Shown here: piece after piece, positions 1-64,000 of the stretch
How positions within the stretch are numbered: the stretch's first letter is position 1
Layout of the letters: every line of letters begins with the position of its first letter
Origin: Ranitomeya imitator
Lineage: Eukaryota
Reading direction: 5' to 3'
NCBI RefSeq assembly: GCF_032444005.1
Contig: NC_091291.1
Coordinates: 137,020,001 to 137,084,000 of the forward strand
Length of the DNA stretch: 64,000 bases
The notes under the pieces: generated by a model
Database searches by the model: none
Seen by the model: only the letters and a program-made list of their open reading frames with translations
What the model was told of the DNA's origin: nothing
Position numbers and translations under genes: made by a program

Positions 1-2099
1 GGTAAGACCCAGAAAGAAATTTCTCAACAAATAGGCTGTTCCCAGAGTGCTGTATCAAGGCACCTCAATGGTAAGTCTGTTGGAAGGAAACAATGTGGCA
101 GAAAACGCTGTACAACGAGAAGAGGAGACCGGACCCTGAGGAAGATTGTGGAGAAGGACCGATTCCAGACCTTGGGGAACCTGAGGAAGCAGTGGACTGA
201 GTCTGGTGTGGAAACATCCAGAGCCACCGTGCACAGGCGTGTGCAGGAAATGGGCTACAGGTGCCGCATTCCCCAGGTAAAGCCACTTTTGAACCATAAA
301 CCGCGGCAGAGGCGCCTGACCTGGGCTACAGAGAAGCAGCACTGGACTGTTGCTAAGTGGTCCCAAGTACTTTTTTCTGATGAAAGCAAATTAGTAACAT
401 AGTAACATAGTTAGTAAGGCCGAAAAAAGACATTTGTCCATCCAGTTCAGCCTATATTCCATCATAATAAATCCCCAGATCTACGTCCTTCTACAGAACC
501 TAATAATTGTATGATACAATATTGTTCTGCTCCAGGAAGACATCCAGGCCTCTCTTGAACCCCTCGACTGAGTTCGCCATCACCACCTCCTCAGGCAAGC
601 AATTCCAGATTCTCACTGCCCTAACAGTAAAGAATCCTCTTCTATGTTGGTGGAAAAACCTTCTCTCCTCCAGACGCAAAGAATGCCCCCTTGTGCCCGT
701 CACCTTCCTTGGTATAAACAGATCCCCAGCGAGATATTTGTATTGTCCCCTTATATACTTATACATGGTTATTAGATCGCCCCTCAGTCGTCTTTTTTCT
801 AGACTAAATAATCCTAATTTCGCTAATCTATCTGGGTATTGTAGTTCTCCCATCCCTCTTATTAATTTTGTTGCCCTCCTTTGTACTCTCTCTAGTTCCA
901 TTATATCCTTCCTGAACACCGGTGCCCAAAACTGGACACAGTACTCCATGTGCGGTCTAACTAGGGATTTGTACAGAGGCAGTATAATGCTCTCATCATG
1001 TGTATCCAGACCTCTTTTAATGCACCCCATGATCCTGTTTGCCTTGGCAGCTGCTGCCTGGCACTGGCTGCTCCAGGTAAGTTTATCATTAACTAGGATC
1101 CCCAAGTCCTTCTCCCTGTCAGATTTACCCAGTGGTTTCCCGTTCAGTGTGTAATGGTGATATTGATTCCCTCTTCCCATGTGTATAACCTTACATTTAT
1201 CATTGTTAAACCTCATCTGCCACCTTTCAGCCCAAGTTTCCAACTTATCCAGATCCATCTGTAGCAAATTTTGCATGTCATTCGGAAATCAAGGTGCCAG
1301 AGTCTGGAGGAAGACTGGGGAGAAGGAAATGCCAAAATGCCTGAAGTCCAGTGTCAAGTACCCACAGTCAGTGATGGTGTGGGGTGCCATGTCAGCTGCT
1401 GGTGTTGGTCCACTGTGTTTCATCAAGGGCAGGGTCAATGCAGCTAGCTATCAGGAGATTTTGGAGCACTTCATGCTTCCATCGGCTGAAATGCTTTATG
1501 GAGATGAAGATTTCATTTTTCAGCACGACCTGGCAACTGCTCACAGTGCCAAAACCACTGGTAAATGGTTTACTGACCATGGTATTACTGTGCTCAATTG
1601 GCCTGCCAACTCTCCTGACCTGAACCCCATAGAGAATCTGTGGGATATTGTGAAGAGAAAGTTGAGAGATGCAAGACCCAACACTCTGGATGAGCTTAAG
1701 GCCGCTATTGAAGCATCCTGGGCCTCCATAACATCTCAGCAGTGTCACAGGCTGATTGCCTCCATGCCACGCCGCATTGAAGCAGTCATTTCTGCTAAAG
1801 GATTCCCGACCAAGTATTGAGTGCATAACTGAACATTATTATTTGATGTTTTTTTTTGTTTGTTATTAAAAAACACTTTTATTTGATTGGATGGGTGAAA
1901 TATGCTAATTTATTGAGACAGGTTTTTTGGGTTATCAGGAGTTGTATGCCAAAATCATCAGTATTAAAACAATAAAAGACCTGACAAATTTCAGTTGGTG
2001 GATAATGAATCTATAATATATGAAAGTTTAATTGTAATCATTACATTATGGTAAATAATGAAATTTAACACTATATGCTAATTTTTTGAGAAGGACCTG
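1..2099 (+). mobile_element. Tc1/mariner DNA transposon (DD34E, IR/DR type), left end outside window, transposase interrupted by CR1 at 393-1262
   Basis: Frame +1 is open from base 1 (GKTQKEISQQIGCSQSAVSRHL...VLFSDESK) and resumes after the CR1 (FCMSFGNQG...FQHD-34 aa-NPIE...FPTKY, stop 1820). Right end ...TTTTGAGAAGGACCTG is followed by TA (2100-2101); an inner direct repeat TATGCTAATTT lies at ~1901. Confidence 0.95.
393..1262 (-). mobile_element. 5'-truncated CR1 LINE (RT C-terminus plus 3' tail) inserted in the Tc1 transposase
   Basis: ORF 500..1276 is a CR1 ORF2 C-terminus. (CTATGTTA)n tail at 393-410; 8-bp duplication AGCAAATT at 385-392 and 1263-1270; near-identical to the copy at 17206-18066. 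Confidence 0.95.
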
Positions 2100-2661
2100 T
2101 ATAAATTGCATATGCAAAGGAAAAAACACAGCAGTATACTGACCAACGCTAGGAGCCCCGCACCTGCCCCTACCCCTTTTTTTCAATTAATAAAAATATA
2201 TATTTTATTATTTTGGTTGTGTATTATGTTTATAGGTCTTATAATTACTCCAGTGGAGACACATCCTTTGGTAATAGTGAGTTGAATTTATACTCAAACA
2301 CATTGGCGTTGAATCCATAAGCCTTTTCTTTGGGGGTGGATCAGTGGGGGCTGGACCTTCTGACATTGGTTATCTCTACAGAAAACAATGGGATCTGATA
2401 GGTAAATATTTATCCTATTGAATTCCACTTCATTTGGTGGCCAGTATTGAGGGACTTTTCCCATAGATGGTTGATATATCCCCTAAACGTCAGCAGGTAC
2501 CCAATATCTATGGCCGGACTTGGGGCTGGGGGGGCACTCGATCCTTTTCTGGCCTTGGCAGCTCCGTTGCTTTTTCTGTTTTTGTAGTGAAGGTAATATA
2601 AGTATTATATCTCGTTGACCTCCATGTAGCAGATCGACAGGTGCACGTTCTTGCTCAGTTG

Positions 2662-2935
2662 CAGCACGCTGGCTCAGTGGTTAGCACAGCAGCACTGCAG
2701 CGCTGGAGTCCTGGGTTCAAACCCCACCAAGGACAACATCTGCAAAGAGTTTGTATGTTCTCTCCGTGTTTGCGTGGGTTTCCTCCGGGTTCTCCGGTTT
2801 CCTCCCACATTCCAAAGACATACTGATAGGGAATTTAGATTGTGAGCCTCAACGGGACAGCAATGATAATATGTGCAACCTGTAAAGCGCTGCGGAATAT
2901 GTTAGCGCTATATAAAAATAAAGATTATTATTATT
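2662..2935 (+). mobile_element. tRNA-derived V-SINE with L2-type 3' tail
   Basis: A-box-like GGCTCAGTGG (2671) and B-box GGGTTCAAACCC; V-domain-like GTTTGCGTGGGTTTCCTCCGGG...CCTCCCACA; tail TGTAAAGCGCTGCGGAATATGTTAGCGCTATA-AATAAA-(ATT)n; possible TSD AGTTG. Confidence 0.85.
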
Positions 2936-4728
2936 AGTTGTTGGTCTTTCGTGACATTTCATCTCTCGACTGTGAAAGGTAATTAATAGCTATGACTAGA
3001 GAAGGCGGGGGGAACTCATCAACTTTTCCCGAGGGCCATCAAGACTCATTAGATATTGAACCTTGTGATGAGCGACAGAGTCACAGCTTGTTGATTCAGC
3101 TTCAAATCTTCCTTAAAGCAAGTGACACTAGAAAGACGAAGTAGCTGGTGGGAGCGATACCATCGTAGCTTTGCCTGTTATTGGATTGGCACAAAAATGG
3201 TCACAAAATGCAAAATAATTGGGTGTTCCTGGTCAGCACCCCTCTAGTCCAGCTTTAATTTTACAGTAAGCTATCCTTTACGTAAGTTGTATAATTGCCT
3301 TATATTGGATTGTGTGGTGAAGATTTGTACCCCCCATTCATGTGTGCGATCTCCCATAAATCTGGAGAATTCTGGGAATGGTAGCCTTAGCTGCTCGGTC
3401 CTCTAACTCCTTCAGAAAGGAAGAGGACTTGAACTCTAGTGCCGCCTGTTCAATATAGCAATCCTAAAAATCAATATTGACACACTGACGAGCTTTGTAG
3501 TCGCGTGTTTCAGGGTGTTGCACCTCTACAGTGCGAAGGAGCATTGCACGGCCTATAAGTCTCTTTACACTGGCATGTCACTCTAAAGGAGTAATATTTC
3601 TCCTGGTGGAAACGCCAAAGTCACTGCACTTTTTTCCCTACTCTCTGCACTTTGTCAGGCTTTATAGAGTTGTGTACCTGCAGGAAGCTGCAGCTGCCGT
3701 TTTCAGCCTGTAGGAAGGTCAGATTGGCGGCTTATTTCTTACCTTGTATAAGATGTGACATGAACTGGATTTTTTTCATCCATGGACTGGTTGTATCAAG
3801 TTACTTAGTTATTAACCATCCATGGAATAGGTGGTGCCTTATTACTAACCCTGCAAAGCCATGTCTCAATGGAGTCATAGTCAGGAATACACACTAACTA
3901 CAGGAGATAGCCCAAGTACAGTGCTCGGTAGGGGTGGACATACTATTTGTGCAACCTGGTCCCAAGAGGAACAGTGGTCAGTAACCTCTCCAAAGCAGGT
4001 GGAATTGTGTATTGTGATGAGTTATGGGACTGCAATGGGCCCCTATGTTTCTCCTGCACCGAGGCCACTTGGGTCTGTGGTGTTCAGCTACATTAAACAG
4101 TCCAATTAGCAATAAATGGAGCAGAGGTGCGCGTGCTTGATGGCCACTCTATTCAGGCAGGCTTTGTACAATCCGTTCCTGGAATGAGCAAGTTATCACC
4201 TGTTCTATGGAAAGGTAAAAAGATGACTTTCTGACTTGGTACAAAGCCTCTGAACTTTTTGATTTGAATAGGAAATACATTACTTAATAGGTAAATTAAG
4301 CTAAATCACGGGAGAGCGGAATACTGGACCTGCAGGTTCTGTAACAGGCACCATCAGGCTGCATATAAATGGCCACTATTACTAGTCGAGGGGTTCAGTA
4401 GGTTGAGGGTATAAGCTTTTTATTTTGGTTTGGAATATTCCTTTAAATCAATCAGTGTACATTTGCTCTTTCCACATGTAGCCTCAACATTATCTCCGCT
4501 CAGCGTCCCGTCCGGCTACTGGTAACAGTCTCTGATCCTATAGATTCATGTACATTCTCCAGTAACGTGTGATGGTCTTGCTGCTTTCGGTGCCTCGTCG
4601 TTTCTAAGTTAAAATTGGATTTTAAGCAACTTCCTGATATAATTTGGGGAGATTCAGTTTAATAAGAACAGGGGACATCTCCAGAATGTGGGGGCCCACA
4701 TTATATGTGAAGTATTACTGCTTGTTAA

Positions 4729-4966
4729 GGCCCCCATACACATTACACTTGAGTCTGATAAACTTGCCAATATCGACTGGTGCAGCTGACTGTCTAATGT
4801 TTATGGAGCACCGGCCGACTGATGATCGGGGGAGATGATCACACGTCCGATTTTGGGACTGTTGATCACATTGTTCTCCCAAAGATAAGTCGCTAATAAG
4901 TGGGTGACTTTCTCATAGGGAACATTGGAGCACTCGGCCGACCACCATCTAATATGTATGGCTGGC
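4729..4966. mobile_element. Degenerate Harbinger-type MITE
   Basis: TIR GGCCCCCATACACATTA / TAATATGTATGGCTGGC (imperfect), flanked by TAA/TTAA. Confidence 0.5.
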
Positions 4967-5479
4967 TTAACTGCTATGTGTTGCCCTGTGTTAGATCTCT
5001 ATGTGCTTTCTATTCACTGCTAAACTGAGTTTTATCTCATTTATGGAGACAACTCTGTGTTATTAAAGGGGTTGTCCATGATAAGAAAGACATGGCTGCT
5101 TTTTTTTTTCAAGAAAAACAGCACCACTGTCTATAGGTCATATTTGGTATTGCACCTCAGCCCTATACTCTTTTATTACAGCTGAGCTACCAGTAACAAC
5201 CCATAAACATTTTCTGAAAAAAGTTGCAATGTTTTTCTATCACTGTACCACCCCTTGTAACTTTAAAGAGTCATCCAACTTTTATAAAATGAGCAACCAA
5301 TATATTAAAATACTAAAAAAAAAAAAAAAAAAAAAAGCACTAATCATCTCTTCTTTTTACCACTGATCAAGCACAGGTGCACCTGTGGTACTCCCAGTAC
5401 TTGACTACATCCAGCTGGAACAAGACTGCTGCAGCCAATCAGTGGCTTCAGAGATCCCATTTTGTACATTGGTGGTGAT

Positions 5480-5789
5480 TAGTGATGAGCGAATATACTC
5501 GTTACTCAAGATTTCTCGAGCACGCTCGGGTGACCTCCGAGTATTTTTTAGTGCTCGGAGATTTAGTTTTTGTTGCTGCAGCTGAATGATTTACATCTGT
5601 TAGCCAGCATAAGTACATGTGGGGGTTGCCTGGTTGCTAGGGAATCCCACATATACTTATGCTGGCTAACAGATGTAAATCATTCAGCTGCGGCAAGAAA
5701 AACTAAATCTCCGAGCACTAAAAAATACTCGGAGGACCCCCGAGCATGCTCGAGAAATCTCGAATAGCGAGTATATTCGCTCATCACTA
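5480..5789. mobile_element. hAT-type MITE (near-perfect 310-bp palindrome)
   Basis: TIR TAGTGATGAGCGAATATACTCG / CGAGTATATTCGCTCATCACTA; 8-bp TSD GTGGTGAT (5472-5479) / GTGGCGAT (5790-5797), one mismatch. Confidence 0.85.
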
Positions 5790-6142
5790 GTGGCGATGCC
5801 AGTAGTGGTATTCATTGCTGTCACTGATTGTCTGCAGCGGTCACTTACTGACCACTGAGTCAGTGCTGGATTGACAGGGGATAGAATCAGTGAGCAGAGT
5901 TTCTAAGGTCTGTAGAAAGTTTGTATACACTTTTCTTTTTAAAGTTGGATATCCCTTTAATACCTTTTTTTCATTCAGAAAGATGACAACACAAACCCTT
6001 ATTGCTGATCGACGCTTTTGGTTTAATATGAAGTCTACGATCAGAGACCGCAGAGAGACAATGTACAGTTATATACAGTCCTGTTTCGCTCACACACAAT
6101 CTATAAATTATAAAACACCTGGTCGCTCTCTGCAGCTGGTAA

Positions 6143-6340
6143 CTAGCAGAGGGTGAACGTCTTCCAGTAGAAGTTTTTGCAGGGAGCTTTCCGCTCACGA
6201 GGAAACTTCAAGGAGGGGATCAGCTTGGTGTCGAGGTTGTCGGGGGCCCCTCTTTCCACCTCTAGGGAATTATTCTCTGTGCTGTCCGTCCATCCAGAGA
6301 GCAACTTCAGCAGGAGATCTTCCTGGATTTTACCCAGGTC
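6143..6340 (-). CDS. CORT: SST2/CORT exon 2 (prohormone plus mature SS-14 variant)
   Basis: Acceptor cctgtcctag|GAC; 65 codons plus TAG; mature peptide at 6146-6187. Candidate ATTAAA polyA signal at 6022-6027. Confidence 0.95.
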   Translation of the reverse strand, partial: DLGKIQEDLLLKLLSGWTDSTENNSLEVERGAPDNLDTKLIPSLKFPRERKAPCKNFYWKTFTLC

Positions 6341-9300
6341 CTAGGACAGGAGAAAGGTTATTACCAGGTGAAATGTAAATTTAAAAGGGCTTCTGTCCAT
6401 AGGGCGTCTGGGATTGTAGTTCAGTCCCACTCAGGCTGCAATACCAGACACAGAGATGGATAAGGAGTCTACACACTGAGGTAGAGAAAAACAAAGTGCT
6501 CAACCATAGTGTGTTCAGGGTCAAGCTTCTAAATGTTGTAACAATATCTCAAGGAAGCATGGATCATGGCATTCGTTATTTAAAAAAAAAAAAATGTGAG
6601 GGTAGGATGAAGGCCCCTGCAGTGTCATTGTGTACTCTCATCGCTGGCTCCTGTCTGCAGCTGCCTCTCTGGCTCCTGTCTGCAGCTGCCTCTCTGGCTC
6701 CTTTTGATGAGCGCACACACTGGCATTGAGCTCTACTGTGGAAGTGCAGAGCCACTGATTGACAGTGTTGCCTGCATTCAATCACTGTATGTCAGCATGC
6801 CCGTGGCAAGGGTGCACCAAAGCCTCCAATGCATGCAAAATATTTATTTCTTCTAGCAACTAAAATTTATTCTACATGTATGATATTTACAGGGACTGAG
6901 TCACCTACATACCTGTTTAACTGGTTTTAGACTTTTGGATGTGATTAAAGTTTAAAGGGAGTCAAAGGGGTTTTCCACTACTCGGACAACCCCTTCTGAA
7001 TCCTATGATTTCCCCCAGTAAAATAATAACACTTATACTCCCCACCGGTGCCGTTACAGCAGTGTTGGTACTGGCTTTCCCCAGGGCTCACCTGACATAA
7101 TGGTGTCCGTACTGGAGGTGAGTATAGGTGTTACTATATTACTGGGGGCAAACAAGGGATTGAGAAGGGATTGCGGAGTAGTGGACATCTCCTTTCAGCT
7201 CTGGATCTTCTGTCATTTTCAAATCTACTTTGGATTTCCATTCCTTTCAATTCCAATACAATTTGTTAGCCCTCTGCTTGTTGTCGGTGAATGTTAACAC
7301 TTTTTTCCGTTTAGTAGTAGTAACCCTCTACATATCTAGCACTGCTCAATTGTATCCACTATAGACCATGCTCTGTGAGGGAAACATCCTGGAATCCAGA
7401 TTGATACATTGTAACAAACTAGCAGAGGGATTCCTGCAGTTTCTGCTGATGGTTGTCTAGACTGATACTATTATAACCACTACTCAGCTGAGAGCAGGAC
7501 TCTAGCTATAGCTATACATAGGTTTGCTGCCTTTGAATGGATACAAGGGTTTTTTCATTCACTGACTTCAAAAACATAATTTTAAATTTCTTTAACACAA
7601 AGTCTAGAAAAAAGTTTTTGAATTTTATATGATGGCGATGAAAACTTTAATTATCTAAACTCCAGAAACCCCTGTCCGACATTTGAAGAACCAGTTTCTT
7701 GCTGTTTTGGAGGGTGTGAGACGTCTCGAGATCTCTTTATCTGGATGCTTTATGCAGCAATTAGTTGCAGATGTCCCTGTTTCTGTATAATGGTCTCAAT
7801 TTCACAATATAAACCCGACATTGTGGTTTACATTAACGGGAGTCAATTAACCGCATGTCGGGCTTGCCTCCGACAGATGCGCTAATCGACTACCAGCTGT
7901 TAATGCTCCACACCTCAAATTATCTGCATCACCCCAGAGATGGAGATGTGTGATAGCAAAGTGCAAAATGAGTCACTGCGTTATCGTGCGTTCATTATTC
8001 GATTACCAGGGGGCTCATTGCAATTACTAAGCACTTTATAATGGGAATGGAATATGATGGCTAATGTAGTATCAGCAAAAGCGGGGAGAATAGGTAGAGT
8101 GCGTGTAGCATGGCCTGTGATCAGATTATAGACCCACACAGCACAGAGCCTTAGGGAACAAATTACTTTTAGAAGAATTAGGGAGTAATTATAGGTTCCA
8201 TACCATCTATGGCAAATAGGTTGAAACGCCGTGGCATATTTGGTGGTATTACACTTTTCTCCACTAGGTGGCAATGTAAGATGCATTTTTGGTGGTATAA
8301 TGTGTCCTACACTTGTTGGCCACTAGGTGGCACTGCAGTGGTATATTTTGTGAAGCAATACTGATCCCACATCACATAGTGAATAACTGGCAAATTAGAG
8401 GCATGTATGTTTGTAACAGACATGATCAATGCCCACTATGACCATTGGAAATTAATATTATAGATAATTTGGACATTCATCCCATTGTACCAATCTGATT
8501 TAAATGTATTCAGCTCCATTGCATCAAGCTTCTTCAGTTGTAGATATCCACATACCTATAATACTTTTGAGTTATCTTTATCTTTAATAAGAAAAAATAC
8601 ATAAAGCAATTCTTACACATAAAATAGGTCCCTCCAGAAAAAAAAGGTCTGTAAAATTAAATTACCGAAATATAACCATGCAATCATCCAATGATGATGA
8701 AAAACATACACAGTACCACATTGAACACTCTGCTCCTAGCTTATCTTCACCTTTTCAGTATTGGTTTCCATTAATGTACAGCACAATACATATGGTACTG
8801 CAATGGGGTCATACTTAACCCCTACCCAGGAATATGAGACAAGTAACCTAAAACTTGAAATATTTACTGAAATGTATGACTCTGGATCCAAAGAGAATCA
8901 ACTTTGCTGCCACAAGCCAAACTTCATTACTTGGCACTTGTACACCTCAGTCTTGAACTATTTCAGTATCCCTTTTATTCCAATGTTTTTCATGGCTGTA
9001 GGAAGTAGGACCCTGCATAGGTTATCCTGGAAGAAAAATGGGGCCACTGAGACCGAACATTCCCTTTCCCATTTCCAATGCACAGCAATAATAGATATAT
9101 AAGGGAACCGTCATAATTTTATGGATGCTGGTGCAATTTGCAAAGTAGTTTCCAGATATGTATCAATCAGATTAAATACAAATTCCACAGGGCACAACCC
9201 TCTAAAGTCCGTTTGTAGAAAAGCTGGGTGCAGATCACTATCATATTAAAGGGTGCTCTCATCTTAAACCTTTGCCCACAGGATATGCCATAAATATCTG

Positions 9301-12300
9301 ATAGATAAGGGTCTCTGTTTTAAGAGGGGGGGTTCTGTCCCGTGGTACTATCCCTAGATAAGTGTCCTCCCACATGTGACTTTTCCTATTCATTTGGAAT
9401 GAATAAAAGTGCTTGCTTGGCAATTTTCAAAACCTCTGGGTTTAATGGAAGATGTTTCTTCACTTTTTCCAGGGTTGTGAGGGACTGCTTGGACTCATTA
9501 GGCAGCCATATAGGAGCAGGGCATATAACATCCCATCATCCAGCCTTCCCAGGAAGTATGACTCTACTCTGACCTCCTGAACAGTACAGCATCTATTTCA
9601 CTTTTTCAGGTAGGAGATTTCAATCGATTTCTATCATAACCAATTCATTCATCAATTTCTTATCACACCGTTGTCCCTAATGTCACTGGGAAAATCTTAT
9701 CTGCAAATGATCTTATCGATTAGCTCTGTTATTGTGTATGGACTGAGGATGATTAGCGATGTGCAAGACTGGGGGCATAATTACCCTTGCTAGATCTTGT
9801 AAAGAAGGGCTTAAGGGTATGTGCACACGTTCAGGTTTTTCAAACTCATTAAAAACGCATACAGTATGCATCCTATCATTTAGAATGCATTCTGCAATTT
9901 TTGTGCACATGATGTGTTTTTTTCCGCGAAAAAAACGCATCGCGGTAAAAAAAGCAGCATGTTCATTAATTTTGTGGGTTTTTTTCGTGTTTTCCCACTA
10001 TTCTATGCATTTGGAAAAAAATGCATCAAAAACGCGCAAAAAAACGCATCAAAAACGCGTAAAAACGCATGCGGATTTCTGGCAGAAATGTCAGTTTTTT
10101 TGTCAGCAAAATTTCTGCCAGAAATCCTGACGTGTGCACATAGCCTAAAGGGCGATTTCTCTGTAAAATGATGGAGCCCAACCTAGTCCTACAGGTTATC
10201 CATTCTGTCAGATAACTTGGGCTTCCTGGACTCAAATGGACAATCTGTACCCCCACTTACCATGTGCCGTTTGATTCTGGTGGCCCTTCTGTGGACAAAT
10301 GACCTATGCCCCTCCTTCCAGGCACCAGTTGTGATGGCTACCTCTGTACCCCCTATAGCTACGGCTCTGCAGCCCTACCTGTTCAGAAGTAATCAGTTCC
10401 CCATTATTAGTTTCACGCTCCTTTGTCGAAAAGTCCCAATGATTGAAATCTCCAATGAGCCCTAAAGGGGGTTTAGTTCTAGACCCAGAACGTCCAGGAT
10501 GATGGCAGTAGATAAGGGGATATAGAATTCATAGCCATGAGTCTGACCAGACGTGTCTGACCATCTTAGAAATTGCATTTTTAAATTGCAGTTTTTTAAT
10601 TGCTATGAATTAGACTAGAATTCCATGGGGCATTTGAGCATTCATCACTGCTGTACTTTCATCATCCTCATCACCACCTGTATCCTCTAATCAAGCTGTT
10701 TTGTCTACCCACAGGTATGCTGCTGTCCATCTACTCTGCCTTTCCTGCAATGTGTGTTTATGTGAACTGCATATAATTCCCACCTGGTATGCTTTGCTTA
10801 CCCATTGTTTTCTATCCATTCGTATTTCACTTCCCTTGCTTCTTGCTTGCATACCTGAGTGGCCATCTACCCCACCCCCTCTTTATGACCTGGCTTAACT
10901 GTGAACATGTGCTCTAGACACACACGCCCACATCCTCCCTCTCAGCTGTGAGCCCTTAGGTGCCCATAAATTCATAGCCATGAGTCTGACCAGACGTGTC
11001 TGACCATCTTAGAAATTGCATTTTTAAATTGCTATGAATTAGACTAGAATTGGACTGGAAGGTAAAGGAATAGAAAACCACTATAATGTTTCGGTTTCTT
11101 TTCACATTCACCCCCATACTACTCTATTTCTTCCTATCTCCTGTAGTCCCTCCACCCAGTAAAGAACTAGTCATTTCTCCCTCCATCCTCCCCAGTCATC
11201 TCACCTCCTCCACAGAACTATTCCTCCACATACAATCCTTTCTCGCCAGGCACACACGGCCACATCATGACCTATCCAGCTCACACCTTCTAACGCTCTG
11301 TCTGCTGCTCCTCATTGCTGGCGACATATCCCCAAATCCTGGCCCTCCTCATCACATCCCCACATTCATTTCTAATCCCCTGCCACGATCCTCTACACGT
11401 CCTCGCAACCACAGTAACCTCATACCCATTCATCCTGCCCCCACTCCCCCAATTTCCCTATCTGGAGCACTATGGAACGCACGCTCTGTCTGCAATAAAC
11501 TTCCATTTATCCATGACCTCTTTATCAATAACAAACTCTCCTTCCTCGGCATCACTGAAACCTGGCTCACCCCTTCTGACACAGCCTCCCCTGCGGCACT
11601 CTCTTACGGTGGCTTCCACCTTTCTCACACACCCCGCCCCAGCAGCAAGCATGGCGGAGGAGTTGGTTTTCTCCTGTCAGATAACTGCTCCTTCACCCCA
11701 ATCCCACTGCCACCCTCTGTTATCCTCCCTTCCTTTGAGGTGCACTCTGTGCGCATCTACTCCCCCTCCAACCTCCAACTGGCTGTCATCTACCGTCCCC
11801 CAGGGCCAGCCACCACCTTCTTCGACCACTTCACCACCTGGCTACTCCACTTCCTCGCCGCTGACATCCCCACTATCATCATGGGCGACTTCAACATCCC
11901 CATTGACACTTCCCTCTCAGCTGCCACTAAACTTCTATCTCTCACTTCCTCCTTTGGCCTCACTCAATGGTCTTCTACAGCCACCCACAAAGATGGTCAC
12001 ACACTGGACCTCATTCTCACCCGCCTCTGCTCCCTATCTAACCTCTCAAACTCACCTCTTCCTCTTTCTGACCACAACCTACTTACATTCTCTTCCCTTT
12101 CCACTCCTTGTCTACAACCCCCACCCCACAAACTCTCACACCCTCGCAGAAATCTTAAACACCTTGATCTTCACTCACTCTCTGAATCCCTCCTCCCTCT
12201 CACAGACATAAGCTCCCTACACAATGCGGATGATGCTGCCGCTCTATATAACACCACAATAGCTGCAGCTTTGGAATCTCTTGCCCCTCTCACACATACC

Positions 12301-15027
12301 AAAGCTCGCAAAATCAACAGACAACCCTGGCACACCAGCATGACAAAAGAACTGAGGCGAGCTTCCAGAGCTGCTGAGCGCAGATGGAAAAGATCCCACT
12401 CCATCGAGCACTTCATCGCATTCAAACAGTCCCTCACTACTTTCAAGACCACATTCACCACAGCAAAACAAACCTACTTCTCATCTCTCATATCCTCCCT
12501 GTCTCACAACCCCAAACAGTTATTCAACACCTTCAACTCTCTCCTCCGTCCCCCAGCACCTCCTCCCTCCCCACTCATCTCAGCTGAAGACTTCGCCTCA
12601 TTTTTCAAGCAGAAAATTGAGAACATCCGAGACAATTTTAGTAAACAACCCCCAGAACCCTTCCTCCCAACTACCCAGCCCTCCACCTCCAAAACCAACT
12701 TCTCCACCATTACATAAGACGGACTCTCCACTCTACTCTCAAGATCGCATCTCACCACCTGTGCACTTGACCCACTCCCATCCCACTTCATCCCAAACCT
12801 CACCACAGTCTTCATCCCAACCCTAACCCATCTATTTAACCTATCACTAACAACTGGCATTTTCCCCTCAAGCTTTAAACATGCCACAATCACACCTATC
12901 CTCAAAAAGCCCTCTCTTGACCCATCCTCTGTATCTAGCTATCGCCCTATATCATTTCTCCCCTTTGCCTCAAAACTACTGGAACAACATGTCCATATTG
13001 AACTGTCCTCCCATCTATCTTCCTGCTCCTTCTTCGACCGCTTTCAATCAGGCTTCCGGTCACACCACTCCACTGAAACTGCCCTAACTAAGGTCACCAA
13101 TGACCTATTAACCGCCAAGAGCAAGCGACACTACTCTGTCCTCCTCCTCCTGGACCTGTCCTCTGCCTTTGACACAGTGGACCATTCCCTGCTGCTGCAG
13201 ACCCTCTCATCCCTTGGCATCACAGAATTGGCCCTATCCTGGATCTCATCATACCTAACTGACCGTACATTCAGCGTCTCCCACTCACACACCACCTCCT
13301 CACCTCGCCCCCTATCTGTCGGAGTCCCGCAAGGTTCAGTTCTAGGACCCCTGCTCTTCTCCATCTACACCTTTGGCCTGGGACAGCTCATAGAATCTCA
13401 CGGCTTTCAGTATCATCTCTATGCTGACGACACACAGATCTACATCTCTGGACCAGATATCACCTCCCTACTAACCAGAATCCCTCAATGTCTGTCTGCT
13501 ATTTCATCCTTCTTCTCCACTAGATTTCTAAAACTTAACATGGACAAAACAGAATTCATCATCTTTCCCCCATCTCACGCAATCTCCCCAACGAACCTAT
13601 CCATTACAGTAAACGGCTGCCCACTCTCCCCAGTCCCACAAGCCCGCTGTCTTGGGGTAATCCTTGACACTGATCTCTCCTTTAAACCACATATCCAAAC
13701 CCTTTCCACTTCCTGCCGCCTCCAACTCAAAAATATTTCACGGATCCGCACATTCCTAAACCAAGAATCTGCAAAAACCCTAGTCCATGCCCTCATCACC
13801 TCCCGCCTTGACTACTGTAACCTCCTGCTCTGTGGCCTCCCCTCTAACACTCTTGCACCCCTCCAATCTATTCTAAACTCTGCTGCCCGACTAATCCACC
13901 TGTCCCCCCGCTATTCCCCGGCCTCTCCCCTCTGTCAATCCCTGCACTGGCTCCCCATCACCCAGAGACTCCAGTACAAAAGCCTAACCATGACATATAA
14001 AGCCATCCACAACCTGTCTCCTCCATACATCTGTGACCTCGTCTCCCGGTACTTTCCTGCACGCAACCTCCGATCCTCACAAGATCTCCTTCTCTACTCC
14101 CCTATTATCTCCTCTTCCCACAATCGCATACAAGATTTCTCTCGTGCATCCCCCCTATTCTGGAATGCTCTACCACAACATATCAGACTCTCGCCTACCA
14201 TCGAAACCTTCAAAAAGAACCTGAAGACCCACCTCTTCCGACAAGCCTACAACCTGCAGTAACCACCGATTGACCAAACCGCTGCACGGCCAGCTCTACC
14301 CTCACCTACTGTATCCTCACCCATCCCTTGTAGATTGTGAGCCCTCGCGGGCAGGGTCCTCTCTCCTCCTGTACCAGTTGTGACTTGTATTTTTCAAGAT
14401 TATTGTACTTGTTTTATTATGTATACCCCTCCTCACATGTAAAGCGCCATGGAATAAATGGCGCTATAATAATAAATAATAATAATAATAGAAGATGTGG
14501 GGGTGGGAAAAGACCTAATTCACTCCATACAATGGGGCATAGACTTGACCTGAGACTTCTTCCCAGTTCTGGATATTTAGAGGCATTTTGGTGATTATGT
14601 GATGACAAATGTACTACGTACGCCCTGAAATACAGAAAAATGTAAGTTTGCTAGTAGGTAGATGATCTCATGGACAACCTGCTCCTTTCGAGACATTTTT
14701 GTGCATTTGTCGGATGAGAGAAATGTTCATTAAGAAGCGACGTTTTATACCTGATCATTGTGGGACTACAAACAATTGTTAGTCTTCACAAACTCACTTG
14801 AGCTGTTAAATAATCTTGAAATTATAGGGTTTATGGAGTTATGGGAATATAGATTAACCCTTTCCTGGATGGGTATGTAGAATGAAAGGTGACTATAGAT
14901 GTGTCTTTGTTCCATCACTCACCTGATTGTGACCTAGTCTCATTCTGTTGTCAAATGGTTGAGAGAGCCCCCAGGCCCCCCACACGAGCAGCATGAGCAT
15001 GGTCCCAGCAGAGCCCAAGAGCAGCAT
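6143..15027 (-). CDS. CORT: Prepro-somatostatin-2 / cortistatin (frog PSS2-like), 2 exons, 100 aa, join complement(14923..15027, 6143..6340)
   Basis: [35 protein letters not shown]|[65 protein letters not shown]. Signal peptide, phase-0 GT-AG intron, RERK processing site and C-terminal Cys-bridged SS-14-type peptide; closely resembles the recalled ranid PSS2 precursor. Confidence 0.93.
8261..8335 (+). promoter_or_regulatory. Two tandem CTCF-consensus sites in the SST2 intron
   Basis: CCACTAGGTGGC at 8261-8272 and 8320-8331 (the second in TGGCCACTAGGTGGCACTG); motif match only. Confidence 0.5.
9815..10145. mobile_element. PIF/Harbinger-type MITE
   Basis: TIR GGGTATGTGCACACGTTCAGG / CCTGACGTGTGCACATAGCC; TAA on both flanks. 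Confidence 0.8.
10625..14490 (+). mobile_element. Near full-length L2 LINE (APE + RT ORF2 11086-14262 with one premature stop), antisense in the SST2 intron; 5' boundary uncertain
   Basis: APE motifs (WNARS, ITETWL, MGDFN, SDH) and RT motifs ([23 protein letters not shown]). ORFs 11086..12717 and 13177..14262 are in the same frame, separated by a single TAA at 12715-12717. 3' stem-loop at 14443-14465, then (AAT)n tail. Confidence 0.93.
14923..15027 (-). CDS. CORT: SST2/CORT exon 1 (signal peptide)
   Basis: ATG at 15027, 35 codons, donor CAG|gtgagt; hydrophobic signal peptide. Confidence 0.9.
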
Positions 15028-15093
15028 CTTTAGATCTGGACACGATGCACAGGATAGCAAGGAAGATGCAGGAATGAGCTGAGGATCCGCAGC

Positions 15094-15140
15094 TTATATC
15101 TTCCTCAAACCCAAATGTGATGTCATCGCAGATAATTAAA
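15094..15140 (-). promoter_or_regulatory. Putative SST2/CORT core promoter: TATAA, CRE-like TGACATCA and TAAT element
   Basis: TATAA at 15094-15098 (~70 nt upstream of ATG), one-mismatch CRE at 15118-15125, AATTTAATTATC at ~15131-15142. Confidence 0.55.
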
Positions 15141-16084
15141 TTTGGGCAGCCAGGGATGGGGGGCAAGGAGCATCATCATCTCGAGGATTACTAGCAGCAG
15201 CTGCAAGTGTAGGGAAAGGAGATGTCCAGGAACAATGGACAGTCCGGCAGCCACAGCCATTCATGTACTCACACCTGGGCACAGGGCAGCTCTGCAGGTG
15301 AGGACGGAGCAGGGATACAGGGAAGCTCAACATCACCCCAATGTTATGGATAGAAAAAGCAGAAGACATGGAAAGCTTCCACATTTGGGTGAATCCAGTA
15401 TCTCTAATCGTTCCCATTATACACATTAAATTATTTCCTTTTTTAAACAGATCTATAGATAGATATTATATTGACTGATACAAGATGGACGGATATACAG
15501 ACAGACATGAGACTGACAAATAGGCATTACACACAAAGTGACGTAAAGATTTGGATAAATTCAGTTTCTTTTATCTCCATTATATTTTTAAGATTAATAA
15601 ATAAATATCAGATAGATATTTCCTATGAGATATGGATAGATGATAAAAGCAGACATAGGCCTGCTCTATGAATCTATCACTTATACATATACCCCTAATC
15701 CTCTCCTGGTTTAGTAGAGTGTGTACCCCCTGTATCATCCAATAACCCTATCTCATAACTAAGAGGATTGACATGAGTTCTTATAAGATAATCTATCCCC
15801 AGTTGTAGCAGATTGGATTTTTTTTCCATATTACGTAGGCAATTATCTACACCATTCTTATAGTTGAGGCTTTGCATATAGAGCCGAAGTCACCTTCTGT
15901 CACAAATTTTACTGTTCATGACTTCGCCATATTTAGGCGACAACTGAATATAGGACAGTAGGTTTCCTCAAGTATACTACTGTGTACTCATCTGTATGAC
16001 ATGGCATCCTTGGATTGGTACATAGACATTAATGAGGACAGATGTTAAAACTTCTGACTTTCTAATTGATAAACTTGGCTTTAA

Positions 16085-17046
16085 CCCCTTAGTGACGGAG
16101 CCAAATTTTTAAAATCTGACCAGTGTCATTTTATGTGGTAATAACTCTGCAACGCTTCAACATATCCCAGTGATTTTGAGATTTTTTTTACATGACACAT
16201 TATACTTTATGATAATGGTAAATTTAGGTTAATATGTTTTGTGCTTATTTATAGAAAATATCAAAAATTTGTGAAAAATGTAAAAAAAATTAGCAATTTT
16301 CAAAATTTGAATGATTATCCCTTTAATCCAGATGGTCATACCACAGCAAACCATTAATAAACAACATTTCCCACATGTCGGCTCTATATCAGCACCATTT
16401 GTAAAACGTTATTTTATTTTTTTTTAGCATTTTAGGAGGTTTAAAAATGTAGCTGTAATTTTTCATTTTTGCAAGGAAATTTACAAAATTTATTTTTTAG
16501 GGACCTATCCATGTTTGAAGTGACTTTAGGGGTCTCATGTATTGGGAAACCCCCAAAAGTTATACCATTTTAAAAACTGCACCCCCTGACATACTGAAAA
16601 CTGCTATCAGGTAGTTTATTAACCCTTCAGGTGCTTTACAGGAATTAATGCAAAGTGGTATGACAGAAATGAAAATGTGCATTTTTACCACCTAAATGTC
16701 TCTAACTTCTGAACAGATTACTACAGCTGTCAGACTCTAAAACCGCTATTTGGTCGTGAATTGCCATGGTAAATAACTGGACCACAAAATCATGGTCTGA
16801 GGGCACCAATTGGGATAAAGAGGGAGCCCCCACACTCTGTTAACCATTTATATTGATGTAGAAACTATTGACAGCAGCATCTAAGGGGTTAAACAGATAT
16901 GGACGGTGCAAACACTGATCGTCGCTGATACAGCAAGTTGTCAGATATAGTGCACAACCGACAGCTGCTGGATTGTCACCTGTATGGGGAGGCTATTCTC
17001 TTATATCTCAGGTCAGTTAAAAGATGTATTGGCTGTCATTAAGGGG
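16085..17046. mobile_element. Non-autonomous piggyBac-like element
   Basis: TTAA on both flanks (16081-16084, 17047-17050); TIR CCCCTTAGTGAC / GTCATTAAGGGG. Confidence 0.75.
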
Positions 17047-17205
17047 TTAAAAATCAAAGATACTCCCACACCCTGACACAATACCGGAAGAAGCAAGGTG
17101 AAACACATTTAAAATTAACTCAAAACCAGTTTGGGAAAGAGGGGTGGATGTGGCTCCACTGCCCGTGAGCAGCAATATCCCCAGTGCAGAAGAACACAGG
17201 ACAAG

Positions 17206-19225
17206 ACATAGTAACATAGTTAGTAAGGCCGAAAAAAGACATTTGTCCATCCAGTTCAGCCTATATTCCATCATAATAAATCCCCAGATCTACGTCCTTC
17301 TACAGAACCTAATAATTGTATGATACAATATTGTTCTGCTCCAGGAAGACATCCAGGCCTCTCTTGAACCCCTCGACTGAGTTCGCCATCACCACCTCCT
17401 CAAGCAAGCAATTCCAGATTCTCACTGCCCTAACAGTAAAGAATCCTCTTCTATGTTGGTGGAAAAACCTTCTCTCCTCCAGACGCAAAGAATGCCCCCT
17501 TGTGCCCGTCACCTTCCTTGGTATAAACAGATCCTCAGCGAGATATTTGTATTGTCCCCTTATATACTTATACATGGTTATTAGATCGCCCCTCAGTCGT
17601 CTTTTTTCTAGACTAAATAATCCTAATTTCGCTAATCTATCTGGGTATTGTAGTTCTCCCATCCCCTCTATTAATTCTGTTGCCCTCCTTTGTACTCTCT
17701 CTAGTTCCATTATATCCTTCCTGAGCACCGGTGCCCAAAACTGGACACAGTACTCCATGTGCGGTCTAACTAGGGATTTGTACAGAGGCAGTATAATGCT
17801 CTCATCATGTGTATCCAGACCTCTTTTAATGCACCCCATGATCCTGTTTGCCTTGGCAGCTGCTGCCTGGCACTGGCTGCTCCAGGTAAGTTTATCATTA
17901 ACTAGGATCCCCAAGTCCTTCTCCCTGTCAGATTTACCCAGTGGTTTCCCGTTCAGTGTGTAATGGTGACATTGATTCCTTCTTCCCATGTGTATAACCT
18001 TACATTTATCATTGTTAAACCTCATCTGCCACCTTTCAGCCCAAGTTTCCAACTTATCCAGATCCATCTGTAGCAGAATACTATCTTCTCTTGTATTAAC
18101 TGCTTTACATAGTTTTGTATCATCTGCAAATATCGATATTTTACTGTGTAAACCTTCTACCAGATCATTAATGAATATGTTGAAGAGAACAGGTCCCAAT
18201 ACTGACCCCTGCGGTACCCCACTGGTCACAGCGACCCAGTTAGAGACTATACCATTTATAACCACCCTCTGCTTTCTATCACTAAGCCAGTTACTAACCC
18301 ATTTACACACATTTTCCCCCAGACCAAGCATTCTCATTTTGTGTACCAACCTCTTGTGCGGCACTGTATCAAACGCTTTGGAAAAATCAAGATATACCAC
18401 GTCCAATGACTCACCGTGGTCCAGCCTATAGCTTACCTCTTCATAAAAACTGATTAGATTGGTTTGACAGGAGCGATTTCTCATAAACCCATGCTGATAT
18501 GGAGTTAAACAGTTATTCTCATTGAGATAATCCAGAATAACATCCTTCAGAAACCCTTCAAATATTTTACCAACAATAGAGGTTAGACTTACTGGCCTAT
18601 AATTTCCAGGATCAATTTTAGAGCCCTTTTTGAATATTGGCACCACATTTGCTATGCGCCAGTCCTGCGGAACAGACCCCGTCGCTATAGAGTCCCTAAA
18701 AATAAGAAATAATGGTTTATCTATTACATTACATAGTTCTCTTAGTACTCGTGGGTGTATGTCATCCGGACCCGGAGATTTATCTATTTTAATCTTATTT
18801 AGCCGGTTTCGCACCTCTTCTTGGGTTAGATTGGTGACCCTTAATATAGGGTTTTCATTGTTTCTTGGGATTTCACCTAGCATTTCATTTTCCACCGTGA
18901 AGGTGTTTAATATGTTAGATTTTTCCTCGTCATCTACAACCATTCTTTCCTCACTATTTTTTAAGGGGCCTACATTTTCAGTTTTTATTCTTTTACTATT
19001 GATATAGTTGAAGAACAGTTTGGGATTAGTTTTACTCTCCTTAGCAATGTGCTTCTCTGTTTCCTTTTTGGCAGCTTTAATTAGTTTTTTAGATAAAGTA
19101 TTTTTCTCCCTATAGTTTTTTAGAGCTTCAATGGTGCCATCCTGCTTTAGTAGTGCAAATGCTTTCTTTTTACTGTTAATTGCCTGTCTTACTTCTTTGT
19201 TTAGCCACATTGGGTTTTTCCTATT
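17206..19225 (-). mobile_element. 5'-truncated CR1 LINE with open RT domain
   Basis: ORF 17309..19210 (633 aa) with YRPVSL, YLDFSKAFD, QGSVLGP, FADD; (CTATGTTA)n tail at ~17206-17220. Confidence 0.95.
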
Positions 19226-20124
19226 TCTGCCGCCTTATAGTATTGATTCAATGTGCAGGGACTGGGGTCGTTATTTTGGGAAGTGTTGCCCTCCCAGGTG
19301 CCAGGACCCTTTTTGGGACAGTTATGTTCATTGGTTTTGAGTAAAGTCTGAATAGCCACTTAGTTTGAAGTTTTGATCAAAAGTGATTCCTCACTGGTAA
19401 GCACCTGATGGTTTATTACGTATTTCAGAATAGTGAAATTAATGCATTCAGTAATTCAGAGCGCAGCTGCATACGTTTACAGGTTTCCATAGATGCAGTA
19501 CATCGGCAATAGATATGAGATACAGACTCCTGTTATGATCCAGATATTTTTTCTTCCTTCCTGTAGAAACTTTTAGAGGAACTGGGAAGAAAAGGAAGAT
19601 GTTTAGCATGTAAATCCCTGTGTACTGGGCTAATTACAGCAGAACAGATTTGCATTGCACAGCGTGGCGGTGCATCGTGAGGACAGACCCGTTCAGCGCC
19701 CGCTGCTCCAGAGCTGTCATTTATTAGGTTCATTTTCATAGGGGTTTTAGAATATGAGATTAAAATTGAATTTAGTATTTTTTTTTGCCTATCGGACTGA
19801 AGGTTCATAATCCCCTAGAGGAATAATCAGCGTCTTACTGCCCCATAATTGACTGTTAAATATTTCAGCAGTTTCTTGTGAAAGTCTCAAATGAAAAAAG
19901 TAAACTTCAGAAAGGAGCAGTGGTTACCATTAATCCACGGCGTCACATATTAAAGATGTTGGTCATACACAAGCGGAATAAGTAGCAGGTATTCATTGGC
20001 GCTACCTGTAGCCACCACTAGGGGGAGGCTCCCTGTATTCAGAGATACCTGATAGTTTCTGTCTGCAGCTACCACTAGAGGGAGCTCCCTGTATACAGAG
20101 ATACATGATGAGATCCTGTCTGCA

Positions 20125-20540
20125 GGAACAGTGGAGCAGTTGGGGGGTGTGGGGGTCCTGCAAGTTGTAGGCAACATTTCAGCTAATGGAGTTGAGGATT
20201 TAGTCATGATTAATGGTGCCCTCAATGCTGAGAAATCCCAGCAGACAATTTTTCATCATGTAATGCCAATAAGAGGAGTCTGATCAGCTCCAAATTTATT
20301 CTGCAGCAGCGCAACGACCCCCAACATCCAGCCACTATCATGAAGAACAATGAATCCTGGGAGTGATGATCCGGCCCTACAGAGCCCTGATCTCACATCC
20401 TGTCTGTCTAGGGTCACATGAAGACAGAAGGATCCGCACAAACCTCATACACAGGAGATCTGGGGGCGGTTCTGCAAAATGTTTGGCACAACCTCCTGCA
20501 GACATCCTTCATAACCTGTGTACAAGGAGCGAGAAGTGAT
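20125..20540 (+). mobile_element. Old degenerate Tc1 transposase remnant
   Basis: Broken translation resembles the Tc1 catalytic domain (ISANGVEDLVMINGALNAEK, FILQQRND, ..QSPDL.., VLQNVWHNL). Confidence 0.65.
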
Positions 20541-21490
20541 GGAGGTAATGGGTGGTCACCAGATACTGATGACGGAGGCGATGGGCAATCACCAGATACT
20601 GATAGGATTTACATTTCTCTTTTTGTTCATTCATTCTAAAACTATTAACCCTTTGTTTTAAACCATTCTGACTGCGCAGCATTTTATTCTATACCTGCCT
20701 AAAACTTTTGCATAGTACTATATAATGTACAATATACACACTACCCACAATGCATCGTACCCAGCACACCACTATACATACAGTCACACATAAAATCACT
20801 ACACACCATAATAAAGCACAGTAACGTATTTCTCTACCTTGGCAAACAATGCAGAGTTTAGACGAGACGCAGGAGATTTCATAGATGCAGCCAAGATTTA
20901 TTATAAATACTTCCCCGGTATAAGGAGCTACCGTCACCCAGATGCAGTAACGACCAGAGGCGGCTGTCGGGATCTGTGACTGCGCCACCTCCACCCCCAT
21001 ATTCCTGCACGTCCATTATCTGACCCTCCTGTGGCCATGCAGACAGGTATGAAATACTTATGCTCGCGGGTGAAGATGTGACCCACCGTTCAGTCCTAAA
21101 ATGTCAGACATAGCGCAGACGAGCCTCAGCATGGAATAGATATCTGTAACTTAGGGGGTAATGATGACATTGGCAATGAAAGGGTTAACAAAACATGGAC
21201 ACTTTCATTAACCCTTGCAGCAGCAGCAGATATTTTATGATAAAGTGAAAGGGACCGCAGCGTCTTGCATCAGGAAGGAAGCCATAAGACAAGAGGAGGA
21301 AGATGCATGCGGAGAGTAACCCCTTGTACCCATGACGTCCAGGCCTTAAAGGGGCAGAGACAAGCGGACAGATCACAGTTGCCAGAACTGGAGTAGAGCC
21401 AGGAAGAGCGGCCGGGGTCCTGCACCCACTCACACGGGACGGCAGCTCCTGGCCTCTTCTGAAGAGTCACACGTCACATCTGCCGACTGG

Positions 21491-44182
<22,692 letters not shown>

Positions 44183-45534
44183 AGCGGCTCCCTGAGCGGT
44201 GCACGGCGCACACTAACCTGTTGTGCGCAGCGTGCATGACGGTGACCAATCAAGACGCACTAGGGCGGGGCCACACGACTATTACGTTAGAGTGACTCGC
44301 CACGTGGTGCTAGTGAGACGTAGACTCACACATCGCTGTCGCCATCTTTGCAACTGGCAAAAGGAAGTTACTTAGAAGAATCGGTGAGTGGCGGCCGCTG
44401 TGCGCCCGGAGAAGAGGCGCCAGTGGCGCAAGGAATGGAGGAGACTGGGATAGTGTCAGGTTTGTGAGTTATCCCCCTAACAGACTACATCCCACCCTTA
44501 AATAGGACCACGCCCCCTTCTCTGAGCTAGCAATGCAGATGGTTGAGCTCTGTATAACCCCGCCTACCCCAGCCAAAAGCTGCCAATCAGTGCTGGTGGG
44601 TGTGGTTACAGATTAGCTGGACTGGGCAGCATGTGACACCTAGTCCTGTAATAGTCTGCTGATAAAACACTGATTGCATTAAAACTACAGCAAGCAGCCT
44701 AATAAGTAACACAGCGATGGAATCGGGGTCTCAGCCCCTAGCTCATGCTGGAATCCATCTCGGCTCCTATCTCACGCTGTCCTGAGAGTGCACAGCAAAA
44801 ACCCGCAAATTCACTTTTAACTTTTCTTCCGGCTGACAGTGAATGAAAACATGATCTGATGTAGTTGCTGCCTGCCCCACCGACCTGCAGAGGTTCCCGC
44901 CAGCCCTCGTTCCTCGGGTTTCATGCTCTCACTTCAGTCCCGGAGCCGCTGCTGTTTATTTGGCTGCAGATGAACTGAACTTTATTGCTCCGCCTCATCA
45001 TTAAAGCAGAATGTGCTGCTCCTCCTTCCTTTCCAGCAGTCTCTAAGTGCCAGATGAGCCTTTTACTCCTCGGTGGTTGATTTGCTTTCTCAAATCGCTT
45101 TGTAAACACTAAAAGCTGCAGTGTAAAGTATGGAGGCGAAAGAGCAACCGGGCCGAGGCAGGAGCTGGATTTCAGAGTACGTTGGAGCCAGCGAGGAGCA
45201 CAATATAGCGGGGCAGCATCGCCCAGCAGGAGGGACGCCCCAGCACCGCGCCGCCATGTGAGATCAGACGCCACATAACCTGGGAAAAACCCAGTATCGG
45301 AAGGGAAGCAGAGCTGCAGTGTAAAGCAGGGAGGAAAATCTCAATATATAAAGTGTGTGATGGGCGATTGCCTTATTTTCCTGCAGTCGCCTCGAGATCC
45401 TCCGAAGTCACTGATTATAGACACAGGACTAAAACCAACGACGCCACAGACGCCTTCAGTATATAAAAACTTTAATAATAAAAGACAACAGACAAGTCGC
45501 GCTGGGCGATATCACGGCGACGTCCTGGATCAGG

Positions 45535-45565
45535 TTATCTCTTCGGCCAACTGTGTCTGAAGCCC
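45535..45565 (-). CDS. EXOSC10: EXOSC10 exon 25 (coding part)
   Basis: [12 protein letters not shown]; candidate ATTAAA at 45471-45476. Confidence 0.92.
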
Positions 45566-48500
45566 CTGACCGAACAACGTAAAAGACTATATCAGCAGAG
45601 GGTATTATAGGGTTAACTATATATTATAAAAAATCCCAAGCAATGGCCAGCCGTGGCAGAGCACAGAGGAAGCTGAACATTTCCAGCTAGCATCCAACTG
45701 GAAAGGACACCCAGAGGAAAACTGGCAGAGGAGGTCAGTGACCAGAAACATTGGCTGACCGCTCCCGACACGCCCTTTATGGCTCCTCCCACACATCCTT
45801 TCCAGCTGGATGCCAGACAGCTCCACACCCGGCTGCTTTATTCCCCCCAGTCTTATGGTACAGACCTGTTTGACTTCCCCCCGATGAAGGACATGCTCTT
45901 GTTTCCAATCGGCTGCTTCGCTTTCTTTGAAGAGGGATTTTTCTGCATGAAAAAAAAAAAGAAGTTTTGCTGTCAAAAGTCACAACTGAGGGGCAGCGAT
46001 TATGGTTGGAGTAGAGCAGATCTCACCTTCCCTTGTGGGGGATTCTGCTGGTTGGGGTCAAAGTCAGTCTGAGCCTTCACATTGCTGCTGCCTGTGGGGA
46101 CAAGAAGACGTGCGGCTGAGATGTAAAGGTCGAAGGGCAGCGCCACAAGTCAGGGCAGCGCCGGACCCCACCCCGTCCCCCTGTAGAACATGTGATGCCC
46201 CCTCCTCAGCTGCTTCCCACCGTATCCTGTACTTCAGCACCAACCTGCAAATACTTTGAAGTTTGATTTGCTGTAGTCAAATGGTGTAAACTGGGTCTGA
46301 ACCACCGACTCCACTGCCTCTTCTGAGTGTTTGGAGCGCTTCTTGTCTGCTCTGGGCGTCTCTGTGCCCGGGTCACTAATCACACGTTCACGCTTCATGC
46401 TGACATCTTCCTGCTGAAGGAGAAGTCACAAGAAAGTTAAGAATCTTAAAGTACAGCTCTGGAGTATAATGTAGTAATGTATGTACACAGTGACTGCACC
46501 AGCAGAATAGGGAGTGCAGCTCTGGAGTATAATACAGGATGTAACTCAGGATCAGTAATGTATGTACACAGTGACTGCACCAGCAGAATAGTGAGTGCAG
46601 CTCTGGAGTATAATACAGGATGTAACTCAGGATCAGTAATGTAATGTATGTACACAGTGACTGCACCAGCAGAATAGTGAGTGCAGCTCTGGAGTATAAT
46701 ACAGGATGTAACTCAGGATCAGTAATGTAATGTATGTACACAGTGATTGCACCAGCAGAATAGTGAGTGCAGCTCTGGGGTATAATACAGGATGTAACTC
46801 AGGATCAGTAATGTAATGTATGTACACAGTGACTGCACCAGCAGAATAGTGAGTGCAGCTCTGGGGTATAATACAGGATGTAACTCACCATGACTTGTTC
46901 GCGCACAGATTTCACATTTGCAGCGTTATTCTTAAACTCCAATTTGGCTTTTTCTCGAGCATCTGTTAAGGATAAAATCACAATAAGACACTGCAGGCAG
47001 CGCGGGTCGGGTCGCTGATCACAGGGGTCACGGACAGTGAGCACCTTTGTCCGCCTGCCTCTTCTGTCTGGCCTCCTCCTTGGCCCGGGCCTCCCGCTCC
47101 TGCTGCGCGATGCTCACCAGTTTCCAGCGGTTACTGATCTACGAGGGAGGAGACGACGCGACTCAGTCCTGACCGATGGGGGCGCCGCACACAACACCTT
47201 GCACTACTCACCTCAAACATCTTCGTGTTGGGGTCCAACTTTGCAGCTTGCGAGGCGTGAGCCCCCCGGATATCAGATGGAAGGAACTGAAGGAGAGGGA
47301 CGGGTTAACCCTTAATAGACCTCTTATTCTTTTCCATGCTCAGGATGTTTGCCGTCAGTGAATGGAGACCACAGGGATTAAGGCCGGACAGATCGATCTC
47401 TGCTCACACAAATATGGATTCACTGTCAGCAAGCAGAGATCTTGACAAGGAAAATCTAATTTTGTAAGCCTCCTTGTTATTTGCCATTTATGGCAGTCAT
47501 AGGTGGTGGACCCTATGTGTCCCCCCCATTCCAGGAATCCCTAACTCCCAGTTATGGAAACGGCCATTTTTAAAATCTATATTTGCTGACATATGTGGAT
47601 CTGACACAAGAGCAGCGCTCATGACCCGACATCTGGCACTGTGCACGGAGCGACCGGCCTGTATCATGGGGCTTGATTAGTGCAGGCTCAGGATCTAGAT
47701 GTGAATATTACCATTCACTGACAGCAAAGATCCGAAGAAAGACAAGAAATGCAGAAAATTGCAGAATGTGCAGCCCTTGAAGGGCCGAGACGTCTCACCA
47801 TGCGGAAAGGGTTGTCAAACGACTCCAGTATACTCCTGGCCTTCAGCTGGGGCGGGGAGAGTCCATCAATCTTATCACCACCATCTTCAGGGTCCTAGAA
47901 AAAAACATCACGGACATTCTCAGGCCATTGGAAGACTCCAGGAGCAGTTTAGGTCTCTCAAAGGCACATTTCAAAGGCACCCCATACAGGAGGTGCAGGA
48001 CTACGGGGTGCGGAGCAGGACAAACTCAGCGCGAGACTCTGCTGCCACCTATTGGATGTAGGAATCCTGACATTCGGTAAGGACCTTCAAGGTCCGGGTC
48101 ACATGACGTAGGACGTAACCCCTCAATGACGCTCCATCTTCCAATAGGTGGCATTACAGACCCAGTTTTCTTCCTCTCAGTAGGGTATTTGCATATTTTT
48201 TTTTATCACAGGGAGCAGTGCATGGCCTATAAGTCTCCGTATTCCAGATTGGTGGTCTCAGAGGGGTTGTCTCCATTCAGAAAACTGTTCCTTGTATTCA
48301 CGGCACGAGCCGATTGTAAAAAAAAAACATAATTCAGCCAATGAACTGTACATATAGGGACAAGTTTTCTGAAAGAAGACACCCCCTTTAAGCAGACGCT
48401 CAGTAGGCTCCTGTGGGACTCTTTGCCGTGCTCCACTTACACTGAAGATGGTGATGGCGGCCTCGGGGCGCACGGAGACCGGACTATGTGTTGCCGGAGG

Positions 48501-51500
48501 GTCAGGATCCTCGTCACTGAACAGGCTGCCGGCGGAGACTTCTACAACTGAAGAAAAGTAGAGGCTGTTACAGGATTCACTTATTTTCCAGTATCACGTG
48601 TGCCCATACAGAGCTCATGGTGGGCTTCCCCCGGCAGTGGTGGAGTGACGGCGCATGTCCTTGGACAAAGGCGGTGAGCACCAAGTCTACAGCGAGTGCA
48701 GCACAACCCCGAAACACAAGTCCCTTACCTGCCCCAGGCAGGACCAGCTGCCCCATCGGAGATTTGGACAAATCGTGAGGACCAAACAGGAGACTCTCCA
48801 TTCTCTGCGGGAGAGAAGGACTGTAGTTACTGCTCATCGGTCACTAGGAGGCAGTAGTTACCACATAGAGGAATCGTCCTACCTCAATGTTCGGCATTGG
48901 GCCCTTCTTTTTTGCAGAACTTGTTTCAGACTATGTGAAAAAAAAGGCAAGAGAATGAAAATGGTCCAATCCAAAAACCAAGCAAACATTAAAGTGAATG
49001 TCCAGTGTAGATTATGTCACCTCTCTTAAAAGGAAGATTAGCTACTTATCCCCTCTCTCGAATTAAGGGTCCAAGCCTAGAACTTCTTCCAATGCCAAGA
49101 ACCTGGGCTCTGGAGACCCCTACGTGATATAGCGAAGGTCAGTCACATGCACCGCTGCTCCAATCATTGTCTAACGGATAACTTTGGCCCTCTCATAATG
49201 AATGGAATGAAAGCGCACATGATCAACCTCCACTTTATTCATATGGAGGTCTTAATAGCCCAGGTTCTTAGGATCAGTGGGGGAACCAGCGGTTGAACCC
49301 CCACTGGGAGATTGGGGTATTTCTATGTTTGGAAGGTATCCCCCAACAGGATACTTTAAGGGATGAGGGCAGCAAGTCCATGCTTTTCTCCACGTCCCCC
49401 ACTAGGGGAGCTCAGTGGACTGTATACCCTATAGCGCTCTCTAGTGTTAGGCTACTTTCACACTAGCGTCGGAATCTCCCCGTCGCAATGAGTCGGGCAG
49501 AGATTCCGACGCTAGCGTTTAACGCACTGCACAACGGAGGCAGCGGATGCATTTCTCCGGCGCATCCGCTGCCCCATTGTGAAGTGCGGGGAGGTGGGGG
49601 CGGAGTTCCGGCCGCGCATGCGCGGTCGGAAAAAGCGGTCCGTCAGGAGCAAAAAACGTTACATGTAGCATTTTTTGCTCCCGACGGTCCGCCAAAGCAT
49701 GACGCATCCGTCGCACGACGGATGCGACGTGTGGCAATCCGTCGTCAATACAAGTCTATGGGGAAAAAAACGCATCCTGCAAGCACTTTTGCAAGATGCG
49801 TTTTTTCTGCAAAACGACACATTGTGACGGATTGCAGTTAACGCTAGTGTGAAAGTAGCCTTTGCTGGAGATTTTAGCCTCAGGATCTGATTGACCTCAA
49901 TGTAATTCATGTAGAAATTCACAATGCAAAGAAGACCTTAGTAGCCAAATTGACAATTCTAGTAGCCAAAGAGAAGTTATCTAAATCATTAGAAAAAAAA
50001 AAAAACATTATTCCTTATACCTTCATTAATGGCTTCTCCCGAGCTTGCTGGATGAGAATAATCAATTCATTAATCTGTTGTCTCACAAGGGGAGGAACTG
50101 GATTACAACAAGCGATTATCCCCTGGGGTTCCCTAGAAAAATAAAAAACATCACAATTCTAGACATCAGGAACCAAGATATTGCAAAAAAAAAAAAACAT
50201 GTAGAAAGCAAGCAGAGGTGGAGAGTGCAGGAGCGGCCCCACACGAGGCGAGGCCATACAGTCACCACACGCAAATAGGATTGTGCTCATTAACTACAGA
50301 CAGTGTCAGGTCGGTGCAGTTATACTGATCACAATGACACCTGGTGACAAAATCCGCCTTGTGGTTGTGGTTTCATCTCTATTTCAAATTTTCAGTTAAT
50401 GATATGCCCGTGCTCCGTGTGGGAAGGGGGGGGGGGTCCTTCATGTGGCGCTTTGGCCTCATCGTCTTCATTCTGGCTTAAATGACAACTCGCTGATCCT
50501 TTAGTGACTGGCGTCCTAGTCTAAATCCTGCACTTGCACAGTTAATATTGTGGTGTTGAACAGAAAAAAATTGACTCCATCATGATGGCGTCGGTGCATG
50601 CGCAGTAGCATCAAGCAAAGCAATTCTCTTCCTCTGTGCGAGCCCTGCCCACAGGTATCACTAATCAGTATAACGGCGCAGACCTGACACTGTCTGTAGT
50701 GACTGAGCACAATCCTGCTGTCGGGGGCACGTTAATAGCTCTGCTTGCGGTTTCTTAACAGAAATCGGACATTTTTAAATCTAAGCTTTCACTTACTTGG
50801 GAATTTCCTCTGAGATTTTCATCAACATGTGGTTGGGAAGGACATAACTGAAAGATAAAAGAAAATGGCAGAAATAAAGCAGAGGGCGTCCAGAAATAAG
50901 CTCCCAGCCACTACAAGCATACGGACATCCTCACCCCGTGCTTTCGTCTTCCTGTCGCGCCATCTTGTCTCTCCAGGCAAAGAGAAGGCGGAAGGCAGCC
51001 AACTGCTGAGTGTTCAGATGTCTCTTTAACTTTTGGTAAAGCTCAAGGTAGGAATCCTCCGTAAAGATGGGCTTCATAAACCTCTATAACGAGCACAGAA
51101 AACAACGTCATAGAGGGTCATAATTACAATAATACTGCCCTTATGTACAAGAATATAACTACTATAATACTGCCCCCATGTACAAGAATATAACTACTAT
51201 AATACTGCCCCTATGTACAAGAATATAACTATTATAATACTGCCCCTATGTACAAGAATATAACTACTATAATACTGCCCCCATGTACAACAATATAACT
51301 ACTATAATACTGCCCCCATGTACAAGAATATAACTACTATAATACTGCTCCTATGTACAAGAATATAACTACTATAATACTACCCCTATGTACAAGAATA
51401 TAACTACTATAATACTGCCCCCATGTACAACAATATAACTACTATAATACTGCCCCCATGTACAAGAATATAACTACTATAATACTACCCCTATGTACAA

Positions 51501-54500
51501 GAATACAACTACTATAATACTGCTCCTATGTACAAGAATACAACTACTATAATACTGCCCCTATGTACCGGAATATAACTACTATAATACTGCTCCTATG
51601 TACAAGAATATAACTACTATAATACTGCTCCTATCTACAAGAATATAACTACTATAATACTGCCCCTATGTACAAGAATATAACTACTATAATACTGCTC
51701 CTATGTACAAGAATATAACTACTATAATACTGCTCCTATGTACAAGAATATAACTACTATAATACTGCCCCTATGTACAAGAATATAACTACTATAATAC
51801 TGCTCCTATGTACAAGAATATAACTACTATAATACTGCCCCCTATGTACAAGAATATAACTACTATAATACTGCTCCTATGTACAAGAATATAACTACTA
51901 TAATACTGCCCCCTATGTACAAGAATATAACTACTATAATACTGCTCCTATATACAAGAATATAACTACTACTATAATACTGCTCCTATGTACAGGAATA
52001 TAACTACTATAATACTGCCCCTATGTGATCACATTACTCTTCACCTTCAGACAGATGTCTTTGCTCTTCTGCCAGACGAGGAGGAGGACGTTGCGCTGAC
52101 CATTGTCTACATTCAGCAGCTCCGTCCTCATCCTGTCGTAGATGTGCAGCAGGTAGTGGGTATCGGCTCTGGCATACTGAAGCATTTCTTCTGGCAGTGG
52201 TCTGTAAATTAGATGCATCTCATTAGGATCATGGGTGTCCTAACCAATGAAGTGAGGGAAGGCAGTGGAGCTCCTTACCGAATTCTCCAGTCAGCGAGCT
52301 GGTATTTCTTATCAGACTCCACATTACAGTAGTGTCGGAGCAGATGGTCCAGAGAGTTCCTCCCCAGGTTGAGCAGACGAGATGCTTGATGGGTATCAAA
52401 CATGTTCACAATGTACAAACCAAAATCCTTCTGGAGCCACTCAATGTCCGAATCTGCACCATGCAAAACCTACAGGATCAAGAGATCAAGTTATGTTACT
52501 TATCCTGTATTATACTCCAGAGCTGCACTCACTATTCTGCTGGTGCAGTCACTGTGTACATACATTACATTACTGATCCCGAGTTACATCCTGTATTATA
52601 CTCCAGAGCTGCACTCACTATTCTGCTGGTGCAGTCACTGTGTACATACATTACATTACTGATCCTGAGTTACATCCTGTATTATACTCCAGAGCTGCAC
52701 TCACTATTCTGCTGGTGCAGTCACTGTGTACATACATTACATTACTGATCCTGAGTTACATCCTGTATTATACTCCAGAGCTGCACTCACTATTCTGCTG
52801 GTGCAGTCACTGTGTACATACATTACATTACTGATCCCGAGTTACATCCTGTATTATACTCCAGAGCTGCACTCACTATTCTGCTGGTGCAGTCACTCTG
52901 TACATACATTACATTACTGATCCCGAGTTACATCCTGTATTATACTCCAGAGCTGCACTCACTATTCTGCTGGTGCAGTCACTGTGTACATACATTACAT
53001 TACTGATCCTGAGTTACATCCTGTATTATACTCCAGAGCTGCACTCACTATTCTGCTGGTGCAGTCACTGTGTACATACATTACATTACTGATCCCGAGT
53101 TACATCCTGTATTATACCCCAGAGCTGCACTCACTATTCTGCTGGTGCAGTCACTGTGTACATACATTACTGATCCTGAGTTACATCCTGTATTATACTC
53201 CAGAGCTGCACTCACTATTCTCCTCTATATATCACCCCGTTTATCAGTTCACTGCTACTGAAACAGCTGGTGACAGATGTCAGCCCCCTATAAGCCTCTC
53301 CCTCGGGGTCTGACCTTGACGATGGCGGGGTCGGTGAAGCTCTCGTTCAGGATGTACAGGTCGCTGCGCAGCTCCAGGACGTCGATGATGTAGTCGTCTG
53401 TGCGGGTGGAGATCTGCATGAGGCAGGTGAGACCCAGGAAACTTCTGTACGAATGATGCTGTGGGATGAAGTCATTAGTAATACTCTCTGCCCCCGACTC
53501 CCCAGCGTCGCCTCCTGACAATCCCCCCGGGGTCTTCTCACCTCCAGATCTATGGCAAACTCCGAGCACCGCAGCAACTTCTCATTCAGCTGCACCAGAT
53601 CGTCCAGCGTGGTGATCAACTGACAGGACGACTCGCTCAGGGGGCAGGAGGGCTGGAGACAAGAGCCCGCAGTGTAAAGCATGGCGGCTTGTATCATTAC
53701 TCATATACCCAGTCGCCCGTCTACGTACATACGCGCCTCTACCCTACACCTAAACCGAGGCTCATACTGAAGAGAACACAGGCCCCTGGGAAATCCGTCC
53801 TCCATACTTTACACTGCAGGCTGAACTTAGAACTAACTTTTTTCTCTAAATGTCATTGCATAGCAGAAGTTTTATTCTGTCTTATTGCCCCATTAGGCGA
53901 TATATGGTGCATGAAGCCCCCAGGTCTCCCCACACCCACCTGGATCTCCGGCACTTTTAGGGACGACTCCACGGGGACAAAGTGATCCAGTTCATACTGA
54001 TAGGGGTGCGAGAACCTATAAAATGCAACAACCGGAAGTGAGCACAATGCAGCAACTGACAGCAGCCAGCTGATAAAGGAGACAATAGCGGGGACCCCGG
54101 CCTGCTGCTTACACGTCTTCCTCGGGCTGCTCCATCCTCTGCTGATGGATGAAGTCGGCGAGAGCCGCGGGGACGTTCCGGTCTTCAGGACGCTGCTGTC
54201 TGTCCCTCCTGGTCCTGAGAACTAAAAACAGTGAGATTAAAAGTCTGCAGTCCTGAGCGGACATATGTGTCTCCATGGCAACAGACTACAGACAAGCCCT
54301 GTGTAGTCTGGAATGACACCCTTCCAACAGCACCACTTTACTCCCCGTCCTTTAACCCCTTCACGACACGCTCCGTACTAGTACGGCGCATGTCGTGTCT
54401 CCCCCTTTGATGCGGGCTCCGCCGGTAAGCCCACATCAAAGTCGCGACATGTCAACTGTTTCATACAGCTGACATGTGCGTGCAATAGCAGCGGGTGAAA

Positions 54501-57500
54501 TCGCGATTCACCCGCTGCTATTAACTAGTTAAATGCCACTCAAACGCTGACAGCGGCATTTAACTGTTGCTTCCGGCCGCGCAGCCGGAAATGAGCGCAT
54601 CGCCGACCCCTGTCACATGATCGGGGGTCAGCGATGCGTCGGCATAGTAACCAGAGGTCTCCTTGAGACCTCTATGGTTACTGATGCCGGCCTGCTGTGA
54701 GCGCCACCCTGTGGTCGGCGCTCATAGCAACCCTGTAATTCAGCTACATAGGAGCGATCTAGTGATCGCTCCCATGTAGCTGAGAAGGTCGAGTTGTGCC
54801 TGCTTCTAGAGTACCATGGAGGCTATTGAAGCATGGCAAAAGTGAAGAAAAAAAAAAAAAATGTTTTAAAAAAATATGGGAAAAAAAAAAAAAAGTTTAA
54901 ATCACCCCCCTATCGCCCCATCCAAATAAAACAAAATTGAAAAAAAAAAAAAAAAAATCAAAACCTACACATATCTGGTATCGCCGCGTTCAGAATCGCC
55001 CGATCAATAAAAAAAAAAAAAAAAAGGATTAACCTGATAGCTAAACAGCGTAGTGAGAAAAAAAAATTCGAAACACCAGAATTACGTTTTTTTTGGTCGC
55101 CGCAACAGTGCATTAAAATGTAATAACGGGCGATCAAAAGAATGTATCTGCACAAAAGTGGTATCAAAAAACTCCAGCTCGGCATGCAAAAAAAATAAGC
55201 CCTCACCTGACCCCAGATCCTGAAAAATGGAGACGCAACGGGTATCGGAAAATGGCGCAATTTTTTTTTTTCACCACTTAGATAAAAAATAACCTAGACA
55301 TGTTTGGTGTCTATGAACTCGTACTGACCTGGAGAATCATAATGTCAGGTCAGTTTTAGCATTTAGTGAATCTAGCAAAAAAGCCAAACAAAAAACAAGT
55401 GTGGGATTGCACTTTTTTTTTTTGCAATTTCACCGCACTTGGAATTTTTTTTCCCGTTTTCTAGTACATGACATGCTAAAACCAATGATGTCATTCAAAA
55501 GTACAACTCGTCCCGCAAAAAAATAAGCCCTCACATGGCCAAATTGATGGAAAAAATAAAAAAGTTATGGTTCTGGGAAGCGAAAAACGAAAACAAAAAA
55601 AGGCTGCGGCGTGAAGGGGTTAAGGCAGCGCCCTCTATTCTCACCTTCTGGCAGCGGCTTCTGAGCGTTGGGTTTCACGAAGATTTTGGGGACGAACGGG
55701 GTGTTGGAATTATCGATCTTCTCCTTGAATCTGAGCTGCGGTCGGGGGATGTTCTTGGCGTGCAGCAGTCGGAAAGTCTCCGCTTTGCCTTTCTTGCTGG
55801 AGTCGCTGCCCTATAGACGAAGAAGTGGAAAAATCAGCTACTGTGGACACTCCAGCTCACCTACTCTGTCCTGCCTCCATGCTTTACACTGCAGCTTTTC
55901 TTGCCTCTATAATTCCTCACCTTCCGATTCCAGCTGGAGACGATGGTCTTCGGGGCCTGCAGGCCAGCAGGGAGGATCGGCTGTTGACTCCGGTTCACAC
56001 CAGCAGCTTCATCAAGTAAAATTCCCTGAAATTAAAAATCTCTTTAATTCCCCATCCCCTCAGCAGCAGCAGCGGGGGGTCTGCGGACGGCAGAACTCAC
56101 CACTCTCTCCAGCACGGCATCGTTGGCGTCCACTAGCAAATCAAATTTATCCTCCAGCGCGGAGACCTGGCTGCGGTCCTTGATATGACTGCGGCAGCCA
56201 TGATACTGCATGATCTGGCTCATACTATCGGGAGAGACACGAAAGGAGTGAGGACAGGGGCCGCGCATGCTCCATCTGCCGATTATATTAGTATGGGAGG
56301 TCTGAATACAGTGGAGGACAGGGGCCGCGCATGCTCCATCTCCCCACATCCAGGTGCTGTAAGTCTGTATACAGCAGAGGGGCCGTGCATGCTCCATCTC
56401 CCCACTTATTGGTATGGGGGGTCTGAACACAGTGGAAGACAGGGGCCGCGCATGTTCCATCTGCCGATTATATTACTATAGGAGGTCTGAATACAGTAGA
56501 GGACAGGTGGCCGCACATGCTCCATGTGCCAATTATATTAGTATGGGTGGTCTGAATACAGTAGAGGACAGGGGGCCGCGCATGCTCCATCTGCTGATTA
56601 TATTAGTATGGGAGGTCTGAATACAGAGGACAGGGGCCACGCATGCTCCATCTACCGATTACCGTATATTACTATAGGAGGTCTGAACACAGTGGAGGAC
56701 AGGGGGCCGCGGATGCTCCATCTACCGATTATATTACTATAGGAGGTCTGAACACAGTGGAGGACAGGGGCCGCGCATGCTCCATCTGCCGATTATATTG
56801 GTATGGGAGGTCTGAATACAGTGGAGGACAGGGGCCGCGCATGCTCCATCTGCTGATTATATTAGCATGGGAGGTCTGAATACAGTGGTACAGTGGAGGA
56901 CAGGGGCCGCGCATGCTCCATCTGCCGATTATATTAGTATGGGAGGTCTGAATACAGTGGAGAACAGGGGGCCACGCATGCTCCATCTGCCAATTATATT
57001 AGTATGGGAGGTCTGAATACAGTGGAGGACAGGGGCCGCGCATGCTGCATCTACCGATTATATTACTGTAGGAGGTCTGAATACAGTGGAGGACAGGGGC
57101 CGCGCATGCTCCATCTGCCGATATTAGCATGGGAGGTCTGAATACAGTGGAGGACAGGGGCCGCGCATGCTCCATCTGCCGATATTAGCATGGGAGGTCT
57201 GAATACAGTGGAGGACAGGGGCCGCGCATGCTCCATCTGCCAATTATATTAGTATGGGAGGTCTGAACCCAGTGGAGGACAGGGGCTGCGCATGCTCCAT
57301 CTGCCGATTATATTAGTATGGGAGGTCTGAATACAGTGGAGAACAGGGGGCCACGCATGCTCCATCTGCCAATTATATTAGTATGGGAGGTCTGAATACA
57401 GTGGAGGACAGGGGCCGCGCATGCTGCATCTACCGATTATATTACTATAGGAGGTCTGAATACAGTGGAGGACAGGGGCCGCGCATGCTCCATCTGCCGA

Positions 57501-58647
57501 TATTAGCATGGGAGGTCTGAATACAGTGGAGGACAGGGGCCGCGCATGCTCCATCTGCCGATATTAGCATGGGAGGTCTGAATACAGTGGAGGACAGGGG
57601 CCGCGCATGCTCCATCTGCCGATTATATTAGTATGGGAGGTCTGAACCCAGTGGAGGACAGGGGCTGCGCATGCTCCACCTGCCGATTATATTAGTATGG
57701 GAGGTCTGAACCCAGTGGAGGACAGGGGCCGCGCATGCTCCATCTCCCCACATCCTGGTGCTGTAGGTCTGTACACAGCAGAGGGGCCGCGCATGCTCGA
57801 TCTCCCCACTTATTGGTATGGGGGGGTCTGTATACAGCAGAGTGTGGCCGCGCATGCCCCATCTCCCCATTTCTTGGTATGGGGGGGTCTGTATACAGGA
57901 GATGGGGGTGCGCATGCTCCATCTCCCCACTGTGGACGGGCTGGGCCCCCGATCACTGCCCCGTGGGTCTTACCAGTGCAGCAGGTGGTCACCCTGCTCC
58001 TCACAGAAGGCCCGGAATCCGGGGAAGCTGCGGTAGAAGTCGTACTCATCCCCGCACTGCGGGAGGCCCGTGGAAGCTTTGGTGGCTCGGACGACCGTCC
58101 CCAGGGCATGCTGGAAACAAGCAGAAAAGAGAGAGGTCAGACAGTGGGGTCCTCCACCTACAGGGGCGCTGCGCACACAGCCGATACCTGGCGCTATTCC
58201 TCAGGGGAGGAGTCTGGGACAGATCACCTGATCCTGTGCTCCGCCCCTCTGTACATTATATATCATGTGAGGATCCAAGACCCCGGAGGCACGGGAACCG
58301 CTCAGAAATCTGGGGTAACACAGAGCCGTAACCCATGGCAACGCACCATGATGCCAACCTACAACTCCCAGCATGCCCCGATAGCAGCTGGCTGCACCAT
58401 GGGAACCACAGCTGAGGGATTTCTGCCACTGACTGACCGGGAGTTGTGCTCTGCAGCCGTTAATGCTGCCCCAATTATCCCATGATGCACAGCGGTGTTA
58501 CCGCACGGACCCGTGCTACTCACAGACCTTCACAAACGCATCGGTGTCCGGGAAGCCGGGGATGGGCTCTGGCGGCCGCTCTGCGCCTCCTCCGCTGCCC
58601 CCGGGAGTCGCCATCGCGCTCGGCACGCCTGCAGCGGGCGCAGACAT
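45535..58647 (-). CDS. EXOSC10: Exosome component 10 (Rrp6/PM-Scl100), 25 exons, 887 aa
   Basis: 25 GT-AG exons with consistent phases, summing to 2664 nt. PMC2NT N-terminus, DEDD-y residues ([19 protein letters not shown]), HRDC region, C-terminal GFRHSWPKR*. Confidence 0.97.
45866..45942 (-). CDS. EXOSC10: EXOSC10 exon 24
   Basis: [25 protein letters not shown]; 77 nt. Confidence 0.92.
46027..46091 (-). CDS. EXOSC10: EXOSC10 exon 23
   Basis: [21 protein letters not shown]; 65 nt. Confidence 0.9.
46245..46413 (-). CDS. EXOSC10: EXOSC10 exon 22
   Basis: [17 protein letters not shown]...[15 protein letters not shown]; 169 nt (tandem CAGCAG acceptor). Confidence 0.92.
46454..46887 (+). repeat. 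86-bp minisatellite (~5 units) in EXOSC10 intron 21
   Basis: Unit GATCAGTAATGTAATGTATGTACACAGTGACTGCACCAGCAGAATAGTGAGTGCAGCTCTGGAGTATAATACAGGATGTAACTCAG. Confidence 0.95.
46889..46962 (-). CDS. EXOSC10: EXOSC10 exon 21
   Basis: [24 protein letters not shown]; 74 nt. Confidence 0.9.
47045..47138 (-). CDS. EXOSC10: EXOSC10 exon 20
   Basis: [31 protein letters not shown]; 94 nt; weak donor g|gtgctc. Confidence 0.88.
47212..47286 (-). CDS. EXOSC10: EXOSC10 exon 19
   Basis: [25 protein letters not shown]; 75 nt. Confidence 0.92.
47799..47894 (-). CDS. EXOSC10: EXOSC10 exon 18
   Basis: [32 protein letters not shown]; 96 nt. Confidence 0.92.
48441..48547 (-). CDS. EXOSC10: EXOSC10 exon 17
   Basis: [35 protein letters not shown]; 107 nt. 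Confidence 0.85.
48729..48804 (-). CDS. EXOSC10: EXOSC10 exon 16
   Basis: [25 protein letters not shown]; 76 nt. Confidence 0.92.
48883..48930 (-). CDS. EXOSC10: EXOSC10 exon 15
   Basis: [16 protein letters not shown]; 48 nt. Confidence 0.85.
49450..49860. mobile_element. PIF/Harbinger-type MITE (same family as 37973-38365) in EXOSC10 intron 14
   Basis: TIR GGCTACTTTCACACTAGCG / CGCTAGTGTGAAAGTAGCC; flanks TTA/TTT. Confidence 0.85.
50021..50132 (-). CDS. EXOSC10: EXOSC10 exon 14
   Basis: [37 protein letters not shown]; 112 nt. Confidence 0.95.
50286..50708. mobile_element. Degenerate inverted-repeat element (MITE remnant) in EXOSC10 intron 13
   Basis: ~60-bp arms GCTCA..ACTACAGACAGTGTCAGGTC..TTATACTGAT at 50286-50345 and its reverse complement at 50651-50708. 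Confidence 0.55.
50797..50847 (-). CDS. EXOSC10: EXOSC10 exon 13
   Basis: [16 protein letters not shown]; 51 nt. Confidence 0.94.
50935..51083 (-). CDS. EXOSC10: EXOSC10 exon 12
   Basis: [49 protein letters not shown]; 149 nt. Confidence 0.95.
51129..52026. repeat. ~33-bp minisatellite (~27 units) in EXOSC10 intron 11
   Basis: Unit ATAATACTGC(C/T)CCTATGTACAAGAATATAACTACT. Confidence 0.95.
52045..52201 (-). CDS. EXOSC10: EXOSC10 exon 11
   Basis: [29 protein letters not shown]...KSKDICLK; 157 nt. Confidence 0.96.
52279..52469 (-). CDS. EXOSC10: EXOSC10 exon 10
   Basis: [63 protein letters not shown]; 191 nt. Confidence 0.96.
52502..53221 (-). repeat. 86-bp minisatellite (~8 units) in EXOSC10 intron 9, inverted relative to 46454-46887
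   Basis: Unit ATCCTGTATTATACTCCAGAGCTGCACTCACTATTCTGCTGGTGCAGTCACTGTGTACATACATTACATTACTGATCCTGAGTTAC. Confidence 0.95.
53315..53458 (-). CDS. EXOSC10: EXOSC10 exon 9
   Basis: [48 protein letters not shown]; 144 nt. Confidence 0.96.
53542..53652 (-). CDS. EXOSC10: EXOSC10 exon 8
   Basis: [37 protein letters not shown]; 111 nt. Confidence 0.94.
53940..54015 (-). CDS. EXOSC10: EXOSC10 exon 7
   Basis: [25 protein letters not shown]; 76 nt. Confidence 0.94.
54113..54221 (-). CDS. EXOSC10: EXOSC10 exon 6
   Basis: [35 protein letters not shown]; 109 nt. Confidence 0.93.
54356..55619. mobile_element. Non-autonomous piggyBac-like element in EXOSC10 intron 5
   Basis: TTAA flanks (54352-54355, 55620-55623); TIR CCCCTTCACG / CGTGAAGGGG. 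Confidence 0.82.
55645..55810 (-). CDS. EXOSC10: EXOSC10 exon 5
   Basis: [55 protein letters not shown]; 166 nt. Confidence 0.95.
55921..56025 (-). CDS. EXOSC10: EXOSC10 exon 4
   Basis: [35 protein letters not shown]; 105 nt. Confidence 0.95.
56101..56224 (-). CDS. EXOSC10: EXOSC10 exon 3
   Basis: [41 protein letters not shown]; 124 nt. Confidence 0.95.
56251..57930. repeat. ~62-65-bp CpG-containing minisatellite filling EXOSC10 intron 2
   Basis: Unit AGGACAGGGGCCGCGCATGCTCCATCTGCCGATTATATTAGTATGGGAGGTCTGAATACAGTGG, plus a related ~58-bp variant near both ends. Confidence 0.93.
57974..58110 (-). CDS. EXOSC10: EXOSC10 exon 2
   Basis: [45 protein letters not shown]; 137 nt. Confidence 0.95.
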
Positions 58648-58735
58648 CTTGAAGCCGAGCTGCGGTGACGTCACAGGTGAGACACGACGGAACTCTGGGA
58701 TATGACGTCGTGCGTGAGGCGGCCATGTTTGTGGT
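58328..58735 (-). promoter_or_regulatory. EXOSC10 CpG-rich promoter/first intron with CRE, YY1-like, RFX-like and ZNF143-type motifs
   Basis: TGACGTCA at 58666-58673; GGCCATGTTT ~58722; GTAACCCATGGCAAC 58328-58342; CTACAACTCCCAGCATGC 58359-58376. Motif matches only. Confidence 0.5.
58528..58647 (-). CDS. EXOSC10: EXOSC10 exon 1
   Basis: [10 protein letters not shown]...[13 protein letters not shown]; donor aag|gtctgt. Confidence 0.9.
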
Positions 58736-58891
58736 GGCGCGGGACTGGACGCTTGTATCTGTGGGTGCATGTGAACTGTAGCGAGAGTCACGGCCGGGAA
58801 TCGGGATCATGGAGCGGTCTCCGTATAGGACACGTGTCCGGGGCTGCAACGTGACCCCCAAATATTACATAAATCCGACATGAGCAGCATG

Positions 58892-59715
58892 ACCCCAGGC
58901 CAGCCCCCCCCCATAGGTATACAGACCCAAGCCAGCCCCTCTCCTGTATACAGAACCCCCCATATGTATACAGACCCCTCTCCTGTATACAGCGCCCCCC
59001 CGTAGGTATACAGACTGAAGCCATCCCCTCTCCTGTATACAGAACCCCCCATATGTATACAGACCCAAGGCAGGCCCGCTTTCCTGTATACACCTCTCAT
59101 ATTTATACAGACCCAAGGCCAGCCCTCACTCCTGTATACAGACTCCCCATATGTATATTGCCTCCCTCCTGTATACAGCCCCCTTCATGGTTATACAGAC
59201 ACCACCCCCCACACACACACGTATATACAAACCCCTGGCCAGCCCCCACCACTGTGTATACAGACCTAAGGCCCACCCTCATATGTATAGAGACCCAAGG
59301 ATAGACCCCCCCCCCCCCTGTATACAGACCCCCGGCCATCCCCCACTCCTGTATACAGACACCCTCCCTTCATATGTATACAGACCCAAGGCCAGCCCCC
59401 TCCTGTATACACAGACCCCCAGCCAACTCTTACTCCATGTGTATACAAACCCAAGGCCAGCCCCCCTACTCATGTGTATACAAGTCCCTTATATTTATTC
59501 AGACCCAAGGACAACCCCTCTCCCCTCATGTATATAGACGCCCAGCCAGCCGCCCCCTTCCTGTGTATACAGACCCAAGGCCAGCCATCTTACCATGTGT
59601 ATACAGACTTCCCCCGCCCCCCATGTGTATAGACTCCAGATCAGCCCCTTCATAGATATACAGACCCCCGGGCCAGTACCCACTCCCCCTCAATGTGTAT
59701 CCAGACCCCAGACTA
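58892..59715. repeat. Degenerate minisatellite upstream of EXOSC10
   Basis: Recurring TGTATACAGACCCAAGGCCAGCCCC words of variable spacing. Confidence 0.85.
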
Positions 59716-60236
59716 GGACCCCTCTCACTAGGGATCAGATCCCATCAATATGAGGTCAATGACCAGACTCCCCCACCCCCTCATCTGTACGGTCCAGACT
59801 ACGCATCAAAACAGAACCCTGGCCAGACTCCCTAAAGATGCGGATTACTAATCAGACACCCTTACATACATTCTTAACAAGACCCCAAACCACTACCCCT
59901 CATCTGTAATTAACAAAGACCCCAGACTGGACATCACTCACGATCAATACAAACCAGCCCCCTCTTGGCTATACAGATCCCAGACCACATCCCTCCATGT
60001 CTGTAGAGATCCCCCATGTGTATACGGACCCCTGAGCATTCCCTACCATCAATACATGCACCTTTCCAATGTGCATACAAACCTTAGCACAGAAAGCCCC
60101 CTCTATACTGCTCCCCGTGTATCACCCCATATCTATAACCTCAGAGGACCCCCCTAATCTATACAGACTTGATTCACATCAATAAAGACCCCAGACCAGG
60201 CTCCCCACCAACTAAACAGCAGAGCAAGCCCTCCCA

Positions 60237-62917
60237 TCTACAGAGCTCAGACCAGACCTCCCCTTTATACCCCCACCTATACAGACCAGACCTCCCCTTT
60301 ATACCCCCGCCCCACCTATACAGACCAGACATCCCCTTTATACCCTCACCCCCACCTATACAGATGAGATGTACACTTTATACAGACCAGACCTCCCCTT
60401 TATACCCCTGCCCCCACCTATACAGACCAGACCTCCCCTTTATACCCCCCGTCCCCCCTTTTACAGTCCAGACCTCCCCTATATAGCCCTCCACCTATAC
60501 AAGCCAGACATCCCATTTACCTCCCACCTATAGACCAGATGTCCCCTTTAAACCTCCCATTTACCCCCCACCTATACAGAGCAGACCTCCCCTTTATTCC
60601 CTCCACCTATACAGATCAGACCTCCCCTTTATACCCCCACCTATACAGAGCAGATCTCCCCTTTATACCCCCACCTATACAGAGCAGATCTCCCCTTTTT
60701 CCCCCACTTATAGATCAGACCTCCCCTTTATTCCCCCCACCTATACAGAGCAGACCTCCCCTTTATTCCCCCCTCCTATACAGAGCAGACCTCCCCTTTA
60801 TTCCCCCCCTCCTATACAGAGCAGACCTCCCCTTTATTCCCCCTTCTATACAGAGCAGACCTCCCCTTTATACCCCCCACCTATAGAGATCTCCCCTTTA
60901 AACCCCCACCTATACAGAGCAGACCTCCCCTTTATCCCTCCCTCCTATACAGAGCAGACCTCCCCTTTATTCCCCCCACCTATACAGAGCAGACCTCCCC
61001 TTTATACCGCCCTCCTATACAGAGCAGACCTTCCCTTTATCCCCCCACCTATAGAGCAGACCTCCCCTTTATGCCCCCCACCTATACAGAGCAGACCTCC
61101 CCTTTATACCCCCCACCTATAGAGATCTCCCCTTTAAACCCCCACCTATACAGAGCAGACCTCCCCTTTATCCCTCCCTCCTATACAGAGCAGACCTCCC
61201 CTTTATACCCCCACCTATACAGAGCAGACCTCCCCTTTATTCCCCCCACCTATACAGAGCAGACCTCCCCTTTATACCCCCACCTATACAGAGCAGATCT
61301 CCCCTTTTTCCCCCACTTATAGATCAGATCTCCCCTTTATTCCCCCCACCTATACAGAGCAGACCCCCCTTTATTCCCCCCTCCTATAGAGACCTTCCCT
61401 TTATACCCCCACCTATACAGGGCAGACCTCCCCTTTATCCCTCCCTCCTATACAGAGCAGATCTCCCCTTTATACCCCCACCTATACAGAGCAGACCTCC
61501 CCTTTATTCCGCCCACCTATACAGAGCAGACCTCCCCTTTATACCCCCCTCCTATACAGAGCAGACCTTCCCTTTATCCCCCCCACCTATAGAGCAGACC
61601 TCCCCTTTATACCCACCTATACAGAGCAGACCTCCCCTTTATACCCCCCACCTATACAGAGCAGACCTCCCCTTTATACCCCCCACCTATAGAGATCTTC
61701 CCTTTAAACCCCCACCTATACAGAGCAGACCTCCCCTTTATCCCTCCCTCCTATACAGAGCAGACCTCCCCTTTATACCCCCACCTATACAGAGCAGACC
61801 TCCCCTTTATACCCCCACATATACAGAGCAGACCTCCCCTTTATTCCCCTCACCTATACAGAGCAGACCTCCCCTTTATACCCCCACCTATACAGAGCAG
61901 ATCTTCCCTTTTTCCCCCACTTATAGATCAGATCTCCCCTTTATTCCCCCCACCTATACAGAGCAGACCCCCCTTTATTCCCCCCTCCTAGAGACCTTCC
62001 CTTTATACCCCCACCTATACAGGGCAGATCTCCCCTTTTTCCCCCACTTATAGATCAGATCTCCCCTTTATTCCCCCCACCTATACAGAGCAGACCCCCC
62101 TTTATTCCCCCCTCCTAGAGACCTTCCCTTTATACCCCCACCTATACAGAGCAGATCTCCCCTTTTTCCCCCACTTATAGATCAGATCTCCCCTTTATTC
62201 CCCCCACCTATACAGAGCAGACCCCCCTTTATTCCCCCCTCCTAGAGACCTTCCCTTTATACCCCCACCTATACAGGGCAGATCTCCCCTTTTTCCCCCA
62301 CTTATAGATCAGATCTCCCCTTTATTCCCCCCACCTATACAGAGCAGACCCCCCTTTATTCCCCCCTCCTATAGAGACCTTCCCTTTATACCCCCACCTA
62401 TACAGGGCAGATCTCCCCTTTTTCCCCCACTTATAGATCAGACCTTCCCTTTATACCCCCACCTATACAGAGCAGACCTCCCCCCTTTATTCCCCCCTCC
62501 TATACAGAGCAGACCTCCCCTTTATTCCCCCCTCCTATACAGAGCAGACCTCCTTTATTCCCCCCTCCTATACAGAGCAGACCTTCCCTTTATCCCCCCC
62601 ACCTATAGAGCAGACCTCCCCTTTATACCCCCCACCTATACAGAGCAGACCCCCCTTTTTACCCCCCCTATACAGAGCAGACCTCCCCTTTATTCCCCCC
62701 CTCCTATACAGAGCAGACCTCCCCTTTATCCCCCCCTCCTATACAGAGCAGACCTCCCCTTTATCCCTCCCTCCTATACAGAGCAGACCTCCCCTTTATC
62801 CCTCCCTCCTATACAGAGCAGACCTCCCCTTTATACCCCCCCCCACCTATACAGAGCAGACCTCCCCTTTATCCCTGCCCCCTCCTATACAGAGCAGACC
62901 TCCCCTTTATTCCCCCC
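60237..62917. repeat. ~33-35-bp C-rich/G-rich minisatellite (~2.7 kb)
   Basis: Unit CCTATACAGAGCAGACCTCCCCTTTAT(A/T)CCCCC(C)A. Confidence 0.95.
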
Positions 62918-63642
62918 TGTGGTGAAATATGTGTGTATATATATATATGTGTGTAGGGACATATGTCTAGGGTGTGACTAGTGATAATGTAACATCTGTC
63001 CTGAAGGCAAGTTGCACCTAGGTGTTAATAGGTACTTCCTTGGGAATAGTAGAAATTCTGTCTCCATATCTAACCAGGAGGTCTAGCTAGGGCCGAGAAG
63101 AAAAGCAACATTTGGCACCTTCCAGGTCTTGGAGGGGAGACACTAATTGCGACCTGAGGGTTAGCTATCCCTGTGAACCACCTCACAAGTGTCCCCAGAG
63201 GAAAATAATATATTCATTAGTAGAGTGACCGTGCCCAATCACACAGACTGCAATTATATTAACCTGGGAGGCCGGTCTAGAAACCTGACCTCAGACCAAA
63301 GTTATAAATTTAGGCTGCAGACAGAATTGTGTTCACATGTGAGGGCGGCCTGAGACGCTGATGTGTTCCACTAACTCCATTCACCCCCCCTCAGGGAGCA
63401 GAAAGCAGACTACCAGTTTGATGATTTCTGTAAGTTTTCTCCTGTTTATTTTGACTGTTTTGCATAAGTTGTATGTCTTTTTATTATCATATTTTTATAC
63501 CTTTTTCTTATTGTAAGCATTGAACTTTTTGCTATTAAAAGTATAAAACTAACAAGTTGAACCTTGAATGTTCTAAAAGAATCCATAGCCTAAAGATGTG
63601 TGAGCTTATGAGTGATAGACATATTTTTATTAGTATTATTGT
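62918..63642 (+). mobile_element. Possible LTR fragment truncated by CR1
   Basis: Abrupt TGT start at the end of the minisatellite and AT-rich 3' part with ATTAAA; no partner LTR, CA end or TSD visible. Confidence 0.3.
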
Positions 63643-64000
63643 CAAGAAGAGGTGCGAAACCGGCTAAATAAGATTAAAATAGATAAATCTCCGGGTCCGG
63701 ATGGCATACACCCACGAGTACTAAGAGAACTAAGTAATGTAATAGATAAACCATTATTTCTTATTTTTAGGGACTCTATAGCGACAGGGTCTGTTCCGCA
63801 GGACTGGCGCATAGCAAATGTGGTGCCAATATTCAAAAAGGGCTCTAAAAGTGAACCTGGAAATTATAGGCCAGTAAGTCTAACCTCTATTGTTGGTAAA
63901 ATATTTGAAGGGTTTCTGAGGGATGTTATTCTGGATTATCTCAATGAGAATAACTGTTTAACTCCATATCAGCATGGGTTTATGAGAAATCGCTCCTGTC
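63643..64000 (+). mobile_element. 5'-truncated CR1 LINE (same subfamily), runs off the window
   Basis: CAAGAAGAGGTGCGAAACCGG... is near-identical to the reverse complement of ~18470-18825 (QEEVRNRLNKIKIDKSPGPD..., YRPVSL). Confidence 0.93.

What the first reader, a model, noticed from the sequence alone, without database searches (positions are those of the whole stretch)
6143..6200. Hidden somatostatin-2/cortistatin gene encodes an unusual hormone, [14 protein letters not shown] ([Pro2,Tyr7,Leu13]-SS-14)
Seen: minus-strand codons ...CGT GAG CGG AAA GCT CCC TGC AAA AAC TTC TAC TGG AAG ACG TTC ACC CTC TGC TAG. They join a signal-peptide exon 8.6 kb away (15027-14923) into an intact 100-aa precursor that the ORF track misses. 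Established: the ranid frog SS2 peptide is [Pro2,Met13]SS-14 (APCKNFFWKTFTMC), Phe7-Trp8-Lys9-Thr10 is the receptor pharmacophore, and Tyr at the Phe7-equivalent position occurs in teleost [Tyr7,Gly10]SS-14 and in Tyr3-octreotide drugs. Relative to the recalled ranid precursor, this one also lacks ~4 residues just before RERK (KFPRERK vs KFPRLSLRERK). Inference: a lineage-specific SS2 ligand with a natural pharmacophore substitution, possibly with altered SSTR subtype or MRGPR/ghrelin-receptor selectivity. I do not know of this exact peptide being described.
Basis: partly seen in the sequence, partly recalled or inferred. Interest (0 to 1): 0.8.

Follow-up and report, generated by a model that had tools for sequence, protein, structure and literature searches.

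The report
Poison-frog cortistatin gene with Tyr7 peptide
This is the ordinary, expressed and already annotated cortistatin (somatostatin-2) gene of the mimic poison frog; its hormone carries a rare but conservative Phe-to-Tyr change that two other frog lineages also have.

Summary
Minus-strand exon 1 (15027-14923) and exon 2 (6340-6143) give a 100-aa precursor ending RERK|[14 protein letters not shown].

RNA contigs from public runs prove the 14923/6340 splice and a poly(A) tail at 6002. In three Ranitomeya imitator data sets from three studies, contigs show no difference at the Tyr7 (TAC) or Leu13 (CTC) codons.

The gene is not hidden. It is 100% identical to RefSeq XP_069599205.1, "cortistatin [Ranitomeya imitator]", whose gene span is the same 8885 bases.

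- **Leu13:** not unusual. Dendrobates, Phyllobates, Anomaloglossus, Hyla, Dendropsophus and Rhinophrynus have it, and position 13 varies across Anura.
- **Short FPxRERK linker:** shared by all the hyloids sampled. Only one further Pro codon is missing in R. imitator.
- **Tyr7:** rare, in 3 of 124 SS2/CORT-type precursors surveyed. It also occurs in Bufo gargarizans and Rhinoderma darwinii, and in a closer coded relative, so it arose at least twice.

The exact 14-mer was found only in Ranitomeya, and no paper in the library holds it. Tyr at this position is tolerated in teleost somatostatins and Tyr3-octreotide drugs.

Verdict: a real, ordinary ortholog with a mildly interesting recurrent substitution. 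Any change in receptor selectivity is untested.

The parts
14923..15027 (-). Coding part of exon 1: ATG plus 35 codons (signal peptide and start of the propeptide), followed by a GT donor at 14922-14921
   Evidence: Loose ends of junction contigs in X2, X16 and X6 equal the reverse complement of 14923-14952. RNA-type runs hold 0.62-0.67 of the words of 14860-15110.
6341..14922 (-). Single phase-0 intron of 8582 nt, enlarged by a LINE-like insertion
   Evidence: GT..AG ends. Depth drops at 6340 in X2, X16 and X6. Endonuclease and reverse-transcriptase ORFs lie at 11086-14262 on the + strand.
6143..6340 (-). Coding part of exon 2: 65 codons plus TAG
   Evidence: It is 100% identical to XP_069599205.1. 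RNA contigs cover it with no coding differences in X2, X1 and X16.
6188..6199 (-). RERK prohormone-convertase processing site
   Evidence: R85 and K86 are invariant and R83 and E84 nearly invariant in 17 frog precursors. RxRK precedes the 14-mer in nearly all precursors surveyed. Cleavage itself is inferred.
6146..6187 (-). Predicted mature peptide [14 protein letters not shown], i.e. [Pro2,Tyr7,Leu13]SS-14. Tyr7 is TAC at 6169-6167 and Leu13 is CTC at 6151-6149.
   Evidence: No other letters at these codons in three R. imitator runs; relative X6 keeps TAC. The predicted monoisotopic mass with the disulfide is 1718.795.
6002..6142 (-). 3' UTR with an ATTAAA signal at 6027-6022 and a poly(A) site at 6002
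   Evidence: Contigs in X1 and X16 end at 6002 with 21-22 T on the + strand. Sequence.
8868..9026 (-). Cryptic intronic exon with an AG acceptor, a GTAAAT donor and an in-frame TAG, joined to exon 2 in one run; a minor non-productive isoform
   Evidence: The X2 loose end at 6340 maps uniquely to 8868-8897. Sequence.
15093..15125 (-). Putative core promoter: CRE-like TGACATCA (15125-15118) and TATAAG (15098-15093), 66-98 nt upstream of the ATG
   Evidence: Read directly; function is inferred. The transcription start was not mapped.

Best explanation
This is the functional cortistatin / preprosomatostatin-2 (PSS2) gene of Ranitomeya imitator, orthologous to the characterised Pelophylax ridibundus PSS2. 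Two coding exons are spliced across an 8.6-kb intron that carries a LINE-like element, and the mRNA is polyadenylated at 6002. The 100-aa precursor has an N-terminal signal peptide. It is predicted to be cut after RERK by prohormone convertases, releasing a disulfide-bridged 14-mer, [14 protein letters not shown], that acts on somatostatin receptors. Leu13 and the short linker are inherited hyloid or anuran features. The Phe7-to-Tyr change (TTC to TAC) is a conservative, tolerated substitution that arose in the Ranitomeya lineage and independently in at least one other hyloid lineage. It most likely has little effect on function. Shown here: the gene model, splicing, polyadenylation, codon identity and distribution across species. 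Inferred: processing, disulfide formation, receptor action and near-neutrality.
For: The gene model matches RefSeq exactly, with the same 8885-nt span. Pfam PF03002 scores above its cut-off. Exon 2 is about 70% identical to ranid somatostatin-2, the 90% cluster that holds P87385 of Pelophylax ridibundus. Junction contigs run into exon 1 in X2, X16 and X6. Poly(A) tails are seen in X1 and X16, and a SMART template-switch oligo in X16 marks it as cDNA. There is no variant at the Tyr7 or Leu13 codons, while 3' UTR differences at 6119 and 6120 show the contigs differ from the assembled sequence. Of 124 SS2/CORT-type precursors, 121 have Phe7; the three with Tyr7 are all hyloid frogs. Position 13 is Ser in nearly all sequences outside Anura (Ala in two lizards) and M, L, V, I or A within Anura. 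A tree built without the 14-mer groups Ranitomeya with the Phe7 species Dendrobates and Phyllobates (support 91/88). On that tree Tyr7 needs at least 2 changes, and 0 of 200 bootstrap trees need only one. Rhinoderma uses the same TAC codon. On tolerance of Tyr: teleost pss2 peptides carry Tyr7, and only Trp8-Lys9 is stated to be essential (PMC11993745). Replacing Phe3 with Tyr3 in octreotide keeps or improves SSTR2 affinity (PMC7504749 and PMC6148080). An SRM exon lies just upstream, which fits the cortistatin chromosomal neighbourhood.
Against: Phe7 is otherwise invariant from sharks to birds. Three appearances within one superfamily could therefore reflect selection rather than drift. No peptide, receptor or tissue data exist here. 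Contigs drop rare variants, so a minor Phe7 allele in R. imitator is not excluded. One run (X1) shows only an unspliced form reading 76 nt into the intron and holds none of the exon 1 words.
Confidence: 0.75

Rival explanations
1. Tyr7 is an adaptive re-tuning of the ligand. The added hydroxyl shifts SSTR-subtype selectivity or potency, possibly together with receptor changes, and was selected repeatedly in hyloid frogs.
For: Phe7 is invariant in 121 of 124 precursors across vertebrates, yet Tyr7 arose at least twice within Hyloidea through the same TTC-to-TAC change. Substitutions at Phe7 are stated to affect binding affinity and selectivity (PMC11993745). Tyr3 changes octreotide affinity.
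Against: Phe to Tyr is the most conservative change available and needs only one base. The sample is small, three lineages, and no receptor data exist. Close relatives with Phe7 have otherwise near-identical precursors. No test for selection was possible with the DNA available.
Confidence: 0.18
2. The Tyr7 or Leu13 codons are assembly errors or rare alleles of the sequenced individual.
For: A single-base difference from Dendrobates, and one genome assembly as the source.
Against: Contigs from three RNA data sets of three studies (X2, X1, X16) show no other letter at 6149-6151 or 6167-6169, although they differ from the assembly elsewhere. A related organism (X6) also has TAC.
Confidence: 0.03
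3. The locus is a decaying or non-productive gene copy, and the peptide is not made.
For: A cryptic exon carrying a stop codon is spliced to exon 2 in one run, and an unspliced contig is seen in another. The signal peptide has Trp where other frogs have Arg.
Against: The reading frame is intact and the processing site and both cysteines are conserved. Canonical spliced, polyadenylated mRNA is present in several runs. Exon 2 is about 91% identical in DNA to that of a frog from another hyloid family.
Confidence: 0.04

Closest known systems
Frog preprosomatostatin-2 (PSS2, UniProt P87385, Pelophylax ridibundus), which yields [Pro2,Met13]SS-14
   Same: The precursor layout, the conserved [12 protein letters not shown] propeptide block, the RERK site, Pro2, the Cys3 and Cys14 pair, and the WKTFT core. 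The ranid cluster that holds it is about 70% identical over exon 2.
   Different: Tyr7 instead of Phe7, Leu13 instead of Met13, and a linker four residues shorter before RERK.
Cortistatin of Dendrobates tinctorius and Phyllobates terribilis (XP_073441172.1, XP_073511486.1)
   Same: The same family of frogs, about 90% identity for D. tinctorius, the Leu13 peptide and the short hyloid linker.
   Different: They keep Phe7 and have FPPRERK, which is one more Pro than R. imitator.
Somatostatin-2-like / cortistatin of Bufo gargarizans and Rhinoderma darwinii (XP_044133520.1, XP_075695484.1)
   Same: A Tyr7 peptide, encoded by TAC in Rhinoderma, and the same gene structure.
   Different: Ile13 instead of Leu13 and FPQRERK. 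They belong to other hyloid families, and the gene tree places their Tyr7 apart from that of Ranitomeya.
Teleost pss2 peptides with [Tyr7,Gly10]SS-14, and Tyr3-octreotide or lanreotide drugs
   Same: Tyr at the position equivalent to Phe7, with receptor binding retained.
   Different: These come from a different paralogue or are synthetic octapeptides. The teleost peptides also change Thr10, and none has Pro2 and Leu13.

Membership tests
Somatostatin/cortistatin family (Pfam PF03002) | C-terminal domain scores above the Pfam gathering threshold | tested here: met
   43.2 bits against 20.3, residues 83-100
Somatostatin/cortistatin family (Pfam PF03002) | Cys3 and Cys14 pair flanking a Phe7-Trp8-Lys9-Thr10 core at the precursor's C-terminus | tested here: met
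   Both cysteines and W-K-T are present and the peptide is C-terminal. Phe7 is replaced by Tyr, a substitution also seen in teleost members.
Somatostatin/cortistatin family (Pfam PF03002) | Basic processing site directly before the 14-mer | tested here: met
   RERK at 6199-6188, conserved across 17 frog precursors
Somatostatin/cortistatin family (Pfam PF03002) | N-terminal signal peptide | not tested
   A hydrophobic segment, [17 protein letters not shown], is conserved in position with other frogs. No signal-peptide predictor was run.
SS2 / PSS2 / CORT orthologue group | Pro at position 2 of the 14-mer | tested here: met
   APCK.... Most SS2/CORT-type precursors surveyed begin with AP.
SS2 / PSS2 / CORT orthologue group | Groups with characterised frog PSS2 and follows the species relationships | tested here: met
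   The best hits are all anuran somatostatin-2 or cortistatin. The tree recovers hyloid, ranoid and dendrobatid groupings.
SS2 / PSS2 / CORT orthologue group | Conserved chromosomal neighbourhood (the SRM/EXOSC10 region, human 1p36) | tested here: inconclusive
   A spermidine-synthase domain exon lies at about 22.4 kb on the same strand. EXOSC10 is known only from an earlier unchecked note. That CORT and SRM both lie at human 1p36.22 is recalled, not tested.
SS2 / PSS2 / CORT orthologue group | Transcribed and spliced into one mRNA | tested here: met
   Junction contigs and poly(A) tails; exon 1 words held by the same study's runs
SS2 / PSS2 / CORT orthologue group | Mature peptide is produced and activates somatostatin receptors | not testable with these tools
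   Needs mass spectrometry and receptor assays

The most novel reading that the evidence does not exclude
Phe7, which is invariant in SS2/cortistatin from sharks to birds, has been replaced by Tyr repeatedly and only in hyloid frogs: the Ranitomeya lineage, Bufo and Rhinoderma. This may be because the hydroxyl re-tunes subtype selectivity of the SS2 ligand relative to the co-existing canonical SS-14. That would be a natural counterpart of the Phe3-to-Tyr3 change used in octreotide drugs, possibly matched by changes in the receptor pocket.
Probability: 0.15. Interest if true: 0.5.

Novelty: new member of a known kind. Interest (0 to 1): 0.3.

Why it matters
If the Tyr7 peptide behaves differently from [Pro2,Met13]SS-14 on frog or human receptors, it would be a natural pharmacophore variant. 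It would show how position 7 sets subtype selectivity, and how duplicated somatostatin ligands diverge. As it stands, the result is mainly a clean confirmation. The gene is real, expressed, correctly annotated in RefSeq and orthologous to a well-studied frog neuropeptide. The one rare feature is a conservative substitution already present in other public frog annotations.

Tried and rejected
- **Assembly error or polymorphism at Tyr7 or Leu13:** rejected by contigs from three R. imitator runs and one relative.
- **Unannotated "hidden" gene:** rejected, since XP_069599205.1 has the same span.
- **Leu13 and the whole 4-residue deletion as Ranitomeya novelties:** rejected by the alignment. Only one Pro codon is lineage-specific, and the relative X6 still has it, seen as a GAG insertion behind 6198.
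- **A single origin of Tyr7:** not supported by the tree.
- **Literature:** searches for the peptide string, and for cortistatin together with Ranitomeya, found nothing.
- **Seeing the intron as a joint:** not possible, because the two exons are 8.6 kb apart and the stretch was limited to 6 kb. The junction was read from loose ends instead.
- **DNA from other species:** The look-up of encoding contigs gave none for Bufo, Dendrobates or Anomaloglossus because the files were too large. Codon-level selection tests were therefore not possible.
- **Earlier scan notes:** a word search for somatostatin or cortistatin found nothing.
- **Transcription start:** not mapped. The X16 junction contig carries about 220 nt beyond the junction, which may include adapter sequence.

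Full report
**Observation**

- Exon 2 (6340-6143) translates to 65 residues ending [18 protein letters not shown]. An AG acceptor sits at 6342-6341.
- Exon 1 (15027-14923) gives 35 residues starting with a hydrophobic signal-like segment, followed by a GT donor.
- Both boundaries are phase 0, so the precursor is 100 aa.
- Tyr7 is TAC at 6169-6167 and Leu13 is CTC at 6151-6149.

A mechanical ORF list misses the gene only because it is spliced and exon 2 has no early in-frame start codon.

**Identity**

A search with exon 2 returned a 100-aa protein that is 100% identical, named cortistatin [Ranitomeya imitator] (XP_069599205.1). Its called gene spans 8885 nt on assembly GCA_032444005.1, the same span as 15027-6143. 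The window therefore comes from the mimic poison frog, and the gene is already annotated, not hidden.

Pfam PF03002 (Somatostatin/Cortistatin) scores 43.2 bits against a cut-off of 20.3. All the best relatives are anuran somatostatin-2 or cortistatin. They include the ranid cluster that holds the experimentally characterised Pelophylax ridibundus PSS2 (P87385), which is about 70% identical over exon 2.

An exon carrying the C-terminal part of the spermidine-synthase domain lies at about 22.4 kb on the same strand. An earlier scan note places EXOSC10 further on (not checked). From memory, not tested here, this fits the cortistatin neighbourhood on human 1p36.

**Expression, splicing and codon check**

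Two searches for public runs found RNA-type runs that hold roughly the exonic share of each stretch. I laid four runs on 5800-6600.

- **Splice junction.** In X2, X16 and X6, contigs fit up to 6342 and then continue with GATTGTGACCTAGTCTCATTCTGTTGTCAA. This is the reverse complement of the last bases of exon 1, and the two-base overlap arises because both the intron end and the exon 1 end read CT. The 14923/6340 junction is therefore shown.
- **Polyadenylation.** Contigs in X1 and X16 end at 6002 with 21-22 T, meaning poly(A) on the gene strand. This is 20 nt past an ATTAAA at 6027-6022.
- **Library type.** X16 also carries a SMART template-switch oligo, which marks it as cDNA.
- **Codons.** In X2, X1 and X16 (three studies) there is no other letter at the Tyr7 or Leu13 codons. 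Two of them, X2 and X1, differ from the assembly at 6119 and/or 6120 in the 3' UTR, so they are not mere copies of the assembled sequence.

Caveats: contigs drop rare variants. X1 shows only an unspliced form reading 76 nt into the intron and holds none of the exon 1 words.

**A closer relative**

Run X6 (coded organism B, 95-99% alike) gave a spliced contig covering 6155-6342 plus 111 further letters, enough to run through most of the coding part of exon 1.

- It keeps TAC at Tyr7.
- It has three extra bases behind 6198 that restore a second Pro (FPPRERK, as in Dendrobates).
- It has two amino-acid changes, which I read as N70D and E64D, and one silent change.
- It shares Asn58, Val63 and Gly66 with R. 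imitator rather than with D. tinctorius, so it is nearer than Dendrobates.

Tyr7 therefore predates the one-codon deletion and is not private to R. imitator. The contig stops before Leu13.

**Distribution across species**

| Feature | Where it is found |
|---|---|
| Phe7 with Leu13 | Dendrobates tinctorius, Phyllobates terribilis, Anomaloglossus, Dendropsophus, Hyla sarda, Rhinophrynus |
| Phe7 with Met13 | Engystomops, Eleutherodactylus, Ascaphus, ranoid frogs |
| Phe7 with Ile13 | Leptodactylus |
| Phe7 with Val13 | Pelobates, Pelodytes, Spea, Leptobrachium |
| Phe7 with Ala13 | Discoglossus, Bombina |
| Tyr7 with Ile13 | Bufo gargarizans, Rhinoderma darwinii |
| Tyr7 with Leu13 | Ranitomeya imitator only |

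These come from the alignment and cluster members and from the wider survey below.

A profile search plus a script over 124 SS2/CORT-type precursors from sharks to birds gave 86 with APCKNFFWKTFTSC. Tyr7 occurs in only those three frogs. Ser13 holds in nearly all sequences outside Anura (two lizards have Ala13), while anurans have M, L, V, I or A.

Every hyloid sampled has the short FPxRERK-type linker, against FPRLSLRERK in ranids. R. imitator lacks one further codon.

A maximum-likelihood tree built without the 14-mer groups Ranitomeya with Dendrobates and Phyllobates (support 91/88). It places Bufo and Rhinoderma elsewhere. Tyr7 needs at least two changes on this tree, and none of 200 bootstrap trees needs only one.

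The Rhinoderma locus (L001) has the same exon 2 structure, about 91% DNA identity and the same TAC codon.

**Mechanism**

By homology with frog PSS2 and the family in general, the signal peptide is removed. Prohormone convertases then cut after RERK, and the C-terminal 14-mer forms the Cys3-Cys14 bridge and acts on somatostatin receptors. All of these steps are inferred.

Published work bears on Tyr7:

- A tilapia study states that only Trp8-Lys9 is essential and that Phe7 and Thr10 can be substituted, with effects on affinity and selectivity. It also notes that teleost pss2 peptides carry Tyr7 (PMC11993745).
- Two reviews state that replacing Phe3 with Tyr3 in octreotide improves affinity, SSTR2 in particular (PMC7504749; PMC6148080).

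The most likely reading is a tolerated, near-neutral change. A modest shift in selectivity is possible but untested.

**Novelty**

No paper in the library holds the peptide string, and none holds cortistatin together with Ranitomeya. The exact 14-mer was found only in R. imitator. However, the protein is in RefSeq, and its two unusual residues each occur in other annotated frogs. I class it as a new member of a known kind, of modest interest. The recurrence of Phe7-to-Tyr within Hyloidea, at a position otherwise invariant across vertebrates, is the only point worth following up.

**Other features**

- The 8.6-kb intron carries a LINE-like element on the opposite strand: an endonuclease ORF at 11086-12717 and a reverse-transcriptase ORF at 13177-14262.
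- A cryptic exon (9026-8868, GTAAAT donor, in-frame TAG) is joined to exon 2 in X2.
- A CRE-like TGACATCA and a TATAAG box precede the ATG.

Noticed in passing
window 8868-9026 (-): A cryptic exon inside the cortistatin intron, with a proper AG acceptor and a GTAAAT donor, is spliced to exon 2 in run X2. It contains an in-frame TAG, so it is a minor non-productive isoform.
   Followed up: partly
window 11086-14262 (+): A LINE-like element antisense to the gene inside the cortistatin intron. It has an Exo_endo_phos endonuclease ORF (11086-12717) and a reverse-transcriptase ORF (13177-14262), and accounts for much of the intron's length.
   Followed up: partly
window 17309-19210 (-) and 1179-1820 (+): A 633-aa ORF with a reverse-transcriptase domain lies between cortistatin and SRM. 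A DDE_3 transposase-like ORF lies downstream of cortistatin.
   Followed up: no
window 24000-40000: The + strand is strongly purine-rich (GC skew about +0.6, AT skew about +0.6), producing many long spurious minus-strand ORFs.
   Followed up: no
window 21799-22503 (-): The ORF's first 36 residues match the C-terminal part of the spermine/spermidine synthase domain (PF01564 positions 146-180). SRM therefore lies upstream of cortistatin on the same strand.
   Followed up: partly
window 6341-6416 and run X1: The X1 contig runs from the poly(A) site through exon 2 and 76 nt into the intron (unspliced, with variants at 6359 and 6412). X1 holds none of the exon 1 words. This may be pre-mRNA, intron retention or a 3'-biased library.
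   Followed up: no
window 15093-15125 (-): A CRE-like TGACATCA lies 20 nt upstream of a TATAAG box. As I recall it, this arrangement resembles the CRE plus TATA of somatostatin promoters.
   Followed up: no
window 6119-6120: Two adjacent 3' UTR differences from the assembly: C>T in X2, and T>C in X2 and X1. They indicate allelic variation among R. imitator samples.
   Followed up: no
P0001 residue 19 (window about 14973-14971): The signal-peptide region has Trp (WGAWGLSQP) where most of the other neobatrachian frogs sampled have Arg (WGARGLSQP).
   Followed up: no
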